From the NCBI GenBank assembly GCA_963669175.1, contig OY769902.1, positions 2,880,001 through 2,944,000 of the forward strand: a DNA stretch of 64,000 nt, given 5' to 3'. Position numbers and translations under genes: made by a program. This DNA is from a bacterium (GTDB lineage Bacteria; Electryoneota; Electryoneia; Electryoneales; Electryoneaceae). Numbering within the stretch: position 1 is the stretch's first letter; each line of letters opens with the position of its first letter. Below, one piece after another: positions 1-64,000 of this stretch. The notes below the pieces were generated by a model. The model ran no database searches. It was given only the letters and a program-made list of their open reading frames with translations, and was not told where the DNA came from.

Positions 1-786
1 TACGCGCAGTTCGCCCCGGAGTTCGGCAACGGCGATTTGAACCGTAAAGTCATCACACGCTTTACCGAAGCCGCCCAGGCCGCTGACCTGCTGGTTTTCC
101 CCGAGCTGTGCGTTTCAGGTTACGATTTTATCGATAAGGATGAGCTGGGCGATCTGGCTGAACCGTTCGACAACGGTCCAACTTCAGAACTGGCGCTGGA
201 ACTGGCGGAGAAGTATTCGATCACTCTGGTCATCGGGTATCCGGAACGAGATGGTGAGAAATTCTACAATTCCTGCCTGTTGGCCCAACCTGGCGGCAAG
301 ATTGTCAATTACCGTAAAATTCACCTGTTCAGCAAAGAAACCACCCTGTTCACACCGGGAGATAAACCGCCCACGGTCGTTGAAACGCCAGCCGGACGTG
401 TGGGTATGATGATCTGCTTCGACTGGGTGTACCCGGAAACGGCACGTGTGCTCTCCATCAAAGGCGCGCAGATCCTGGCCCATCCCTCGAATCTCGTCCT
501 TCAATTCTGCCAACGCGCCATGTTCGCGCGGAGTGTGGAGAATGCGGTGTATTCTATCACCTGTAACCGTTACGGCACCGAAGAACGTACCGACCGCAGC
601 CTGACCTTCACCGGCTACTCCCAGGTCCTCGATCCAAAGGGCGAACTGCTGATGCAAGCGCGTAGCGATGAACACCATGTCGGGATTGTGGAAGTGGATA
701 TCGCAAAAGCTGACAACAAATGGATGACCGAATACAACCACCTGTTCGAAGGACGCAGGACGGATGTGTATGAGGGGCTGATGTAA
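1..786 (+). CDS. Carbon-nitrogen hydrolase (nitrilase superfamily), 5'-truncated by the window edge
   Basis: Frame open from base 1 (YAQFAPEFG...). Triad motifs LVFPE, YRKIHLF and ICFDW are present. Confidence 0.9.
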   Translation, partial: YAQFAPEFGNGDLNRKVITRFTEAAQAADLLVFPELCVSGYDFIDKDELGDLAEPFDNGPTSELALELAEKYSITLVIGYPERDGEKFYNSCLLAQPGGKIVNYRKIHLFSKETTLFTPGDKPPTVVETPAGRVGMMICFDWVYPETARVLSIKGAQILAHPSNLVLQFCQRAMFARSVENAVYSITCNRYGTEERTDRSLTFTGYSQVLDPKGELLMQARSDEHHVGIVEVDIAKADNKWMTEYNHLFEGRRTDVYEGLM

Positions 787-1199
787 GTATGTGATATGGT
801 TGTTGAGAGTTTGAAAGTTACAAAGTTTAAAAGTCCCAAAGTTGTCTAATCGGTTTTCTTCCACCGGTTCAGGAACTCCAGCAAGCCTGGGTGGCCCGAT
901 TTCCCATGTTGGTATACTGAATTCCTTTCTTTGGTATGTACTACTGGCGAAAGGTTGTATTCAGTGAGGGGCAGGAGGAAAGTCGGGATTGTGCGGAAGA
1001 CCAGAATTTGCCGCATTGTTTGGTGTTCAGGTTCAATCACATTCCCGCCTTTGCTTATCAACTCCTGATAAGTGTGAAAGCCTTGTTTTCTCTGTCAAGC
1101 GCATCAAGGATATCAAGATTATCGCCAGGCAAAATCGGGCCACCCAGTCAAAGTGAGAAGAGTTGTGAAGAAGTACAACTGGCGGGGATTAGAAATCTA

Positions 1200-2141
1200 T
1201 TATTGATAAATCGTTTTTCCCGCTTCCGCCGCTTTCAGCAGGCCGTTGCTGATATCGCTGGCCCACGCCCACGCAAGCGGGACTCCGTGGAATTTCCAGG
1301 TTGAAATGGTCTGTTTCCCGAGCAGGTTGGGGAGCCGATTCATGTTCCGTGACCCCTTGTACCGGATATGGCGCAAGGAATAGGGAATCTCTTCACCTTG
1401 AGCGTTTCGAAGCTGAACCGGGATCATTTCTGCACCTGCAAACGCCGGGAAGCGTTCTCCAAGCAAATCCTCAGCATGATGCACCAGGGTAAGGTAGAGA
1501 TAGGGTGAGGCGCCCAGGACAAGGATCACCGTCTTTCTCGTTGCCATGATATCGTAGGGAGTTCCATACCCGAACGTAGTTTCCGCAAGATGATGGCTGG
1601 CCGTCAGTTCTTTTGCTAACGGGCCCATGGCAGAGATGGAATGAGTCGGGTGCAGGCTGCGCAGGGACGATTTCTGGCGTCTGAACAACTCCGTCAACAA
1701 CCCCATCTGCGATGTGGTCTTCACCTGATCAAAAAGGGGATGTTCACGATACCAGTCCCCCCAACTTACAGGGCCATCACCGAAGGAGAACGCCGGCATG
1801 GCAAGAGTGCGATCCGGACCGACAAAATCCTGCAATGCTTTCAGCAGCTTGAAAACTGCGTCACGGTACATCGGCATCAAGCCGTCATAGGAACTGTGTA
1901 TAAACAGAATCTCAAAATCCCGGGGCAGCGTCTGAGCAAGGTGATCGATCAACTCACTCGTGGTAAAGGTACCGTTCAACTTGAGCACCAGTGGTTTGAA
2001 GCGTATACGCAGCTTTTTCTTCAAACCCCAGCCTATACCAAGACGTGATCGAAGGCTTCGTTTCAGGTTGTGAATACTCATGTCTTTCCTGTAACCTGCC
2101 AAGTGTGGCAATGGACCACTGGAGCTGGCAGTAGCATTCAA
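1200..2141 (-). CDS. AAC(3)/YokD-family N-acetyltransferase
   Basis: Motifs LFIHSS, TLAMPAF, MGLLTELFR, RSLHPTHS and TLVHHAE. Start uncertain (TTG 2141 or a downstream ATG). Confidence 0.8.
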   Translation of the reverse strand: MNATASSSGPLPHLAGYRKDMSIHNLKRSLRSRLGIGWGLKKKLRIRFKPLVLKLNGTFTTSELIDHLAQTLPRDFEILFIHSSYDGLMPMYRDAVFKLLKALQDFVGPDRTLAMPAFSFGDGPVSWGDWYREHPLFDQVKTTSQMGLLTELFRRQKSSLRSLHPTHSISAMGPLAKELTASHHLAETTFGYGTPYDIMATRKTVILVLGASPYLYLTLVHHAEDLLGERFPAFAGAEMIPVQLRNAQGEEIPYSLRHIRYKGSRNMNRLPNLLGKQTISTWKFHGVPLAWAWASDISNGLLKAAEAGKTIYQ

Positions 2142-2152
2142 ACTTTTTCATG

Positions 2153-3385
2153 CTAGCGCTTTGTCATCTCCGCACGTTTTCTGCTTTCTTCATTCTGCTG
2201 TGGAAAACGCAGGTAGAGCATCAGGGCATCAACAAAGAATTTTGCAGCCCAGTTCGGATACGCATAGGGAAGATAGGCTCCGTAGATCGGCCATGATCCT
2301 GCGATTCCACCTCGTACCGAAGGAGGACCGTCTGTAATCTGTGTTGAGGCAACAAACCGCACAAGATTCTCGGCCGCTTCACGAAGTACTTCATTGCCGG
2401 TTAATTCAGCCAGTTTGAAAAAGATAATCGCTATCTGTGCAGAACCAGTCAAGCAGACATAACGGGAATTTCCTGTCCAATCGGGGTGAATCTGACCGGA
2501 TAGAAAACCTGTCTGCTTTATCCTGGTCCTGTTTGCCTTGTATAGCTGCAGCATGGCCTGCATGACTCTGGATGTCAGTTCTTCCTGGAGATCCGGTAGA
2601 AAGGTCGCAGCTTCCAGAAGACCACGGTAGGTATAAGCAAGCGTGTGAGTAAAGGGGGCGGTTTGTCCCTCGTAGAATTCCATATGTTTTAGGAAGCCAT
2701 TGGGCTGGGCGTGTTTCAGCGCCCATGTAATTGCACGTTCCCCAGCTTCATGTAAATCCTGTCGTTGCGAGAGCTGCGCGGTTTCAAGGAGTGCCCAGGC
2801 AGTGCGGACATTGTAACTGTGAACGCGATTCTGAAACGTATGCGCGCGCCATGCCCCATCTTCATCCTGAACATCTCTGAGCCATTTCCCGGCACGGATG
2901 GAAGCTTCAAGACAGTTATCCTGATGAGTGCGCTCATAAATCGCATTCCAGCCAAACATGACCTGGCCCGTATTGAACACGACAGGATAGTCGTTTAATC
3001 CCACCCCACCACGCACCCCACCACTGGGAAGCTGAATGCCCAGTTCCCAATCGGCCATCCGTTGCGCGCACGCGCGATAATCTGCTTTGTCAAAGTAATC
3101 TGAATAGTGAAGCAGGGTAGGAATCAAGTATCCTGTTGTTTCAGGATAAGCGCCGGACCAGCCACCCAAAAGGGAAAACCATGCACAAACACCATCATTA
3201 GAAGACTGTTTGTGTGCAGTAGAAAGCCAATTCAATGCAAGATTAAGATGAAAATCAGGGTTAAAAGAAGACATACCTGACCTGAAGATGATATGTCTCG
3301 ATACTTGCGGCCTTACCAGAAAAGAAAGCGCACTAACCCCACGAAATAACTTTTGTATGAGTCGCATGTGTTTCTCCGTGCTCAT
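2153..3385 (-). CDS. (alpha/alpha)-barrel protein of the 'YPETTGY' type, often in polysaccharide loci
   Basis: Motifs YPETTGY, FNTGQV, THTLAY, CLTGSAQ and YPNWAAKFF; QW-like repeats (QLPSGG, QDEDGAW). Confidence 0.6.
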   Translation of the reverse strand: MSTEKHMRLIQKLFRGVSALSFLVRPQVSRHIIFRSGMSSFNPDFHLNLALNWLSTAHKQSSNDGVCAWFSLLGGWSGAYPETTGYLIPTLLHYSDYFDKADYRACAQRMADWELGIQLPSGGVRGGVGLNDYPVVFNTGQVMFGWNAIYERTHQDNCLEASIRAGKWLRDVQDEDGAWRAHTFQNRVHSYNVRTAWALLETAQLSQRQDLHEAGERAITWALKHAQPNGFLKHMEFYEGQTAPFTHTLAYTYRGLLEAATFLPDLQEELTSRVMQAMLQLYKANRTRIKQTGFLSGQIHPDWTGNSRYVCLTGSAQIAIIFFKLAELTGNEVLREAAENLVRFVASTQITDGPPSVRGGIAGSWPIYGAYLPYAYPNWAAKFFVDALMLYLRFPQQNEESRKRAEMTKR

Positions 3386-3476
3386 GGCAGCATCATTACA
3401 TCAATTCCTCTATTAAATTACAGATAGGATTTTCGAGGAAACAAGTCCTTGGACTCCGTTCTGCCAGTTTTTTGTA

Positions 3477-3785
3477 TATAGCAGTTCTCGATTTTATTCC
3501 GTCATAATAGAGATTGCCGGGAAAAGGGGACGGGATCCTTTTCCTCGCGCTTATACAGAATATTTCTGAAGTATTCCTGGAAAAGAAAACTGTCCCCTTT
3601 TCCGTGTGATTCCTGCCTGCTCGCAAGAAAAAGGGTACAGCCACCTTTCCCGGTCCATGCTCACAGCGGGAAAGCTTTGCTCCTGGAAAAGAAAACTGTC
3701 CCCTTTTTCCATAGGCTTCTTCCCTGTCACCTATGAATCGTTCGTCGGATACTATCATGACGGTTTATTTTCAAGAGTAGCTATA
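3477..3785. mobile_element. MITE-like dispersed repeat, family A copy 1 (TATAG...CTATA ends; internal CTGTCCCCTTTT motifs)
   Basis: Core 3484-3712 aligns with 53091-53320 and, inverted, with 15222-15446. Imperfect TIRs TATAGCAGTTCTCGA / TCAAGAGTAGCTATA. Confidence 0.75.
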
Positions 3786-4106
3786 GGTCCATTAGTGCTT
3801 GTCTGCCTATAATTTGTGAAATTACAATATTATAGAGATGTTTCCAGGCGTTGGCTTGCTGTACTGTTTGAATTTATCGAAGACAAAAAGGCAAACACTT
3901 GAGTCTCCTTTTCGCGTCATCTTGCTGTCTCCCTTATGAACCACGCTTTCCTGATTGTTTACCTTTCCTAATTGACTGGTGAGGCAATCCTCTGAGCATT
4001 GCTCGCCGGGACAAAAGTGGCGATAATACAGGTAACGCAATGCCGGAACGTGCATCATACTTTGAAACGGGCAGTATTGTACGCATACCATGTGGGAGGC
4101 AAAGAA

Positions 4107-6926
4107 TTGGCCGTCAAGGTACCAGAAAAGAAAAAGACCGGTGACAATGGGCGCAAAGCGCCGGCAGTCACTGGTTGGAATGCCGATTATGTTGACGATC
4201 TCTATAAACAGTGGCAGGAAGATCCGGGCTCACTGAGCGAATCCTGGCAGATGTTCTTCAAAGGGTTCGACCTGGCGATGTGCCCACGTACCTGCGTGGC
4301 GAACCAGGCCGCACGGAACCAGTCATCGGCCGCCAGCCTGATCTATGCCTATCGTAGTGAAGGGCACCTGATCGCGAAGACGGATCCCCTGGGAAACAAC
4401 CTGGAATCTCATCCTGACCTTGAGATTGAACAGTTCGGCTTTACCGAAGCAGACTTGGACACAGTTTATGACACTGGGCATCTGGGCGGTCCCAGTCGGG
4501 CCAAATTGCGTGACATTATCAGTATTCTTCAAGAAACCTACTGCCGCACCATCGGCGTTCAGTATACCCATATCCAGAACAAGCAGATTCGCCGGTGGTT
4601 GCAGGCCGAGATGGAGCCGAACCGCAACCATCCGAAATACGACCGTGATAAAAAGCTCGCCATCCTGAACAAGCTGGTGAATGCCGAGCTGTTCGAGAGT
4701 TTTGTGCAGGCACGCTACCGTGGGCAGAAACGGTTCTCCCTGGAAGGCGCGGAAACCCTGATCGCTCTGCTTCATGAGATGATCGAGATCACCCCGGACT
4801 ACGATATCAATGAAGTGGTCATGGGGATGCCGCACCGTGGACGATTGAACGTACTGGCAAACATCCTGGATAAAGGCTACGCGCAGATCTTCGAGGAGTT
4901 CGAGGATGATCATGAGCAGGATGAGTGGGGCGGGGACGGTGACGTCAAGTATCACAAGGGTTTCAGTTCGACCCATTTTAACCGTGAAGGCAAGAAAAGT
5001 CACCTCACCCTGACCGCCAATCCCAGCCACCTTGAGGCGGTTGATCCGGTGGTCATGGGACGGACCCGTGCGAAACAGCGCCAGTGGGGCGATGCTGAAA
5101 CACGACGCCAGGTGCTTCCCATCCTGATGCATGGCGACGCCGCTTTTTCCGGGCAAGGGATGGTTGCGGAAGTATTCAACCTCTCCCAACTGAAGGGCTA
5201 CAAGGTTGGCGGTACGATCCATGTCATCATCAACAACCAGATCGGCTTTACTACTGATCCCTCGGAATCACGTTCTACGGCCTACGCCACTGACATCGCT
5301 AAAACAGTCGAAGCCCCCATATTCCATGTGAACTTTGAAGATCCGGAAGCGGCGGTTTATGTCGCTGAACTGGCCTTGAAATTTCGCCAGACCTGGGGAC
5401 GCGATATCGTAATCGACATGGTCTGCTATCGTAAACATGGGCACAACGAAGGCGACGAACCTGCTTTCACCCAGCCGATCATGTATGAGAAGATCAAGGC
5501 ACGACCAAGTGTACGTGAAATCTACACCAGCCAGCTCCTTGATGAAGGCGTGATCAGCAAAGAGGATGTGGAGCGTACGGAAAAGGAGATGCGCGAAATC
5601 CTCGAAGAAGACCTGGAAACGGCGAAGAGCTCCTATGTTCAGACCGACCCGGAACCTTTTTCGGATCGTTGGGAGGGACTGGATCAACCCTTCAGCAATG
5701 GCCCCTGGGAAACGGGTGTCAAGCAGGATGAGCTGCTAAAGGTGGCGAAAGGACTTAATTCCATACCACCTGAATTCAACCTGAACAAAAAGATCGCCCG
5801 AAATCTTCCGGAACGAATGAAGGCTGTCGAGGAAGGCGGTACAGTCGATTGGGGCTATGCCGAGCTGCTCTCGTTTGGATCTCTGTTGCAGGAGGGGCAT
5901 CCGGTTCGCTTGAGCGGACAGGACAGCGAACGCGGCACCTTCAGCAGCCGTCACTCGGTCTGGCACGATATGGAGACCATGCAGGCCTACAAGCCTTTGA
6001 ACCATATCAGCAACGACCAGGCGCATTTCTGCGTCTACAACAGCCCGCTGTCGGAAGCGTCGGTTTTAGGTTTCGATTACGGGTATTCGCTTGCAGAACC
6101 GGGCATGCTGATCCTGTGGGAAGCGCAGTTCGGTGATTTCGCCAACGGCGCCCAGATGATCATCGACCAGTTTATCAGTTCCTCACAATCCAAGTGGCAC
6201 CGTACCAGCGGGTTGGTTATGCTGCTGCCGCACGGCTACGAAGGCATGGGACCGGAACATTCCAACGCCTACCTGGAGCGTTATCTTGCCGCCTGTGGAC
6301 AGAACAATATCCAGGTCTGCAACATCACCACACCGGCGCAGTATTTCCATGCGTTGCGTCGCCAGATCATGCGCCCGTTCCGGCGTCCGCTGATCATCAT
6401 GTCACCGAAGAGCCTGCTACGACACAAGCTGGCGGTGTCTCCGGTGAAAGAACTTACGGATGGACGGTTCCACGAAATCCTGAATGATCCGAAACCGCCG
6501 AGGAAAGCTAAGCGGCTAGTGCTTTGCAGCGGCAAGGTGTTCTACGATTTGTACGAAGCTCGTGAAGAACAGAAGATCGACGATGTTGCATTGGTGCGTG
6601 TTGAGCAGTTCTATCCGTTCAACAACGAAATGCTGACACAAATCGTAAACAAGTACGGTTGGATCCAGGAAATTGTCTGGGTGCAGGAAGAAACGAAGAA
6701 CCGTGGCGGTTGGAACTTCATGCGGCCTCTTCTGCATCACCTGTTCCCGGAAATGAGAATCCGTTACGTGGGACGTGGGTATGCCGCAAGTCCTGCAACC
6801 GGATCAGCGCACCGTCACCGTCAGGAACAACAACAGATTATCAACGCAGCCCTGGGCAAGGAGAAACTCCTTGAGGATTACCCGGTATTGCCCGAAGAGC
6901 TGTCATTTGGTTTAGGGGAGAGATAA
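4107..6926 (+). CDS. sucA: 2-oxoglutarate dehydrogenase E1
   Basis: Motifs KRFSLEG, GMPHRGRLN, GDVKYH, HGDAAF.GQG, WEAQFGDF and GPEHS. Likely TTG start at 4107 after GGGAGG. Confidence 0.97.
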   Translation: MAVKVPEKKKTGDNGRKAPAVTGWNADYVDDLYKQWQEDPGSLSESWQMFFKGFDLAMCPRTCVANQAARNQSSAASLIYAYRSEGHLIAKTDPLGNNLESHPDLEIEQFGFTEADLDTVYDTGHLGGPSRAKLRDIISILQETYCRTIGVQYTHIQNKQIRRWLQAEMEPNRNHPKYDRDKKLAILNKLVNAELFESFVQARYRGQKRFSLEGAETLIALLHEMIEITPDYDINEVVMGMPHRGRLNVLANILDKGYAQIFEEFEDDHEQDEWGGDGDVKYHKGFSSTHFNREGKKSHLTLTANPSHLEAVDPVVMGRTRAKQRQWGDAETRRQVLPILMHGDAAFSGQGMVAEVFNLSQLKGYKVGGTIHVIINNQIGFTTDPSESRSTAYATDIAKTVEAPIFHVNFEDPEAAVYVAELALKFRQTWGRDIVIDMVCYRKHGHNEGDEPAFTQPIMYEKIKARPSVREIYTSQLLDEGVISKEDVERTEKEMREILEEDLETAKSSYVQTDPEPFSDRWEGLDQPFSNGPWETGVKQDELLKVAKGLNSIPPEFNLNKKIARNLPERMKAVEEGGTVDWGYAELLSFGSLLQEGHPVRLSGQDSERGTFSSRHSVWHDMETMQAYKPLNHISNDQAHFCVYNSPLSEASVLGFDYGYSLAEPGMLILWEAQFGDFANGAQMIIDQFISSSQSKWHRTSGLVMLLPHGYEGMGPEHSNAYLERYLAACGQNNIQVCNITTPAQYFHALRRQIMRPFRRPLIIMSPKSLLRHKLAVSPVKELTDGRFHEILNDPKPPRKAKRLVLCSGKVFYDLYEAREEQKIDDVALVRVEQFYPFNNEMLTQIVNKYGWIQEIVWVQEETKNRGGWNFMRPLLHHLFPEMRIRYVGRGYAASPATGSAHRHRQEQQQIINAALGKEKLLEDYPVLPEELSFGLGER

Positions 6927-6929
6927 GTC

Positions 6930-8240
6930 ATGAAAGCGGAAATCAAGATCCCTGAAGTTGGCGAATCCATCACCGAAGGTATCCTCGTTGAATGGAAGAA
7001 GAAAAACGGGGAAATGGTGCAGATGGATGAAGAACTGTTCGAGCTTGAAACAGATAAAATCACCATGCCCGTGACCGCTGAGGCCGAGGGTGTGCTGGAA
7101 ATAAAGGTGGAAGCGGATACCACTGTTCAGATCGGTCAGGTGGTCGGATTTATCGATACAGACGCGAAAGCCGAAACCTTAAGTAAAGCTGAAGCAAAAC
7201 CTGCACCAGAGGTTCCGCAAAGCGCCGGGCCGTCAGTTAGTTCGCCAGCGGGTAAAGCCCAGGTAAAAGAGAAACTCGCGAAGGACTATAAACTCGATGC
7301 GCTCTCTCCGGCAGTACGCAGGCTGGTTGAAGAGAATAACCTGAATCCCAACCTGATCCCGGCAACCGGAAAGGACAACCGTATCACCAAGGAAGATGTG
7401 GTTCGTTTCCTTGAGAATCCACCGGAAAAAGCAGAAGTTGCTTCAGAACCTAAACCTGTACCCGATGAACCGGCCAAGACGGTTGAATTGCCGAAGGAAT
7501 CTCCCCAGGCAGCAAAACCTGTTGACTTGAGTGAGAAGGTGACCCGCAAGCCGATGAGTTCCTTGCGTCAGCGTGTAGCTGAACGCCTGGTTGAATCGCA
7601 GCACAATGCGGCCATCCTGACCACGTTCAACGAAGTGGATATGTCCAACGTCATGGCCTTACGCAGTAAACACAAGAAGATGTTTGAGGAGAAGCATGGT
7701 GTACGGCTTGGGTTTATGAGTTTCTTCATCAAGGCGGCTGTGGAAGCTCTGAAAGCAATTCCACAGGTCAATGCGCTTATCGATGGGAACGACATCGTTC
7801 AGAACAACTATTATGATATCGGTGTTGCGGTCAGCACGGAGAAGGGGCTGGTGGTGCCGAATGTACGTGATGCGGACCAGAAGACATTCGCCCAGTTGGA
7901 AAAGGATGTTTCCGATTTGGCCGAGAAAGCTCGTAATCGAAAACTCACCCTGGATGACTTGCAAGGGGGCGTGTTTACCATTTCTAACGGTGGCGTGTTT
8001 GGATCACTGTTATCAACCCCGATCCTGAATCCACCGCAAAGCGCGATTCTTGGGCTGCACTCGATCAAAAAACGCCCGGTTGTGGTGGGTGACGATGACC
8101 GTATCGAGGTGCGTCCCATGATGTATCTCGCCATGAGTTATGATCACCGTCTGATCGATGGCAGCGAATCGGTGCTGTTCCTGAGGAAAATCGTGGAGTG
8201 TATCGAAGACCCGGAAAAACTGATGCTGGATATGTGTTAA
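6930..8240 (+). CDS. sucB: Dihydrolipoamide succinyltransferase E2
   Basis: Lipoyl motif ETDKI, E3-binding domain, catalytic YDHRLIDG; follows sucA. Confidence 0.97.
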   Translation: MKAEIKIPEVGESITEGILVEWKKKNGEMVQMDEELFELETDKITMPVTAEAEGVLEIKVEADTTVQIGQVVGFIDTDAKAETLSKAEAKPAPEVPQSAGPSVSSPAGKAQVKEKLAKDYKLDALSPAVRRLVEENNLNPNLIPATGKDNRITKEDVVRFLENPPEKAEVASEPKPVPDEPAKTVELPKESPQAAKPVDLSEKVTRKPMSSLRQRVAERLVESQHNAAILTTFNEVDMSNVMALRSKHKKMFEEKHGVRLGFMSFFIKAAVEALKAIPQVNALIDGNDIVQNNYYDIGVAVSTEKGLVVPNVRDADQKTFAQLEKDVSDLAEKARNRKLTLDDLQGGVFTISNGGVFGSLLSTPILNPPQSAILGLHSIKKRPVVVGDDDRIEVRPMMYLAMSYDHRLIDGSESVLFLRKIVECIEDPEKLMLDMC

Positions 8241-8261
8241 GGCTGTTCGGGATATCGGGGA

Positions 8262-9338
8262 TCAATCAGGAATGACGTCTGTTCCTTCCTTGTGCCCGAA
8301 TCGTTCCAGCAATATCGGAGTCAACTCATCCGCCAGATGTCTGGCGGATTTTTTATGTGCGGCAATGGAGGGGTGGCTGTCATACTTGGAAATGCGATAC
8401 AAGTCACGATTCTTGATGTCTGCATAAGGCGTAAAACCACGAAATGCTGGTATATCAAGTGAATCACACAATGAAACGACACGGTTTTCTGCGGTATCCA
8501 GAACATGGTACGCTTGTACCATGTTCATTTGCGGAACGATGTATACGACAAGCAAATCATTCTTGTTATGAATATCCTGCGCCATTTTGGCGAGGTGCTG
8601 CTTGGACATCTTCCATCCGTAATAGTAATCTGTATGCGACTTGGTAATCATATGGTGAAATTCGGTCTTCGGTAATACGATACCGCGCAGACGTAATTCA
8701 AGGTTCACATTTGAGACAAGCTTGTTGATGACAACCGACTTGCCGATAAACAGCCTGAAATCCTTGTAAACCTGCAACCAGAAGTCGTGAGAAACATGTT
8801 CTGATTTTGCTTTCCGACGATTCCGCCAGTTGGCGTCCGCATTCTCAGTCAGATTGTTTTTTACACTTGAGTCCTGTTCACTTTCCTTCTTTTCCATGAT
8901 ACCATACACATCATTGGTATTGTATAGGAGCAGGGTAACCTGTGGCTGGAATTTCGGCGCCAGTTCGTAATAGTCCAGGGTGTTGGTGAAGGTGTTATTC
9001 CCCGGGCGTGTCCCATCCAGAACGACAACCTGTTCAAACGGCAGATCAACCTTGTTCAACTCCTGTTCCAGAACCTTGGCAAAGGAAGAATCAACATCAA
9101 TATTATGGCCGTAAAAATGTGAATCGCCAATGATGAGAAGACGCAAACTGCTTGAATCCGGAATAAATGTCCCGTTCAGTACATCCACCATCAAGTCAGT
9201 CTGAGCCGCCTCGTTTTCCAGTTCAACCTTCTGCTGTGAAGAGAAGATGGCTGTGGCCCGGTCAAAGCGGTACAGCGCTTCACCGAATCCAACGAAGAAA
9301 AGCAGGCCGAGGGCTATGTATGTGATCTTCTTCCACAT
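8262..9338 (-). CDS. SGNH/GDSL-type hydrolase or O-acetyltransferase, membrane anchored
   Basis: N-terminal TM segment, block I IIGDS, block III NTND, C-terminal DSHP; downstream of an MBOAT gene. Confidence 0.8.
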   Translation of the reverse strand: MWKKITYIALGLLFFVGFGEALYRFDRATAIFSSQQKVELENEAAQTDLMVDVLNGTFIPDSSSLRLLIIGDSHFYGHNIDVDSSFAKVLEQELNKVDLPFEQVVVLDGTRPGNNTFTNTLDYYELAPKFQPQVTLLLYNTNDVYGIMEKKESEQDSSVKNNLTENADANWRNRRKAKSEHVSHDFWLQVYKDFRLFIGKSVVINKLVSNVNLELRLRGIVLPKTEFHHMITKSHTDYYYGWKMSKQHLAKMAQDIHNKNDLLVVYIVPQMNMVQAYHVLDTAENRVVSLCDSLDIPAFRGFTPYADIKNRDLYRISKYDSHPSIAAHKKSARHLADELTPILLERFGHKEGTDVIPD

Positions 9339-9340
9339 AG

Positions 9341-10783
9341 TTAGAACTGGAAGTAAATGAACTGTGTTTTGTTGAACATCCCGAATACAACAATGAACCA
9401 GAATTGTACCGTCATATCCAGGTAAATAACCAACGGTTTGTTCAGGAAACTGAATTCACGCCAGCGTGCCCAGTCGTAAGCATTCATAACAACGAGCAGC
9501 AGCAGGATATACCAGACCTCACGAATATGTGTGAAGGGCTCCTGTAGTGAGAATACATCTCCGCCCGTTACCATTCCGGCAAAACCGTGTTGCAGGATAT
9601 AAAATGCTTCGTTCAGGTTGTTGGCACGGAAGAATACCCAGGCCAGCAATGCCAGGTGAAACGTGACGAAAACCTTCCATACCTGGTCCAACCAGTGAAC
9701 CGAGGACAACCGTAAAGCATCAGCAATTGTCTTCCTGATCGTTGTAGTCCAGATGGAGAAAATCAGGTAGAAGCCATGCAGGAATCCCCATACCACGAAA
9801 GTCCAATTGGCGCCATGCCACAAACCGCTGACCATAAACGTGATCATCAGGTTGCTGTACCAGCGGAACTTGCCGACACGATTTCCGCCGAGGCCGATAT
9901 AGACATAATCCTGGAACCAACTTGACAGGGAAATGTGCCAGCGTTTCCAGAATTCACGGATCGAACGTGAGAAATACGGCTGCTTGAAGTTGGTCATGAG
10001 GTCGTAGCCCATGACACGAGCAGAGCCAATTGCGATATCTGAATATCCGGAGAAGTCACAATAAATCTGGTAGGCGAACAGGTACGTCGCGATTACCAGT
10101 GAAGATGTGCTGTGAGTCGTTGGGGCATTGTATACCTGGTCCACATAATAGGCCAACCTGTCGGCAACCACCACCTTCTTGAAGAATCCCCACAGCATAA
10201 GCCGAATGCCACTGTACAGGCGCTCTTTCGAAAACGAATGCTTTTCATGGAACTGGGGGAGCAAATTAGTGGAGCGTTCGATCGGACCGGCGACAAGTTG
10301 AGGGAAGAACGAGACATAGACGGCAAAGATACCGAAGTGCCGTTCAGCGCTACGCCTGCCCTTATACACATCTATGGTGTAACTAAGCGTCTGGAATGTA
10401 TAAAACGAGATTCCTACGGGGAGCAGAACCCGTAGCTCAGGCATGTGGTACAGGATATTAAATGTAGAGAAAACAGATTCGACAGAATCGGTGAAGAAAT
10501 TGAAATACTTGAAGGTAAACAGCAGTCCAAGATTGGTCAGCAGGCTGAAGGATAAAAACAGTTTCTTCCTTGCCTTTGTTTCAGCCTTGTCGATCTGGAT
10601 GCCGGCGACATAGTCAATAATGGTTGAAAGGACGATCAGGCTAAGGTATTCGACACGCCAGCAACCATAAAAGTAGTAACTGGCAACAAGCAGCAATCCC
10701 CAGCGCCAGCGTGCAGGCATGCCGAAATACAGCATGACAACGATGGGGAAGAAGATCAGAAAATGTAACGAGTTGAATAACAC
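9341..10783 (-). CDS. MBOAT O-acyltransferase (AlgI/PatA/DltB family)
   Basis: MLFNS start; motifs LPVGISFYTFQ, FFPQLVAGPIER, DFSGYSD, FWKRWHISLS, SGLWHGA; FIYFQF end. Confidence 0.93.
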   Translation of the reverse strand: MLFNSLHFLIFFPIVVMLYFGMPARWRWGLLLVASYYFYGCWRVEYLSLIVLSTIIDYVAGIQIDKAETKARKKLFLSFSLLTNLGLLFTFKYFNFFTDSVESVFSTFNILYHMPELRVLLPVGISFYTFQTLSYTIDVYKGRRSAERHFGIFAVYVSFFPQLVAGPIERSTNLLPQFHEKHSFSKERLYSGIRLMLWGFFKKVVVADRLAYYVDQVYNAPTTHSTSSLVIATYLFAYQIYCDFSGYSDIAIGSARVMGYDLMTNFKQPYFSRSIREFWKRWHISLSSWFQDYVYIGLGGNRVGKFRWYSNLMITFMVSGLWHGANWTFVVWGFLHGFYLIFSIWTTTIRKTIADALRLSSVHWLDQVWKVFVTFHLALLAWVFFRANNLNEAFYILQHGFAGMVTGGDVFSLQEPFTHIREVWYILLLLVVMNAYDWARWREFSFLNKPLVIYLDMTVQFWFIVVFGMFNKTQFIYFQF

Positions 10784-10868
10784 GTTTGCCTGGTACGGTT
10801 TAAATGTTTGAATCAGCTATGGCTGAACAAAGCACAATCTTGACCTGTGTTCTGCTATAAGAAGCCGA

Positions 10869-10897
10869 AAGGTACTACGGCTATCGTGATCTGTCAA
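10869..10897 (-). promoter_or_regulatory. Putative sigma70 promoter for the MBOAT-SGNH pair
   Basis: Minus strand TTGACA-N17-TACCTT, about 85 bp upstream of the start. Confidence 0.5.
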
Positions 10898-11083
10898 CGG
10901 AACAACATCACAAAGATTATTGAAAAGGATACCTCAGGATTTTGTAATCATAGGGAAATAACGGGCTTGCCGAGGTTGGTTTGGATCACAGGCAGGTAGC
11001 AATCAAGATTCAAAGCCTTGTATATTGGCGGAGAAGTTTTCCAACAGTCAAAAAGAACCGTTTATAGATGGGAGTGTTAAGGG

Positions 11084-12481
11084 ATGGAAGCGTTTGATTT
11101 TGCAGTCATTGGTGCTGGTCCTGGGGGATATGTTGCAGCGATTCGTGCAGCACAACTGGGCTTGAAAACCGTACTGATAGAGAAAAACGAACGTCTGGGC
11201 GGAACCTGCCTCAATATCGGCTGCATCCCGTCCAAGGCATTGCTGGAATCCAGCGAATGGTTTCATAACGCCAATCATGGGTTTGAAGCGCATGGCATTT
11301 CTGCAAAAGATGTTGCCATTGATATCAAGACCATGATGAACCGTAAGACGGAAGTTGTAAACACCCTGACCGACGGCATCGGTATGCTGATGAAGAAGAA
11401 CAAGGTCAAGGTGGTGCGAGGTACTGGAACCTTGAAGGGACAGGGGAAAGTTGAAGTTGATTCGGCTGACGGCAAAGAGGAATTCGAAGCGAAGACCATC
11501 GTATTGGCAATGGGTAGCATCCCGACCGAGTTGCCGTTTACAAAGTTTGACCATGACAAAATCATTGATTCCACCGATGCGCTTTCCATGGAAAAGGTTC
11601 CGAAAAAGCTGATCGTAATCGGCGCCGGCGCTATTGGTCTTGAAATGGGGAGTGTATGGGCGCGTCTGGGCAGTGAAGTAACGGTTGTGGAAATGCTGCC
11701 GCAGATTGTTCCTTTCGCGGATAAGCAGCTCGCCAAGATGCTCCAGCGTTCACTGCAGGATCTTGGTATCACCTTTAACCTGGAAGCGAAAGTGACCGGT
11801 GCGGAAGTCCTGAAAACCAAGGTCAAATTGAGCTTCGAGGACAAGAAAGGTGAGCAGCAGACCATCGAAGGCGACAAGGTGCTGGTCGCAGTAGGGCGTC
11901 GTCCCAATCCGCATACGGCAGGCATCAAGGAAGCCGGGGTTGAGCTGGACGAACGTGGTTTCATCAAAGTCGATGAACACTGGCAGACAAATCTTGAAGG
12001 CGTATACGCAATCGGCGACCTGATTCATGGCCCCATGCTGGCGCATAAGGCCGAAGATGAAGGCGTGGCGGTAGCGGAACTTGTCGCGGGAAAACCGGCG
12101 CATGTCAATTATGACGCCATTCCGAACGTGGTCTATACCGAACCCGAGTTGGCGGGTGTGGGTAAAACCGAAGACGAATGCAAGAAAGAAGGCATCAAGG
12201 TCAAGACCGGGAAGTTCTATTTCCGTGGTAACGGACGTGCGCTTGCATTGGGAATTACCGATGGCCTGGTGAAAGTTGTGGCTGATGCGGAGACCGATAC
12301 CCTGCTGGGAGTGGGCATTCTTGGACCTCGTGCTTCCGAGCTGATCGCAGAATCGGTTGCGGTGATGGAGTTCCACGGCAGCGCGGAAGATATCGCACGT
12401 ACCTGCCATGCCCATCCGACCCTGTCCGAAGCGGTCAAAGAAGCTGCGCTGGCGGTGGATAACCGGGCGATACACGGTTAA
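11084..12481 (+). CDS. lpdA: Dihydrolipoamide dehydrogenase E3
   Basis: Motifs GAGPGG, GGTCLNIGCIPSK, GAGAIG and HAHPTLSE. Confidence 0.97.
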   Translation: MEAFDFAVIGAGPGGYVAAIRAAQLGLKTVLIEKNERLGGTCLNIGCIPSKALLESSEWFHNANHGFEAHGISAKDVAIDIKTMMNRKTEVVNTLTDGIGMLMKKNKVKVVRGTGTLKGQGKVEVDSADGKEEFEAKTIVLAMGSIPTELPFTKFDHDKIIDSTDALSMEKVPKKLIVIGAGAIGLEMGSVWARLGSEVTVVEMLPQIVPFADKQLAKMLQRSLQDLGITFNLEAKVTGAEVLKTKVKLSFEDKKGEQQTIEGDKVLVAVGRRPNPHTAGIKEAGVELDERGFIKVDEHWQTNLEGVYAIGDLIHGPMLAHKAEDEGVAVAELVAGKPAHVNYDAIPNVVYTEPELAGVGKTEDECKKEGIKVKTGKFYFRGNGRALALGITDGLVKVVADAETDTLLGVGILGPRASELIAESVAVMEFHGSAEDIARTCHAHPTLSEAVKEAALAVDNRAIHG

Positions 12482-12735
12482 TCGAAGTGAAAAAAGTGAG
12501 CAGTGAAAAAAGTGAAAAAAAGCTGTTGAAGCTCGGCCACATGTGCGTCAATCGGCGTACATCTGGCCGGGCCATTAAAATATCATCTTATAATTCCTAA
12601 TTTCTGATTCCTGATTTATTGATTGAGGTTTTCATGGGCCGTGTGGCCCGGGTTCTTGCACCCGGGATTGCTTTTGAAGATGAATAAAGTAATGTACGTT
12701 TATCTATATAGTATATCTGAATTGTGTTGTAACCA

Positions 12736-12767
12736 ATTGTTAATTCTTAATTGTTAATTCTTAATTG
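12736..12767. repeat. Heptamer tandem repeat (AATTGTT/AATTCTT)
   Basis: Sequence aattgtt aattctt aattgtt aattctt aatt. Related short repeats lie at 12485-12520 and 12590-12620. Confidence 0.6.
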
Positions 12768-12775
12768 AGGAAGCC

Positions 12776-13225
12776 TTGGGCAGACGTGGCGAGGGTTGGT
12801 TCTTGGTACAACTGGTTATTTTCGCAGCCGTGCTGTGGGTGCCGGATATCTGGTCGGTGGATTTCCCCGGCTGGGTGCAGGTGATTGGCGGCTTGATCTT
12901 GCTGGATGGTGCGGTATTGGGAACTGCGGCGCTCATCTGCCTGGGACGCAACCTGACGCCATTCCCGAAACCACGTGAGAATGCAACCTTTATTCAGTCC
13001 TGCACCTATGGACTTGTCCGGCACCCGATCTATACCGCGATCATCGTGGCGACACTTGGTTTTTCGCTGGTGCGTGAGAGTTTGACCGGGTTGATCCTGA
13101 CCGTAATCATGTTTGTCTTTTTCGATCTGAAATCACGGAAAGAAGAGACCTGGCTGGTGGAAAAATTCCCGGAGTATGTGAACTACCGGAAACGTGTGGC
13201 CAGGTTGATTCCCTGGGTATACTGA
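12776..13225 (+). CDS. Isoprenylcysteine carboxyl methyltransferase (PEMT/ICMT) family membrane protein
   Basis: Motifs YGLVRHPIY, KSRKEE and EYVNYRKRV...IPW; several TM helices. Confidence 0.85.
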   Translation: MGRRGEGWFLVQLVIFAAVLWVPDIWSVDFPGWVQVIGGLILLDGAVLGTAALICLGRNLTPFPKPRENATFIQSCTYGLVRHPIYTAIIVATLGFSLVRESLTGLILTVIMFVFFDLKSRKEETWLVEKFPEYVNYRKRVARLIPWVY

Positions 13226-13307
13226 TTGACATGATGAAGGATAGAGGTGTACGCAAAAGTGGCCCGGCATCTCTGCTATAGTGAAGGCGGCGTGTATTAC
13301 AAAAAAC

Positions 13308-13503
13308 ACTCTCATTCCAGCGAAGGCTGGGATCCAGTCATGTTGCTATATTACAAGAAGTTAATTGTTGTCGAGAAGCACGGTTCATTGAGAGTCGCAT
13401 AAGTGCCCAGCTTAATACTATTTCGACACTTGCCTGGATCCCAGCCTTCGCTGGGATGAGAGCATCAGTGATTCTGCGACAGTCTGCTCTGCTGGGATGA
13501 GAG
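13308..13503. repeat. REP doublet, family B (CATCCCAGCGAAGGCTGGGATCCA ... TGGATCCCAGCCTTCGCTGGGATGAG)
   Basis: Inverted pair of palindromes. The spacer is homologous to the 165-bp unit at 22638-23110. Confidence 0.8.
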
Positions 13504-13633
13504 AATGCCGATTCTGCGATAGCATGGAGAGCAGGGTTTTCGTTGTTATTCGGGAATTACTTAGAAGCATGGAATAGCCTGTAGGAAATCCGAAAGAGAA
13601 TCAGCAGTTTTTGACCGGCGCTCACGAGGGGGA

Positions 13634-14077
13634 GTGGTTGTGAAGAAATACTACTGGATGATGAAGGTGCAGGGCGTACTGCATTTTCTGCTCGCTGTTT
13701 TCCACGTTCAGTTCTGGTGGTTGTTTGAGTGGGAGAAAGACCTGCAGAACCTCACCGCGATGAACCGCAATAACGTGCAACTTCTGAACGCCGGCATGGT
13801 GGTCATGTTGTTGCTGATTGCGCTTGCCTGCCTGAGAAACACGGGCGAATTGATCACAACTCGGCTTGGCTTTGACATGCTGGTTATGATCACCCTGTTT
13901 TATCTCGTTCGCTGGGTTGGTGAATTCTTCTTCCTCGATGAAGTCAATCTGATTACCTACTTGTTCGGCGGAGTGTTTGCCCTGATGGCGGTCAGTTTCT
14001 TCTGGGCCGCGATGGGCAACCTTTCCTTCCGAAAGCAGATGAAAAAACTGGAAGGTTTAAAGGATCACAAGCGATGA
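13634..14077 (+). CDS. Hypothetical four-TM membrane protein
   Basis: RBS GAGGGGGAG, four hydrophobic segments, ATGA overlap with rbsK. Confidence 0.75.
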   Translation: MVVKKYYWMMKVQGVLHFLLAVFHVQFWWLFEWEKDLQNLTAMNRNNVQLLNAGMVVMLLLIALACLRNTGELITTRLGFDMLVMITLFYLVRWVGEFFFLDEVNLITYLFGGVFALMAVSFFWAAMGNLSFRKQMKKLEGLKDHKR

Positions 14078-15063
14078 TGTCTGAAGCCTCGGCTGCGAAT
14101 AGCTTGCCGCAAAGTGTGATAGAAAGACTGCAACGGAATCCGGACAAACCCGGACGCGTTCTGGTTCTCGGCGCGGCCGTATTGGATCGCTTGTTTTATG
14201 TCGAGAAGCTCCCGGTAGCGGGGGAGACTGCCATGTCGGACCGGATGAAAATCCTGCCCGGCGGGAAGGGCGCGAACCAGGCGCTTACGGCACGAAAAAT
14301 GGGCGCTGAAGTACGCTTTCTGTCGGCTGTGGGCGAGGATGAAGCAGCGGATTTCGTATTACAGCCATTGATTGATGCCGGAATCGATGTGTCGGGAGTG
14401 AAGCGTGTCCGTGGTGTGCATACAGCCGAAACCGTTATTTCGGTTGATACGAAAGGCGAAAACCATGTGACTTCCTGCCCCGGCGCGTATCATCGCCTTG
14501 ATCCATCCTATATAGCGTCCCAGCGGTCAGCTTTTGAATGGGCGGATTATTTCCTGGTGCAGAATGAGCTGCCACGCCCCACTGTTCTGGCTGCGATTCA
14601 ACTCGCGCTGCAACTGAAGAAAATAATCATATTCAATCCTTCGCCATTCAGGAAAAATCAGCCAGCCCCGCCAAAGGGAATCCGTGTGATGGTGCCCAAT
14701 GAACTGGAAGCGGCGGGACTGCTTGGTGTGGATGCCTATGAGGAGATCCCGGTTGATGAACGCTGGCAACAGTGGCAGACGTTTGGCGTATCGTGTGTGG
14801 TGATCACAAAAGGCAGCCATGGAGGCGAGTGGTTCGATCAGGACGGAAACCGCTATGTGGAGCCGGGAAGGTCGGTCAATGCGATTGACACAGTTGGAGC
14901 CGGGGATACGTTTGCCGGAACTTTGACTGCGCTACTTGCTGAAGGGATTGACATCGCCCACGCAATCAAGCTGGCGCATCGTGCGGCGGAACTGTCTGTG
15001 ACGGTTCGCGGGGCACAAGAAGGGATTCCCACCAGAGAACAAGTTGCGAAAGCTTTTTCATAA
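14074..15063 (+). CDS. rbsK: Ribokinase (PfkB family)
   Basis: Motifs GGKGANQA, QNE, NPSP, PNELEA and DTVGAGDTF. Confidence 0.88.
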   Translation: MMSEASAANSLPQSVIERLQRNPDKPGRVLVLGAAVLDRLFYVEKLPVAGETAMSDRMKILPGGKGANQALTARKMGAEVRFLSAVGEDEAADFVLQPLIDAGIDVSGVKRVRGVHTAETVISVDTKGENHVTSCPGAYHRLDPSYIASQRSAFEWADYFLVQNELPRPTVLAAIQLALQLKKIIIFNPSPFRKNQPAPPKGIRVMVPNELEAAGLLGVDAYEEIPVDERWQQWQTFGVSCVVITKGSHGGEWFDQDGNRYVEPGRSVNAIDTVGAGDTFAGTLTALLAEGIDIAHAIKLAHRAAELSVTVRGAQEGIPTREQVAKAFS

Positions 15064-15221
15064 TATTGAGTTGGAAGCCAACTACCTTACATATGGTAGC
15101 CATATATTATGGCCTGGTACATTATCACCTTTCAGTTTTTATGGCGATTCCTATTATTTGTTCGATATATGGTCATGTGTTATATCAGCGAAAGATCCAC
15201 TATATAGTTGGAAAAAAGGAT

Positions 15222-15446
15222 ATGGAAAAAGGGGACTGCCTCCTTTCCCTGGGGTAAAGCCTTCCCGTTGTGAACATGAACCGGGAAAGGTGGCTGTACC
15301 CTTTTCTTGAGGGCAGGCAGGAATTATACGGAAAAGGGGACAGTTTCCTGTTCCATGAATGCTTCAAGCGTATTCCGCATGAGTGCGAGGAAAAGGATCC
15401 CGTCCCCTTTTCCCGGCAATCTCTATTTTGACGGAAATAAATCGAG
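15222..15446. mobile_element. MITE-like repeat family A copy 2 (inverted); its terminal repeat is split by the IS110 element
   Basis: Reverse-complement match to 3484-3712. The end ...ATCGAG resumes as AACAACTATA at 16819. Confidence 0.75.
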
Positions 15447-15533
15447 TTCCTATGTTAAACGACAGGCGCATCAAGTCGTGTTGGAACTGCTATCTTAGCA
15501 GTATTCCATTTTTCCAACACAAGGAGAAGCGCC

Positions 15534-16595
15534 ATGTCGAAGAACCAAGTTATTGCAGCGGACCGTTCATTGTCTATAGGTCTGGATGTTGATTCGCAGA
15601 CTTCTTTCGCCGTTGTGCTCGACACCCAGACTGGTGAAGTGCTCTTTGAGAATCGGATCAAGCATGACTCAGCCGCTTGGGAACGCTTCTTTGCCCGTTT
15701 TCCCAACTGCCGCATGTGGGCGTGTTATGAAGCGGGCCTCACCGGCTTTGGCCTCTGTCGTTACCTGATCGGCCAAGGTGTTGACTGCCAGATCGCGCCG
15801 CCCAGCCAAGTTCCCAAAGGGGCGCAAGCGAAGCAGCAGAAGACCGATCATCTGGATGCCCTTACCTTGGCCCACATGTTCTGGACACCACCTCGTACCT
15901 GGGTACATGTCCCCACAGAACAGGAAGAGGCGGATCGTCAGTTGTCTCGCACCCGTGACCAGGTGATGAATGATCGCGTTCGGGTCAAAAACCGAATCAA
16001 GAGTCTGCTATTGTTTCACGGTTTACAGTCACCGTTTCCGCCGCAACGCTATTGGACAAAGGAATACCGGCGCTGGTTGCGAACGTGTGATTGTCTGGCC
16101 GCGACACGGATAGCCATTGATGTTGCTCTCGATGAGCTGGAGGCCATTGAACAGCAACTCAAGGTGATCACCAAAGCGATCAAGGCGATGAATGCGTCCG
16201 CAACGTATCGGGACCGTACCCAGCGCCTGCGCCAGGTGAAGGGAGTGGGCGAGTTGACCGTGAACGCCTTCGTGACCGAGATGTATCGTCCCGAACGCTT
16301 CGCATCCGGTAAGCAAGTCGGCGCACATCTTGGCTTGACGCCGTGTGAATGGTCAAGCGCCAACACACGCCATATGGGACACATTACCCACTGGGGACCG
16401 TCCCATCTACGAAAACTATTGGTCGAAGCTGCGTGGCGTTGGGTGCAAAAAGATCCGTATGCAAAGAAGAAATACGATGCGATCCATGCCGGGAAAACAC
16501 GGAAAGTGGCGATCGTCGCCATGGCACGAAAACTAGCCGTGATACTGTGGGCCATGCTGGTCAAAGAACAAGACTACAATCCTGCCTGCGTATAA
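15534..16595 (+). CDS. IS110-family recombinase/transposase
   Basis: RuvC-like DEDD residues (GLDVD, CYEAG, KTDHLD), GVGELT, GLTP..WSS, VAMARKL; RBS AAGGAG. Confidence 0.95.
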   Translation: MSKNQVIAADRSLSIGLDVDSQTSFAVVLDTQTGEVLFENRIKHDSAAWERFFARFPNCRMWACYEAGLTGFGLCRYLIGQGVDCQIAPPSQVPKGAQAKQQKTDHLDALTLAHMFWTPPRTWVHVPTEQEEADRQLSRTRDQVMNDRVRVKNRIKSLLLFHGLQSPFPPQRYWTKEYRRWLRTCDCLAATRIAIDVALDELEAIEQQLKVITKAIKAMNASATYRDRTQRLRQVKGVGELTVNAFVTEMYRPERFASGKQVGAHLGLTPCEWSSANTRHMGHITHWGPSHLRKLLVEAAWRWVQKDPYAKKKYDAIHAGKTRKVAIVAMARKLAVILWAMLVKEQDYNPACV

Positions 16596-16634
16596 CCCCA
16601 GCACTGCTGGCAGGTAGGTAAAGCATAGATTGTG

Positions 16635-16785
16635 ATTGAATCGTCCGATGCCATTGGGAACACGCGACCCTGGTAGTTATTCTGTTGCTTGACAACGATT
16701 CGAGTTTAGGGCGCCGCTGTTCCGTGCGAACAAAAAACTTGTGCCACGAGCACGAATAGCAGAACGGCACATGGGACGATACAAA
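16635..16785 (+). ncRNA. Predicted bridge/seek RNA of the IS110 element
   Basis: Outer stem ATCGTCC/GGACGAT. Target loop TAGTTATTCT-hairpin-TCGAG. Donor loop AACT-hairpin-ATAGCAG. Guides match the flanks and the circle junction. Confidence 0.75.
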
Positions 16786-16870
16786 GGCTCTTTACACCCT
16801 TGACTGTTTACATAGCAGAACAACTATAACTTTCTAACTTAACAACTACACAAGCTTTTTAGAGATTACC

Positions 16871-19123
16871 ATGATCACTATAGCCAAGCAAGTCGCCTTA
16901 CCAACCCTGAAGCGAGCGACCCAGGATGCCCCGCATCTGGTGGGACTCCTGTTCGAGCAGGATATCCCTGTTTTACCAGATCCTGACGAGTTTAGACTGG
17001 TATCCGTCGGCCCCCCCAAGCGTATTATCCGGCAATCACCGCGACGGATCGCGCTCGAATTTGAGCCGTTAAAACGATCTCGCACATACAAAATCAAGCT
17101 TCCTGACGGGAAAACCTATCCCTTGCTGCCGGACGGCTTGCTGGATCGCATGGTGTCCGATAAACCGTTTGGACTGACCTGGACCCGAACCGGCGCGATT
17201 CTTCGGCTCTACGCACCACGCGCACGCCGTGTAACCGCACTGTTCTACACCCACCCCGGTGAGAAACCGGCAGAAGAACTTGACCTCGAGTTCAATGAAA
17301 CGGACAACACCTGGGAAGTTGAAACGCAGTTCTTCGCCAATCCGAACCAGCGCTATTATTATGGGTATCGTGTGCTCGGCCCGGTAGGAGATGCGGATAT
17401 TTCACGGACTATTTTCGCCGATCCCTACAGTTGGGCGGTGTGTAAACGGAACAGTTGGCGACGGGAATCGCTGACCGTGGTGATGCCACGATGGGTGTAC
17501 GAACGTCAACCTGCGGCAGGCCATGTTATCATACCGCCACGCGACCTGGTGATCTATGAAAGTCATGTAAAAGACTTCAGTGTTCTGGCCGAAAGTGTGC
17601 ATCAGGATTTTCGAGGCACGTATCCCGGTGCAGTGTATGATGCCGCCGGTGCGCCCATACGCCACATCAGGGAGCTTGGCATTACGGCAATTGAATGGCT
17701 GCCGCTAGCCGATTATGACTTCTATGAATTTCCTTACAATGTGCCAGATTTGCCTGTTCTTAACACGTGGAACCCCTTTGAACGGAACCACTGGGGCTAC
17801 ATGCCGGCGTACTGGTTTGCCCCGGAGGCACGCTATGCTACCGGGCAATCCACGCAGGATGGCGACTGGATTGGTGTGGATGGCCGCCAGGTACTCGAGC
17901 TGCGGGAGATGATCCGGAAACTGCATGAGGCCGGAATTGCCGTACTCGTAGATGTGGTGTACAACCATGTCGCCCAGTACGGCCAGAACCCGATTCGCCA
18001 GGTAGATCCGTTCTACAGCCTGCGTCACTCGAAAACCGGGAGGCGTGTCGGTGATTCCGGGTGCGGGAATGATCTGGCCACCGAACGTCCCATGATGCGA
18101 CGACTGATTGTAGAATCCTTAAAGCACTGGGTGAGGTTTTACGGTGTTGACGGATTCCGTTTTGACCTGGCCGGCCTGATTGATGAAGGCACACTTGACG
18201 CTATCACTGTCGAGCTGAAAAAGGAATTACCCCAGATACATCTGATCGCCGAACCCTGGGGCGGTTATTACGATAAGCAGCGTTTCTCCAAACGTGACTG
18301 GGCGTCCTGGAATGACCTGTTCCGCGATGGCATCAAGGGCTGGGAACCGGGGAAAGTGGATGCCTTCCTGTTCGGGAAGTGGCGTAGCGGTGAGAATGAG
18401 AAAACATTGGTTCGACACGCCAGCGGGAACCTGTGGAAAGACGGCGGCCCGTTCAAACGTGAGACGCATACGGTAAACTTCCTTGCCTGCCATGATGGTT
18501 ATACCCTCGGTGACTATGTCCGCCTGGCGGGGGACTGGCTGAAAGACGTGAAACCGAAAGAGCGCGAGGACTGTTACCGGCTTCCTGAGAAAGACTGGCG
18601 TCGAATCCGGTTGGGACTCTTTGTGCTCCTGACCAGTCGTGGCCCGGCCATGATTCACCAGGGCGATGAATGGGGATTCGCAAAATGGGTGGATGCCGAT
18701 GAGGTCAGCGGGCTGAAAGAAGGCAAACTCGACCACGACAGCTATAACAAGGATACCCGCACCAACTGGTTGGATTGGGACTGGCGAGGGCGAAAACATT
18801 GCAAGACATTATATGAGTATACACAGGGATTGATCGCACTGCGGAAACATTACCCGGCGTTACGTATCGCAAGGCGTGATGATGTGGATGTGATGGCCTC
18901 GCCGCTGGAATTCGCGTTTGGTTACAGGCTCAAGGTGGGACGTGATGACCTGATGATCCTGATGAACGGTGACCAGAAAAAAGAGGCCGTCTTCAACCTG
19001 CCTCGTGGACGCTGGCTATTGCTGGCCAATCATCATCGTGTTGCGGTTCCGGATGGAATGCAGGTGGTTGAAGAAAGTGTCAGTGTTCCGTCCGTTGCTG
19101 GGGTAGTACTGTTGAAAATGTGA
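16871..19123 (+). CDS. GH13 glycogen-debranching enzyme / type I pullulanase-like
   Basis: CBM48-like RLYAPRA; motifs ADPYS, IYESHVKDF, NHWGY, DVVYNH, GFRFDLAG, AEPW and CHDG. Confidence 0.88.
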   Translation: MITIAKQVALPTLKRATQDAPHLVGLLFEQDIPVLPDPDEFRLVSVGPPKRIIRQSPRRIALEFEPLKRSRTYKIKLPDGKTYPLLPDGLLDRMVSDKPFGLTWTRTGAILRLYAPRARRVTALFYTHPGEKPAEELDLEFNETDNTWEVETQFFANPNQRYYYGYRVLGPVGDADISRTIFADPYSWAVCKRNSWRRESLTVVMPRWVYERQPAAGHVIIPPRDLVIYESHVKDFSVLAESVHQDFRGTYPGAVYDAAGAPIRHIRELGITAIEWLPLADYDFYEFPYNVPDLPVLNTWNPFERNHWGYMPAYWFAPEARYATGQSTQDGDWIGVDGRQVLELREMIRKLHEAGIAVLVDVVYNHVAQYGQNPIRQVDPFYSLRHSKTGRRVGDSGCGNDLATERPMMRRLIVESLKHWVRFYGVDGFRFDLAGLIDEGTLDAITVELKKELPQIHLIAEPWGGYYDKQRFSKRDWASWNDLFRDGIKGWEPGKVDAFLFGKWRSGENEKTLVRHASGNLWKDGGPFKRETHTVNFLACHDGYTLGDYVRLAGDWLKDVKPKEREDCYRLPEKDWRRIRLGLFVLLTSRGPAMIHQGDEWGFAKWVDADEVSGLKEGKLDHDSYNKDTRTNWLDWDWRGRKHCKTLYEYTQGLIALRKHYPALRIARRDDVDVMASPLEFAFGYRLKVGRDDLMILMNGDQKKEAVFNLPRGRWLLLANHHRVAVPDGMQVVEESVSVPSVAGVVLLKM

Positions 19124-19316
19124 TAGATAGCTATTCACACAAGAAAACCGTTATTTTATGATGCAATGACAGGTTCACAGTCTAAAGGAAATGGGATAAG
19201 GGAATTGCCTCAACCAGGCAAAACCAAAATGCCTTCCCCGACCGGGGATCTCGACCCGTTCTATGACGATCTTTAAAGAAGCGGGATGGTGCCATAACAG
19301 CGCAGGAGGGATAAGA

Positions 19317-19781
19317 GTGATTCGAGTAGCTATCGTCTACGATCACCTGGTGGTCCAGGAAGGACTACGCAAGATTATTGATGATAGCGAGGATATGAGC
19401 GCTGTCCTCGTGGCCGATACCTACCGTGAACTGCTGTCCTATATGAAGATGAATCCTGTTGATGTTGCCCTGATCAACGAGATGGATGCCGATTTCCCCG
19501 TCTTCTATTTCTTCAAGAAACTGATGGATATCCCCAACCTGTGCCGGATTATTGTTTTCGCGCAACGGGATGAAATTCAGAGTCATGGGGACGAAGATGT
19601 ATATGGCGTCTATAAGAAAAAAATGGGATTGGACTGGGAAGAACGTATCCTTGAATGGGAAGAGAAAGAAGCGGATATGCTTGACGCCGGTGCGGATGCC
19701 CTGTTTGAATTGTCCGAACCTGATCCCGATACCCTGCTGGCCCTGATCCGGAATGTGGTAATCCGACCGTATGATGCCTGA
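19317..19781 (+). CDS. Atypical stand-alone receiver-domain protein (NarL-like REC, no phospho-Asp)
   Basis: IRVAIVYDHLVVQEGL resembles the NarL N-terminus. DVALINE has Asn where Asp is expected. GTG start after AGGAGG. Confidence 0.65.
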   Translation: MIRVAIVYDHLVVQEGLRKIIDDSEDMSAVLVADTYRELLSYMKMNPVDVALINEMDADFPVFYFFKKLMDIPNLCRIIVFAQRDEIQSHGDEDVYGVYKKKMGLDWEERILEWEEKEADMLDAGADALFELSEPDPDTLLALIRNVVIRPYDA

Positions 19782-19842
19782 CCTTTCTCCGTGTTTTTCA
19801 TTTCGACCTGGTTTCCAGGATTACGTGATGGTCGGATTCGGC

Positions 19843-20083
19843 GAAAAATCGGACTGTTACCTTTTCATGATAGCAGATGCAAAATTGTGAGACACCTGTT
19901 GGTGAAAAGGTAACTGTACCAGATTTCTCGCCTGCTTCAGTACGATGCGTCGAGCGGGAAAATGCTGGGACAGCCACCTTTTCGCAACGTGTTTTTCCTG
20001 AAGTTCGTATTGAGCGCACAATTCAAGCGTGCTCAACAATCATCGCCACTCAAGCAAGCGAAAAGAGTGGCAGTCCCCATTTC
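19843..20083. repeat. Cluster of GGGACAG/CTGT.CC-type REP-like motifs
   Basis: Motifs GGACTGTTACCTTTTC, GAAAAGGTAACTGTACC, GGGACAGCCACCTTTT and GGCAGTCCCCATTT. The same motifs occur at 36716-36875 and 37685-37708. Confidence 0.65.
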
Positions 20084-20167
20084 CCATCAGCAAAACTATT
20101 CTTCAATCTATTGAGACATGTCAATTGATCCACCAGTGGAGCATAGCAGGTGCAATGCTCCACCAGA

Positions 20168-22405
20168 CTACCGCAACAGCACCATCTTTTTCACTACAGA
20201 CATTTCGCCCGTATCCGCCTTCAGGAAATACACCCCGGAAGCCAGTTGATCCGCTTGAAAAACAGTGCTGAAGGTTCCTGCATTGGCCTGTCCGTCAAAC
20301 ACTGTTGCCGTTTCCTGCCCCAGGATGTTGTATACCTTGATCGACAGGTAAGCCGAAGAAGGCAATTCAAGGACAACCTCTGAGGTCGAATTAACCGGGT
20401 TGGGGAAGAGGAACATGGATAGCTGAACAGGCAGGGATTCTGTGTTGATTTCCTGAGTACCCAGCACCTGGGAGCCGTCCAGACGAATGATATCGTGGGG
20501 GCGTGCTGCGATAATGTCTGAACCATCACGGATCCAGCTCCGGATGGGATCAATGGGATCGTATTGTTTAATATAATAACCGATCTCTGTGGGCTGTTCA
20601 GGGATGGATATGTCATAAAAGTAATAGCAGTAATTATGTCGAAGGAAAAGCCTGTCCTCGATAATAGACAAGTTACCGGAACTGCGAGGCACATTTACGG
20701 AGTCTATGGACTGCAATTCGTTATTAGCTGTCAGACGATTGATGATAAAATTGTTTCCTTTATGAATATAAAAGATCGAGTCTTTATTAGCTACGTTATT
20801 AATGTTGTCTCCAGACAACGCCAATCTATCAAGTTCCCGATATGTATTGTCAGTTAAATAATATCGATATAAGCTGTCATTATTTGTGGTGAATATAGTA
20901 TTATTTTCAATGCCGCAGAAAACCCCATCTATAGTATAACTGTCATCTATTAGTTGCATAGAATCTAAATTAAATAGATTTAATGCATATGTAATATATA
21001 TATAATTGTTTGAACCATATCTTGTTTGTACTATAAAATAATTATCATCGTCGTCTATTTTGTAAATGTCACCTGGACAAGTTAAAGAATCATCAAGAAT
21101 AACAGAGTGATTATTGTCAATATAATAATGATATAGAGTATAGTAATCTTCATTAGTATGAATAATAGTTATGATATGATTAAGATAAGTGTGAATAAAA
21201 TATATGTATTTTGTCATGACTGTATCTATTGGGGTAATAGAATTGAAATCATTTTCAATAGAAGCAAGAACAAAAGCGCGATTAGTATTGACATTATTGC
21301 CAACCAAAGTATTATATATAGTATAAAGGTTGTCGTTAATATTCATTAGCTCTATGAAATCATGTGCGAAAGAGGTGCGATTTATTGATACGGGATAGTC
21401 TATGTTGTTGTTGAATAGTTGAATATCTACGGATTGATCCACATCTAAGCCAAGAATATGTTGATCGACAATTTTTACTTTGCTCAGGTTATAGGCAGTT
21501 GAGCAGACTGTTACAGGATTAAAAATATCAAGCATATCAATTTGAGTGTAATAATCACCAAAGCAATGTAATATGGAACCATTTAGAGTGAATTCTGAAA
21601 AATCAAAATTTGGAATTTCAGCGGTAGTATATATCGTATCTTCTTCAGTATTTTCATAAATGCATAGCCGATCATTATAATAATACTTAATGTAAAATAG
21701 TGAGTCTGTTGCTATAAAACCTTCAAGATAACAAGGCCAGGCTAATGTGTCAGGCACTGTTAGATAGTGTTGGAATACCAATGAATCATTATCCCATTTG
21801 TATAGATATTGATAATAATTTGTTTGTCTGTCTTCATGAGTAAAAAAGAGAACATAATCTTGCGAGGGAAGCAAGCCAAGCACACAATCTGTATTATCAA
21901 AAGAATCAAGCCTGGAGACGATTTCAGGATCAGCAGGATAAGAGATGTCGAAAACATATCCATGGTGTGACGTGCAAGTATATAGATAGTTATCCTGTAT
22001 GTAAAGCAACTTCAGGCTATCGAATGTGGCTTCTGAAACAAATCGTGGATTAAGTGGGTCCACGATTGACAATACTGTAAATGTGTGAGGCCGGTAATAA
22101 TCATTCAGATACAGGAACAGGTAATCACCCTCGATTTGAGCAAAAGTTGCGTTCAAGGACTCTGAAAGCCAGGTGATCCCATTGGGATAGGTCGGATTGG
22201 TCAAGTCAACATGATACAGGCCGCAATCCTGTGTAGTGACAAACAGGTCATTTCCACGCATGGCCATGTCCGACACAGTCCCCCAACTTGGCAGATAAGA
22301 ATCGACGATAGACATGTTCATCATGTCTTGCGCGCAAAGGTGTTGGAGGGGAAGCAAGGACAGCAGGAGGAGTATCCCCGTAACAGGCACGTATCGTAAG
22401 CGCAT
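20168..22405 (-). CDS. Secreted LVIVD-like beta-propeller protein with T9SS/Por-type C-terminal domain
   Basis: Signal peptide MRLRYVPVTGILLLL, repeated D(I/L)(S/T).P..P motifs, C-terminal FPNPVNS...YNILGQ...LASGVYF...KKMVLLR. Confidence 0.8.
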   Translation of the reverse strand: MRLRYVPVTGILLLLSLLPLQHLCAQDMMNMSIVDSYLPSWGTVSDMAMRGNDLFVTTQDCGLYHVDLTNPTYPNGITWLSESLNATFAQIEGDYLFLYLNDYYRPHTFTVLSIVDPLNPRFVSEATFDSLKLLYIQDNYLYTCTSHHGYVFDISYPADPEIVSRLDSFDNTDCVLGLLPSQDYVLFFTHEDRQTNYYQYLYKWDNDSLVFQHYLTVPDTLAWPCYLEGFIATDSLFYIKYYYNDRLCIYENTEEDTIYTTAEIPNFDFSEFTLNGSILHCFGDYYTQIDMLDIFNPVTVCSTAYNLSKVKIVDQHILGLDVDQSVDIQLFNNNIDYPVSINRTSFAHDFIELMNINDNLYTIYNTLVGNNVNTNRAFVLASIENDFNSITPIDTVMTKYIYFIHTYLNHIITIIHTNEDYYTLYHYYIDNNHSVILDDSLTCPGDIYKIDDDDNYFIVQTRYGSNNYIYITYALNLFNLDSMQLIDDSYTIDGVFCGIENNTIFTTNNDSLYRYYLTDNTYRELDRLALSGDNINNVANKDSIFYIHKGNNFIINRLTANNELQSIDSVNVPRSSGNLSIIEDRLFLRHNYCYYFYDISIPEQPTEIGYYIKQYDPIDPIRSWIRDGSDIIAARPHDIIRLDGSQVLGTQEINTESLPVQLSMFLFPNPVNSTSEVVLELPSSAYLSIKVYNILGQETATVFDGQANAGTFSTVFQADQLASGVYFLKADTGEMSVVKKMVLLR

Positions 22406-22513
22406 GGCATACCTCATGGACGTTATTGCGGGGATGCTGAAAATTACACACTGGGACAGCAAATCACAACGGGTGGATCTCGAATTTGAAAAATGCGCTA
22501 ATGAAACCTTTCC

Positions 22514-23212
22514 TATAGCAGACTGTATCAGAATCACTGAGGCTCTCATCCCAGCGAAAGAGGCTGTCGCAGAATATCCGTTAGTCTCATCCCAGCGAAG
22601 CAAGGTGTCTCAGAATTACTGATGCTCTCATCCCAGCGAAGGCTGGGATCCAGTCATATTGCGATATTACAAGAGGTTAAGTGTTGTCAAGAGACGCGGT
22701 ACATTGAGAGCCGTTCAAGTGTCCAAGTTGTTATTATGTCGATACTTGCCTGGATCCCAGCCTTCGCTGGGATGAGAGTGTTTTCTATTCTGATACAGTC
22801 TGGAAGGCTGGGATCCAGTCATATTGCGATATTACAAGAGGTTAAGTGTTGTCAAGAGACGCGGTACATTGAGAGCCGTTCAAGTGTCCAAGTTGTTATT
22901 ATGTCGATACTTGCCTGGATCCCAGCCTTCGCTGGGATGAGAGTGTTTTCTATTCTGATACAGTCTGGAAGGCTGGAATCCAGTCATACTGCGATATTAC
23001 AAGAGGTTAAGTGTTGTCAAGAGACGCGGTACATTGAGAGCCGTTCAAGTGTCCAAGTTGTTATTATGTAGATACATGCCTGGATCCCAGCCTTCGCTGG
23101 GATGAGAGTGTTCGCTATTCCGATACACACTGCTTCGCTGGGATGACATCTCGGCGATCACCTCAGTATTTCGCCTGCTGTGGATGCGACAATACTTTCG
23201 ATACTCACTATA
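22514..23212. repeat. REP family B array: three tandem 165-bp units plus partial palindromes
   Basis: Units start at 22638, 22803 and 22968 and are near identical. The region is bounded by TATAG...CTATA. Confidence 0.9.
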
Positions 23213-23472
23213 AACACCTTCCTTTAGACAGGCGATCAGGAAGAAGTGTTCCTGCATCTGACCTGGGATCTTCATCAAAGCGACAAAACTTTGGCTTTCC
23301 TATCCTTCCGTGAAGTGAAGTTTTATCTTGTTAACATGTTTCTAATTAAGGAAGTAGTTATCATTTCTGGCTTTCACTTGACTTGAAAACGGTCAGATTA
23401 CATTTTTTTAACAATTTCCAAATCCTCTGGCGTGTCTTGATTTCTTGACCTATATTTTTGGCTTCAATGGCC

Positions 23473-23488
23473 TGTGAGCGTGGTCACA
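23473..23488. promoter_or_regulatory. CRP/FNR-family-type operator upstream of the fadL-like operon
   Basis: Perfect TGTGA-N6-TCACA, about 115 bp before the GTG start. Confidence 0.5.
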
Positions 23489-23603
23489 ATCGTGTGGGAG
23501 CGATTGGTTCTGAAAGCTACATCACCGGTCGACAAGCGGCTTCGGTAGACCTTACAAGATGCACAGCATAAAGCGTTTCATTAACGTTAGGGAGGATGTC
23601 TAC

Positions 23604-24986
23604 GTGAAGAAGGCTATCAAGGTGGTATGCATTGCCGCTCTGGCGCTGGTGTTCACGACCGGCGCATTCGCAGGCGGATTCAACCTGGCAGGAGTGGGCG
23701 GTAAAGCGCTTGCCATGTCCGGGTCGTTCCGTGCTATCGCGGATGACTGGAGTGCAATGTACTGGAACCCTGCCGGTCTGGCCGGACAAGGGAGTGGAGC
23801 CTGGTTAGAGATGAAGCTGTTATACCCGATGGCATGGGTAACACCTTCAGATGTAAGTGGAAATGCCACCTATCCCGGGTACGATTTGTACCGTCCGGGT
23901 GTTGAACAGTCCTCGCTGGCACAAGCCTATCCCGACGGCGCGGCGGCTTTCCAGTGGCAGTTCAACGATCGTTTGACCGCGGGTATCTCCGTGTTTGCAC
24001 CGTCCGCATTAGGCGCTGAGTGGGAAAACCTGTATCTCGGTCCGCCTGCCGGATACCGTGAAACAGAAGAATATCCCTCACGTGACTGGTACTCCAGCAT
24101 GATGGTCATTGACATTCACCCGACTGTCGGGTACAAGATCAATGACATGTTCAGCGTGGGTCTCGGCCTGGCGATCAAATATGCGACCATCGAAATGCAG
24201 ACCCCGAAACTGTCCCCGGCGTACAATCCAGCCTCCGGCGACCGTCTGCCTTTCCCGAACCAGAACTTCTTCATTGATGCCCTGCTGGAAGGCAGTGGCA
24301 TGGGCTTTGGTTTTAATGTCGGCGTGCTCGCACACCTGACCGAAAAGCTGCACATGGGCCTTTCCTATACCGGCCCGACCACGATTAACCTGGAAGGCAG
24401 TGTTGATCAGGTCGTCTACCTCTCAACCCTGGCCGGTGGCGGAACCTTGGATGCGAAGCCGGATGCCAGCGCTGATTTCCCGCTACCGATGGACTTTGGT
24501 TTTGGTGTAGCGTATGATATCAGCGAACGGTTGACCGTGGCCGCCGATGTCTGCTGGACCAAGTGGGATGATCTCGATGAAGTGACCATCGAGCTGGAAG
24601 GCTCTGACCCGACCGGCGCCCCGGCGGAAGACACCGAGCTGATCCTGCACTGGGAAAACACCCTGCGTTACAACGTCGGCCTGAACTGGATCGCCATGCC
24701 GGAACGTGGCCTGGAACTGCGTTGCGGTTTCTACTTCGATCCCAGCCCGATCCCGGATGAAACCATGCGTCCGACCATTACCGACGTGGCTGACAAGAGC
24801 AACATCTCCATCGGTTTTGCCTATCCCTTCGGCGAGAACTTCCTGTTTGAAGGCTACTGGGAGCATGTGGTCAGCGGTGAGAAAACAGTCGCAGCCAACG
24901 AAGGCGAAATGTTTATCGACAATGTTCCGGGTGACTGGAACATGCAGGTCGATACCTTCGGCATCCAACTCGGTTACCTGTTCTAA
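23604..24986 (+). CDS. FadL/OmpP1/TodX outer-membrane long-chain fatty-acid transporter
   Basis: Signal peptide, AGGF...G.KALAM, ADDWSAMYWNPAGL, C-terminal GYLF; RBS GGGAGG. Confidence 0.9.
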   Translation: MKKAIKVVCIAALALVFTTGAFAGGFNLAGVGGKALAMSGSFRAIADDWSAMYWNPAGLAGQGSGAWLEMKLLYPMAWVTPSDVSGNATYPGYDLYRPGVEQSSLAQAYPDGAAAFQWQFNDRLTAGISVFAPSALGAEWENLYLGPPAGYRETEEYPSRDWYSSMMVIDIHPTVGYKINDMFSVGLGLAIKYATIEMQTPKLSPAYNPASGDRLPFPNQNFFIDALLEGSGMGFGFNVGVLAHLTEKLHMGLSYTGPTTINLEGSVDQVVYLSTLAGGGTLDAKPDASADFPLPMDFGFGVAYDISERLTVAADVCWTKWDDLDEVTIELEGSDPTGAPAEDTELILHWENTLRYNVGLNWIAMPERGLELRCGFYFDPSPIPDETMRPTITDVADKSNISIGFAYPFGENFLFEGYWEHVVSGEKTVAANEGEMFIDNVPGDWNMQVDTFGIQLGYLF

Positions 24987-25000
24987 AGGAGGACACAACG

Positions 25001-26230
25001 ATGCGTAAAGCCATGATTCTTGGTGTACTGCTGGCGGCGTCGCTGCTCCTGGTACTCGGGTGCGGTTCTGAAACCGACCAGCCAACACGTCCGGATTATT
25101 CCGCCGGTACGGTGGTTCAACTGGATGATGCGTTTGCTACTGCCGTAAATGGCGTGGCTTCCTATATCAACGTCTACCTGCCCCCGAACTATGATGCGAA
25201 CCGTGCGGAACCGTACCAGGTTCTGTACCTGTTGCATGGTTTCGGTGGCGACGAGAACTACTTCATCAACTACTTCAACGCACCTTCCATTGCGGACAAA
25301 CTGATCGCTGAGGGTGTGATTGATCCTATGGTTATCGTCATGCCGAACGGTAAAACCCAGCTCGGTGGCAGTTTCTACACAAATTCTACACACCTGTCCG
25401 TTGCAGGCGCTGAAGATCATATCACGCAGCAGGTTGTTGCAGCAGTAGAAGCGAACTACAATGTCGCAACCGGAGCAACCGGACGTGCTATCGGCGGTCA
25501 TTCCATGGGTGGTTATGGTGCGCTCAGCATCGCCATGAACAATCCCGGCCTGTTTGGCGCGGTTGCCGAAATGGCCGGCCCGATCTCTTTCTGGGGAACC
25601 AGGACGGCTGATCCGACCGATATGACCTACAAAGGTGTCGAAGAATTGTTGCCGATGGTGCTGGTTGAGACCGGGTATGACACCATCCTGACCGCTACCG
25701 GTGGCGCTGGTGATGCGACTGCCTGGCGGAACATGATGTATCCGAACTCGGACCGTACCATCACCGCGATGATGTTCGCCATGGCGGCAGCGTTCAGCCC
25801 CTATGATGGCAGCCAGTCCACATCCCTGATAGATTCCATTGTAGCAGGTGTTGATAACAACGGCAATATCGTACGTCAGGCGATGTACCTGAACCTTCCC
25901 ATCGCAGTGGATGGCACGATGGACATGAACACATGGACACGCTGGATGTCACATGACTGCCTGGCTCGTATGCAGACCCAGGGGATCAACATTATGCCGA
26001 CAGCCGTACCGTTGTTCATGGATTGCGGCAACGTGGACGACCTGGGCCTTAACTACGCCCACCAGGTATTCTCCGGTGGCTACCAGCAGGCGTTCAATGT
26101 CGCGCCGTCTCATGACGTGATCTTTGCCGGTGTCAACGATCCCTTTGGTGAGGTCCCGGCAAGTCATTCTGCCCTGGTCTATCAGCGTTTGGAATTGCTG
26201 ATCGAATGGGTGGACCAGCAAATCGATTAA
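25001..26230 (+). CDS. Lipoprotein esterase (alpha/beta hydrolase, Fes/CE1-like)
   Basis: Lipobox VLGC; motifs VYLPPNY, YLLHG and GHSMGG. Confidence 0.88.
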   Translation: MRKAMILGVLLAASLLLVLGCGSETDQPTRPDYSAGTVVQLDDAFATAVNGVASYINVYLPPNYDANRAEPYQVLYLLHGFGGDENYFINYFNAPSIADKLIAEGVIDPMVIVMPNGKTQLGGSFYTNSTHLSVAGAEDHITQQVVAAVEANYNVATGATGRAIGGHSMGGYGALSIAMNNPGLFGAVAEMAGPISFWGTRTADPTDMTYKGVEELLPMVLVETGYDTILTATGGAGDATAWRNMMYPNSDRTITAMMFAMAAAFSPYDGSQSTSLIDSIVAGVDNNGNIVRQAMYLNLPIAVDGTMDMNTWTRWMSHDCLARMQTQGINIMPTAVPLFMDCGNVDDLGLNYAHQVFSGGYQQAFNVAPSHDVIFAGVNDPFGEVPASHSALVYQRLELLIEWVDQQID

Positions 26231-26258
26231 TGCTGACGATTAGTACCTGAGACAAAAC

Positions 26259-26296
26259 AGGGCTGACTCGTATGAACGGGTCAGCCCTTTATTTAT
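26259..26296 (+). terminator. Intrinsic terminator after the esterase
   Basis: AGGGCTGAC...GTCAGCCCT stem followed by TTATTT. Confidence 0.7.
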
Positions 26297-26327
26297 TCCG
26301 TAAAAAATACAACTACTGAATTCCCGA

Positions 26328-26822
26328 TCAATCCCCTTCCAGATACACCGCCAGGTTGATCAACGCGTTGTCATCCACACCGTCATGATCCGTATCTGCG
26401 TTTCCATCGCCCGTATTATCGATCACAATACGGTAGCGTTCGTCCAGGTCGAGTGGATCATAATAATGGCGTGAATACGAACTGGCAATGTCAAATGTCC
26501 AGGCGCGAATCACTGAGAATGTTTCACCGGCGACGTACCGATCATAGTCATCTTCAATCATCAGAAATACTTCCAGCCCATAATCGCCGGGCCATTCCAG
26601 CAATTCCACATCAAAACGCAAGATGCCCGAACGGGGAAGAATAATCTGGTTTGAAGCCAGGTATTCATTTTCCACCACAGTCTGGTTGGTCACTTCGTAC
26701 AGCAAGGTATCCGGTACAGGTGCAACCGGTGAAGTATCATCATCGTCATCTTTATCGCAACTGACAAATGCCAGCAGGGCAGCAACAGGCAGGATAACCC
26801 ATATCAGGGAACGCTTTCTCAT
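26328..26822 (-). CDS. Hypothetical lipoprotein
   Basis: Lipobox FVSC followed by DKDDDDD; RBS GAGGAG. Confidence 0.75.
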   Translation of the reverse strand: MRKRSLIWVILPVAALLAFVSCDKDDDDDTSPVAPVPDTLLYEVTNQTVVENEYLASNQIILPRSGILRFDVELLEWPGDYGLEVFLMIEDDYDRYVAGETFSVIRAWTFDIASSYSRHYYDPLDLDERYRIVIDNTGDGNADTDHDGVDDNALINLAVYLEGD

Positions 26823-27079
26823 GCCCAAGTCTCCTCAATGTTTGCATGGTTCCGGCTCGGAAAGCGGGTGAATAATGGCTCGATCCATTTAAACTGAACC
26901 ACTAACTCGCGAATGTGTAACCGTTTTTCCAAACGTATGACGATCCTAACGAAAAGAATGTTACACCTCGCCGAGCCGGGGTGCAAGCGCATTTTCTCTC
27001 CTATATTAATTCCTCCTGTCCTTGCAAAGTAATGAGATAATATGTACATTTGTTTAGTATTTTATCCCACGGGAGATTC

Positions 27080-28018
27080 ATGTACGACACACTCGCCCTT
27101 CAACGCGAACTTCATACCCTCGGCTACAATCCGGGCTTGCCGGACGGTGTAATGGGCCCAAGGACACGTTCGGCGCTGATTGCTTTTCAACGTGATAATG
27201 GGGTGGTCCCGGATGGTATTCCGGGGCAGAAGACGGCCGCAGCGCTTGCACGTGAACTGTGGCGCTATCGCAAACTGTCACGTGAGCAGGTGGTTCAGGC
27301 GCGTCTTCTTCTCCAGACTCGTGGGGATGATCTCGGTATTAGCGGTGTGCAGCTACGGGAGCTGGTGCAGGAACGTGAGTATCCCTGGAGTAATGTCAAT
27401 GGATGGGTGAACCTGGTGGGGTTGCGTGGATTCACTGGGGATCGTGCCAACGGGAACACGTTCGACCGCTACAATGATACCCTCATACTGGCTCTGAATG
27501 AGCCGGGAAAACACGATGAAGATCTTCCGAACATTCGTCTGTACCAGTTCACCGCATCGGTTGATCCCGGCTTGTTGAAGAAGCCGAAACCGGAAGGGGT
27601 AGCGCACCTGCTGCCCGGGCATTACCGATACCGATTGGGATTACATCATCAACGTGAAGAAGCGCTGGTGCAGGCGGCACGAGTGACTATCGCACGTTTC
27701 TTCGATCCTCTGCAACCGCAGCCGGGGCAACAGGCTTCCGAAAGTAAAAACCAGCCACGTTTACCCAAACGTGAAACCGGGTGGTTCGGGATTCATATCC
27801 ACCGGGGCGGTATGGGCCTGAAGGTGGGGGAGTGGTCTGCCGGGTGCCAGGTGATTCAGGGGAACCAGTGGCCGTTGTTCCTGTCCCTGGTCAAGGAAGC
27901 GGGCAATGCAGGCCAGCAGGAATTCGGGTATACGCTGTTGAATGGGGCCGCAGTGCAGCAGGCGAACCTGGAACAATGGGCTACGGCTACACAACAAGGT
28001 ACTTTCGTAAAAGCCTGA
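27080..28018 (+). CDS. Peptidoglycan-binding domain plus YkuD/L,D-transpeptidase-like domain protein
   Basis: PG_binding_1 motifs LGYNPG..DG.MGP.T..A...FQ and DGIPG..T; catalytic-like GIHIHRGG...WSAGCQ. Confidence 0.75.
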   Translation: MYDTLALQRELHTLGYNPGLPDGVMGPRTRSALIAFQRDNGVVPDGIPGQKTAAALARELWRYRKLSREQVVQARLLLQTRGDDLGISGVQLRELVQEREYPWSNVNGWVNLVGLRGFTGDRANGNTFDRYNDTLILALNEPGKHDEDLPNIRLYQFTASVDPGLLKKPKPEGVAHLLPGHYRYRLGLHHQREEALVQAARVTIARFFDPLQPQPGQQASESKNQPRLPKRETGWFGIHIHRGGMGLKVGEWSAGCQVIQGNQWPLFLSLVKEAGNAGQQEFGYTLLNGAAVQQANLEQWATATQQGTFVKA

Positions 28019-28032
28019 TCTGAAAGAATGTC

Positions 28033-28330
28033 TCACGCAAAGACGCAAAGGCGCAAAGAAAAGAAAAGAAACTACAAAAAGATATTTTTAAGGGAAAAGA
28101 TAAAGAAAAGATAAATGATAAAAGATACAGAATGAAAACAATAGGTAATACGAATTTGCAGATATGCGACATTACTTTCGAGCATTACTATAAATAAGAA
28201 ATAATAAGAATAGATAAGAAATAATAAGAATGAATGAGAAGTAATAATAATTATTTCTTCGTTTTTGCATTAAAAAATTCTTTTATCTTTTCTTTTAAGG
28301 TTTTCTTTGCGCCTTTGCGTCTTTGCGTGA
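28033..28330. repeat. Perfect 30-bp inverted repeat (TCACGCAAAGACGCAAAGGCGCAAAGAAAA) around an AT-rich spacer, family C
   Basis: 28033-28062 is the exact reverse complement of 28301-28330. Confidence 0.85.
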
Positions 28331-28366
28331 ACCTATTAGTGTACCTCTTTGCGTGAAATGAGGCAA

Positions 28367-28399
28367 TAAAAAAACGGAACCCGACCAGGCTCCGTTTTT
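28367..28399. terminator. Bidirectional-type terminator downstream of fbaB
   Basis: AAAAAAACGGA...TCCGTTTTT. Confidence 0.6.
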
Positions 28400-28451
28400 C
28401 GCCGGGGATGCGGCGTGGCACCTTGGGGGTGCCTTAACTGTAAAACCGGAC

Positions 28452-29384
28452 TTACTTTCCGGCGTAAACATCCATGATCTTGCGCAGGAAATCGATCGCG
28501 ACATCCTTCGGGCGTTGGAAGCTGTTCCGACCGATGATCGAACCAAAGCCGCCGCCTTCGTGAATACCACGGATGCTTTCCAGCACACTTTCATCCGTAC
28601 CCTTACCGCCACCGGAGAAGATGACAATACGACGGCCTTCAAACGAGCTGCGAACGACCAGCCCGATCCGTTTGGCCAGGGTGCTGATATCAGTTTTGGT
28701 CTCTTCGATGACCTTCCGGTTCGCATCCTGGGCGATGACATCCGTAGGCGGTTTCACCTTGATGATGTTGGCGCCGAGCTGTGCCGCGATTTGGGCGGCA
28801 TAGCAGGCCACATCAACCGCGGTTTCATGCGTCTTTTCAAGGTCTTCACCACGCGGGTAAGACCAGACGACTGCGACCAGACCGGCAGCCTTGATCTCGG
28901 CGATCAGTTCACGCAGTTCTTCGTACATCGTTTCACGTTCCAGCGAGCCCGGATAGATGGTGAAGCCAACGCCCACGCAGCCAAGACGAAGCGCATCGTC
29001 CACGCTGGCGGTGATTGCCGGGATCGGATCGGGATCTTTGTGCAGAACGTCGTGGTTGTTTGCCTTCAGAATCATCGGAATCTGGCCGGCGAATTTGTTC
29101 GCGGCTTCTTCGATGAAACCAAGCGGCGCGGCATATGCGTTGCACCCGGCGTCAATCGCCAACTGCGGGTGATAATAAGGATCAAAGGTCGGCGGGTTGG
29201 GCAGGTAAGTCCGCAGGGGACCATGTTCAAAGCCCTGGTCCACAGGAAGAATAACCAGTTTACCTGTTCCGGCCAGACGACCGGTCATCAACAGACGATA
29301 GATATTCGTCCGTACGCCAGGATTTTCGTGCCCGTACCAGCTCAGTATCTCTTGTACTCGTTTCGACTGTCCACGTCTTGCCAT
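28452..29384 (-). CDS. fbaB: Class I fructose-bisphosphate aldolase (DhnA/FbaB type)
   Basis: Motifs ILPVDQGFEHGP, WSYPRG, GANIIKVK, FSGG and IIGRNSFQR; ATG 29384 after GGGAGG. Confidence 0.92.
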   Translation of the reverse strand: MARRGQSKRVQEILSWYGHENPGVRTNIYRLLMTGRLAGTGKLVILPVDQGFEHGPLRTYLPNPPTFDPYYHPQLAIDAGCNAYAAPLGFIEEAANKFAGQIPMILKANNHDVLHKDPDPIPAITASVDDALRLGCVGVGFTIYPGSLERETMYEELRELIAEIKAAGLVAVVWSYPRGEDLEKTHETAVDVACYAAQIAAQLGANIIKVKPPTDVIAQDANRKVIEETKTDISTLAKRIGLVVRSSFEGRRIVIFSGGGKGTDESVLESIRGIHEGGGFGSIIGRNSFQRPKDVAIDFLRKIMDVYAGK

Positions 29385-29413
29385 GAGAACCTCCCTATTT
29401 GCAATAGTGTATC

Positions 29414-29573
29414 TATAGTGGTTCCTGGATAGAATCTCGGTATATCCCATCCCCGACCTGATCGGGAATCTCCTCTGGTATTCGCAGGGAATAGATGCCC
29501 GTCAGCGGTTCTGCCAGTTCGCGGAGATGACGTTCCGTTTTCCCATCCCAACTTACGTCCAGGAACAACTATA
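29414..29573. mobile_element. 160-bp MITE with TATAG termini and an internal REP-like palindrome
   Basis: TIRs TATAGTGGTTCCTGGA / TCCAGGAACAACTATA (15/16 match). Internal CCCGACCTGATCGGG. Confidence 0.7.
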
Positions 29574-29639
29574 TGTCTCAGCACCCAATGTACTTATCCG
29601 GTAACATGGATGTCTAGGGTTTGCAAGCAGTTTTAATGC

Positions 29640-30305
29640 TCATGATTCCCTTTCGGGGGCTCCATGTTCCGCTTTGAGCCAGGTTCTGAGGAACAGGCCT
29701 ATTCCAGCGAGCCAGCCCGGCAGGAAGATCTCCCAGCGGAACCGTGCCGGTTCACCTTCAGTCAATGCGTGAGGGAAATCAATGATAAAGCTGAAGATTA
29801 TTATCAGGCCGCAGAGGATTTCAAACAGCCAGAACAGCCGAGCCGGTTGCAGTGGTCGTCTTCGGTCTTCCTGTATGACGATCACAACACATGCGCCGAT
29901 CAGGGAAAGGCTGACCAGTACCGGAGCCAGTACCGGTCCGATCCAGGGGAGTGGAAGCAGGAACAGCAGATCCCAGGTCAACAGGCTGGAAGGCCATCCT
30001 TCACCAGCAAGTAAGCCCAGGTAGTACACGATGTCCCAGACGCCAAACACGAGCATGAAATAACCGAATCGTTCCAGAGGAGTGCGTCCGGCCAGGTATC
30101 CGACTGCAATCAACATCAGGATGGTCGCAACTTCACGCACCAGTTCAATCCAGAGAATCTCGCCGGGGATAGTGCGAACCGGGAAGCTGAAACCTTCCGG
30201 GTAGAAATGCAGACGCAGGTAGATAACAAGCGCCGCTTCGAACCAACCCATGCAAGCGGCGTAGATGGTTGTCCAGATCAAGCGGTTTCGGCTGTAGGGG
30301 GACAT
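29640..30305 (-). CDS. Conserved hypothetical multi-TM membrane protein
   Basis: Motifs EAALVIYLR, ELVREVAT, FGVWDIVYY and WDLLFLLP.PW.GPV; about six TM segments. Confidence 0.8.
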   Translation of the reverse strand: MSPYSRNRLIWTTIYAACMGWFEAALVIYLRLHFYPEGFSFPVRTIPGEILWIELVREVATILMLIAVGYLAGRTPLERFGYFMLVFGVWDIVYYLGLLAGEGWPSSLLTWDLLFLLPLPWIGPVLAPVLVSLSLIGACVVIVIQEDRRRPLQPARLFWLFEILCGLIIIFSFIIDFPHALTEGEPARFRWEIFLPGWLAGIGLFLRTWLKAEHGAPERES

Positions 30306-30329
30306 GTTTGCAGTTTCGAGTCTATCATT

Positions 30330-30410
30330 GGAAAAAGGGGACAGTCACCTTTTCCGAAAACTCCTCGGAAAATCTTGTTTTTCATCACGAAAAGGAAACA
30401 GTCCCCTTTT
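30330..30410. repeat. Pair of AAAAGGGGACAGTCCCCTTTT-type palindromes
   Basis: AAAAGGGGACAGTCACCTTTT and AAAAGGAAACAGTCCCCTTTT. Confidence 0.65.
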
Positions 30411-30482
30411 TCTGCACCTTTTATCGTGAATGCAGGTCATTATCGCAGGAAAACAAGTGAGAAGATTCATCGAGACAAATTG

Positions 30483-30797
30483 TTATTTCGGTGGTTCGGG
30501 AAGGCCTTTATCCCGTTCCATCAACTCACGAATCTTTCTTTCTTCCCAGCTTTTTCCCAGCCAGGTATGCAGGCCATGAATCATCAATCCAATTCCCCAG
30601 CCTACCAGCGGGAAGAAATAAAAGTGCGGACCTGGCGAAATGACATAGTCAAAAAGGATAATGGTTGCATTGACCAGGATGTAAACGATCAGGTGAGTGT
30701 AAAAACCTTTCAATTCCTGAACTCGTTCACGTGCTCGTTCATAACGTAGTTGTTCATCCGTCTTTACTTGCGATAGTGTTTCTAAAGCCATCTTCAT
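30483..30797 (-). CDS. 2TM-domain protein
   Basis: YERARERV..LKGFY.H...Y..VN...GWGIGL..H...WEERKI.E.M. Confidence 0.88.
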   Translation of the reverse strand: MKMALETLSQVKTDEQLRYERARERVQELKGFYTHLIVYILVNATIILFDYVISPGPHFYFFPLVGWGIGLMIHGLHTWLGKSWEERKIRELMERDKGLPEPPK

Positions 30798-30799
30798 AC

Positions 30800-31093
30800 C
30801 TATAGTTGGTTTCGTTGTCTTTCTTCTTTTTCCATCAGTTCACATATTTTTCGTTCTTCCCATTCCGGGCCAAAGAAGTTCCATATTCCAAATGTGCTGA
30901 GGCCATGAGCGGCCAGCCCAATTCCCCAGCCGATCAGTGGCCAGATTGCCCAGAAGTAACCACCGGACCAGAGGTTGATTCCGACCAGGAAAGCATTAAC
31001 CAGAACATAGGTAGCTACATGGGCGTAGAACTCCTTGATCTCCTGCACCCGTTTCCGGGCACGTTCGTAACGCATCTCTTGTGATTCCTGCAT
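30800..31093 (-). CDS. 2TM-domain protein (tandem paralogue)
   Basis: Same motif set as the adjacent gene; ATG 31093 after GGAGG. Confidence 0.88.
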   Translation of the reverse strand: MQESQEMRYERARKRVQEIKEFYAHVATYVLVNAFLVGINLWSGGYFWAIWPLIGWGIGLAAHGLSTFGIWNFFGPEWEERKICELMEKEERQRNQL

Positions 31094-31177
31094 GTGACCT
31101 CCTGTTGATGTGAAAAGATACGGACGGATTTCCTCCACGTCAGCTCTCTATCAAATTTTTTCAATTTCCTACTCGTC

Positions 31178-31206
31178 TTGAAAACTGAACAAAAGTACAG
31201 TATTTT
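31178..31206 (+). promoter_or_regulatory. Promoter with putative LexA/SOS box in the spacer
   Basis: TTGAAA-N17-TATTTT. The spacer contains CTGAACAAAAGTACAG (31185-31200). Confidence 0.6.
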
Positions 31207-31211
31207 GTGAT

Positions 31212-32354
31212 ATGCTACAACAGCGGACATATGTGGTGGCACGGATCCCCGGATTTGTCGCGGACGTGGAGCAGAGGCTTCTTCAGTTGCAGGGACAACC
31301 GGTTGCGGTTGTGACTGGCGAGGGAAGCCGTGCCCTGGTCGTGTCGGTATCGCAAGAAGCGTTACAACAGGACGTCACTCCCGGTATGCGGGTGGATCGT
31401 GTTGATGCACGGGAATGTGTTATTGTTCCGCTTTCACGTGAACGATGCGAGGACACCACGAGGGAGGTCTTATCCTGCCTGAGTCTGCCTTTACCGGACC
31501 CGTGGGAGTTGCGATTAGGTGTTTTTATTTCCTGCTGGACCGGGGGAACACGTATGCTGGAAGCGGCACGGCATGAAGCTGCGTCACTGTTGCATCGTAT
31601 GGGATTTGAGGCTGGTTGGGGGATTGGCCCTGAACCGGCTGTTGCGGAGATCGCGGCACGTGCGGCAGGCAGGGGAAAAGCGCTTCGAGTAGAACCGTCT
31701 CAAGTAAGTGGATTCCTGACACCGTTGCCCATTCATGCGCTCCCAGATTTGAAGCAGCAACAGGTGGAAGCGTTGCACGAGATCGGGATTCATACTCTCG
31801 GTCAATTGGCAGCGCTTCCGGATGTGGTTTTACGTGAGATGTTCGGGCCGGAAGGAGTGCATTTACGTCCGTTGGCATTACAGGGAAAACGGCCTGATGT
31901 CGTGCGTGAATGGCGGGGATTCCGCAGGTTGCAGGAGGATAGCGATGATCCGGCTTTGATCCGGGCCACACTGTCTTCATTGCTGGCGGAAGGGATTGAT
32001 ACGCTGACCCTGGCGCATTCCGTCCCGCGTGGAATATTCCTGTTGATCGTCTACAGCGATGGTCGTAAACGAGGGATGCGGCGCGCTCTCCAAGCCGACT
32101 GGCATGAAGGCAGAATACAACGTGTAGCCTGGGAGACGCTGGAACAGCTTTGGACACGTCGGGTGCGACTGTCCGAACTGCGAGTTACCCTGTTTCGTTC
32201 CACACCGCCACCTCAACAGTATTCCCTGTTTCGTTCGAGTGCTCTTGTGGGACGTGATGAAGTCCTGAGAAGCACCATGCAGGGGATGCGGGCGCGTTGG
32301 GGGGAGAAGGCTGTATCCTTCGCTACCGCCTGTACGGTTCCGGCTCAATCATGA
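31212..32354 (+). CDS. imuB: Catalytically inactive Y-family polymerase (ImuB-like)
   Basis: DinB-like N-terminus without catalytic Asp (ARIPGFVADVEQ); GIHTLGQLA HhH; clamp-like motif QYSLF; ATGA overlap with dnaE2. Confidence 0.75.
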   Translation: MLQQRTYVVARIPGFVADVEQRLLQLQGQPVAVVTGEGSRALVVSVSQEALQQDVTPGMRVDRVDARECVIVPLSRERCEDTTREVLSCLSLPLPDPWELRLGVFISCWTGGTRMLEAARHEAASLLHRMGFEAGWGIGPEPAVAEIAARAAGRGKALRVEPSQVSGFLTPLPIHALPDLKQQQVEALHEIGIHTLGQLAALPDVVLREMFGPEGVHLRPLALQGKRPDVVREWRGFRRLQEDSDDPALIRATLSSLLAEGIDTLTLAHSVPRGIFLLIVYSDGRKRGMRRALQADWHEGRIQRVAWETLEQLWTRRVRLSELRVTLFRSTPPPQQYSLFRSSALVGRDEVLRSTMQGMRARWGEKAVSFATACTVPAQS

Positions 32355-35300
32355 GCGGGCGTTGCCGTCAGGAGGACTTTGTTCATCTCCATGTCCGCAC
32401 ACCGTATTCTTTCTATGAAGGGGCGGGACGGATAGAGGAACTGGTCAGCGTGGCATCGGGATTGGAACAGCGGGCAATAGCGTTTACCGACCGGAACCGC
32501 ACCAGTGGGCTGGTCCGTGGCTATAAAGCTGCCCGTGAAGCCGGATTACATCCTGTATTGGGATTACTGCTGGATGACCCCAAAGATGCCAATCGCACCC
32601 TCATGCTTTGGGCGAGATCGCTGAAGGGATATGGAGTATTGGGACGGTTGGCTTCGGCACGTCAACTGGAACGCGGTTTTTCGCTGGACGAGATTGTTAG
32701 AACATTAGATGATTCTGTAATCACTGCGACCTCGGATGTATCTCTTTTGACGTCACTGTACGAAAGCCTGCCCTCCGGATCGGTCTATGGCGAACTGACA
32801 CTTCCGCAACATGAGCAGGACAAGCGACGGCTACGGACGCTGTATGAGTTCAGCCGGAAACGTCGTATTCCGATGGTCGTTACCGGAGCCGTATCCCATG
32901 CCATCCCGGATCAGGCCGGCCTGGCACGTCTGCTTCGGGCCATCGGGGAACGTCAATTCCTGTTGAGGACTGCGGATAATCGTGAAACCGTGGCGCATCG
33001 TCCTCTTGATGATGGCGGCACTCTGCTTCGCGCTTATGAAGCGTTACCGGAAGCGCTGTACAATAGCCGCCTTATTGCGGAACAGTGCGAGGTGGATCTG
33101 CGATTGGGTGAGTTGAAATTCCCCGCGCCAAAACTGCCCAATGGAATTCGCCCGTTTGACGAGCTGAGAAGACGGAGCGAGGAAGGACTGATCAGACGAT
33201 ATGGACCAAATCCGAAACAGGCCGCACGTGAACGCTTGGCTTATGAACTGGGTGTGATCGACCATCTTGGTTTCACCGGGTACATTCTGACCGTACATGA
33301 TATTGCCAAAGAAGCGTGGCGACGGGGGGTACGAACGCTGGGACGAGGATCAGCAGCGAACAGCATGGTATGCTACTGTGTCGGGCTTACAGATATCTGT
33401 CCGCTACGATACAACCTGTATTTCGAGCGTTTTCTGAACCCGGAACGAAAGAGTCCGCCTGATATTGATCTCGATTTCTCCTGGCGGGATCGTGATGAAA
33501 TCCTGAACTACATTTTCGAAGAATACGGCCATGATCACGTGGGATTGATCTGTACGACCGTAACCTTCCGTACACGAGCGGCCATCCGTGAAACCGCCCT
33601 GGCTCGTGGAATTCCTGAAGATGAGATTACTCGTATCACCAGGCGGATTCCCTATTTCACCAATGGCACTCCTATCGATGAACTGAAGGATACCAAGCCG
33701 GAATGCCGAGACCTGCCGTTGGATCGTGAACCCTGGCTGAGCATTGTGAAAGAAGCTCAGAAACTGCGTGGTTTGCCACGTCATTTATCAATCCATGCTG
33801 GTGGAGTTGTGATCACACCCGGCCCGATTACCGACTGGACCGGGCTGGAGATGGCCTCCAAAGGATTCGTGGTTACTCAATACGATATGTACAGCACGGA
33901 GGATCTTGGCCTGGTAAAGATTGACCTGTTGAGCCAGCGAGCGCTCGGGGTATTGAAGGATGCGGTGAACAATATTGAGCGCAATGTAAACGAAACTAAT
34001 CCAGGAACGTCGGAGAAAAGAACAGGCAGAAAACGGCTGCCGCCCATACGTGATGCCATTGATGATATGGAGTTCCTGTTCCATGAGAAAGCGACCTGGG
34101 ACACGATCCGGACCGGGCAAAGTATGGGCTGCTTCTATATCGAATCGCCGGGAATGCGGGTACTGCAACAGAAACTGAATTGCGATAACTATGAGCTTCT
34201 GGTTGCTGCAAGTTCCATTATTCGTCCGGGTGTGAGTGAATCGGGGATGATGCAACAGTATGTCGATTGTGTGCGTGATCCTTCGAAAGCGATCTACCTG
34301 CATCCGAAAATGAAAGAAATTCTTGGCGATACATTCGGGGTGATGATCTACCAGGAGGATGTAATCAAGGTGGCTCATCATCTTGCCGGGATCTCACTGG
34401 GACGGGCGGACACCATGCGGCGAGCCATGAGTGGTAAGGGCACCCGTGAAGATATGCGCAGAATGGAAAACGAGTTTTTGCAAGGATGCCGTAAGAATGG
34501 AGTCGATTCGGATATCGCAAAGGAGATCTGGCGGCAGGTTGAATCCTTTGCCGGATATGCTTTCTGCAAGGCGCACAGCGCGTCGTTCGCGGTGCTTTCG
34601 GTACAGATTGCGTACCTGAGAACGCATTATCCTGCCGAGTTTATCGCGGGAGTTCTGGCGAATGGAGGCGGTTTCTACAGCCAGGCGGCATATGTGGAAG
34701 AAGCGAATCGGATGGAACTGACCGTCAAATTGCCGCATGTAAATAAGAGCGAACTGGAGCATTTCGGGTTTGAACGCATGGTTCAGCTTGGTTTGAAAGG
34801 TATCGGGGTGCTTCGTGACGATACCCCGCAGAGGATCCTTGACAATCGAACTCAAAACGGTCCTTTTACCGGGCTTGATGATTTTGTCCAGCGTGTTCAA
34901 CCGGCGCGGGATGAGATTGAAGCGTTGATCTTCTGCGGCGCTTTGGATGATCTGTGCGGGAATCGGCCTACACTGCTCCGCAGGGTAAAGGCCGGGTATG
35001 CAGCGATGAAACGTGCGCCCGGGCCACTCGCAATCGGCGTCGGAGGTGTGATGGATGCGCTGCCTGACTCGCCGGACTGGTCAGACATTGAGAAGGCGCT
35101 TGCGGAAAGGCGTATACTGGGATTCTCACCCGGCCCGCATCCTCTGGTGTTGCTGGACCTGCCCGAGGAGAATGTGATCCCGGCGCGTGACCTGTTACGG
35201 CATGAGGGGCATCGGATCAGTATGCTGGGGTGGGCGTACGCTTCGAAAAAAATCATCACCCGGCAAAAGAAGGAGACCATGCAATTCCTGTCCATGGAGG

Positions 35301-35506
35301 ATCTGACGGGAACTTTTGAAGTTACCCTGTTTCCACGGGTGTATCGAGAATATGCGACGATGCTGCATGGGCATGGACCGTTTCGAGTTACGGGAAGAGT
35401 AGAAGACGAGCAGGGAGTATGTACCCTGGTTGCAGAACGGGTTGAACTGGTGAGCGCAAAGCAGGCTTCACGTTTCGGGCGCGCTCGTCATGGTGGACGA
35501 CGGTGA
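32351..35506 (+). CDS. dnaE2: Error-prone DNA polymerase III alpha paralogue
   Basis: Degenerate PHP (HLHVRT); GRGSAANS, PDIDLDF, KIDLL and YAFCKAH; no internal clamp motif; follows imuB. A canonical dnaE lies elsewhere in the window. Confidence 0.88.
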   Translation: MSGRCRQEDFVHLHVRTPYSFYEGAGRIEELVSVASGLEQRAIAFTDRNRTSGLVRGYKAAREAGLHPVLGLLLDDPKDANRTLMLWARSLKGYGVLGRLASARQLERGFSLDEIVRTLDDSVITATSDVSLLTSLYESLPSGSVYGELTLPQHEQDKRRLRTLYEFSRKRRIPMVVTGAVSHAIPDQAGLARLLRAIGERQFLLRTADNRETVAHRPLDDGGTLLRAYEALPEALYNSRLIAEQCEVDLRLGELKFPAPKLPNGIRPFDELRRRSEEGLIRRYGPNPKQAARERLAYELGVIDHLGFTGYILTVHDIAKEAWRRGVRTLGRGSAANSMVCYCVGLTDICPLRYNLYFERFLNPERKSPPDIDLDFSWRDRDEILNYIFEEYGHDHVGLICTTVTFRTRAAIRETALARGIPEDEITRITRRIPYFTNGTPIDELKDTKPECRDLPLDREPWLSIVKEAQKLRGLPRHLSIHAGGVVITPGPITDWTGLEMASKGFVVTQYDMYSTEDLGLVKIDLLSQRALGVLKDAVNNIERNVNETNPGTSEKRTGRKRLPPIRDAIDDMEFLFHEKATWDTIRTGQSMGCFYIESPGMRVLQQKLNCDNYELLVAASSIIRPGVSESGMMQQYVDCVRDPSKAIYLHPKMKEILGDTFGVMIYQEDVIKVAHHLAGISLGRADTMRRAMSGKGTREDMRRMENEFLQGCRKNGVDSDIAKEIWRQVESFAGYAFCKAHSASFAVLSVQIAYLRTHYPAEFIAGVLANGGGFYSQAAYVEEANRMELTVKLPHVNKSELEHFGFERMVQLGLKGIGVLRDDTPQRILDNRTQNGPFTGLDDFVQRVQPARDEIEALIFCGALDDLCGNRPTLLRRVKAGYAAMKRAPGPLAIGVGGVMDALPDSPDWSDIEKALAERRILGFSPGPHPLVLLDLPEENVIPARDLLRHEGHRISMLGWAYASKKIITRQKKETMQFLSMEDLTGTFEVTLFPRVYREYATMLHGHGPFRVTGRVEDEQGVCTLVAERVELVSAKQASRFGRARHGGRR

Positions 35507-35636
35507 CGCTAACAGAACGAAAACAAATTGATAAGAGTGAGAAGAGATAGACTTCTGCTTGCGTAAAGGCGAGCTCAGTTCTATATTTCCAGACTACTTT
35601 GGAAACAAGTTTGTCACAAAGCAATAGGGGCGAAAC

Positions 35637-36656
35637 ATGAAACGATCGATGCTGGTGTTGCTCAGCGTAGCGTTTATCCTTGGATTGGCAGGCATGGCGC
35701 TGGCACAAACCCCGGAGATCGAAGCAAAGCTGCAAGAACGCGATGCTCTTCGTGAGAAGATGGCCAACGCGGGTGATGAAACTGAATACAATGCCTTGTT
35801 GGCACAGTGGAATACACTGAACAAGGAAATTGAACAGATGATGTCCGCGATTCAGGCAGATGGAGAGGCCAAATCACGCGCGATCAGCCTGTTTAATGAA
35901 GGTAACGAGGCCATGCGCGCCCGCCGCTATGATGTCGCGGTTCAGAAATACCAGGAATCAGTCAAGCTGAATCCACTGGAAGCACGCTCCTACTACATGC
36001 TTGGTGTTGCCCAGCAACGGATGCGCAACTATGAATCTGCGCTTGAAGCTTATACCCAGGCTACACAACTTGACAACAGCTATGCCAAGGCGCATAACGC
36101 TCGCGGTTTGGTGCTGCGCAGCATGGACCGCTTCGATGATGCCCTGACAGCCTTCCGTTCCACGCTCTCCTCAGAGACGGCAGAGCCGGATGAAAAGGCC
36201 GATGCCTATGCCGGTATGGGTGTTGTCTATTTCGATATGAAGGATTATGAAAAGGCCATTGGCGCTTACGAACAAGCCGTACAGGCCAACCCGGAAGATG
36301 CCGACGCCTATTACAACATGGGCAAAGCCTATGGCGCGCAGTCGAACTGGGAAAGCGCTGTAGAGGCTTATAAGAAATCGACTGAACTGGATGCGAAGGA
36401 TCACAAGTCCTGGACATCCCTGGCCGAAGCCTACAACAAGATCGGCAAGCATTCCGAAGCCGTTTCCGCCGCCAGCGCCGCTACAGGCGTACGCGCCAAC
36501 TATGCCCCGGCATGGTTCGAACTTGGCTGGGCCTACGAACGTATGGGGAACCTGCAGGATGCCCTGAGTGCTTACGAAAAAGCGAAAAATGATCGCCAGT
36601 ATCGTGAACCTGCACAATACCAGATTGACCGGATTAAAGAGGAGATGGGCCGTTAA
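35637..36656 (+). CDS. Secreted TPR-repeat protein
   Basis: Signal peptide (ALA-Q) and about seven TPR repeats. Confidence 0.9.
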   Translation: MKRSMLVLLSVAFILGLAGMALAQTPEIEAKLQERDALREKMANAGDETEYNALLAQWNTLNKEIEQMMSAIQADGEAKSRAISLFNEGNEAMRARRYDVAVQKYQESVKLNPLEARSYYMLGVAQQRMRNYESALEAYTQATQLDNSYAKAHNARGLVLRSMDRFDDALTAFRSTLSSETAEPDEKADAYAGMGVVYFDMKDYEKAIGAYEQAVQANPEDADAYYNMGKAYGAQSNWESAVEAYKKSTELDAKDHKSWTSLAEAYNKIGKHSEAVSAASAATGVRANYAPAWFELGWAYERMGNLQDALSAYEKAKNDRQYREPAQYQIDRIKEEMGR

Positions 36657-36678
36657 CCATCTTCTTCAGATAGATGTG

Positions 36679-36705
36679 AAACGGGCGCTTTCGAGCGCCC
36701 GTTTT
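36679..36705 (+). terminator. Intrinsic terminator
   Basis: AAACGGGCGCT-TTCG-AGCGCCCGTTTT. Confidence 0.85.
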
Positions 36706-36922
36706 GTTGCATGGGAAAATGATGGGACAGCTACCTTTTTCGCAATATAGTATTCTGTAGATCAATAACCATGCAGTATTATCGAAGATGATCAGCCAAG
36801 ATCAGCCTGTTTTAAAGCGAAAAAGCGTAGCAGTCCCCATTTCCTACGGTGAAAAAATTGGACTGTTACCTTTTCTTTTTATATAATGGTTCCCGAAAGC
36901 ATTTGCTGATTCAACAATTATC

Positions 36923-37531
36923 AGCCTGCTTCAGCAGGCTCCTCTTAGCACCCGGCTTCAGTCGGGGTGTAAAAGTGATGGCAATCATTCTGAGCGCGCT
37001 TTAGCGTGCTTGCCTGTTACAAATCCTGGGGCCGGAAAGCACCCTGAAGGGTGCTCACCACTTCTTTATAACCATGAACACCCCGGCTGAAGCCCTGTCT
37101 CTTGCTCACATCTTCGTGTTTCTGCCACCCCAGAGGGGGTGGTAAATTTTAGCGTAGGGTTGACGCTGTCTGTTTAGCGTCTACCCTACGAAAAAGATCA
37201 AACCTTATCTCAACCCTGGAAGGGTTGCATAACGTATAATTTACACCCAATTGGTTTGTATAGAATATAAAATACGTTATTTCCTGTATTTATTGAACGT
37301 ACTAATATGAATCGCGTATTATGCAACCCTTCCAGGGTTGATTATTCGTTAGAATACCTGACATAGTGTACAGGCCAAACAGACGGCCTGTACACTATGC
37401 TAAAATAGGGAATCCCGCCGGGATTCTAAAAATGCTATGTCCACAACTCTTTTACTGATACAGCTTTCAGAAGATGTGGGTAAGAGACAGGGCTGAAGCC
37501 GGGTGTTAAAAAGAGCAGGCTAAAACCTGCT
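36923..37531. repeat. REP family D cluster (AGCCTGCTTCAGCAGGCT / CCCGGCTGAAGCCGGG type), interrupted by a MITE
   Basis: Series of hairpins with TTCA/TGAA loops; one palindrome is split at 37094/37491. Confidence 0.7.
37095..37490. mobile_element. 396-bp non-autonomous element with IS50/Tn5-like ends (IS4 family) carrying REP family E
   Basis: 21-bp TIRs CTGTCTCTTGCTCACATCTTC / CTGTCTCTTACCCACATCTTC. 10-bp direct repeat GGCTGAAGCC on both sides. No transposase. Confidence 0.85.
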
Positions 37532-37790
37532 AAAACTACCAGATAGCAGATTGAAGAAATTACAGTCCAGTAAAGCTTCCATTTGGGAGGAGTTTCACTA
37601 TGACAAGTATGCGAACAACAGAAAACCTACAACCAGTTTGAAACAGCAAGAATATAAATGCAAAACAAGTTAATTAAGGTTGATGAAAAGGTACTGTACC
37701 GGATTTTTCGCCTTCTTGCCTATCTGTGAACACAACAACGTGAAGATTCTGAACAGGGGAAGTTGTTATGGATCGCTTTCCTGAAAAGAT

Positions 37791-37830
37791 AAAAAAAAAA
37801 GTCGCGGACAGGCCGCAGAAACCTGTCCGC
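37791..37830 (-). terminator. Strong intrinsic terminator (minus strand)
   Basis: GCGGACAGG...CCTGTCCGC stem followed by GAC and T10. Confidence 0.85.
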
Positions 37831-38068
37831 AAATGATGGTGCCTAACCGAGGCGGGGCTCAGGGGCACGCAGTCCTGCATCTCAAAAGCCAAACATTGAG
37901 ACGGTAGGGAAAAACGTACCTTGGAGGCCAGCAATTCAACCTGAGGAAGATTGAACACTGGCGATAGCAAGGGAATTCTTTCTCAGCCGCTAAAAGCAAA
38001 GAAGTGTAAAAGAGCTCCTCGGCCTGCCTCCATCTGGTTGTGAACACGGGAGTATATCCCAATTCACA
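37791..38068 (-). ncRNA. Candidate sigma28-dependent structured small RNA (~280 nt)
   Basis: Lies between a sigma28-type promoter and a terminator. Long closing stem plus three internal hairpins. No convincing ORF or RBS. Confidence 0.6.
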
Positions 38069-38074
38069 TACTTA

Positions 38075-38102
38075 TCATCGGCATCTCTACGTGATAGCTT
38101 TA
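38075..38102 (-). promoter_or_regulatory. Sigma28 (FliA/SigD)-type promoter
   Basis: TAAA-N16-GCCGATGA on the minus strand. Confidence 0.65.
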
Positions 38103-38339
38103 GCTTTTTTTGACTTTTATTGAAAGAATTCTGATTTGTATGGTTGAAGAAAGCATGGTGGATTGGGGGTAACCTGTTGTGGTGTCGTTGTTTATGTGTA
38201 TGGCGAGACTCTTGGAGGTATTTCAAAATTAGCGAAAATGTGACTCTGTTGGTAAAGAAAGTTAGAGTTGCTGTGTAGGGATTGTGGCTGTGACGAATAC
38301 TTCACAAACAACGAAATGCCTGCTGGACCATATCGCAGA

Positions 38340-38378
38340 AAGAAAATCGGGTGACCACCAGGTGATCACCCGAAAAAT
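38340..38378 (-). terminator. Terminator of the 2091-aa gene
   Basis: TCGGGTGA...TCACCCGA stem with a minus-strand T-rich tail. Confidence 0.65.
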
Positions 38379-38430
38379 ATGTCGTGTCACATCGCGACTA
38401 CATGCGATGTAAACCGGATTCAACCGTTCG

Positions 38431-41400
38431 CTATTTTATCAGCACCATTCGCTTCAGGTCGGTGAATGGGCCTGCTTGCAGACGGTAGAAGTACATGCCG
38501 CTGGCCAGCCTGGTTGCATCAAAAGTAACGGCATGGAAACCGGCTTCCATACGATGATTGACCAGTTCCATGACTTCCTGCCCCATCACGTTGTAAACTG
38601 TCAGCCTGACATCCTGCGCTTTTACCAGGTCAAACTTGATCTGGGTCGCCGGATTGAACGGGTTCGGGAAGTTCTGGTGCAGCGCGTACTTTGTGGGCAG
38701 GTCAGACGTTTCTTCATCAGCTCCGTAGTAGAAGATGATGGCAACATCGACAACAGGCGGATTGGCCCAGTGTGGACCACCAAAAACCAGCTCTGCGTTG
38801 ATCTCATCACCGGGTTCCAAATCAACCGTATCACCCTTGGTTTGCAGATCAACCGTGATCGTCAGGGTGGTGGATTCACCCGGTTCAAGGAGGCCGGTAT
38901 TGGGCTCGACAAAGAGCCACTCAAGCGGCATGACCGGACCTTCCCAGATGTTGATGTAGTCTGGCTCACCCTGCAGCACACTGGTGATGTCGTAACGAGC
39001 ATGGTGGAACCCCGGGTTGATCTCGAAACCGGCGGAAGAACCGTACTCCGGCAGGTAGAGTTCATGCAGGTTCATTTCCCAGGCCATCTCATCCATGCTG
39101 AACCGGTGTATATAACCGCCTTCGCCATCTTCGTTCTGCGCTAAAGCGTAGATGGTATAGCCTTCGATGTCGAATGGGTTATACGCCAGTCCCAGGAGCC
39201 CGCCGATTCCTTCCGGCATGGGCAGCCCGGAAGAGGCGCCGGAATTAATGTCGTAAAGTGCAAATATCGACTCACCGTCTGACAGGAAAATGTAGCCGGA
39301 ATCATAGTCATAGGCCATTGCACGGCCATAGACGCCAACATTGCCAATCCACTGGTGTGTTGTCAGATCTCGCGAGAAGCGGAAAATGTCACCATCTTCG
39401 TTACAGCCGAACAGTTCTGTGGTTTCAGGGTCATAGGCCATATCCATAATGGCTGATGTGCTGTTGCCCAGCATATCATCAGGATAGGTTCGTGCGGCAA
39501 TCGGTGAACCGTCATGGCTGAACTGGTAGAGGAAATTATCGCCCACATCCTCTGACAGCGCCACGGCTGACACATAGATCCCGTCATCAAGGGTCACTGC
39601 GCCCATGATCCCATCATTCTCGGTTAATGATCCTGCATCGAAGGCAAGCAATGGATCAAACAGTTCATCCAGTTCGCCGCTGACCTGGACTTGCGGTCCA
39701 CGGTTCTGAGCTTTAATGCACAGGTTTGGCCCGGTAAAGGTCGTCCGTTTGGTCATCATCCTTCCGGTGCGTTGAACAACCGGGCTGGCATTCGTTATCC
39801 GTGGTTTACTGGTCTTTTTGTTCGCGTGGAATACAGCATTGTCAACAACCCAGAGATAGGCGCCATATTGCAATGGTCCTGATCCGTTGCTTTCAAGATC
39901 AATATCTGCGAAGCCCGTGGAATCACCTACCATACTATCAATGTCGACCAGAATCTCCAGCGATGTATTGGAGATTTCACCGTCGGGGAAGGACATGGGA
40001 TGGCCGGACTCGTTGGTGAAGTTCACGCTGAGGGTGTCGAACGGCAACAGGGTAACTTCGTAATCTTCATCCCAGTAGTAGATGTATTCGCAACGGATGG
40101 TATTGGTAACCAGTGTATCCGCTGGGATGTTGATCAGGCAATAATACCCGTTGGCGTCTGTATAGGTTTGCATTTCAGGATATTCCAGTACGGAGACCAG
40201 CGCTCCTTCCATGGGCTGATCTTCTGTATCAAACACAAACCCTTCGATCGCCCCACGTGAATCAGGCATGACACCCCAAATCTCCATATTGTCAATGGCA
40301 GCGCCATAATAACCATTGGCGCTTGTATCAGTGCCATGGCGGAATTTCAGGTGGATAGAATCTGCTTCCGCGTATTGCGTCAGATCGAATTCCACACGCT
40401 GCCATCCTCCAGAAGACTGGGTGAAACCTGGCGTGTTGTCCAGGCCTACAACGGTGGCATCGGGATAACCACCAATTGGTGCAATAATGGTCCAGGTGTC
40501 TCCATTGTCAGTCGATATCTGGACATTGTAGCCATCGTACCCGCTCTCATAGGCAATCCAGTGATAATATCCGAGCATGAGATTCTCGCTGATAGGCTCC
40601 CATCCATGGAGGCTTATCATCGAACCGTCATCACTATTCTGGTAATCCGATTCAAGGTAGGTAGCCCACACATAATCCCCTTCATAAGCTTCACCCGGGC
40701 CTGTTGTCGGTTCGCCACATTCCCAGATTGATTCAGGCTCGAAGGTGATATCTTCTTCGGGCACAGCATCCGGTTCAAACCCGCTGAAGAATGGGGGATT
40801 ACCTATCCTGGTGCTTACAGTAAGCACGGAGTCGGATTTATTCATCACTTCGTCAAAAGCAATGATGGCATAAGTATAGTAAGCCGGTTCTATAACACTT
40901 TCATCCCAGGTGGTGGTCTCTGCATCCAGAGTATCCAGAAAGGTAGTGCCACGATACAGAACATAGCCTGCGAGATCGACGCACGGTGAACCGTCAGCGT
41001 TTGTTGTTGGCGCATCCCAGGTAATCGTTGCTGTCTGCGTCAGGTGATCAATGTCAGTCACTTCAAAATCAGAAACACCGGAGGGCGCCATGTTAAATAC
41101 AGCAGTGACAGTCTGGCTTGGATTGGATTCAAATTCAACACCTTCGCTGTCAACCCAGGCTGTAGCGAAAATCATGATATCGCTGTTTTCCAGGTCAGAT
41201 CCAAGATCGAGGAAAAAAGCATCTACCTCAATAGGATCCTCGTTTGCCTGGGAATAGTTTTCGCCTCCATCTGTTGAATACCAGATGTAGTATCCAAGGA
41301 ATTCATCCAGCTCGTTGCGGTTAATGATTCCCTGGCTCCAACCTTGGCGAATTGGCGCTTTGGGGGTATTCAGCGCTGCAACATGACCGTAAAACGGCGA

Positions 41401-44400
41401 CTGATGCGTAGCTGCAACCGGACGCACATCAGAACGCGAGAAATCAGCATTCATACCTGGCGTGAAAGTGTAATCCTGATTTATCTGACCTTCAGAATAA
41501 ACACTTACACGGACCAGCGGATCACCGGTATTTTCAACATGTCGCCATGTATTGTCATCCGTGGAATAGTGGAGAAGCCCCTCATACGCGGCGTCTGCAT
41601 CAACACAGACAGCCTCCCGGCCGCCGCTCTGGGAAAGCCCGGCCCAGAACCTGCCTTCAACTGGTGTGGCTGGATTAACAAGGACCAGCCCATTTTCCGG
41701 TGTCACGATATTTTCGTACAGCAGCGATCCTGGCTGACCATTCTTGTCTGCAAAGATTTTTACTGTGACAGGGTCTGCCGTTGCATCCGGCCACGCGCCC
41801 CATACGCTTGACGGATCTGCTACCTGCCATTCAAGCTGGGCGACAATACCTTCCGAAGAGACCTCAAAGGGGACGGCCCAAGTGACATCTTCTCCTGCGG
41901 CGGGAAGGGTCCAGGCATCAGCCGCGATCCCATCATCGTACTGCATGGCCAGCATGTTGTCGTAGCTGCCGGGAACACCCAGAGCCAGGCCAACGCCATC
42001 ATCATAGTCCCCATCCCAACTGATCAATCTTGGGGCAGTGCGACAGCTAACAGGTGTAAGAACAAAATCGGTCTCTATCTCAAATTCACCTTCTTCCCAT
42101 TGGACATCTTCAACTGAACCTTGCTCGTAACCGTTGGCTTGGCAGAGCAGTGTGTAGGGAGCATTGGCCGTATTGGCCAGCAGGATTTCGTAGTAACCTT
42201 CTTCGTTACTGATGCCAAATGCAGCGGGATCTTCCTGGATGAATACATAAGCATCTGCAACGGGGTTGCCATCAATATCTTCAACCCATCCGATGACATT
42301 GCCATATTCTTCTACATAACGTAGCTGGTAGGTCGTTTCATTGGTAATATCAGCCATGGCGAAAGTCGTTCCGACAGTCCCATCCTGATTCTCAACGCCT
42401 GCGATAGCTCCTGCACGATTATAATAGACCCAGTCATCCGCTTCTTCGTAATTGAAGTAGATGACGTCCGTATCACAATCCAGTACAACCTCATAGCTGT
42501 ATCGGTAACCCGTATTGCCTGAATAGGGCCGTAACAGGAATTGGATAATGATCTGGTTTTCATCTTCGTCCACATAATACCAGATACCAACCCCATCGCC
42601 TGCTTCACCGCCATGGTAGTCGCCGTTTAACGGAACGATAGTTGCGTTTGGATTGCTGGTTGCAGGGAGCGTAACACCAATGTTATTGCTGGTGAAATCG
42701 ATAAAACTCATCCAGCCATTGGTACAGGCGGCAAAACTGGAATACTCGGTGCCGTAGAAATTGAATGACAACGGATCTACGCTGATTTCTCCCGAATTGG
42801 AATCATCACCTGCATCGATGGCAACAGAACCTTCGCCGCCATTATTCGGGTTGATCTCGATCCAGTCGTAATCAATCTCCGTCAGGATGTAACCGCCAGG
42901 GGGAAGGGGGCGTACATCAACCGGGTCCGAAAAGACAAGATAGTCTTCGCCGTAACCGTAGTCCGCAGCAACAGCTACCTGGTACAGATGACCGTTGTCC
43001 AGGCCTGGCAGGGTATAACTGTTCCCGGTTATCAGGAGATCAGCCTGGTATTCCCCATCAAGGCTGATGCGATAGCCGAGAATAGTTTCGATTTCGTCCA
43101 GCTCGTCGGGGTGGTCTGCGAGTGTCCTGTTTTCTTCTCTTTCAAGGAGGTTTTCCAGTGAATGCAAACGCTGTATAACTTCAGGCAGTTTTGCCAATTC
43201 CTGGGGAACAGCGCGCCGTTGAATATCTGCGATAGAAGCATAGTAGTTGTTGATCTCCTCTCGAAGCGCAAGGAGGTTTACTTCCTGGGGAGTGTTGCTG
43301 GGCGCTTCCCAGGAAAGTTCAGCCAAACCATTACCACCGGAAGCGTTAAAAGCCGAAGGAGGGTAGACTTCATGTAGTGTCCATTCTACTTCCAACCCCT
43401 CAACACCCAGATCTACCTCATAGAGATACCGGTCGTGGTATCCTTCCGAACCTGCTGGATCGTGGCTGATGTATACATTATAAAGTCCGACAATCTGTTC
43501 GCCCAGGTCAAACTCGCCGTTGACGTCGGTCGTTGTTGAAACGCCAATCTCATAGAGTGAAATGGTTGCGTCTGCGACAGGCGTGTTTGGGGTGTCGGCA
43601 GAGTACAATGTTCCGGAGAAGAAACCTGTAGTGGTTTCCACATCCATCTCAAAATCGATGACATAGGTGCTGTCTTCCACGACGATGACAGATTCTACCA
43701 TTTCAGGCGAATAGCCGGAACGCCATACAACGACATCGAATGTGTCCTCAACACCGAGAGTAAGCGAGTAATAGCCATTCGTGTCAGTAACTGCTTCATC
43801 GAACAGGATTTCCGTATCTTCATAATAAAGAAGCACATGCGCATCGTCGAGTGAATCACCATTAACGCTTTCTGTTACCGTTCCAGTAATATATGCATCC
43901 TGGAATGAATAGAATTTTATTGCCAATCCGCCATATGGGTAATTTGCAGGATCATTGTTAAAAGAGGCTGTCAACCCAATGCTGCCATCTTCATTCTCTA
44001 TGCCTACCGTTTCACTATCGAAAGAGCCAGCAACACCGGTATAGTCTTCATGATACTGCAAGATGATATTGCCGTTAGGATAGAGGATCGCCTCATATTT
44101 CTGGTCAACCTGGATTACAAAACGACCATCATCGAGTAATTCATAGTACATGTAAGTTGACCAGTCAACGATATGATCATCCCAGTTAATTGCAATCATA
44201 TTATCAGGCGCTATTCCATCAGGCAGTTCGCTGTTGGTCCATTCGACTTCTTCATTGTCGAAGGAGAACCAACCATGGGCGCAGAACCAGAACTGGTCAT
44301 ACTCAATACTATAGAATGAGAAGTCAAAATCAAGGTCGTAAGGCCCCTGAACAACATCAGCTTGCCAGCCATCAGTTTCAGTTCCTGTTTCACTGATGTC

Positions 44401-44706
44401 GATCCAGTCGTATTCAGGCCCGTTATCTTCCTGTGAATCAATAAATTCGTAACCGAATTCGTCCGGACCACCCATCTCATCAAGCTCGTTTCCTGAACCT
44501 CCAAGAATACTCGCTCCGCGCAGGAGTACCAGTTGCGCTTCTGTTAACGCTTCAATGCCTTCCGTTTCCAGAATGAGTGTTGCTTCATCCAGTTGACGGT
44601 AAAATTCCTGGCGTTCAGGGGACAGGCTGGCGGGATCAGTTGCAGCAAAAGCAACTGAAACACCAAGCAGAAGGGAAACAACCAGGATTAATCGGTGTAC
44701 TCTCAT
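38431..44706 (-). CDS. 2091-aa secreted multidomain protein (carboxypeptidase-regulatory-like and FN3-like repeats, jelly-roll module, propeller-like region, T9SS/Por-type CTD)
   Basis: Signal peptide; GGPDEFGY..IDS; repeated TD.NGYY; H....ESGYDG; C-terminal QNFPNPFNP...YNVMGQ...LASGMYFYRL. Confidence 0.9.
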   Translation of the reverse strand: MRVHRLILVVSLLLGVSVAFAATDPASLSPERQEFYRQLDEATLILETEGIEALTEAQLVLLRGASILGGSGNELDEMGGPDEFGYEFIDSQEDNGPEYDWIDISETGTETDGWQADVVQGPYDLDFDFSFYSIEYDQFWFCAHGWFSFDNEEVEWTNSELPDGIAPDNMIAINWDDHIVDWSTYMYYELLDDGRFVIQVDQKYEAILYPNGNIILQYHEDYTGVAGSFDSETVGIENEDGSIGLTASFNNDPANYPYGGLAIKFYSFQDAYITGTVTESVNGDSLDDAHVLLYYEDTEILFDEAVTDTNGYYSLTLGVEDTFDVVVWRSGYSPEMVESVIVVEDSTYVIDFEMDVETTTGFFSGTLYSADTPNTPVADATISLYEIGVSTTTDVNGEFDLGEQIVGLYNVYISHDPAGSEGYHDRYLYEVDLGVEGLEVEWTLHEVYPPSAFNASGGNGLAELSWEAPSNTPQEVNLLALREEINNYYASIADIQRRAVPQELAKLPEVIQRLHSLENLLEREENRTLADHPDELDEIETILGYRISLDGEYQADLLITGNSYTLPGLDNGHLYQVAVAADYGYGEDYLVFSDPVDVRPLPPGGYILTEIDYDWIEINPNNGGEGSVAIDAGDDSNSGEISVDPLSFNFYGTEYSSFAACTNGWMSFIDFTSNNIGVTLPATSNPNATIVPLNGDYHGGEAGDGVGIWYYVDEDENQIIIQFLLRPYSGNTGYRYSYEVVLDCDTDVIYFNYEEADDWVYYNRAGAIAGVENQDGTVGTTFAMADITNETTYQLRYVEEYGNVIGWVEDIDGNPVADAYVFIQEDPAAFGISNEEGYYEILLANTANAPYTLLCQANGYEQGSVEDVQWEEGEFEIETDFVLTPVSCRTAPRLISWDGDYDDGVGLALGVPGSYDNMLAMQYDDGIAADAWTLPAAGEDVTWAVPFEVSSEGIVAQLEWQVADPSSVWGAWPDATADPVTVKIFADKNGQPGSLLYENIVTPENGLVLVNPATPVEGRFWAGLSQSGGREAVCVDADAAYEGLLHYSTDDNTWRHVENTGDPLVRVSVYSEGQINQDYTFTPGMNADFSRSDVRPVAATHQSPFYGHVAALNTPKAPIRQGWSQGIINRNELDEFLGYYIWYSTDGGENYSQANEDPIEVDAFFLDLGSDLENSDIMIFATAWVDSEGVEFESNPSQTVTAVFNMAPSGVSDFEVTDIDHLTQTATITWDAPTTNADGSPCVDLAGYVLYRGTTFLDTLDAETTTWDESVIEPAYYTYAIIAFDEVMNKSDSVLTVSTRIGNPPFFSGFEPDAVPEEDITFEPESIWECGEPTTGPGEAYEGDYVWATYLESDYQNSDDGSMISLHGWEPISENLMLGYYHWIAYESGYDGYNVQISTDNGDTWTIIAPIGGYPDATVVGLDNTPGFTQSSGGWQRVEFDLTQYAEADSIHLKFRHGTDTSANGYYGAAIDNMEIWGVMPDSRGAIEGFVFDTEDQPMEGALVSVLEYPEMQTYTDANGYYCLINIPADTLVTNTIRCEYIYYWDEDYEVTLLPFDTLSVNFTNESGHPMSFPDGEISNTSLEILVDIDSMVGDSTGFADIDLESNGSGPLQYGAYLWVVDNAVFHANKKTSKPRITNASPVVQRTGRMMTKRTTFTGPNLCIKAQNRGPQVQVSGELDELFDPLLAFDAGSLTENDGIMGAVTLDDGIYVSAVALSEDVGDNFLYQFSHDGSPIAARTYPDDMLGNSTSAIMDMAYDPETTELFGCNEDGDIFRFSRDLTTHQWIGNVGVYGRAMAYDYDSGYIFLSDGESIFALYDINSGASSGLPMPEGIGGLLGLAYNPFDIEGYTIYALAQNEDGEGGYIHRFSMDEMAWEMNLHELYLPEYGSSAGFEINPGFHHARYDITSVLQGEPDYINIWEGPVMPLEWLFVEPNTGLLEPGESTTLTITVDLQTKGDTVDLEPGDEINAELVFGGPHWANPPVVDVAIIFYYGADEETSDLPTKYALHQNFPNPFNPATQIKFDLVKAQDVRLTVYNVMGQEVMELVNHRMEAGFHAVTFDATRLASGMYFYRLQAGPFTDLKRMVLIK

Positions 44707-44884
44707 CGCATGCCTCCACTTGCTGGTATCTGGAATTTCTTTTTAGCGCAAGACTGAGACGATTGCACTGGTGGCAGGCGCAAATTAGTGCAGGCAATCA
44801 AGTGGTAATATCTTAAACTGCATACTTTATAGGCATTGGTCAAGTCCTTTCTGCAAACCAAAATGTTTTTTTCTTGAAAAGGAG

Positions 44885-47059
44885 TTATCTCAGGAGTATC
44901 AGGGATAATGAAATGATTCCTGCAAGGAAGGTTGGCCAGGATAATCCGAGCAATGGGATAATCAGTACTGTTATTATTGTGGCGCCAAGAAGCCCCCCAA
45001 GAAGATCAGAAGCGTAAAGAGGTGATATGGTCGTTATTGGTTTATCGTGCTTTTTTCTTCCGGCAAGGCTGAAAAGACCGCCTGATAGAAATCCGGCAAT
45101 ACCTTGAGCGAGGTACCAGGAAAAGGCCGGGAAATGCTGATCGTGGGTTAAAGCGAAGGCTAAACTGACGCAAAGCAGCGCAAGTGTAACGGGTAAACCA
45201 TAGCTGATAATTCTATTGCCAAGACGATCCTCATACTTGCTGATTACCCAGGCGCCTGCGCTCAGGCCGATCATATATGCTGTCAGTAACAATCCAATTC
45301 TGCCGAACAGGATACCATACTTCACCTGGTAATGAATCAAAATCACCGTCTCGAGGGTCATGCCGATAAAACCGGAAGCGAAGGCCAGGACAATCCCGGA
45401 AGCCAGAGACGGGAGATAGCGCTTTATCACGAGATTGATCACGCAAGCCAGAAGCAGAATGAAGAACAACGCCAGGAAACTCTGTCTCGGTGATAGATTT
45501 TCCAGGTAAAAAGTTCCCAGTTTTGGCAAGAACCTTGAGAACCAGTTTTGCAACGTAAACCCATACGCAGAGGGATGAAGATCCGTGTTGGGCTTGACCT
45601 TTTTCGTTTCCAGTCGCTGCCCGAATTGTCTATTGCGCTCATTTGTTATCCTGTATTCTAAGTAGGGAGAAGTAACCAAACTGGTTGACAGTTGGGCATC
45701 AACAAAGCGCTGAATCATGGTGGCTTTATCCGGGAATGGCGAATTCATTTTCCCCATATACAAATCTGTCTGCCCGGCCAGAACCCGTGTGTTTGTGAAG
45801 GCATTTTGCATTGCGGAATAGATACTGCTGTTCTGTTGTTCGATTGCTGGCGTCCAGTAATTCTCTGCGGATGGCATTCCAAAGGCAAAGACCCCGTTGC
45901 TGGATAGATTTTTCGCAACCAGTGCAAAAAAATCTTCCGTATAGTAGCGATTATTCTGAAGCGAAGAGGGGGGTGGCATACCACATACAATCAAATCGAA
46001 AGGCAACTCACGTCTACGCAGGAAATCACGGGCATCACAGAAATAGGTGTGTACACGAGGATCGGCCAACAGAATGCTGTCCTGCGAAGGAAAGGACATT
46101 CCCGACTGGCTGACCAGCATTTTGTCGATTTCAACGTAATTAACTCGATCTGGCTGATATTTCATTACTTCGCGCAATATTCCTGAAGAACCACCGCCCA
46201 GGATCAGAACATCATGAATGCTGTCGGTGCATGCCGCCGCAAGATGTACCAGGGGCTCGGTTTCTACACTCTCCGTATCGTAATGAAGAGCATTATTGAT
46301 GAAAACCACAGTTTGACCATATTCCCGGGTTGTCGCGATTCGACCGTATGGAGTATCGACGGTAGAAATAGTAAGAGTGGATGGATGTGCCCAGCTTTGT
46401 AATAACAGGTCCGTTTGAGAACTTATTCCGAAAGCAATAATAAGAAGGAGAAACCAAACGATCGAAAGCGGTTTTTTGCAACACCGAATACTTTTTAATC
46501 TCGGGGCCACGAGGATTGGCGGAACAAGCATGCAGATCAACGATTGAGAATAATTTGAGATGTGAAATGCCAACAGGATTGTTGAGGTGATTCCGCCCAG
46601 CGCACTGCCAAGACTTTCCCAGGCGTAAGCTTTCCCCAGATTTCCGCCAGCAGCAATGTATCTACCCGCTGCAAGACGGAAAAGGAAGCCCAGCAACAGG
46701 CCAGGTATGAACAAAGCCAGGATAATCAAGGCCAGTTGTTGCCCCAGTGGCAGGAATGCTCCTGACGTACCCCCGAACAGGATGTGAGAATACCGGGTGA
46801 AAATAAGTGTCCCCGGAATCATCGCCCCTGCAAGGACAAAGAGGGGGCGGAACAAGTGGGGTGAAAACGATTTTGAAAGTGCGGTGGATAATGCGCCGAT
46901 ACCATTCCAGAACATCCACGCCGCCAAACCGAGAAGATAGATCATTTCAACGCCAAAACCGGCAATCAGCAATTCACGCAGCAGCACAACCTGCCCTAGC
47001 AGGGCAAGAAAACCAGTAAAGATGAGCTCAATGATCCCGGTTCTTTGAGCGTTGTTCAT
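44885..47059 (-). CDS. Fused membrane/spermidine-synthase-like class I SAM-binding protein
   Basis: TM bundles flank LILGGGSSG, YVEID, DPRV...DAR and YYTEDFF. Confidence 0.82.
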   Translation of the reverse strand: MNNAQRTGIIELIFTGFLALLGQVVLLRELLIAGFGVEMIYLLGLAAWMFWNGIGALSTALSKSFSPHLFRPLFVLAGAMIPGTLIFTRYSHILFGGTSGAFLPLGQQLALIILALFIPGLLLGFLFRLAAGRYIAAGGNLGKAYAWESLGSALGGITSTILLAFHISNYSQSLICMLVPPILVAPRLKSIRCCKKPLSIVWFLLLIIAFGISSQTDLLLQSWAHPSTLTISTVDTPYGRIATTREYGQTVVFINNALHYDTESVETEPLVHLAAACTDSIHDVLILGGGSSGILREVMKYQPDRVNYVEIDKMLVSQSGMSFPSQDSILLADPRVHTYFCDARDFLRRRELPFDLIVCGMPPPSSLQNNRYYTEDFFALVAKNLSSNGVFAFGMPSAENYWTPAIEQQNSSIYSAMQNAFTNTRVLAGQTDLYMGKMNSPFPDKATMIQRFVDAQLSTSLVTSPYLEYRITNERNRQFGQRLETKKVKPNTDLHPSAYGFTLQNWFSRFLPKLGTFYLENLSPRQSFLALFFILLLACVINLVIKRYLPSLASGIVLAFASGFIGMTLETVILIHYQVKYGILFGRIGLLLTAYMIGLSAGAWVISKYEDRLGNRIISYGLPVTLALLCVSLAFALTHDQHFPAFSWYLAQGIAGFLSGGLFSLAGRKKHDKPITTISPLYASDLLGGLLGATIITVLIIPLLGLSWPTFLAGIISLSLILLR

Positions 47060-48606
47060 TGCCTGTTCCGGTCAATATCGGATTCGCTGAACACGATTGC
47101 CTGAAATGTGTAGAATTCCATTGTTTTGCTGGTGCGCCATGTGTTCTGGCTCAGGCCCGCTTTTCGGCAGAGGTGATCCAGCGTCTCGTCAACATTCCAT
47201 CCCTGTTCCGGAGCGACCTGGGGAAGGTAGACCGCAGATGAACGGCCATCGCGGATCAGAACACCATCACGTCCGATTACTATCGATTCCGGTCCCTCAA
47301 CCCTGGTGTAGGGTGTCAGCACAGAAATCTCGATCTCAATATCATCCAGTTCATCCTGCCTGAGTTGGGAAAACCTGCGGTCACTAAACGCTGCCTGTAG
47401 AGCCATGGTTGAAACCGTCTGAACCAGGGGCAGGTCTTCCGCCATATGACCAATACAGCCACGCAACTGGTGGTTCTTGTTCAGGGTGACAAACGCTCCC
47501 TGCAGACGGTTTAATTCCGGATTATTGCTTCGAGGCAGGGGATAGGTATCAGATTGAAAAACCTGTTCCAGGGTGGTTCTGGCTAATTGCAGAAGCTCTT
47601 TTTTCCCGTCTTCTGAAAGCGATTGCGGATCAGTTTCAGTATGCGCTTTTTCGTATGAATCTTTCCAGTTTATACCCGGATCATCGTTGAAGAATCCCAC
47701 CGCCATGTAGCCGACAACACGATTATGATCCCCAACAGCAGCATCACCGGAATTGGCGTAACTGATCGGCACAGCATGTTTTGCGCCCAGTGCTTTAGAT
47801 GCGATCATCGTAGCCAGTATCGGTCCTTCACCACAGGCGCAAGTGGACAGAGCCGGCAAGCCAAGCCGCATCTGGTTACGGATGGTTTCTCTGACTTTTT
47901 CCGGGGAGAAGGTCGCTACAGCTTCCATCAGGCCATGATCTACACGCAGGGCATCTTCATAGTTCGGGTAATGAGAAAGGTCTGTCGAAGCGACCAGCAG
48001 AGGCTTTCTATCTTTCAGAGTTGTTACAAGCGCTTCGCCGAAATCACGGCATAAATCCCAATCGGGGCCACTGATCACCACGGGAAGGATGGGAGTATCC
48101 GGGAAGAGTGCCTGGATAAACGGCAGCTCGACCTCAATACTGTGTTCATCCGTATGAAGCGTCGCATCCAGCTTGAAGCGTTCATCGGCTTCGGACAGGT
48201 CTGTAGCCAGTTGCCGATCAACCGGAGCGATTCCCAGGGGAGTCTCAAAACCGCTGCCATTATAAATGGAAACACCACGAAAAGAACCGCTGGTATGGTT
48301 TGTTCCCAAGATGACAATGATGTCGTAGTCATGCTCGGCAGCCTGTTTGAACGCATCGGCAGCAATCTGGGCGGAATACACATAACCGGCATGCGGGACG
48401 ATAATCCCGACAGGTGTCGAGCCTGAAGCGGGCAGAGCATGCTCAAGATAGCTCCGTACCGCCGACTCAAGTTTGTCCTTTTCCGCAGGATAAAACTGAC
48501 CGGCGCGAACAGGTTGACGGATTGAACCGGAATAGGATGTTCCTGTCTGTGCCTGACACCCCGTTACCAGGAACAGGATTGTGAGAAGTACGGTTAGACG
48601 TTTCAT
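47056..48606 (-). CDS. amrB: AmmeMemoRadiSam protein B (Memo) - protein A (AMMECR1) fusion
   Basis: Memo motifs AGQFYP, PHAGYVYS, EHSIEVELPF, STDLSHY, CG.GP and VVGY. AMMECR1 motifs GAFVTL...LRGCIG and EISVL. Lipobox-like VTGC. Confidence 0.9.
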   Translation of the reverse strand: MKRLTVLLTILFLVTGCQAQTGTSYSGSIRQPVRAGQFYPAEKDKLESAVRSYLEHALPASGSTPVGIIVPHAGYVYSAQIAADAFKQAAEHDYDIIVILGTNHTSGSFRGVSIYNGSGFETPLGIAPVDRQLATDLSEADERFKLDATLHTDEHSIEVELPFIQALFPDTPILPVVISGPDWDLCRDFGEALVTTLKDRKPLLVASTDLSHYPNYEDALRVDHGLMEAVATFSPEKVRETIRNQMRLGLPALSTCACGEGPILATMIASKALGAKHAVPISYANSGDAAVGDHNRVVGYMAVGFFNDDPGINWKDSYEKAHTETDPQSLSEDGKKELLQLARTTLEQVFQSDTYPLPRSNNPELNRLQGAFVTLNKNHQLRGCIGHMAEDLPLVQTVSTMALQAAFSDRRFSQLRQDELDDIEIEISVLTPYTRVEGPESIVIGRDGVLIRDGRSSAVYLPQVAPEQGWNVDETLDHLCRKAGLSQNTWRTSKTMEFYTFQAIVFSESDIDRNRQ

Positions 48607-48689
48607 GCCATCGCCTCCAATTGCCACGGGAGTGTAATGTAACTGAAGCGATGAAATACTTCAAATAATTGTGGATACTTGGATAAAAC

Positions 48690-48727
48690 AAAAGCAGGGA
48701 TCGATCCACGGCGGTCAATCCCTGCTG
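48690..48727 (-). terminator. Terminator of the C10 peptidase gene
   Basis: AGCAGGGAT...ATCCCTGCT followed by TTTT on the minus strand. Confidence 0.7.
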
Positions 48728-48748
48728 AATAAAGCTATGTCTAGAAGA

Positions 48749-50524
48749 TTACTTGCTATACACAATCTTCTGAATCTGCTGATGTGCATTATTCAAGCGT
48801 GCGTCAATGAAGTAAATACCGGTCGCCAGGTCGGAGGCATCAAAACGGAAAGAGTATTCACCGGTTGAATAATGTCCTGCGCCAATAACAGCCACTCTTT
48901 CACCGAGGACATTATATAGATGAAGAGTAACATCTCCTGCTTCGGGTAAAGCTACGGTAATCGAAGTGGAAGAATTAAACGGATTCGGGTAGACTGAAGA
49001 CACCTCGAAATGATCCGGGATACGGCTGTCTTTTGTTTCCGGAGTTGCTGTCTCTTCCCAGACTACTACGGCTGGTGGCGAGGGGAAAGATTCTCCGTCG
49101 GGATACTGTGCTGTAACCGTGTAGCTGTAGGAACCATATTCCGTAAGCAAATTCACGACTGTTTCTGTTACAGCAATCGAAATCCATGTACCATCACGAT
49201 AAATCTTGTAGTATTCAAAACCACCTTCTTCCGGGGCTTGCCAGGTCAGGGTGACATTGCCTGTTTCCGGATCAACATTTCCGGCCAGCGCTGTCGGCGC
49301 GGCGAGGTCGGATGGATCCGCTTCCGGCATGAGATTGATTGTAGCGCATTCCACATTCGGATTGGGAAGCGGCCAGGAATCAAATGTATACCACTGGTTG
49401 GCGTAGCCGCCCCAGCCGTAATTCATGTACACCTGGTTGTAGCCGCCCACAACACGATACCCGGCGCAGGCAATTGCATGCTGGTCAATGCCGTACACCA
49501 TCGGACGTTCCTCATCCAGCTCAGCACAAAGAACAGCAAACCATGCGTCGGCGCCGTAATAGTCTCGACGTTCTGCCAGATCAGCAGACTCCACAAACCT
49601 GAAGTGCGCTGACATCGCCCCGGCCACATCCTGCATGAAAGCGCCGCTGCCTTCGTTGTCATAGTCCATCTCGACAGCCACACCAAGCTCATAATTGAGC
49701 TCGGCTATGGCGTCTATTTCAACTTGTGTCGGGCTGTTGCTGTAATAACCGTAAATATGGTCCCAATCATAGGGATCACTGAAGTCGGCGGACAATTCAT
49801 GCGCAGTAACACCGTCTTCCATCCAGGTATAGGTATGAGAACCTTCTCCCATCGGCGGCCATTGCCAGTAAAGGCAAACCATACCCATGGCTGTGGCGAC
49901 ACAACCAACCGGGCATCGTTCATAACCGTTGACAGGAACATAAGAGTTGTAAGGATATCCCTGGTGCCAGATAATCCCCTGCAACAGGTTCACCCCCGGA
50001 GTGTATTCGTCCAACTCGGAAACAGGCAGGCTGCTTCTGAAGTCCGAGTAGTTATCCCGGGTGTAGGCCTGCCAAAGGTTCGAAGCACGATCTACCTCAG
50101 ATTCCATCACGCCATTGGCCTGCCACTGCGCACGGTTTTCACCAAGTTCCTCAATCTGTTCCATCTTTTGGGCCAGCAGCTCAATCAGGATTTCGCCGGG
50201 CGAATCGGGGCCGTCAAAACTGAGAATGCCCTCATGCCAGGAAGCTTTCACCGGCGGCAGCAGGGAAGAGGCGGTGATAACAGCGTAGCCAGTGGGTGCG
50301 AACTCCATGTAATAGCCTACGATGTTGCCATTGTGCAACAGTGCTTCAGCGTTTTCAACAGCTTCCGGCTGTATGGTCCATTCACCCACCTCATGCATAT
50401 AGGTGGCATAATTCCATGCAACCGTATTCGCCTCTTCCATCGAAATGTCAACACTGGCAAAGACAAATGCAGGAATAACAAGCATTACCAGCAGGATGGC
50501 AGGCATTCTATGTAACCCGTTCAC
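48749..50524 (-). CDS. C10 (streptopain/SpeB-like) cysteine protease with propeptide, FN3-like domain and T9SS/Por-type CTD
   Basis: Motifs WHQGYPYN, GCVATAM, HA....GY and NYGWGG; C-terminal YPNPFN...LATGIYF. Confidence 0.9.
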   Translation of the reverse strand: MNGLHRMPAILLVMLVIPAFVFASVDISMEEANTVAWNYATYMHEVGEWTIQPEAVENAEALLHNGNIVGYYMEFAPTGYAVITASSLLPPVKASWHEGILSFDGPDSPGEILIELLAQKMEQIEELGENRAQWQANGVMESEVDRASNLWQAYTRDNYSDFRSSLPVSELDEYTPGVNLLQGIIWHQGYPYNSYVPVNGYERCPVGCVATAMGMVCLYWQWPPMGEGSHTYTWMEDGVTAHELSADFSDPYDWDHIYGYYSNSPTQVEIDAIAELNYELGVAVEMDYDNEGSGAFMQDVAGAMSAHFRFVESADLAERRDYYGADAWFAVLCAELDEERPMVYGIDQHAIACAGYRVVGGYNQVYMNYGWGGYANQWYTFDSWPLPNPNVECATINLMPEADPSDLAAPTALAGNVDPETGNVTLTWQAPEEGGFEYYKIYRDGTWISIAVTETVVNLLTEYGSYSYTVTAQYPDGESFPSPPAVVVWEETATPETKDSRIPDHFEVSSVYPNPFNSSTSITVALPEAGDVTLHLYNVLGERVAVIGAGHYSTGEYSFRFDASDLATGIYFIDARLNNAHQQIQKIVYSK

Positions 50525-50721
50525 GTTTTCGGCTCCTTGTGTACTTCAGGTGTTCCAGGCAATATCAAACTTGGACTCTTCTTCAATTGTAGATAGAAAA
50601 AAAGCAATAATCATGACAGATAATACCGCTTAAGCGAATTCGGAATATTATAATCACCTCTTTATTGTCATATATAATATTCATACAAATAGTATAATTG
50701 TGTTATTATAGAATATAATAT

Positions 50722-51684
50722 TTATGAAAATTGACTGCCAATGTCATTTCTTCTCACTTTTTCGCGAAGATATTTTACTGCTCCATCAAAACTAGGATAA
50801 ATCGTTGAAGCGTTTATTGAATAGTTATCCAAGATATCAAGTAAACTCAATATCTCATTTCCAGGCAATGTTATTTTTACTATTATTGCATGATTCTTAA
50901 TATTATCTATTTCTTCATATCCTTTTCCATTTTCCATTTGATCAATGGCCTCCGGAGCACTTGGACCATAATCAGAAATTATTGTAAATACTGCTTGCTG
51001 GGCTGACAAGTTTCTATTGATGCCTCCTGGTAGTTCAATAATATCTAATAGATTTCCTCTTCTTTCTATGATGTTAATAGCCCAAACTGCGATTTTATTG
51101 CTTGCAATATAGTCTTTGTCGTGATTTAATAAGTTACTAGCAGCAAAATAGGCAGCAATTAGTGGATTTCTTGTCCAATCAAGCAATCTAGTAGGTAAAC
51201 CATGATGCCTTGCTAAACCTAAAGCGTCCATATGCTCTTCAGACAGCCAAGGTCTAAATTGGTAAACCTCATTTGTAGACGGATTTTTATATCTTCTGTT
51301 TAAAAACAAACTTCTAAATGCAAAGCTGTCACCTGGTATTGTTAATCCAGTTATCCTGCCAACAGTTTCAACAAACAACCTAAGTGCATTTCTTTCGGCA
51401 TGTTTTATATTATCCTTTGAATATAGATCACCACCAATTTCTTTATACGAAATACTATGCAGGGATTTCAAAAAAGCATTTGAATCACCTCTGAAAGCCG
51501 TTGGCACCAACCCCAAATCGGTTTTTGGCTGTCCCCTAAAAATCCATCTTTGGGGATAGGGAGTGCTATCCCAATGCGACTGTTCTTGTCTAAGAAGGTC
51601 TACTAATTCCTGTGACGTCTCACAATTAACAGAGTAGACTCTGTTTTCTTCGTTGAATAAAAAAGTCTCGTGATTATCACTCAT
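50722..51684 (-). CDS. FRG-domain protein (low GC)
   Basis: Motifs WIFRGQ, ARHHGLPTRLLDWT.NPL.AAYFA, N....AQ...F and IYP.FDG. Confidence 0.88.
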   Translation of the reverse strand: MSDNHETFLFNEENRVYSVNCETSQELVDLLRQEQSHWDSTPYPQRWIFRGQPKTDLGLVPTAFRGDSNAFLKSLHSISYKEIGGDLYSKDNIKHAERNALRLFVETVGRITGLTIPGDSFAFRSLFLNRRYKNPSTNEVYQFRPWLSEEHMDALGLARHHGLPTRLLDWTRNPLIAAYFAASNLLNHDKDYIASNKIAVWAINIIERRGNLLDIIELPGGINRNLSAQQAVFTIISDYGPSAPEAIDQMENGKGYEEIDNIKNHAIIVKITLPGNEILSLLDILDNYSINASTIYPSFDGAVKYLREKVRRNDIGSQFS

Positions 51685-52934
51685 TCCTGTTCCCTTTTAA
51701 TCTTTGCACCCAGCGCCAGAAGCTTGGCTTCCAGGTTTTCATAGCCACGATCCAGGTGATAAATACGTCGTATATCGGTGCGTCCCTGTGCGGCCAGAGC
51801 AGCGATTACAAGACAGGCAGAGGCACGCAGGTCTGTGGACATTACTGTCGCGCCTTGAAGCCTGTCCGGCCCACGTACTCGTGCGGTATTGTCTTTCATG
51901 GAAATCCGTCCACCTAGGCGCATCAGTTCTGCAACATGGGTGAAGCGGTCTGGGTAGATAGTGTCGGTGATCAAGGAGACTCCGCTTGCTCCGGTCATCA
52001 GCGCGATCCACTGCGCCTGCATATCTGTAGGAAAGCCGGGATAAACGGCCGTTTCCACATCTACCGAACGAAGTTCGCCGTCACAGGTAACTTGAATGCC
52101 TTCCGTAGTCACAATAAACTTGATTCCCGCTTCAGCCGCCTTGGCCAGCACCATGGTAAGGTGTTCAGGCTCCGCGCCCTTGAGCATGATGTCACCGCCA
52201 GTCAGGCCCGCAGCAACAAGATAGGTGCCCGCCTCGATCCGGTCCGGAATGACACGGCAGTTCACCGGTTCCAGCGAGTCCACGCCCTGAATGGTCAGGG
52301 TTGAACTCTTTTCACCGTCAATCTTCGCGCCCATTTTGTTCAGGACACGGACCAGGTTGGTAATTTCCGGTTCACGCGCCACATTCTCCAGTACCGTTTC
52401 ACCTCTGGCTTTCACTGCCGCCAGAATGATATTCACCGTAGCGCCAACGGAAGGGAAAGGGAGGACATAGTGTGCGCCGTGCATATCTTCAGCGCTTGCT
52501 ATGATATAGCCCGATTCCAGCTCGACCTTTGCCCCGAGCGCTTCCAGTCCTTTCAGGTGAATATCTACCGGACGCGGTCCCCAGGCGCAGCCACCGGGCA
52601 GCGATACTTTCGCTTTGCCCAACCGTCCGAGTAAACCGCCCAACATGTAAAAGGAGGCGCGCATGGTACGGACCAGCTCGTAGGGCGCTTCGGCATTCTC
52701 GATTTTTGTGGCGTCGATATCAACGCTATGATCATGAAATGTGACTTTGACACCGGTATGCTCGATAACCCGTCCCATGGTATGAACATCAACCAGTTGT
52801 GGGATATTCTCGACAGTTGACTTGCCTTCAGCCAGTAATGCCGCGGCCATCAGGGGGAGGGTTGCGTTTTTAGAGCCTGCGATAGCGACGTCGCCCTGGA
52901 GGGGGACTCCACCTTCAATGATCAGCTTATCCAT
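51681..52934 (-). CDS. murA: UDP-N-acetylglucosamine 1-carboxyvinyltransferase
   Basis: Motifs GSKNA, MRAS, LPGGC..G.RP, SVGAT, PGFPTDMQ, DLRA and DRGYE. Confidence 0.97.
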   Translation of the reverse strand: MDKLIIEGGVPLQGDVAIAGSKNATLPLMAAALLAEGKSTVENIPQLVDVHTMGRVIEHTGVKVTFHDHSVDIDATKIENAEAPYELVRTMRASFYMLGGLLGRLGKAKVSLPGGCAWGPRPVDIHLKGLEALGAKVELESGYIIASAEDMHGAHYVLPFPSVGATVNIILAAVKARGETVLENVAREPEITNLVRVLNKMGAKIDGEKSSTLTIQGVDSLEPVNCRVIPDRIEAGTYLVAAGLTGGDIMLKGAEPEHLTMVLAKAAEAGIKFIVTTEGIQVTCDGELRSVDVETAVYPGFPTDMQAQWIALMTGASGVSLITDTIYPDRFTHVAELMRLGGRISMKDNTARVRGPDRLQGATVMSTDLRASACLVIAALAAQGRTDIRRIYHLDRGYENLEAKLLALGAKIKREQE

Positions 52935-53090
52935 AAGGATGTATCCGGTTTCGGTTGTTCGTGACTAACCTGCCCAAGATAAAGCAACTGGCGCAAAAAG
53001 CCAAAGGGATAAGAAGGTGAAATTCAGCGTATCGGTGGTGATACAATATGGCATCAGGATATGATAGTTATGCCCATATCAGATATTCCC

Positions 53091-53320
53091 GTTCTCGATA
53101 TTATCACTTTATAATGGAGATTGCAGGGAAAAGGGGACGGGATCCTTTTCCTCGCGCTTAGGCAGAAGATTTCTGAAGTATTCCTGAAAAAGGAAACTGT
53201 CCCCTTTTCCTTGTAATTCCTGCCTGCTCTTAAGGAAAAAGGGTACAGCCACCTTTCCCGGTCCAATCTCACACCGGGAAGGCTTTGCCCCAGGGAACGG
53301 AAACTGTCCCCTTTTTCCAT
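53091..53320. mobile_element. MITE-like repeat family A copy 3
   Basis: Colinear match to 3484-3712. Confidence 0.75.
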
Positions 53321-53525
53321 CTCCTTTATTCCAACGGTATCAGCATTCTCGCTGTCGTCAGGTCACAACGTGATGCCAGATGACGATAAATCGTACGGAA
53401 TAGCAGGTATGAGCCGGACAAGTGTCTGAAATTACGGAGAAGAACAAGAAATAGGCATCACGTCAAGATCTGACGAAACGTGCTCGTCGAGAATATGCAC
53501 AAATACTTGTGAGCAGCCAATAATC

Positions 53526-55178
53526 TCAATGTTGTTCTGTGATCAGCTCACGTGCGCCAGCGCGTGCGGCGTCTGTCAGTTCCTCGCCACCGACAAGACG
53601 TGCGATTTCATCGACCTGGTCATCGCTTCCCACATCCACCGGACGTGCGAGAACAGTTGTCGAATTGACTGCCTGCTGCTTTTCAATAACAAGATGGTGA
53701 TCGGCGAGGCTGGCGATCTGAGGGAGATGGGTGACCAGCAGAACCTGGCGGTGAGTAGACAGCTCTTTCAGGCGCAATCCAACCTGTCGTGCTGTTCGGC
53801 CGGAAATACCCGTATCAATCTCATCGAAAATTAAGGCCGGTGGTGTTTTTTCTGCGGGACTGAGGCTTTTCAATAATAACATGATGCGTGATAGTTCGCC
53901 TCCGCTGGCGACATCCTGAACTGGTTTTACCGGCTGGCCGGGATTGAAGGAAATATGGAATTCGTACCTGTCCCAACCCGCAGGCCCGACTCGATGCTTC
54001 CCGGTTTTTGGAAAACGGACCAATTCCCCCTCTTCCGGGCATTGCATCAACTTGAACTCCGGTTTGGCAACACCGACAGTTTTCAGGCCTTCACGAATCC
54101 GTGCCGTTATTGAGGTGACAGCTTCTGATCGTTTTTCCGAGATGTGAAGCAACCGTGATTCCCAGTCTGCGATGTGATCGTTGATCTGTTTCTCGATACT
54201 CTTCTTGTCACGTTCCAATTGTTCACTGCCACTTTGCCGTTGCTGGAGGTTTTGCCAGTTTTCCAGCAAGGTTTCCATGCTGCCGCCGTACTTCCGAATC
54301 AGGCGAGACAGATGCCCTCTTCGGTCACGCAGCTCCTCCAGGCGTTCCGGGTCCAGCTCAACATCATTCTGCATGTGGTCCAGGTCACGGCTGGCCTCCT
54401 GCATCGCAGTCAACGCCTGTTCCAGGAGCTCAAGGGGCGGCGAGATGCGGTCATCAATACGAGTGAGTCGTTTCAATTCCTGGGCTACGGAACCGAGCCG
54501 CATGATGATAGTATCGTCGCCCTGATCCAGCCCTTCAACCGCTTGTGCCAGTCCAAGCAGCAACGATTCCGCGCCTTCCAGTCTACGGATCTCCGCATCA
54601 AGAACTGTCGCTTCATTTTCTTCCGGTTGAAACTCTTCGATCTCCTGTAATTGGAATGATGCCAGCTCTTCTGTTTCACGTAAACGCTGAAGCTTTGCTT
54701 CAAGAAAACGTAATTTTTCACGCAACGTCTGCCATCGTTGAAAATCTGTTCCAACCTCTGCCACTTGTACGGTCAGTCCTGCCAGCCTGTCAAGGTGATG
54801 CAGATGTGTGACAGGATCGAGCAGGGTTGCGCCTTCGCGTTGTGCAGTCAGGTCAACACGGATTTCTGCGGAGTCACGAAGTTCAGTTATGGTACAGGGG
54901 GAGCCGTTGATCCAGGCTTTGCTGCGGCCATCCGGCCTGATTTCACGTTTAAGAATGAAAGGTTCTGAATCAGGATTTCGAAATTCAGCTTCAATAATTG
55001 CAGGATTTTGCTCCACCATGTTCGGTTTGGCACGAGCGCCCAAAGCCAGAGAAATCGCCCCCACAAGGATTGATTTTCCCGCCCCGGTCTCACCGGTGAT
55101 GATATTGAGCCCTGTACCGAATGTCAGTTCGATATCCTTGATCAGGGCGAAATCGGTGATGTGCAGGCGCGTCAGCAT
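53526..55178 (-). CDS. recN: DNA repair protein RecN
   Basis: Motifs ITGETGAGKS, coiled coil, ASGGELSR, IFDEIDTG and THLPQIA. Confidence 0.95.
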   Translation of the reverse strand: MLTRLHITDFALIKDIELTFGTGLNIITGETGAGKSILVGAISLALGARAKPNMVEQNPAIIEAEFRNPDSEPFILKREIRPDGRSKAWINGSPCTITELRDSAEIRVDLTAQREGATLLDPVTHLHHLDRLAGLTVQVAEVGTDFQRWQTLREKLRFLEAKLQRLRETEELASFQLQEIEEFQPEENEATVLDAEIRRLEGAESLLLGLAQAVEGLDQGDDTIIMRLGSVAQELKRLTRIDDRISPPLELLEQALTAMQEASRDLDHMQNDVELDPERLEELRDRRGHLSRLIRKYGGSMETLLENWQNLQQRQSGSEQLERDKKSIEKQINDHIADWESRLLHISEKRSEAVTSITARIREGLKTVGVAKPEFKLMQCPEEGELVRFPKTGKHRVGPAGWDRYEFHISFNPGQPVKPVQDVASGGELSRIMLLLKSLSPAEKTPPALIFDEIDTGISGRTARQVGLRLKELSTHRQVLLVTHLPQIASLADHHLVIEKQQAVNSTTVLARPVDVGSDDQVDEIARLVGGEELTDAARAGARELITEQH

Positions 55179-55311
55179 TTTTATCCCATTCCGTTTCGAA
55201 ACACGAGGGAATATACAATTTTTATTGAAAGCTTCCCAAGGTGTACCGGTCCAAAGAAAAACACCCCTGCACCGGGAGGCGCAAGGGTGTGGATGAAACG
55301 AAAAGTTTAGC

Positions 55312-55911
55312 TTATCCGCTGTATTCCTGGTAATCCGCGATCATGGCTTCCATCTGCTTATGAGCAGCTTGCAAGTCATTGGAATAGATACGAATGTCAT
55401 GATACAGACCATAGCTGTCCTTTACATGGTCTTTCAGAGTCGCTTCACGACGGAAGCCCAGCCGCTTGGCCATACGAATAGCGCCATGCTGCCCTGTTTG
55501 CAAATATATATACAGTTTTTCAATACCTACCGAATCCGCATATGGAATAGACTCTTCCATCAGGTGAGTCGCGATGCCGAGATTGCGATAGTCCGGATGG
55601 GTTACTGTTCTGAATTCAGCCGTATGATGCAACCATTTTGCTCGATTTCGAACCAGGATCATCGAAGAAATGATCTTGTCCTCATGCCAACCGGCAAGAC
55701 GATAAACAAATTCGTCGCTGATCTGACGTTTGATCCTCTGTTCATAAAAAGGATCGGAAAAGTCATCCTGCAACAGCATGCGATCGCTCTTGGGAAGTAC
55801 TTCATGAAGCTCTTTCAGTGCAGGGATATCCTGGGCACGCAAGGGTTTCACGGTGATTTCACAATCGTGACGGCACATGATTTTCTTTGGGAAACGACGC
55901 TTCGTAACCAT
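55312..55911 (-). CDS. GNAT-family N-acetyltransferase
   Basis: Motifs HPDYRNLGIA and LGFRREA. Upstream TTGACA-N18-TACCAT. Confidence 0.85.
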   Translation of the reverse strand: MVTKRRFPKKIMCRHDCEITVKPLRAQDIPALKELHEVLPKSDRMLLQDDFSDPFYEQRIKRQISDEFVYRLAGWHEDKIISSMILVRNRAKWLHHTAEFRTVTHPDYRNLGIATHLMEESIPYADSVGIEKLYIYLQTGQHGAIRMAKRLGFRREATLKDHVKDSYGLYHDIRIYSNDLQAAHKQMEAMIADYQEYSG

Positions 55912-56397
55912 CTATCCTCCCGTGGTTAGTATCCAAATAATGGTACGACTTAACCATTGGACCTGTCAAGCAAAGAACACGAGGAATCAGGTTGGGGGTG
56001 AGCCGCAAACCAGTATTGGAAGTCAATTCAAACGAGTTGCTCGTGGCTTGTTACCTGATAACCGGTCAAGTGTGAGTGTTTCAGTATGGAACACACCGGG
56101 AGACAGAATGAGTAAAAATTCACATTTGTTTCAATATTGAACAGTATTGCATATCAGAAATGTGAGCTCTGTTCCAGAATTGTTAAGAATAAGGATTCAG
56201 TATTAGTATACTGTGAGGGGTAAGATTTTATATTTTTAATAATCATTAGGTTATGTGAAGGAGTGTCTCTCGGAGGGCATTTTCGGAATGTGATTTGCAA
56301 AATTATGGCATAGAAGCAGCGAACTGGATCAAAGTGATACAGTAAGCGTAAAAACAGACATTGAATTCTATCCATAAACAACCTGAGGGGGTCCAAG

Positions 56398-56742
56398 ATG
56401 AGCAAGAGCATTGATCTGAACAAGGTACAGATGCCGAACCTTTCGGACATCGAAGATGATCTGAAGCGTTGGGAAGACCAGATTGCCAACTGGGCGAAGC
56501 GTATTCCCTGGTCACAACCGACACAGCGCAAAGATGCAATGATCACGGCCAAATTCCTGCGCAAACTGGTGGCGGAAGCCTGGATTCATACACTGGCGGC
56601 TAAGACACGTGGTTCCGATCCCATGGATCATTCAGCCTTTCGTGCACGTCGCATTCATCGTCAACTGAACCAGTACGGTCCGGTTCTGGCCGAACGGATG
56701 GAAGCACGTCTGCCGCAGTCCGTACCGAGCATCGCAGCGTAA
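56398..56742 (+). CDS. Hypothetical protein, 114 aa
   Basis: RBS GAGGGG and downstream terminator-like hairpin; no family recognised. Confidence 0.65.
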   Translation: MSKSIDLNKVQMPNLSDIEDDLKRWEDQIANWAKRIPWSQPTQRKDAMITAKFLRKLVAEAWIHTLAAKTRGSDPMDHSAFRARRIHRQLNQYGPVLAERMEARLPQSVPSIAA

Positions 56743-56767
56743 GTTCTCGCTGACATCGAAGTTTTCC

Positions 56768-56793
56768 ACGCCCCGAATTCCGGGGCGTTTTTA
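56768..56793 (+). terminator. Intrinsic terminator
   Basis: ACGCCCCG-AATTC-CGGGGCGT followed by TTTT. Confidence 0.7.
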
Positions 56794-56835
56794 CTTGGGG
56801 CAGTGGGCTTTGTACAGTCCTGAACAGCGATGATT

Positions 56836-57870
56836 TCAATCCGACCCAAACCGTGACTGGAGCACCAGAATTTCCAGCCGGTCGAACTGGTCACGCATCT
56901 CGGCGCTGGAGCGAAGTTCAGTCCTGAATGCACGTCGCAAGTGGGCAATGGCGCTGCCCGTACTGTTCAAGCGATCGCCCAGGCCGGCGATACCGGATTC
57001 ATCCAGGGCATAACGTGAGGCCAGTTCCACGAGGAATTTCCGTCCCGGATGACGACTGCGAGCTTTGGTCAGGGAGATTTGTGTCGTATCAAAGAAGTTG
57101 GCGACCTGTTTCAGAATAAGACCGAAGCGTTCATCGCCGGATAAATCCGTGGTTAGTTTCGACAGTTCAGCTTCCTGAGGGCGTAGTTTTACGGCACGGC
57201 GTCCCTTTACGATACTCATGTAATGGGTAACAAAATCGGCGCTGCCGAACAGGGCCATGCCATGTACGTGGTCCAGTACGTCACCGTTCCGTTTCTTCAT
57301 ACCTTCGATAATGTAATCTGCGAACAGGTTGACCGGGTCTTTGTCCGGTAGCGTGAATCGTTGTAACACCGTTTCCCGATCAAACCCGGGCGGCGGGGCA
57401 ATGGAACCGATGAAGATGGGGTAGGAGGTCCAACGGTTGGTGGAGATTTCGCCCCATTTCCGCCCTTCGCTCTGGTTGCTCCAGTGATGACCGATGATTG
57501 GCGCCAGGTGAACACGCTGCAGGATGGGGAAGAAAGGCGCGCCCTCTTCGATCAGGATTTCGCGATGACGGTCATGGATCAACGGACGCGCACGTTCGGA
57601 ACGTGCCCGCAACCGGTTGAAAAAACCGGCCAAGGTCCGGTGTACAAAGCCGGATAATGGATCAGGCCCGCCACGAACAAACAGCAGCGCGGACGTCTGC
57701 ATCAGGGCAAACGCGTAAATCCGTACGTCAGCGGAAAAAGCCGATTCACCAAGCGACAGGAGAAACAGGGCGCGTTCCTCTTCATTTGCGAAAAGGACTT
57801 CACCCGCTTTTGCCTGTACCTGGATCAGGTAGGTCCCACCGGGGACATGAATGCGAACTGGTCTTGCCAT
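56836..57870 (-). CDS. RAYT/Y1-transposase-like protein with DnaA-C-like HTH tail, catalytic residues absent
   Basis: MARPVRI..PG..Y start; YAFALMQTSALL in place of YCLMxNHxHL; RVHLAP in place of RYIxxNP; WTSY. Confidence 0.75.
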   Translation of the reverse strand: MARPVRIHVPGGTYLIQVQAKAGEVLFANEEERALFLLSLGESAFSADVRIYAFALMQTSALLFVRGGPDPLSGFVHRTLAGFFNRLRARSERARPLIHDRHREILIEEGAPFFPILQRVHLAPIIGHHWSNQSEGRKWGEISTNRWTSYPIFIGSIAPPPGFDRETVLQRFTLPDKDPVNLFADYIIEGMKKRNGDVLDHVHGMALFGSADFVTHYMSIVKGRRAVKLRPQEAELSKLTTDLSGDERFGLILKQVANFFDTTQISLTKARSRHPGRKFLVELASRYALDESGIAGLGDRLNSTGSAIAHLRRAFRTELRSSAEMRDQFDRLEILVLQSRFGSD

Positions 57871-57925
57871 GAGACGAAAGGTAGCCGATCAGTTGGTCCT
57901 GAGCAAGCGTGAACAACAGCGTAAA

Positions 57926-59074
57926 TCATTCCTTCCCGGTGATCTCAAACATCTTTTCCAGGGCGATAAGGGAATAATGCTTGACATCGTCATCCACTTC
58001 GATTTTGTGCTGCAGCCTGCCATTCAGCAGGGCTTTTAAACTGTCACGTAACGCTTCCGGTGTAATCCGGAACATGGTAGAACAGAGACAGGCGTACGGA
58101 GCCAGGCTGTATACTTCAACTCCACGTGGTTTGTGATCAATTGCCAGACGTGAAACCAGGTTATGCTCTGTGCCTACCGCCCACTTACTGCCCGGTTCAG
58201 CCTGCTTCAGCATCTTGGTGATGTACCCGGTCGAACCGGCGTAATCGGCTTGCTGCACCACCTCGAACATACATTCCGGGTGTACCAGGATATTGATATC
58301 CGCAAAACGCTTGCGCCAGTAAACAGCATGCTGCGGCTGGAAATGCTGATGCACCGAACACCAGCCGCGCCACAGGATGACCTTCGCATTACGGATCTGC
58401 TCTTCGGTATTGCCGCCCAGGTATTGATCCGGATCCCACAAAATCATGTCGTCAAGGGGAATGCCAAGCTTGTAACTGGTATTGCGACCAAGATGTTGAT
58501 CAGGGAAGAAGAAGATTTTCTCAGTACGTTCCAGCCCCCATTTGACCACCTTGTCGGCGTTGGCGGAGGTGCAAATGGTGCCGCCGTTTTTACCGACATG
58601 GGCCTTAACATCTGCCGTAGAATTGATGTAGGTGATCGGAGTGACTGTTGAAACATCAATCACAGTGGAAAGCTGACGCCAGGCTTCGGTAACCTCCTCG
58701 ACAGGCGCCATATCTGCCATGGTACACCCGGCGCGAAGATCCGGCAACACGACCGGAACATCCCTGGGTGTGAGCATATCGGCTGTCTCTGCCATGAAAT
58801 GAACACCCAGGAAAATCACATTCTTGACCTGTTCCAATGCTGCGGCATGCTGGCTCAAGGCAAGTGAATCTCCAATGACATCAGCGAACTGAATCACCTC
58901 GGCGCGCTGGTAGGCATGCCCCAGGATGATAGTTTCCGGTCCTGCCTGTTTGCGAAGATCAGCTATCTCTTCCAGTAAGGCACGTTCAACCGGGGGATCG
59001 CCCATGTATTTGATTTCATTGATCGGTTGCTCCGGATTCCAGCGTATTTCAAGGCGTTCACTATCTGAAGACAT
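57926..59074 (-). CDS. nadA: Quinolinate synthase
   Basis: Motifs GHAYQ, GDS, FMAET, AGCTMA, YINS, CTSANA, PDQHLG, CSVH, HPEC, GTE and C.TM. Confidence 0.95.
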   Translation of the reverse strand: MSSDSERLEIRWNPEQPINEIKYMGDPPVERALLEEIADLRKQAGPETIILGHAYQRAEVIQFADVIGDSLALSQHAAALEQVKNVIFLGVHFMAETADMLTPRDVPVVLPDLRAGCTMADMAPVEEVTEAWRQLSTVIDVSTVTPITYINSTADVKAHVGKNGGTICTSANADKVVKWGLERTEKIFFFPDQHLGRNTSYKLGIPLDDMILWDPDQYLGGNTEEQIRNAKVILWRGWCSVHQHFQPQHAVYWRKRFADINILVHPECMFEVVQQADYAGSTGYITKMLKQAEPGSKWAVGTEHNLVSRLAIDHKPRGVEVYSLAPYACLCSTMFRITPEALRDSLKALLNGRLQHKIEVDDDVKHYSLIALEKMFEITGKE

Positions 59075-59265
59075 GAGCAGACTCCATGTGAAAAATGGTT
59101 CAACCTGTTGAGTGTAAAAGAGTAAGCTTGAATATAAGGCACTGCGGCGGGGAAGGTAACCACAAGTTCAGGAACGAAGAGCGTGAATTTTGAATTGTAA
59201 ATGACAGGCTCTTCGTGGGAATGAATACCTCGTGCTCGTGACATATTCGGGCTGAAAAAGCGAGC

Positions 59266-59295
59266 AAAAATATACCCCGGCAAAATGCCGGGGTA
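59266..59295 (-). terminator. Terminator of the 72-aa gene
   Basis: TACCCCGGCA-TTT-TGCCGGGGTA followed by TATTTTT on the minus strand. Confidence 0.7.
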
Positions 59296-59371
59296 AGCGA
59301 TCTGAAGTCACTCTTCAAATCACAGGTATACTGGTACCAGGAAAAAAAACCAACACGTATGTGTGTGTCAG

Positions 59372-59590
59372 TTATTCCGTGTCCGTGGCCGCTGCGGCTG
59401 CTAATGCCTGGGCTTCAGGGCTGATGCTTACGCTGTCGGACGGGTTCAGACCCGTACCTGTCGCGCCAGCAGCCATACCGGCGAAAACCTGGGCGCCACC
59501 GCCATGTACTTCACCACGAAGTGCGGCACGGAACATTTCTGCATCGCTCATGCCCTGGGGGGCCGTCGGTGCGCTCATGCCACCTTCCAT
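59372..59590 (-). CDS. 72-aa protein with a D.V.IS.EA..L (FlgM-like) motif
   Basis: RBS AAGGAG, sigma28 promoter upstream, terminator downstream, motif DSVSISPEAQAL. Confidence 0.7.
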   Translation of the reverse strand: MEGGMSAPTAPQGMSDAEMFRAALRGEVHGGGAQVFAGMAAGATGTGLNPSDSVSISPEAQALAAAAATDTE

Positions 59591-59641
59591 TTTGCACTCC
59601 TTTCGTTTACTGCACTAAGACAGAAGTCTACTCATTATTTC

Positions 59642-59669
59642 CTATCGGCAGGTTGACGTCTGCTCTTTA
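59642..59669 (-). promoter_or_regulatory. Sigma28-type promoter
   Basis: TAAA-N16-GCCGATAG, about 50 bp upstream of ATG 59590. Confidence 0.7.
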
Positions 59670-60137
59670 ACAATAACAATTGGAAACAGTGATTTTCTCT
59701 CTAAGTTACTTCCATTGGAGAGGTTACGATTTGGCTCGGAGAGTGTATTTGCTTCGATTACTTCAAATATTCGTAAGACTTTACTCCAGGAATACTTAAA
59801 GGAGGCGGGGTGTTTTGGGCTAAATAATTCTATTTCGGCATTCACTTTATTTTTGCTCTCGGAGTGCTCCTGTTTAGTCGCCTGGCATGCCTCCAGAACA
59901 TGAAATCGAGACTTTCGAGAAATGTGCTCGAACGGTTTTTCGAGTGGCATTACAGCCGTCTGTATTCTATCTTTGCTGGTGTTGTGAAAACCAGTAGGAT
60001 TTGTAAATATTTGTAAAAATGTAAAATAAGCTAAGTTGTTGTACTTCTTATTGATACTGGCAAGCTGTTGCTTTATCAGGAATTCCGGGGAGAATTCTTC
60101 GCTTCACCGTTGACCAACTGCATGTCGAGGGGCATTC

Positions 60138-63100
60138 ATGGATTTTGTTCACCTGCATAACCACACAGATTATAGTTTTCTTGACGGGGCGACGAAAGTC
60201 AAGGATCTGACACGGAAAGCCAAAGAGCTTGGCATGCCGGCCGTAGCGTTAACCGATCACGGCAACCTGTGTGGCGCGGTTGAGTTTTATCGAGAAGCGC
60301 AGAAAAATGAGATCAAACCGATCATCGGCGCTGAATTATACCTCACAGAGGGATCTCGTTTTGATAAAGGGCCGGATGTATACGGGAAAAGGCGGCCACG
60401 TTTTCACCTGCTTGCCTTAGCCAAGAACCAGATTGGTTACAAAAACCTGATCAAACTTTCATCTGCCGGTTATCTCGAGGGATTTTATCATAAACCCCGC
60501 ATCGACCTGGAGTACCTGGAGCAGCATCGTGAAGGACTGATCGTGACCACCGGTTGCCTTCAGGGAATTATCCCGCAGGCTTTCCTGAAGCGTTCGGAGA
60601 AAGAGGCAATTGAGCTGGCCGGCTGGTTCAATGAACTGTTCGGGGATGATTTTTATTTCGAGTTGCAGGATCATGGCATTGACGAGCAGCACCAGGTCAA
60701 CCGTTTCATCATTGACCTGGCGAAGAAGATGAACAAGAAGCTCATCGCCACCAACGATGTTCACTACCTGGAAAAAGGGCACGCCGATCCGCATGATATC
60801 CTGCTCTGTGTCCAGACTCGAAGTGATCGAAATGATACCAACCGCTTCAAGTTCCACGGCGATGAATTCTATCTGAAAACACCGGAGGAGATGGCAGCAA
60901 TATTCAAGGATTACCCGGAAGCGTTGACCAATACCGTTGAAATCGCTGAGAAGTGTGACGTCCATTTCAACTTCAAAGACAAACATTTTCCCTATTATCC
61001 GCTTCCCCCGGAAGCGAAAGAAAAAACGCATGCGGAATACCTGTATGAACTATGTGAAGCCGGGTTGCCAAAACGCTATGGCGACAAGGTTACACCGGAA
61101 ATCAGACAGCGTCTTGAAACCGAGATGGGCATTATCAAGCAGAAGCAACTGGCGGACTATTTCCTGATCGTTCGTGACTTCATCATCCATGCCAAGAACC
61201 AGGGAATCCCAGTGGGGCCGGGACGTGGTAGCGCTGCGGGAAGCCTGGTGAGTTACCTGATCGAGATTACAAATATTGACCCGATTCGTTACGAGTTGCT
61301 GTTCGAACGGTTTATCAATCCCGAACGTGAGAGTTATCCTGATATTGATGTTGACTTTGCTGACACCCGTCGAGCCGAGGTCATCGAATATGTCAAGCAG
61401 AAGTATGGTCAGGAGAATGTCTGCCAGATCATGACTTTCGGCCGGATGCTGAGTAAGGGCGTGGTGCGAGATGTGGGGCGTGTCATGCAGATTCCGTTGC
61501 CGGAAGTTGACGCTATCGCCAAGCTCATTCCTGAAGGGCCGAAGGTCACCCTGAAGAGCGCCCTGGAAGATAGCCAGGAACTAAGCGATCTGATAAACAG
61601 CCGTGGTGAATACAAAGAGCTGATGAAGAGCGCCCTGGTCCTGGAGGGGACAATCCGGAATGCCGGGGTTCATGCTGCGGGGGTAGTGATTACGCCTGAA
61701 CCGCTGAATGAACTGGTGCCGCTCTTCAAACCGCCGAACGGGGATGTTACTACCCAGTTTGATATGAAGCATGTGGAAATGATCGGCCTGTTGAAGGTGG
61801 ACTTCCTGGGACTTAAAACCCTGTCCATCCTGGAGAAGGCGGTCAACCTGATCAAACGGAAGGGAATTGATCTCGAGTTGGAGGATATTCCCATTGAGGA
61901 CAAGGAGACGTACGAACTCTTTGGCCGTGGGGATACCATCGGCATCTTCCAGTTTGAATCTGGCGGAATGCGTGAAAGCCTGAAGAAGTTGAAGCCGGAA
62001 CGCCTGGAAGACCTGACCGCAATGAACGCGCTGTATCGTCCCGGTCCGATGGAAAACATCGACACCTTCATTCGCAGGAAGCACGGCAAAGAGAAGATCA
62101 CGTATCTGCACCAGATGCTGGCCAGTATCCTGGATGAGACTTATGGCATTATCGTCTACCAGGAACAGGTCATGCAGATCGCCAACAAGCTTTCGAACAT
62201 GAGCCTTGGCCGAGCGGATGTGCTGCGCCGTGCGATGGGGAAGAAGAAGCAGGCACTCATGGATGAGATGAAGCCTGAGTTTGTTGAAGGCTGCGGACAG
62301 AATGGAATCAACGCGAAAACCGCCTCAGAAATCTGGGACTTGATTGAGAAGTTCGCGAAATACGGCTTCAACAAGTCTCACGCTGCAGGTTACGCTCTCG
62401 TCGCATACCAGACCGGCTTTTTGAAGACGCACTACCCGGCGGAGTTCATGGCGGCGAGTATGTCCACACGAAAAGACAACACGGAAGAAGTTGTCCTGTT
62501 CCTGGAAGAATGCAAACGGATGGGCGTGGACGTTTTACCGCCGGATGTAAACGAATCGGAAGAAGACTTCAGCGTGACCGAAGATGGAGCTGTCCGTTTC
62601 GGGATGGCTGCCATCAAGAATGTGGGCGGACCGGCTATACAGGCGATCATGGGGGAGCGTGAAACTCGTCAGCGTTTCCAGGATTTGTATGAACTCGCCG
62701 AGTGCGCGGTTTGTAGCCCGTTGATCAACCGTCGTGTTCTGGAGAACCTGATCCTGGCGGGAGCGTGTGACAGCCTGAACGGCCACCGTCAGCAACAACT
62801 TGCGGCCTTGGATCAGGCGCTCGCCTATGCCCACCAGTTAAAGCAGGAGAAGGCACAGGGGCAATTCAGCATGTTCGGGGAAGAGTGTGATGATGGCGTC
62901 GCTTTGCCACGTCCTGAAATGCCGGATGTGGAAGAAATGCCCGCCCATGAAAGATTGGCCGAGGAGAAGGCGCGGCTGGGCTTCTATTTCTCCGGGCATC
63001 CCCTGTTCAAGTACCGCCGTGAGATCGAGTCGTTCGGAACGATTGATGTTGCCAACCTCAGCAATGGCCACCCAGACCAGGAAGTACGGTTGGTCGGTAT

Positions 63101-63578
63101 CCTGGTTTCGGTCGAACGTCGCCAAACGAAAAAAGGCGATGTGATGGGCCGTGGCAAATTTGAGGACTTGTCCGGTGTTGTAGGCGTCGTCATTTTCCCG
63201 AAAACCTTTGATAGTATTAAAGATCGCCTGGTGAAAGATGTTCCTGTCCTGATGACTGGGAAACTCCAGAAGCGGGATGACAATTGCGAAATCATCGTGG
63301 ATGATGTTCAGACCCTTGAAGATGCTATGGAAAAGCTGACACGGATGATCCGGGTGTCTATCGATGAGGAGATCGCGGGGAAAGACTATTTGCAACTGGA
63401 AAACATCATTCGTGAGAATCCCGGACCGGCACGCTTGCAGATCTGGTTCCACCGTGAAGATGGCACCTGTTTCCGGACAGTATCGGGACGCTATTCCCTC
63501 GCGCCACGGTTTGATTCCATTGCGGAATTACGTGATGTGATCGGGGAAGAGGCGGTTACGATCATGGCTATGGGGTAG
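60138..63578 (+). CDS. dnaE: DNA polymerase III alpha subunit
   Basis: Intact PHP (HLHNH, TDHGN, TNDVH); GRGSAAGS, PDIDVDF and FNKSH; clamp motif QFSMF; OB fold. Confidence 0.97.
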   Translation: MDFVHLHNHTDYSFLDGATKVKDLTRKAKELGMPAVALTDHGNLCGAVEFYREAQKNEIKPIIGAELYLTEGSRFDKGPDVYGKRRPRFHLLALAKNQIGYKNLIKLSSAGYLEGFYHKPRIDLEYLEQHREGLIVTTGCLQGIIPQAFLKRSEKEAIELAGWFNELFGDDFYFELQDHGIDEQHQVNRFIIDLAKKMNKKLIATNDVHYLEKGHADPHDILLCVQTRSDRNDTNRFKFHGDEFYLKTPEEMAAIFKDYPEALTNTVEIAEKCDVHFNFKDKHFPYYPLPPEAKEKTHAEYLYELCEAGLPKRYGDKVTPEIRQRLETEMGIIKQKQLADYFLIVRDFIIHAKNQGIPVGPGRGSAAGSLVSYLIEITNIDPIRYELLFERFINPERESYPDIDVDFADTRRAEVIEYVKQKYGQENVCQIMTFGRMLSKGVVRDVGRVMQIPLPEVDAIAKLIPEGPKVTLKSALEDSQELSDLINSRGEYKELMKSALVLEGTIRNAGVHAAGVVITPEPLNELVPLFKPPNGDVTTQFDMKHVEMIGLLKVDFLGLKTLSILEKAVNLIKRKGIDLELEDIPIEDKETYELFGRGDTIGIFQFESGGMRESLKKLKPERLEDLTAMNALYRPGPMENIDTFIRRKHGKEKITYLHQMLASILDETYGIIVYQEQVMQIANKLSNMSLGRADVLRRAMGKKKQALMDEMKPEFVEGCGQNGINAKTASEIWDLIEKFAKYGFNKSHAAGYALVAYQTGFLKTHYPAEFMAASMSTRKDNTEEVVLFLEECKRMGVDVLPPDVNESEEDFSVTEDGAVRFGMAAIKNVGGPAIQAIMGERETRQRFQDLYELAECAVCSPLINRRVLENLILAGACDSLNGHRQQQLAALDQALAYAHQLKQEKAQGQFSMFGEECDDGVALPRPEMPDVEEMPAHERLAEEKARLGFYFSGHPLFKYRREIESFGTIDVANLSNGHPDQEVRLVGILVSVERRQTKKGDVMGRGKFEDLSGVVGVVIFPKTFDSIKDRLVKDVPVLMTGKLQKRDDNCEIIVDDVQTLEDAMEKLTRMIRVSIDEEIAGKDYLQLENIIRENPGPARLQIWFHREDGTCFRTVSGRYSLAPRFDSIAELRDVIGEEAVTIMAMG

Positions 63579-63581
63579 CCG

Positions 63582-64000
63582 ATGCGGGTGTTGCTGCAAC
63601 GAGTGTCTGAAGCATCGGTAACCGTTAACGATAACCTGGTATCCAGCATCGGCCCAGGTCTTCTGTTGCTAGTCGGAGTACGTGAGGGCGATGGCGAGCC
63701 TGAAGCACAATGGCTGGCAAATAAAATCGCAGGCTTGCGTGTGTTCGAAGATGAAGAGGATAAACTGAATCTGTCCATTCAGGATGTCGGTGGCGAAATT
63801 CTGTCAGTCAGCCAGTTTACCCTCTATGGTGACACGCGCAAAGGTAAACGACCTTCCTTCTCCCATGCGGCGCATCCTTCCCTTGCAGAACCCCTTTGCG
63901 CACAATTCGCGGATATGCTGCGGAAACAGGGGATCACGGTTCGCGAAGGGGTGTTCGGCGCCATGATGAAGATCGCCCTGATCAACGATGGCCCGGTTAC
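63582..64000 (+). CDS. dtd: D-aminoacyl-tRNA deacylase (3'-truncated)
   Basis: [24 protein letters not shown] and NDGPV. Absent from the ORF track because the stop lies outside the window. Confidence 0.95.

Follow-up and report, generated by a model that had tools for sequence, protein, structure and literature searches.

An IS1111-type insertion sequence with a predicted bridge RNA in the terminal repeats of MITE-like elements

An insertion sequence inside a family-A repeat

In the window that we analysed (a 64,000-nt stretch of contig OY769902.1), an insertion sequence interrupts a copy of a MITE-like repeat, family A, and carries a transposase gene followed by a non-coding 3' end of 223 nt; the 5' non-coding end has 87 nt (Table 1). 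The final two bases of the element, AG, duplicate the core dinucleotide at its left border, so the register 15445-16816 is equally valid. An initial annotation, whose coordinates and motifs were all found in place (including TATAGCAGTTCTCGAT at 3477), had proposed that removal of 15447-16818 restores an intact site. The genome bears this out: it has five exact unoccupied sites in which TCGAG is immediately followed by AACAGCTATA, and contigs that diverge from the window at 15446 and continue as AACAGCTATA number seven in one genomic run and eight in the other. No contig joining the right to the left end, or skipping the element, was found in the assembled genomic runs, in which contigs drop rare forms.

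Table 1. Features of the element and its flanks (window coordinates)
Feature	Position	Strand	Basis or remark
Family-A MITE-like repeat copy, left part	15140..15446	+	Ends ...GACGGAAATAAATCGAG
Left target TCGAG	15442-15446	+	Core AG 15445-15446
Insertion sequence	15447..16818	+	1372 bp; copies, unoccupied sites, read depth
Left subterminal inverted repeat	15450..15460	+	CTATGTTAAAC; pairs with right copy at 10/11 bases, one gap
-10-like TATGTT	15451-15456	+	Within left subterminal inverted repeat
Transposase gene	15534..16595	+	353 aa plus stop; Pfam, NF033542, invariant catalytic residues
Predicted bridge (seek) RNA region	16634..16765	+	Extent from covariance model R1; true RNA ends may differ
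Target-binding loop (predicted)	16664..16714	+	Folds, compensatory stem changes, guide-flank covariation
Target-loop closing stem	GCG-A-CCCU 16664-16671 with AGGG-CGC 16708-16714	+	Folds
CCCTGG	16668-16673	+	Sequence read
Target-loop 5' strand UAGUUAUUCU (DNA TAGTTATTCT)	16674-16683	+	Complementary to top-strand core and right target
GTTG..CAAC hairpin in target loop	16684-16696	+	Folds
Target-loop 3' strand UCGAG	16700-16704	+	Identical to left target and core
TTAGGG	16706-16711	+	Sequence read
Donor-binding loop (predicted)	16724..16770	+	Fold
Donor-loop closing stem	GUGC 16724-16727 with GCAC 16767-16770	+	Fold
Donor-loop 5' strand, ending AACU	16736-16739	+	Match to left end 4 nt
GTGC..GCAC hairpin in donor loop	16741-16753	+	Fold
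Donor-loop 3' strand AAUAGCAG	16755-16762	+	Contains ATAGCAG 16756-16762
Right end	16800..16818	+	TTGACT, subterminal repeat, core AG
-35-like TTGACT	16800-16805	+	Right end of element
Right subterminal inverted repeat	16806-16815	+	GTTTACATAG
Core AG	16817-16818	+	Right end of element
Right target AACAACTATA	16819..16828	+	Last 10 bp of interrupted repeat copy

The genome holds 12 copies of the element at 99-100% identity (at least 99%), with identical ends, an open transposase reading frame in every copy and variation at 15 of 1372 columns; genomic depth across the element is 13-14 times that of its flanks in two genomic runs. A single-protein search of the genome contigs retrieved three loci only. 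All 12 copies are bordered ..AG-element..(A/G)G- (hyphens marking the borders), and this dinucleotide is single in the empty sites. Insertion is site-specific, and nothing is duplicated except the common core dinucleotide.

The protein combines an N-terminal DEDD (RuvC-like) domain (PF01548, 5.3e-18) with a C-terminal Tnp domain containing the catalytic serine (PF02371, 8e-20), and with NF033542, the model for IS110 family RNA-guided transposases, it reaches 247.8 bits where the cutoff is 140. Residues D18, E66, D105, D108 and S275 are invariant in an alignment of four relatives; the catalytic residues of IS621 are numbered D11, E60, D102, D105 and S241 in the account given in PMC11208158. In alignment with IS621, GLTPCEWSSA stands opposite GLTPRRYESG and KTDHLDA opposite KTDTVDA, and WSS is matched to YES, with the serine of WSS aligned to that of ESG. 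Judged by its sequence, the protein is thus an IS110-family DEDD/serine transposase. Identity with the IS5075 protein is 25.1% over residues 100-349 (tblastn, 76 bits, E = 2e-12), and IS621 aligns through its C-terminal domain only (phmmer, 39.7 bits, E = 3.2e-9), the two scores coming from different programs and hence not being comparable.

As described in PMC11187229, the IS1111 group has a GL-P----S(t)G motif, with occasional TA variants, in a transposase of 330-350 aa; here the final G of the motif is replaced by A, and the protein has 353 aa. Subterminal inverted repeats of 7-17 bp are a further criterion of that group. Ours, CTATG(T)TAAAC, starts at base 4 of each end, and its score alone is weak (62 of 2000 shuffles match it). 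The repeat recurs, with other sequence and the same 1-nt asymmetry, in five relatives (L017, L018, L037, L038 and L019). The IS1111-type assignment of the initial annotation is upheld, as regards layout, by the DEDD transposase, the 3' non-coding RNA end and these subterminal repeats. Furthermore, the 13 nt of 16806-16818 and the 4 nt of 15447-15450, if joined, give TTGACT-N17-TATGTT, a predicted junction promoter; the arithmetic had been set out previously and is confirmed, and its geometry is kept in relatives, where a TTGAC lying 13-16 nt ahead of the AG core is conserved.

A predicted two-loop RNA of conserved structure and its proposed guides

Minimum-energy folds of the 3' end show two internal loops, as the initial annotation had described them. 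Taken as a whole, the 223-nt end folds with an energy that is nothing unusual (z = -1.05; 32 of 200 shuffles do equally well), and the case beyond chance rests not on this energy but on the match to a covariance model, on permutations of guides against flanks and on the occupancy of sites. The model, R1, draws on 39 relatives, with the window excluded. Within the window its sole match (E = 1.2e-12, 52 bits) is the RNA region listed in Table 1, and each of its 12 matches genome-wide lies within an element copy. We wrote the consensus structure by hand from one sequence (L076) and then counted pairs: pairing cells amount to 75.1% in the 39 relatives versus 31-43% with the partners slid, a control that somewhat favours the structure because the latter was taken from that single sequence. 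Changes on both sides were seen in 19 of 23 pairs, and of 500 shuffles none equals the real alignment in four of the five measures used, and four do so in the fifth. RNAalifold predicted zero pairs on the 39-sequence alignment.

An Rfam scan of 14000-18000 (E up to 1) returned nothing within the element, and R1 made no real match at the IS5075, IS5708 and Rhodococcus-relative loci (best 6.8 and 4.8 bits); homology to the bridge or seek RNAs already studied by experiment is therefore one of architecture, not of sequence. The assembled contigs of one metatranscriptome, a form of data that cannot reveal transcripts, contain a small share of the element's sequence words, and only two of them, each of 151 nt, fall inside the gene. 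Taken together, the conserved structure, the R1 match and the covariation of the target loop across relatives support the prediction, first made in the initial annotation, that the 3' end encodes a bridge (seek) RNA with two internal loops.

In naming the guides we follow published usage, which reads the transposase strand: the right and left target guides are 16674-16683 and 16700-16704, complementary to the top and the bottom strand, respectively, and the right and left donor guides are 16736-16739 and 16756-16762. The guide positions proposed earlier hold, but their left/right names had been taken from the strand opposite to the transposase. Both target-loop strands follow the flanking DNA. 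For the right target guide, the longest stretch of exact complementarity was taken from each of 32 elements; it averages 7.06 nt against an element's own core and right flank and 4.90 nt against the flanks of others. The left target guide was tested on 28 of 40 elements, those whose left end is recognisable, and matches the own flank over 4.61 nt on average and the flanks of others over 2.09 nt. In neither test did any of 20000 permutations reach the observed sum, the relatives being non-independent and some having a common target.

Locating those left ends was not straightforward. A probe made of the right subterminal repeat failed in distant relatives (its best matches were to the coding YEAG motif), as did pairwise loss of homology, which was limited by contig ends, and a search with 10 nt of the donor-loop 5' strand, reverse-complemented, gave no match of 9/10 or better in a sensible place (0 of 27). 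They were finally located from the target-loop 3' strand together with a conserved left-end motif.

The donor loop is less even. Among 42 regex matches, 40 preserve its hairpin together with a G-N-AUAGCAG motif, and AUAGCAG equals the last seven bases of the element's right end, core included; in L058 and L075 it becomes AUAGGAA and AUAGGAG, exactly like their right ends. Covariation thus extends to three half-sites out of four. The initial annotation had also pointed out a match of 4 nt with the left end; it is present but lacks support as a guide, since only 10 of 27 relatives have at least four contiguous complementary bases there and 15 of 27 are without a run of at least three. With its guide so short here and weak clade-wide, one of the four half-sites is left unexplained by RNA pairing.

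This asymmetry gives some room to a reading in which the seek RNA guides target choice only and the transposase recognises the element ends via their subterminal inverted repeats, AUAGCAG and AACU then being conserved structural or protein-binding bases rather than guides. The subterminal repeats are indeed maintained by compensating changes, AUAGCAG is so nearly invariant that just two lineages (L058 and L075) put right-end guiding to the test, and the short seekRNAs purified by Siddiquee et al. are described, in the account of PMC11187229, by their target matches. We nevertheless consider it unlikely: right end and RNA differ alike in both of these lineages, AUAGCAG sits in a stem-closed internal loop that resembles the target loop, and Durrant et al. 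(PMC11208160) describe donor complementarity, often in a multiloop, in predicted IS1111 bridge RNAs. That the matches between loop and flank arose by chance, with the transposase protein reading the target, is very improbable, for although the individual matches span just 5 and 10 nt, and the longer one is flawed at 8 of 12 sites, the two strands of the loop change in step with flanks across many targets, and they do so at the same position in a structure backed by compensatory changes. We therefore prefer to read the locus as an active-looking IS110-family insertion sequence with an IS1111-type layout and a 3' bridge (seek) RNA, and put the probability of this at about 0.9.

Target sites and proposed exchange at the core

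Family A gives 93 matches to an internal motif and approximately 75 recognisable ends of the target type; its terminal inverted repeats are imperfect (29 bp, of which 23 bases agree by a hand count on the listed ends), and without the insertion sequence the interrupted copy measures approximately 317 bp. A hairpin of this copy at 15227-15305 draws two sub-threshold matches to miRNA models in Rfam. Seven copies of the element lie in family A, 10 bp inside one end, three in family B, which has the same end, and two elsewhere. All 12 insertion sites, examined as the initial annotation had recommended, have the form (T/C)CGAG-AAYARCTAT, the hyphen marking the insertion point. Because the preferred sites are a terminal sequence common to two MITE-like families, the element is found mostly inside the terminal repeat of another mobile element. 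The earlier proposal of a MITE-end target accordingly holds for 10 of 12 copies, but it had not covered a second family or the two other sites.

Occupancy follows the guides. With sites graded by how many mismatches they have to the 13-mer defined by the two target guides together, the occupied fraction is 2/2 with none, 4/12 with one, 5/107 with two and 1/1278 with three. Among family-A ends it is 3/5 with zero or one mismatch to the right target, 4/20 with two and 0/50 with three or more; the commonest such end, AACAGCAATA, has 16 copies, none of them occupied. At eight of the 12 occupied sites an A of the guide faces C in place of the T it needs, which gives an A-C mismatch within the 10-nt guide. 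These counts amount to a natural estimate of mismatch tolerance, with room for one internal A-C mismatch but not for three at the right target. Hitch-hiking, in which a repeat that already carries the element is itself copied without site-specific insertion, would account for the 10 copies in repeat ends, but we give it next to no credence, given that the element copies differ at only the 15 columns noted above while the adjoining repeat sequence varies from copy to copy, that insertions are found in two families of repeat and at two sites outside repeats, and that occupancy tracks guide complementarity, not repeat abundance.

By analogy with IS621 and ISEc11, we propose that the element would exit as a circle in which the right and left ends meet at a single AG. 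The junction is expected to read ...CATAGC-AG-TTCCTATG..., with one core copy, and would create the TTGACT-N17-TATGTT promoter. Transposase, in complex with the RNA transcribed from the 3' end, would then recombine this junction with TCGAG-AAYARCTAT sites at AG, a candidate target being TCGAGAATAACTA, and insertion would leave no target duplication beyond the common core. A change of the fifth base of the guide UAGUUAUUCU from U to A may move preference from AATAACTA to AATTACTA.

A further observation concerns the core itself. At the three family-B sites the left junction has the donor AG and the right junction GG, and the unoccupied relatives of these sites have GG as their core; one further site has the same AG-left/GG-right pattern. 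Such junctions are what would be predicted by a single-strand exchange just 3' of the CT core in which the information of that strand is kept. A cut just 3' of the CT core is the top-strand cut of IS621.

An element in a sister species (same-genus genome G033) has a right end approximately 95% identical to ours and inserts at AATTACTATA, not AATAACTATA. In that genome both ends, right and left, of the near-identical element stand at contig edges, with the interior missing; in a search of G033 for the unoccupied orthologous site, the flanks gave no DNA-level match. Should its guide carry the single base change predicted (UAGUAAUUCU), this would be a natural case of single-base retargeting. We tentatively join these readings of core mismatch and retargeting to a bridge RNA that specifies only three of four half-sites, a combination that we regard as possible but more doubtful than not. 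The three specified half-sites may be the two arms of the target and the element's right end; its left end may be recognised otherwise, for example via the subterminal inverted repeat.

Comparison with known systems

Going by the title of a 2003 paper by Partridge and Hall, IS4321 and IS5075 reportedly insert within terminal inverted repeats that belong to Tn21-family transposons. They resemble our element in having a DEDD transposase, subterminal inverted repeats and a fixed insertion point within another mobile element's terminal repeat. They differ in their host, a Tn21-family transposon as opposed to a small non-coding repeat; in addition, the IS5075 transposase shares only the 25.1% identity given above, and R1 finds nothing at its locus.

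According to PMC11208160, right-end bridge RNAs are predicted for 93% of IS1111 elements, and seekRNAs have been shown experimentally for ISEc11, ISPa11, ISKpn4 and ISPst6 (Siddiquee et al. 2024, PMC11187229). Compared by description, these four share with our element a long non-coding region downstream of the gene. They are further described as having an RNA segment complementary to the top strand 5' of one complementary to the bottom strand, the two overlapping at the insertion point, as they do here; that order is an IS1111 criterion in PMC11187229. A promoter formed at the circle junction, also described for these four, is predicted here.

The initial annotation had spoken of a new recombinase-guide pair that parasitises another mobile element. 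The reading as such a pair is supported, but the principle is known from IS4321/IS5075 and from IS1111 bridge RNAs: the element belongs to the known RNA-guided IS110/IS1111 kind and introduces no new principle. What it offers is a well-resolved natural example from outside the usual model bacteria, with 12 near-identical copies, a defined set of sites, both occupied and empty, and guides and flanks readable in 39 diverged relatives; R1, without a counterpart in Rfam, could serve to annotate this clade of RNAs in metagenomes.

ISPpu9 and ISPpu10 of Pseudomonas putida are likewise IS110-family elements that are described as inserting into genomic REP repeats and recombining at AG (PMC12288879; 10.64898/2026.03.19.712850). 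Unlike our element, ISPpu9 is placed in the IS110 group, without inverted repeats, and its linked small RNA is said also to occur free-standing (both PMC12288879), whereas here all 12 RNA matches are inside the element. With IS621, as presented in PMC11208160 and PMC11208158, our element has in common the two-loop logic of the bridge RNA, a core dinucleotide inside the pairings, a core CT on the strand copied by the long target guide, and the catalytic serine and DEDD residues of a protein whose C-terminal domain aligns. In IS621, as described there, the RNA occupies the opposite end of the element and the guide order on the transposase strand is reversed; unlike IS621, our element has long subterminal repeats and only a vestigial guide for one donor half-site. 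Two differences between IS1111-type elements and IS621 lend themselves to testing: the weakness of the left-end guide and the manner in which core bases are inherited.

The element, its ends and its unoccupied sites

The element (window 15447–16818) is present in 12 copies at 99–100% identity in the single 5.45-Mb contig of its genome, with the reading frame open in all 12 and 15 of 1372 columns variable. Every copy starts TTCCTATG and ends CATAGC(A/G)G; collecting further copies, a check proposed in the initial annotation, thus returned the same ends 12 times out of 12. We also read the region 15300–17000 and located motifs by script, which placed every motif of that annotation where it had put it (see table), including the comparison copy TATAGCAGTTCTCGAT at 3477. 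Its proposed circle junction, TTGACT-N17-TATGTT, is arithmetically sound: this is what would form if the right and left ends were joined with one copy of the core.

Features of the element (positions in the window)
Feature	Position	Strand	Basis
Transposase gene	15534–16595	+	353-aa product; PF01548 and PF02371 matches
TATGTT	15451–15456	+	scripted motif location
Target-loop stem CCCTGG	16668–16673	+	scripted motif location
Target-loop 5' strand TAGTTATTCT	16674–16683	+	scripted motif location
GTTG/CAAC hairpin	16684–16696	+	scripted motif location
TCGAG, target-loop 3' strand	16700–16704	+	scripted motif location
Target-loop stem TTAGGG	16706–16711	+	scripted motif location
AACT, donor-loop 5' strand	16736–16739	+	scripted motif location
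GTGC/GCAC hairpin	16741–16753	+	scripted motif location
ATAGCAG, donor-loop 3' strand	16756–16762	+	scripted motif location
TTGACT	16800–16805	+	scripted motif location

In two genomic runs the element assembles as a collapsed contig at 13–14 times the depth of its flanks. Contigs that diverge from the window at 15446 and read on as AACAGCTATA (seven in one run, eight in the other) are the unoccupied form of the site, and the genome holds five exact unoccupied sites, TCGAG-AAYARCTAT. Together these establish that empty sites hold AG once and that the element is flanked by AG twice, the pattern that a shared core dinucleotide should leave. The genes around the repeat and element encode a PfkB-family sugar kinase (14074–15063, +) and an alpha-amylase-family protein with a CBM48 module (16871–19123, +); the element ends 52 nt upstream of the latter's start codon, and could therefore affect its expression.

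The transposase scores 247.8 bits against NCBIfam NF033542 (IS110 family RNA-guided transposase; cutoff 140). Residues D18, E66, D105, D108 and S275 do not vary across four relatives (47% identity). The protein can be aligned over its KTDxxDA and GLTPxxxxS stretches with the transposase of IS621, which has a known structure and whose catalytic residues are listed in PMC11208158. The non-coding ends measure 223 nt 3' of the gene versus 87 nt 5' of it, and an inverted repeat, CTATG(T)TAAAC, lies subterminally, beginning at base 4; the repeat is weak by itself (its score was reached by 62 of 2000 shuffles), but relatives carry a repeat of other sequence at the same position, with the same one-base asymmetry. 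A long 3' non-coding end and subterminal repeats are the features by which published work tells IS1111-group elements apart from those of the IS110 group (PMC11187229; PMC11208160).

Among 79 species genomes of the phylum, five others contain a relative with E ≤ 1e-30, the best being 48% identical, and the closest plasmid-borne proteins are 33–34% identical. Scanning metagenomes with an alignment of four proteins yielded 57 loci; after removal of RNA regions >92% alike, 40 elements were kept, the window's among them. A close group (the window's element and loci L017, L018, L019, L037, L038, L084 and L039) has the left end AG-TTCCTAT, a more distant group has AG-ATAACATGAAGGCCGTGG, and the right end TTGAC-N-ATAGCAG is common to both. 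Two metagenome loci, L058 and L075, have altered right ends (CATAGGAA and CATAGGAG, respectively) and RNA altered to match; L058 has AA, not AG, before its left end, and so uses a different core dinucleotide.

A putative bridge RNA and its guides

Both internal loops described in the initial annotation recur in predicted minimum-energy folds of the 3' end. The fold energy of this 223-nt end is ordinary (z = -1.05), so the fold by itself proves nothing. RNAalifold returned no consensus structure for an alignment of 39 relatives that excludes the window; four helices were therefore written from one sequence and their pairs counted on that alignment. This covariation analysis, which the annotation had asked for, found 75.1% of cells paired, versus 31–43% with partners slid by 1–3 columns, and changes on both sides in 19 of 23 pairs; for four measures none of 500 shuffles reached the observed value, and for a fifth 4 of 500 did. 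A covariance model built from the same alignment has a single match in the 64-kb window (16634–16765, +; 52 bits, E 1.2e-12) and 12 in the genome, one per element copy and none free-standing. IS5075, IS5708 and a Rhodococcus relative were not recognised by the model, and Rfam has no match for the element's RNA region.

We name the guides by the published convention, according to transposase strand. The right target guide is the target-loop 5' strand, complementary to the core and right flank: in the 32 elements whose right flank spans 10 nt or more, the longest stretch of exact complementarity averages 7.06 nt with the element's own flank and 4.90 nt with others' flanks (7.78 and 6.22 nt when G-U pairs are allowed), in both cases a sum reached by 0 of 20000 permutations, and the best match lies mostly at one constant RNA offset. 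The left target guide is the target-loop 3' strand, which repeats the left flank and core; in the 28 of 40 elements with a recognisable left end, its match averages 4.61 nt for the own flank and 2.09 nt for others (0/20000 permutations), two elements scoring zero. Since the relatives are not mutually independent, we regard these permutation counts as strong indications and not as probabilities. The left donor guide, the donor-loop 3' strand G-N-AUAGCAG, equals the element's right end; in L058 and L075, where the right end differs, the guide differs with it and reads AUAGGAA and AUAGGAG, respectively. Thus the loop assignments made earlier stand for both target-loop strands and the right-end donor strand, which covary with DNA; the remaining strand, the right donor guide (donor-loop 5' strand), is weak, with a 4-nt match here (AACU versus AGTT), at least 4 nt in 10 of 27 relatives and none in 15 of 27. 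This weakness is not unexpected, since Durrant et al. (PMC11208160) remark that the bases binding the donor lie in a multiloop in many IS1111 elements.

Host repeats as targets, and a possible origin of the core base

Sites in the genome were scored by mismatches to the 13-mer that both target guides specify, and occupancy falls as mismatches rise: 2/2 sites with none, 4/12 with one, 5/107 with two and 1/1278 with three. One internal mismatch is tolerated, in that C lies opposite a guide A in 8 of the 12 occupied sites.

Seven copies are inserted 10 bp in from the right terminus of family A, a non-coding repeat with 93 matches to its internal motif, 75 recognisable right ends and typical lengths of about 225 or 330 bp. 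Judged by its sequence, family A is MITE-like, with imperfect terminal inverted repeats (23 of 29 bases, counted by hand: TATAGCGATTCCCATTATTATTCCGTCAT versus the reverse complement of ...ATGACGGAATAAAATCGAGAACAGCTATA). Three further copies occupy an end of family B and two lie elsewhere. Within family A, 3/5 ends with 0–1 right-target mismatch are occupied, 4/20 with two and 0/50 with at least three; the commonest end, AACAGCAATA, has 16 copies, none occupied. Hitch-hiking of the element with a copied repeat is excluded, because the adjoining repeat sequence differs between copies and the element does not.

Family B has a body unlike that of family A and a similar terminus. It has a GC-rich hairpin body, a variable number of 18-bp tandem units GAATCAGCAA(A/T)ACTTTC, and the terminus TTTCGGG-AACCCCTATA, close to the family-A end (ends lie, for example, at C1:1687151, 3525622, 4232969 and 3078133); one transposase may mobilise both families. 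Rfam microRNA-model matches at 15227–15305 (28.2 and 25.8 bits, gathering score 88; both strands) are an artefact of a long near-perfect hairpin that the family-A repeat contains there. Near the insertion (15428–15456), a -35-like hexamer is contributed by the repeat end: TTGACG here, while other family-A copies have ATGACG or ATGTCG. It precedes the element's TATGTT by exactly 17 nt, which is also the spacing in the circle junction; copies inserted in family A might thus express transposase without excision.

The left junction is AG in 12/12 copies, and the first core base of the right junction (16817) varies, with G in four copies and A in the remaining eight. The G copies, which comprise the three insertions in family B and one of the two orphan sites, fall in three element sublineages as judged by other variable columns, so G is not inherited within the element and looks target-derived. 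A is found at the second orphan site and at every one of the seven insertions in family A. Family-A ends read TCGAG-AAC; unoccupied family-B ends read TCGGG-AAC or TTGGG-AAT in 7 of 8, although the three occupied ones may already have read TCGAG before insertion. The simplest reading, drawn from four sites, is that at GG targets the donor base would have gone to the left junction while the target base stayed at the right. On the CT-reading strand, the core would then remain with the arm 5' of it, which is the position of the IS621 top-strand cut, described as falling between T9 and position 10 (PMC11208158). Base 16739, the AACU base that would pair with 16817, has changed from U to C in three copies, with no clear correlation.

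The assembly of a same-genus sister species (G033) lacks the element interior and contains 15 right-end junctions of a near-identical element (loci L101–L118), mostly at contig edges and 88–96% identical over the last 42–51 nt. Their right flank is AATTACTATA in 11/15 and AATTACTA in 13/15, one base off AATAACTA, the flank that the window's guide specifies; the guide of the G033 element is accordingly predicted to be UAGUAAUUCU. Two left junctions read TTCAAG and TTCGAG. A further right-end fragment, L099 (G033:C308:1-120), runs from the donor loop onward, stops about 55 nt short of the normal end and continues ...GATCGG-TTCCTATTGTGCAAC, resembling the left end of a second, different relative: it is possibly a nested or tandem insertion.

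Comparison with known systems

IS4321/IS5075 are reportedly a precedent for an IS1111-group element inside another element's terminal repeat; the IS5075 protein differs from the transposase studied here, with 25% identity over residues 100–349. Among the matches listed in a full-text literature search we found no description of MITE-end targeting by a bridge-RNA IS110-type element, a result that does not prove absence. Published work already describes how IS110/IS1111 elements recombine under RNA guidance, places the RNA of IS1111-type elements in their right end and its guides in reversed order, and reports both junction promoters and the AG/CT core (PMC11208160; PMC11187229; PMC11208158; PMC12288879), and the predicted bridge RNAs of ISfinder elements in the supplementary tables of these papers might contain close relatives. 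The earlier proposal of a new recombinase-guide pair parasitising a mobile element is right in substance, and the observation behind it real, but the principle was already published. Three small points of specialist interest are how the core base is inherited, the vestigial guide for the left end, and the sister species' shift of target by one base.

What the first reader, a model, noticed from the sequence alone, without database searches (positions are those of the whole stretch)
37791..38102. Unannotated sigma28-driven structured sRNA with C/U-rich loops
Seen on the minus strand: TAAA-N16-GCCGATGA (38102-38075), then about 280 nt, then a GC hairpin with T10. The body closes with a long stem (GATGG/CCATC, CCGAGG/CCTCGG, GAGCTC/GAGCCC; 38034 with 37835) around three hairpins (37927-62, 37903-20, 37880-901). 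Loops and linkers repeat anti-Shine-Dalgarno-like words (UUCCCU, UUCCUC, CCUCC, UUUCCC). The upstream giant gene has its own terminator. I cannot match it to tmRNA, RNase P, SRP or a typical 6S rod. Inference: a motility-regulon base-pairing sRNA or a new RNA class. The opposite strand would show GGA loops like a CsrA sponge, but the promoter and terminator favour minus.
Basis: partly seen in the sequence, partly recalled or inferred. Interest (0 to 1): 0.75.

Follow-up and report, generated by a model that had tools for sequence, protein, structure and literature searches.

The report
Flagellar sigma-28 small RNA targeting flagellin
This is a real, previously uncatalogued small regulatory RNA gene that is switched on with the flagellar genes and whose one unchanging unpaired stretch is the exact complement of the first bases of a flagellin messenger RNA in every related genome examined.

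Summary
On the minus strand, a sigma-28 (FliA) type promoter (38103-38075) is followed by a strongly folded RNA of about 275 nt and an intrinsic terminator (37832-37791). No Rfam family matches.

The genome encodes FliA and seven flagellins, and four flagellin genes carry the same promoter motif.

Covariance models find the RNA in 15 of the 16 genomes of this class, always behind the same promoter. Outside the class, only 3 of 63 genomes of the phylum gave matches, all weak.

Most genera have a compact form of about 140 nt. It has a 5' hairpin, a GGAGG box, a covarying hairpin, a near-invariant unpaired CCCUUGCU box and a terminator hairpin. This genus adds about 130 nt.

AGCAAGGG, the complement of the box, sits 7-9 nt after the sigma-28 -10 element of one flagellin gene in all 16 genomes.

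Sibling RNAs share the same box and terminator layout but have sigma-54-like promoters.

No CsrA, FliW, Hfq or FlgM was detected.

My best reading is a FliA-dependent base-pairing sRNA that acts on a flagellin mRNA. Expression and the direction of regulation are untested. It is a new family of a known kind.

The parts
38098..38103 (-). -35 element CTAAAG of a sigma-28 type promoter, preceded by an A-rich tract
   Evidence: AGCT[ACT]AAG is conserved in most of the 15 homologous loci, with AGTTAAAG or CCTCAAG in a few. The same element stands upstream of flagellin genes.
38075..38082 (-). -10 element GCCGATGA of the sigma-28 type promoter
   Evidence: It is unchanged in a relative's metagenome contig whose spacer carries 4 changes. 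A CGA[TA] core is conserved in all 15 loci.
37791..38068 (-). Predicted sRNA transcript, about 275 nt. The 5' end is inferred from the promoter geometry and the 3' end from the terminator.
   Evidence: Fold z = -5.0. 70% identical over its full length in the sister species. Single copy. No Rfam hit.
38040..38067 (-). 5' hairpin, variable in sequence among genera
   Evidence: The three changes seen in a relative's contig (38045, 38046, 38061) keep the pairing.
38027..38031 (-). GGAGG box, conserved in all 15 homologues. Here it lies in the 5' strand (38012-38034) of the long closing stem.
   Evidence: In the family alignment it pairs with a downstream pyrimidine stretch, with 85.7% of cells paired.
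37978..38004 (-). Hairpin A, immediately upstream of the box
   Evidence: The stem sequence differs between genera while pairing is kept: UUCUU/GAGAA, CCUCCG/CGGAGG, UCGGC/GUCGA, UUAGC/GCUAA, CGCC/GGCG. I read this directly from the sequences printed; it was not scored by a tool.
37966..37973 (-). CCCUUGCU box: near-invariant, predicted unpaired, proposed seed
   Evidence: Identical in 12 of 15 homologues, CUCUUGCU in 2 and CCCUUGCA in 1. Unpaired in the predicted folds. Its exact complement AGCAAGGG starts a flagellin leader in 16 of 16 genomes. Sibling RNAs share it.
37927..37962 (-). Hairpin B. It is internal here, but serves as the terminator hairpin in most other genera.
   Evidence: All 13 pairs show changes on both sides across 15 sequences. 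Four pairs are compensated between this genome and the sister species alone.
37864..37920 (-). Hairpin C, a composite hairpin found only in this genus
   Evidence: It has only one-sided changes (G-C to G-U) against the sister species. It has no counterpart in the other genera.
37835..37860 (-). 3' strand of the long closing stem, specific to this genus
   Evidence: It is invariant between the two species of the genus, so there is no covariation either way.
37791..37832 (-). Intrinsic terminator: 13-pair hairpin plus T10
   Evidence: The stem is kept with compensating changes in the sister species, read from the alignment. A relative's contig loses similarity exactly at 37795.

Best explanation
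The interval is the gene of a stand-alone, trans-acting small RNA of the late flagellar regulon.

RNA polymerase carrying FliA (sigma-28) would start at about 38068 and stop at the terminator at 37832-37791. That gives a folded RNA of about 275 nt.

Its functional core is shared with a family of about 140 nt found throughout this bacterial class. The core consists of a GGAGG box, a hairpin, the unpaired box CCCUUGCU (37973-37966) and a further hairpin.

I propose that the box is a seed. It would pair with AGCAAGGG at the extreme 5' end of the leader of the sigma-28-transcribed flagellin mRNA of the main flagellar cluster (G000:C1:2843144). Neighbouring bases extend the duplex to 9-13 pairs. 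A weaker second site, GCAAGG, lies next to the Shine-Dalgarno sequence in about half of the genomes.

FliA would then drive both the flagellin mRNA and an RNA that acts on it, which is a feed-forward loop. The outcome would be a change in translation or in decay that depends on RNase E/G or RNase III.

What is shown here by sequence:
- the promoter and the terminator;
- the fold and its covariation;
- the distribution across the class;
- the complementarity to the flagellin leader.

What is inferred:
- that the RNA is transcribed;
- the exact ends of the transcript;
- that pairing occurs in the cell;
- the sign of regulation. I lean towards repression, by analogy only.
For: Promoter.
- fliA is present.
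- The motif T[ACT]AAG-N14-15-[GT]CCGAT[AG] has 26 hits in the genome. Four lie upstream of 4 of the 7 flagellin genes and one is this RNA.
- A[AG]AAGCT[ACT]AAG, 14-15 nt, then a CGAT-type -10 is conserved upstream of all 15 homologues.

RNA gene.
- Fold z = -5.0 and a real terminator.
- Model R3 finds the RNA in 15 of 16 class genomes, missing only G002. It gives 3 weak matches in 63 other genomes of the phylum.
- On the 15-sequence alignment, 87.3% of cells are paired against 72.9% in shuffles. 15 of 18 pairs have changes on both sides. 0 of 500 shuffles reach the observed values, and slid controls give 38-59% paired.
- Neighbouring genes differ from genome to genome, and there is no conserved ORF.
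- A relative's contig carries few changes inside the RNA and many just upstream of the promoter. It loses similarity right after the terminator.

Target.
- 18 of the 48 flagellin upstream regions read hold AGCAAGG or GCAAGGG. 17 of these sit 7-9 nt after a sigma-28 -10 element, with at least one in each of the 16 genomes.
- In this genome, only that flagellin has the box within 60 nt of any of the 26 strict motif hits.
- The box is unpaired in nearly all of the 16 leader folds.
- Cognate duplexes average -24.6 kcal/mol, against -10.2 +/- 3.0 for shuffled sRNA windows.
- Sibling RNAs share the hairpin, CCC(C)UUGCU box and terminator layout but have sigma-54-like promoters. They occur in four relatives and in this genome. 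RpoN is present.
- No CsrA, FliW or Hfq was detected.
Against: - No RNA-seq run holds the locus, so transcription, the transcript ends and the strand rest on sequence alone.
- G002 has the flagellin box but no detectable sRNA. G017, from another class, has a near-identical box (UGCAAGGGGUUC) and no credible R3 match. The box can therefore persist without this sRNA and may serve another purpose.
- Cognate sRNA-mRNA pairs are no more stable than non-cognate pairs (-24.6 against -24.0 kcal/mol). There is thus no co-variation between the partners, only joint invariance.
- Genome-wide target scans give no signal beyond this site. Duplex energies against 3757 predicted start regions are no better than for shuffled seeds. 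7-mer complements occur in 34 start regions against 13-34 for controls. AGCAAGGG near start codons occurs 5 times out of 122 against 5-11 for controls.
- The site lies 25-30 nt upstream of the Shine-Dalgarno sequence, so simple occlusion of the ribosome site is not obvious.
- The genus-specific closing stem and hairpin C have no covariation support.
- The strict promoter regex is not enriched genome-wide: 26 hits against 9-39 for scrambled controls.
Confidence: 0.62

Rival explanations
1. It is a genuine FliA-dependent sRNA, but the flagellin leader is not its main target. On this reading the AGCAAGGG box of the flagellin mRNA is conserved for its own reasons, such as a protein site, a translation enhancer or a preferred initial transcribed sequence. 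The sRNA would then act on other mRNAs or on a protein.
For: The box persists in G002 and in G017, where no sRNA was detected. The two partners show no co-variation. The site is distant from the start codon.
Against: The only near-invariant unpaired 8-mer of the sRNA is the exact complement of the only invariant 8-mer at the start of the leader, in 16 of 16 genomes. The other sigma-28 flagellin promoters and the sRNA's own promoter lack the box, so it is not a general feature of sigma-28 transcripts. Siblings with other promoters keep the same box.
Confidence: 0.2
2. It is a protein-binding or sequestering RNA, in the manner of CsrB/RsmZ or 6S. The purine-rich GGAGG and GAGGAG boxes would be the binding sites.
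For: GGAGG is conserved in all 15 homologues. The RNA is highly structured. No Hfq was found, so another partner protein is conceivable.
Against: No CsrA and no FliW were detected. There are only about 3 GGA motifs, mostly inside stems. No Rfam match to CsrB/Rsm or 6S families was found. The fold is a multi-branch junction, not a 6S-like rod.
Confidence: 0.08
3. It is a cis-acting leader, a riboswitch-like attenuator or a small-protein mRNA, rather than a trans-acting RNA.
For: The fold is long, and a terminator follows the structured part. ORFs of 67 and 98 codons overlap the interval.
Against: Nothing codes downstream on that strand. The next 1.1 kb consists of repeats. The flanking genes differ in all ten loci that were read. 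The ORFs are not conserved in length, frame or sequence. Indels against the sister species are of 4, 3, 3, 1, 4, 1 and 1 nt. No riboswitch family matches.
Confidence: 0.04
4. It is not a functional RNA: a chance promoter-like and terminator-like pair around conserved intergenic DNA.
For: There is no expression data. The strict promoter regex is not enriched genome-wide.
Against: It is conserved in 15 of 16 genomes in differing contexts, with compensatory changes. In a close relative, conservation begins at the terminator and falls off upstream of the promoter, so the conserved block matches the predicted gene.
Confidence: 0.03

Closest known systems
Campylobacter jejuni CJnc170 (FlmR, FliA-dependent) and CJnc230 (FlmE, RpoN-dependent); Konig et al. 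2024, PMC11187230 (abstract and outline read)
   Same: Both systems have small RNAs wired into the flagellar sigma-factor hierarchy, one under sigma-28 and one under sigma-54. Both act after transcription on flagellar gene expression, in a bacterium that does not rely on Hfq (the Hfq point for Campylobacter is recalled, not from a call).
   Different: Sequence relatedness was not tested directly, but no Rfam family matched. Here the two RNAs are siblings with one shared box, not two unrelated RNAs. The proposed target is a flagellin leader rather than flgM. CJnc230 is processed from the flgE mRNA, whereas this RNA has its own promoter and terminator. The sigma-54 assignment here rests on a promoter-like motif alone.
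[quoted passage not shown] 2023, PMC10578931 (abstract and outline read)
   Same: They are sigma-28-dependent base-pairing sRNAs that modulate flagellin levels and flagellar synthesis.
   Different: The E. coli RNAs are derived from UTRs and bind Hfq. This one is a free-standing gene, in a genome where no Hfq was detected. It belongs to a distant phylum that has a type IX secretion system.
sRNAs that pair with the extreme 5' end of a target mRNA: RoxS with yflS in Bacillus subtilis (Durand et al. 2017, PMC5419742; search listing and start of abstract seen) and FasX with ska in Streptococcus pyogenes (recalled)
   Same: The predicted pairing site is in the very first bases of the mRNA, well upstream of the ribosome binding site.
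   Different: Those cases work by blocking the 5'-3' exonuclease RNase J1. No RNase J was found here: the best match scored 23 bits against a cut-off of 400. RNase E/G is present. The sign of regulation here is unknown.
CsrA-FliW control of flagellin translation (B. subtilis hag, C. jejuni flaA; PMC4894983 seen in a search listing only, details recalled)
   Same: In both, a flagellin leader carries two related purine-rich sites, one upstream and one at the Shine-Dalgarno sequence. Here they are AGCAAGGG and GCAAGGAGG. Both systems are used for post-transcriptional control of the flagellin.
   Different: That regulator is a protein. No CsrA or FliW was detected here, and the element complementary to the sites is an RNA.

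Membership tests
Sigma-28 (FliA) dependent promoters | -35 TAAA(G) and -10 GCCGATAA-like elements separated by about 15 nt (consensus recalled from E. coli and B. subtilis) | tested here: met
   CTAAAG, 15 nt, GCCGATGA at 38103-38075. The spacing is 14-15 nt after the G in all 15 homologues.
Sigma-28 (FliA) dependent promoters | The sigma factor is encoded in the genome | tested here: met
   TIGR02479 scores 252.7 bits against a cut-off of 189.6. It is above the cut-off in 13 of the 16 class genomes.
Sigma-28 (FliA) dependent promoters | The same motif drives late flagellar genes in the same organism | tested here: met
   4 of 7 flagellin genes carry it within 300 nt upstream. It also stands upstream of many flagellin genes in the relatives.
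Sigma-28 (FliA) dependent promoters | Transcription depends on FliA | not testable with these tools
   No RNA run was listed, and no mutant data exist.
Trans-acting base-pairing sRNA | An independent gene with its own promoter and terminator, without conserved neighbours or a conserved ORF | tested here: met
Trans-acting base-pairing sRNA | A conserved, accessible seed with a conserved complementary site in a target mRNA | tested here: met
   CCCUUGCU is unpaired and near-invariant. AGCAAGGG is found in a flagellin leader of 16 of 16 genomes.
Trans-acting base-pairing sRNA | Co-variation between the seed and the target site | tested here: not met
   The core is invariant on both sides. Cognate and non-cognate duplex energies are alike, -24.6 against -24.0 kcal/mol.
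Trans-acting base-pairing sRNA | A demonstrated transcript and a demonstrated regulatory effect | not testable with these tools
   No RNA holder was listed.
Hfq-dependent sRNAs | Hfq is present in the genome | tested here: not met
   PF17209 gave 0 matches in a genome that is 95.9% complete.
CsrA-sequestering RNAs (CsrB/RsmY/RsmZ type) | Many GGA motifs in loops, and CsrA encoded in the genome | tested here: not met
   No CsrA or FliW was detected. There are few GGA motifs and most lie in stems. No Rfam hit.
Housekeeping and catalogued RNAs (tmRNA, RNase P, SRP, 6S and all 4227 Rfam 15 families) | A covariance-model match at the gathering score | tested here: not met
   The 64-kb window gave 0 matches. 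At E up to 10, the only match on the RNA is tfoR at 20 bits against a gathering score of 70, and it lies over the terminator.

The most novel reading that the evidence does not exclude
This bacterial class may have replaced the protein checkpoint on flagellin synthesis (CsrA-FliW) with an RNA one. Sibling small RNAs carrying one common seed, one driven by sigma-54 and one by sigma-28, would clamp the first bases of the major flagellin mRNA. In the genus of this window, the sigma-28 sibling has gained a 130-nt domain that wraps the seed inside a multi-helix junction. That would make seed exposure conditional, so the RNA would act as a sensor-like riboregulator rather than a plain sRNA.
Probability: 0.15. 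Interest if true: 0.8.

Novelty: new member of a known kind. Interest (0 to 1): 0.6.

Why it matters
Very few regulatory RNAs are known outside Proteobacteria and Firmicutes. This lineage has type IX secretion and is represented mostly by genomes assembled from metagenomes, and I know of none described for it.

Here a whole sRNA family emerges from sequence alone: its promoter class, its core structure, a sibling under another sigma factor and a specific, conserved candidate target.

That makes one question directly testable. How is flagellin output tuned in bacteria in which CsrA, FliW, FlgM and Hfq cannot be detected?

It also adds an independent case of sRNAs wired into the sigma-54/sigma-28 flagellar cascade, which has so far been worked out in Campylobacter and E. 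coli.

The family and its alignment could be deposited as a new covariance model.

Tried and rejected
- Rfam: scans at gathering score and at E up to 10 gave nothing credible.
- Genome contigs pattern scan: it returned only the two relatives already found.
- Metagenome contigs pattern scan: all 7 hits were chance matches in unrelated coding-like DNA, and model R1 matched none of them.
- Sequencing runs: no RNA holder was listed. The contigs laid were DNA or of unknown kind. Run X4 has a 267-nt contig over 37750-38012, but its kind is not on record, so I draw nothing from it.
- The genome search at 'order' and 'class' level returned the same 16 genomes as 'family'.
I built a shorter one instead.
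- Target prediction:
  - The exact 8-mer complement is not enriched near start codons: 5 of 122 occurrences, against 5-11 for controls.
  - Duplex energies against 3757 predicted start regions are no better than for 5 shuffled seeds.
  - 7-mer complements occur in 34 of 3757 start regions, against 13-34 for controls.
  - A 98-codon ORF with a perfect site (G000:C1:4572280) shows no obvious link to flagella and was not followed further.
- CsrA sponge on either strand: rejected.
- FlgM: not detected by Pfam. FlgM is poorly conserved, so this is weak evidence.
- 5'-exonuclease protection model: weakened, because RNase J was not found.
- Conserved synteny: none.
- R3 at E up to 10 in G017, G019 and G002 gave only coding-like false matches.
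- The pattern was mis-specified. It asked for AACCC[CT]TTGC and so missed AACCCTTGC. It produced one lead only (L141).
- Earlier-findings look-ups by place and by sequence held nothing on this locus.

Full report
**1. What is in the sequence**

Read on the minus strand, the interval holds CTAAAG (38103-38098), then 15 nt, then GCCGATGA (38082-38075). About 275 nt follow, ending in a 13-pair G+C-rich hairpin (37832-37802) and T10 down to 37791.

The 285-nt stretch folds with a minimum free energy of -106.4 kcal/mol and z = -5.0 against 200 dinucleotide shuffles, none of which folds as well. The plus strand gives z = -3.8.

The predicted fold has these parts (coordinates):
- a 5' hairpin, 38067-38040;
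- inside that stem, hairpin A (38004-37978), an unpaired linker holding CCCUUGCU (37973-37966), hairpin B (37962-37927) and a composite hairpin C (37920-37864).

The giant gene upstream (38431-44706) encodes a protein with a type IX secretion sorting domain. It has its own terminator at 38373-38347.

Downstream, nothing codes on the minus strand. Positions 36700-37730 are nested repeats present in dozens of copies in the genome, whereas the RNA is single-copy.

**2. Known families**

No Rfam 15 family reaches its gathering score anywhere in the 64-kb window. With permissive filters on 36600-38500, the only match on the RNA is tfoR at 20 bits against a gathering score of 70, and it lies over the terminator.

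**3. The organism and the promoter**

The genome is one contig of 5.45 Mb with 50% G+C. It encodes:
- FliA, at 252.7 bits against a cut-off of 189.6;
- RpoN;
- seven flagellins and a FlgL-like protein;
- type IX secretion cargo proteins.

No FlgM, CsrA, FliW or Hfq was detected with Pfam models.

Reading upstream of the seven flagellin genes showed a shared motif. Written as T[ACT]AAG-N14-15-[GT]CCGAT[AG], it has 26 hits in the genome. Four lie upstream of four flagellin genes and one is the RNA's promoter.

The regex as such is not enriched genome-wide: scrambled or re-spaced controls give 9-39 hits. The argument rests instead on where the hits lie. Four of seven flagellin genes carry a motif that occurs about once per 400 kb of strand.

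Other intergenic hits precede genes with no evident flagellar link and may be chance.

**4. Relatives**

BLAST found a 70%-identical full-length copy in the sister species G001 and a fragment in G004.

Three successive covariance models widened the search:
- R1, built on the core of the two species;
- R2, built on the 5' domain of three sequences;
- R3, built on ten sequences from the GGAGG box to hairpin B.

With R3, 15 of the 16 species genomes of the class have a match. In this collection the class equals one order and one family. G002 is the only miss.

Of 63 other genomes of the phylum, 3 have weak matches at E 0.02-0.06. I read two of them and they show neither the promoter nor the boxes. 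The third is a partial match to the hairpin and was not read.

All 15 copies are preceded, 45-58 nt upstream of the GGAGG box, by an A-rich tract, AGCT[ACT]AAG (AGTTAAAG or CCTCAAG in a few), 14-15 nt, and a -10 of the type [GT][CT]CGAT[AG]. Single-base variants GACGAT, GTCGAT, ACCGAT and GCCGAA occur.

The neighbouring genes differ between genomes, so the RNA is not the leader of a conserved gene. They include a type IX cargo protein, MTHFR, a multi-haem cytochrome, an LVIVD protein, an HDOD protein and others.

The longest sense ORFs differ in frame, place and sequence in the 15 copies. Indels against G001 are of 4, 3, 3, 1, 4, 1 and 1 nt.

**5. Architecture of the family**

In most genera the RNA is compact, about 140 nt. 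It has a variable 5' hairpin, the GGAGG box, hairpin A, (A)ACCCUUGCU, and hairpin B followed by a U-run, so that hairpin B is the terminator.

In the genus of the window (G000 and G001), hairpin B is not followed by U's. The RNA continues through hairpin C, the 3' strand of the closing stem and a new terminator. G004 is intermediate.

On the model-fitted alignment of the 15 copies:
- 87.3% of cells form standard pairs, against 72.9 +/- 1.6% in shuffles;
- 15 of 18 pairs show changes on both sides;
- no shuffle out of 500 reaches any of the five measures;
- sliding the 3' partners by 1-3 columns drops pairing to 38-59%.

All 13 pairs of hairpin B covary. The GGAGG box pairs with a downstream pyrimidine stretch, mostly through G-C to G-U changes.

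This alignment is fitted to the model, which favours its structure. The slid controls are the fairer comparison.

The many G-U pairs argue for the minus strand.

Hairpin A is not in the model. Its stem sequence changes between genera while pairing is kept. I read this from the sequences, and no tool scored it.

The genus-specific closing stem and hairpin C have no covariation support. They are invariant or change on one side only between the two species.

**6. A close relative from a metagenome**

A 1093-nt contig of a marine metagenome run covers 37795-38246.
- Inside the RNA it differs at few places. Three lie in the 5' hairpin (38045, 38046, 38061) and keep the pairing.
- It has four changes in the promoter spacer.
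- It has none in the -35 or -10 elements.
- It has about thirty changes in the 140 nt upstream of the promoter.
- Similarity ends right after the terminator.

The conserved block is thus the predicted gene. Twenty-one further differences were not shown by the tool.

**7. The box and its complement**

CCCUUGCU is identical in 12 of the 15 copies, CUCUUGCU in two and CCCUUGCA in one. It is unpaired in the predicted folds.

I read 48 of the 65 flagellin upstream regions of the class. Of these:
- 18 hold AGCAAGG or GCAAGGG;
- 17 hold AGCAAGGG 7-9 nt after the -10 element of a sigma-28 type promoter, which places it in the first bases of the transcript;
- each of the 16 genomes has at least one.

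In this genome the gene is the flagellin at G000:C1:2843144, 27 kb from fliA.

Further observations:
- Of the 26 strict promoter hits in this genome, only this one has the box within 60 nt.
- The genome holds 122 copies of the 8-mer on both strands.
- Flanking bases extend the complementarity. There are 13 perfect pairs in G005 (GGAACCCCUUGCU with AGCAAGGGGUUCC) and in the g11 genus (AACCCUUGCUGUC with GACAGCAAGGGUU). There are 9 pairs here, counting one G-U.
- Cognate duplexes average -24.6 kcal/mol, against -10.2 +/- 3.0 for shuffled sRNA windows. Non-cognate pairs give -24.0, so the partners are jointly invariant rather than co-varying.
- The box is unpaired in nearly all of the 16 leader folds.
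- The Shine-Dalgarno region of about half of these leaders reads GCAAGGAGG, a weaker second site.

**8. Siblings**

R3 also found second copies in G013, G014, G015 and G008. They share only the hairpin, the GGAACCCUUGCUAC box and the terminator. They lack the sigma-28 motif and instead have GGCA[CT]-N5-T[TC]G upstream, which resembles a sigma-54 promoter.

A regex scan of this genome found one such RNA at G000:C1:3454550-3454662. It has TGGCATAATAATTGT upstream, the box ACCCCUUGCU and a U7 terminator, and no long ORF around it. A further candidate lies near 3170735-3170880 on the minus strand.

Sibling RNAs that keep one short stretch while everything else differs are what one expects of a seed.

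The sigma-54 assignment rests on the motif alone. The -12 GC is present in only one of the five.

**9. Results against the reading**

- No RNA run holds the locus.
- G002 has the flagellin box but no detectable sRNA. G017, from another class, has UGCAAGGGGUUC after a sigma-28 -10 and no credible R3 match.
- Genome-wide target scans show no enrichment.
- The site lies 25-30 nt upstream of the Shine-Dalgarno sequence.
- RNase J, which underlies the known 5'-end protection cases, was not found. RNase E/G is present.

**10. Mechanism proposed**

FliA transcribes both the flagellin mRNA and this sRNA. The unpaired box would pair with the first bases of the leader, and perhaps with the weaker site near the Shine-Dalgarno sequence. 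That would change translation or decay.

The direction is unknown. The only precedent I have read is that overexpressing the FliA-dependent CJnc170 of Campylobacter reduces filament length and motility (PMC11187230, abstract). That makes me lean slightly towards repression, which would form an incoherent feed-forward loop limiting flagellin output.

**11. Comparison and novelty**

Sigma-28-dependent sRNAs are known in E. coli (PMC10578931, abstract) and in Campylobacter (PMC11187230, abstract).

This is a new, unrelated family of that kind, with these distinguishing features:
- it is a free-standing gene;
- it has a sibling under a sigma-54-like promoter with the same seed;
- its predicted site is at the extreme 5' end of a flagellin mRNA;
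- its host has no detectable Hfq, CsrA or FliW.

I found no description of it. My searches were the two literature queries, the Rfam scans and the scan's own notes. The organism's name is not known to me, so I could not search by name.

Noticed in passing
window 36700-37730: The 1.1 kb between the RNA's terminator and the convergent TPR gene is made of nested non-coding repeats. A 400-nt element (37081-37505) has about 20 copies at 97.5-99.5% identity plus about 10 more at about 89%. It is inserted into an older element (36882-37094 plus 37491-37653) that is contiguous elsewhere in the genome. A short repeat at 37656-37731 has about 70 partial copies. In a marine metagenome run, contig depth is high over 37400-37550.
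   Followed up: partly
G000:C1:3454550-3454662 (+), outside the window; relatives L064, L065, L066, L068: A sibling small RNA of about 100 nt. It has a hairpin, ACCCCUUGCU and a terminator with U7, behind a sigma-54-like motif (TGGCATAATAATTGT). Its box pairs 10 nt perfectly with the same flagellin leader.
   Followed up: partly
G000:C1:3170735-3170880 (-), outside the window: A possible third RNA with AACCCCUUGCU followed by a strong terminator hairpin and U7. No promoter was recognised.
   Followed up: no
L141 (G017:C45, another class of the phylum): AACCCCUUGCA sits in the loop of a hairpin in an apparently intergenic stretch. It is complementary to that genome's flagellin leader box UGCAAGGGGUU. 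This may be an unrelated RNA with the same seed, or chance: it is 1 of the 8 matches to the pattern in that genome.
   Followed up: no
whole genome G000: This flagellated organism has FliA, RpoN and seven flagellin genes, but no Pfam-detectable FlgM, CsrA, FliW, Hfq or RNase J.
   Followed up: partly
window 59643-59669 (-): A second hit of the strict sigma-28 motif in the window (TAAAG-N15-GCCGATA), about 480 nt upstream of a NadA-like gene. It is probably chance.
   Followed up: partly
copies of the 400-nt repeat, e.g. window 37085-37100: One end of the abundant 400-nt repeat reads CTGTCTCTTGCTCAC, which contains CUCUUGCU, the box variant seen in two sRNA homologues. I take it for coincidence.
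   Followed up: no
window 38431-44706 (-): A 2091-codon gene with CarboxypepD_reg repeats, a MAM-like domain and a type IX secretion C-terminal sorting domain. In G013 the RNA also lies downstream of a type IX cargo gene, but there is no general synteny.
   Followed up: partly
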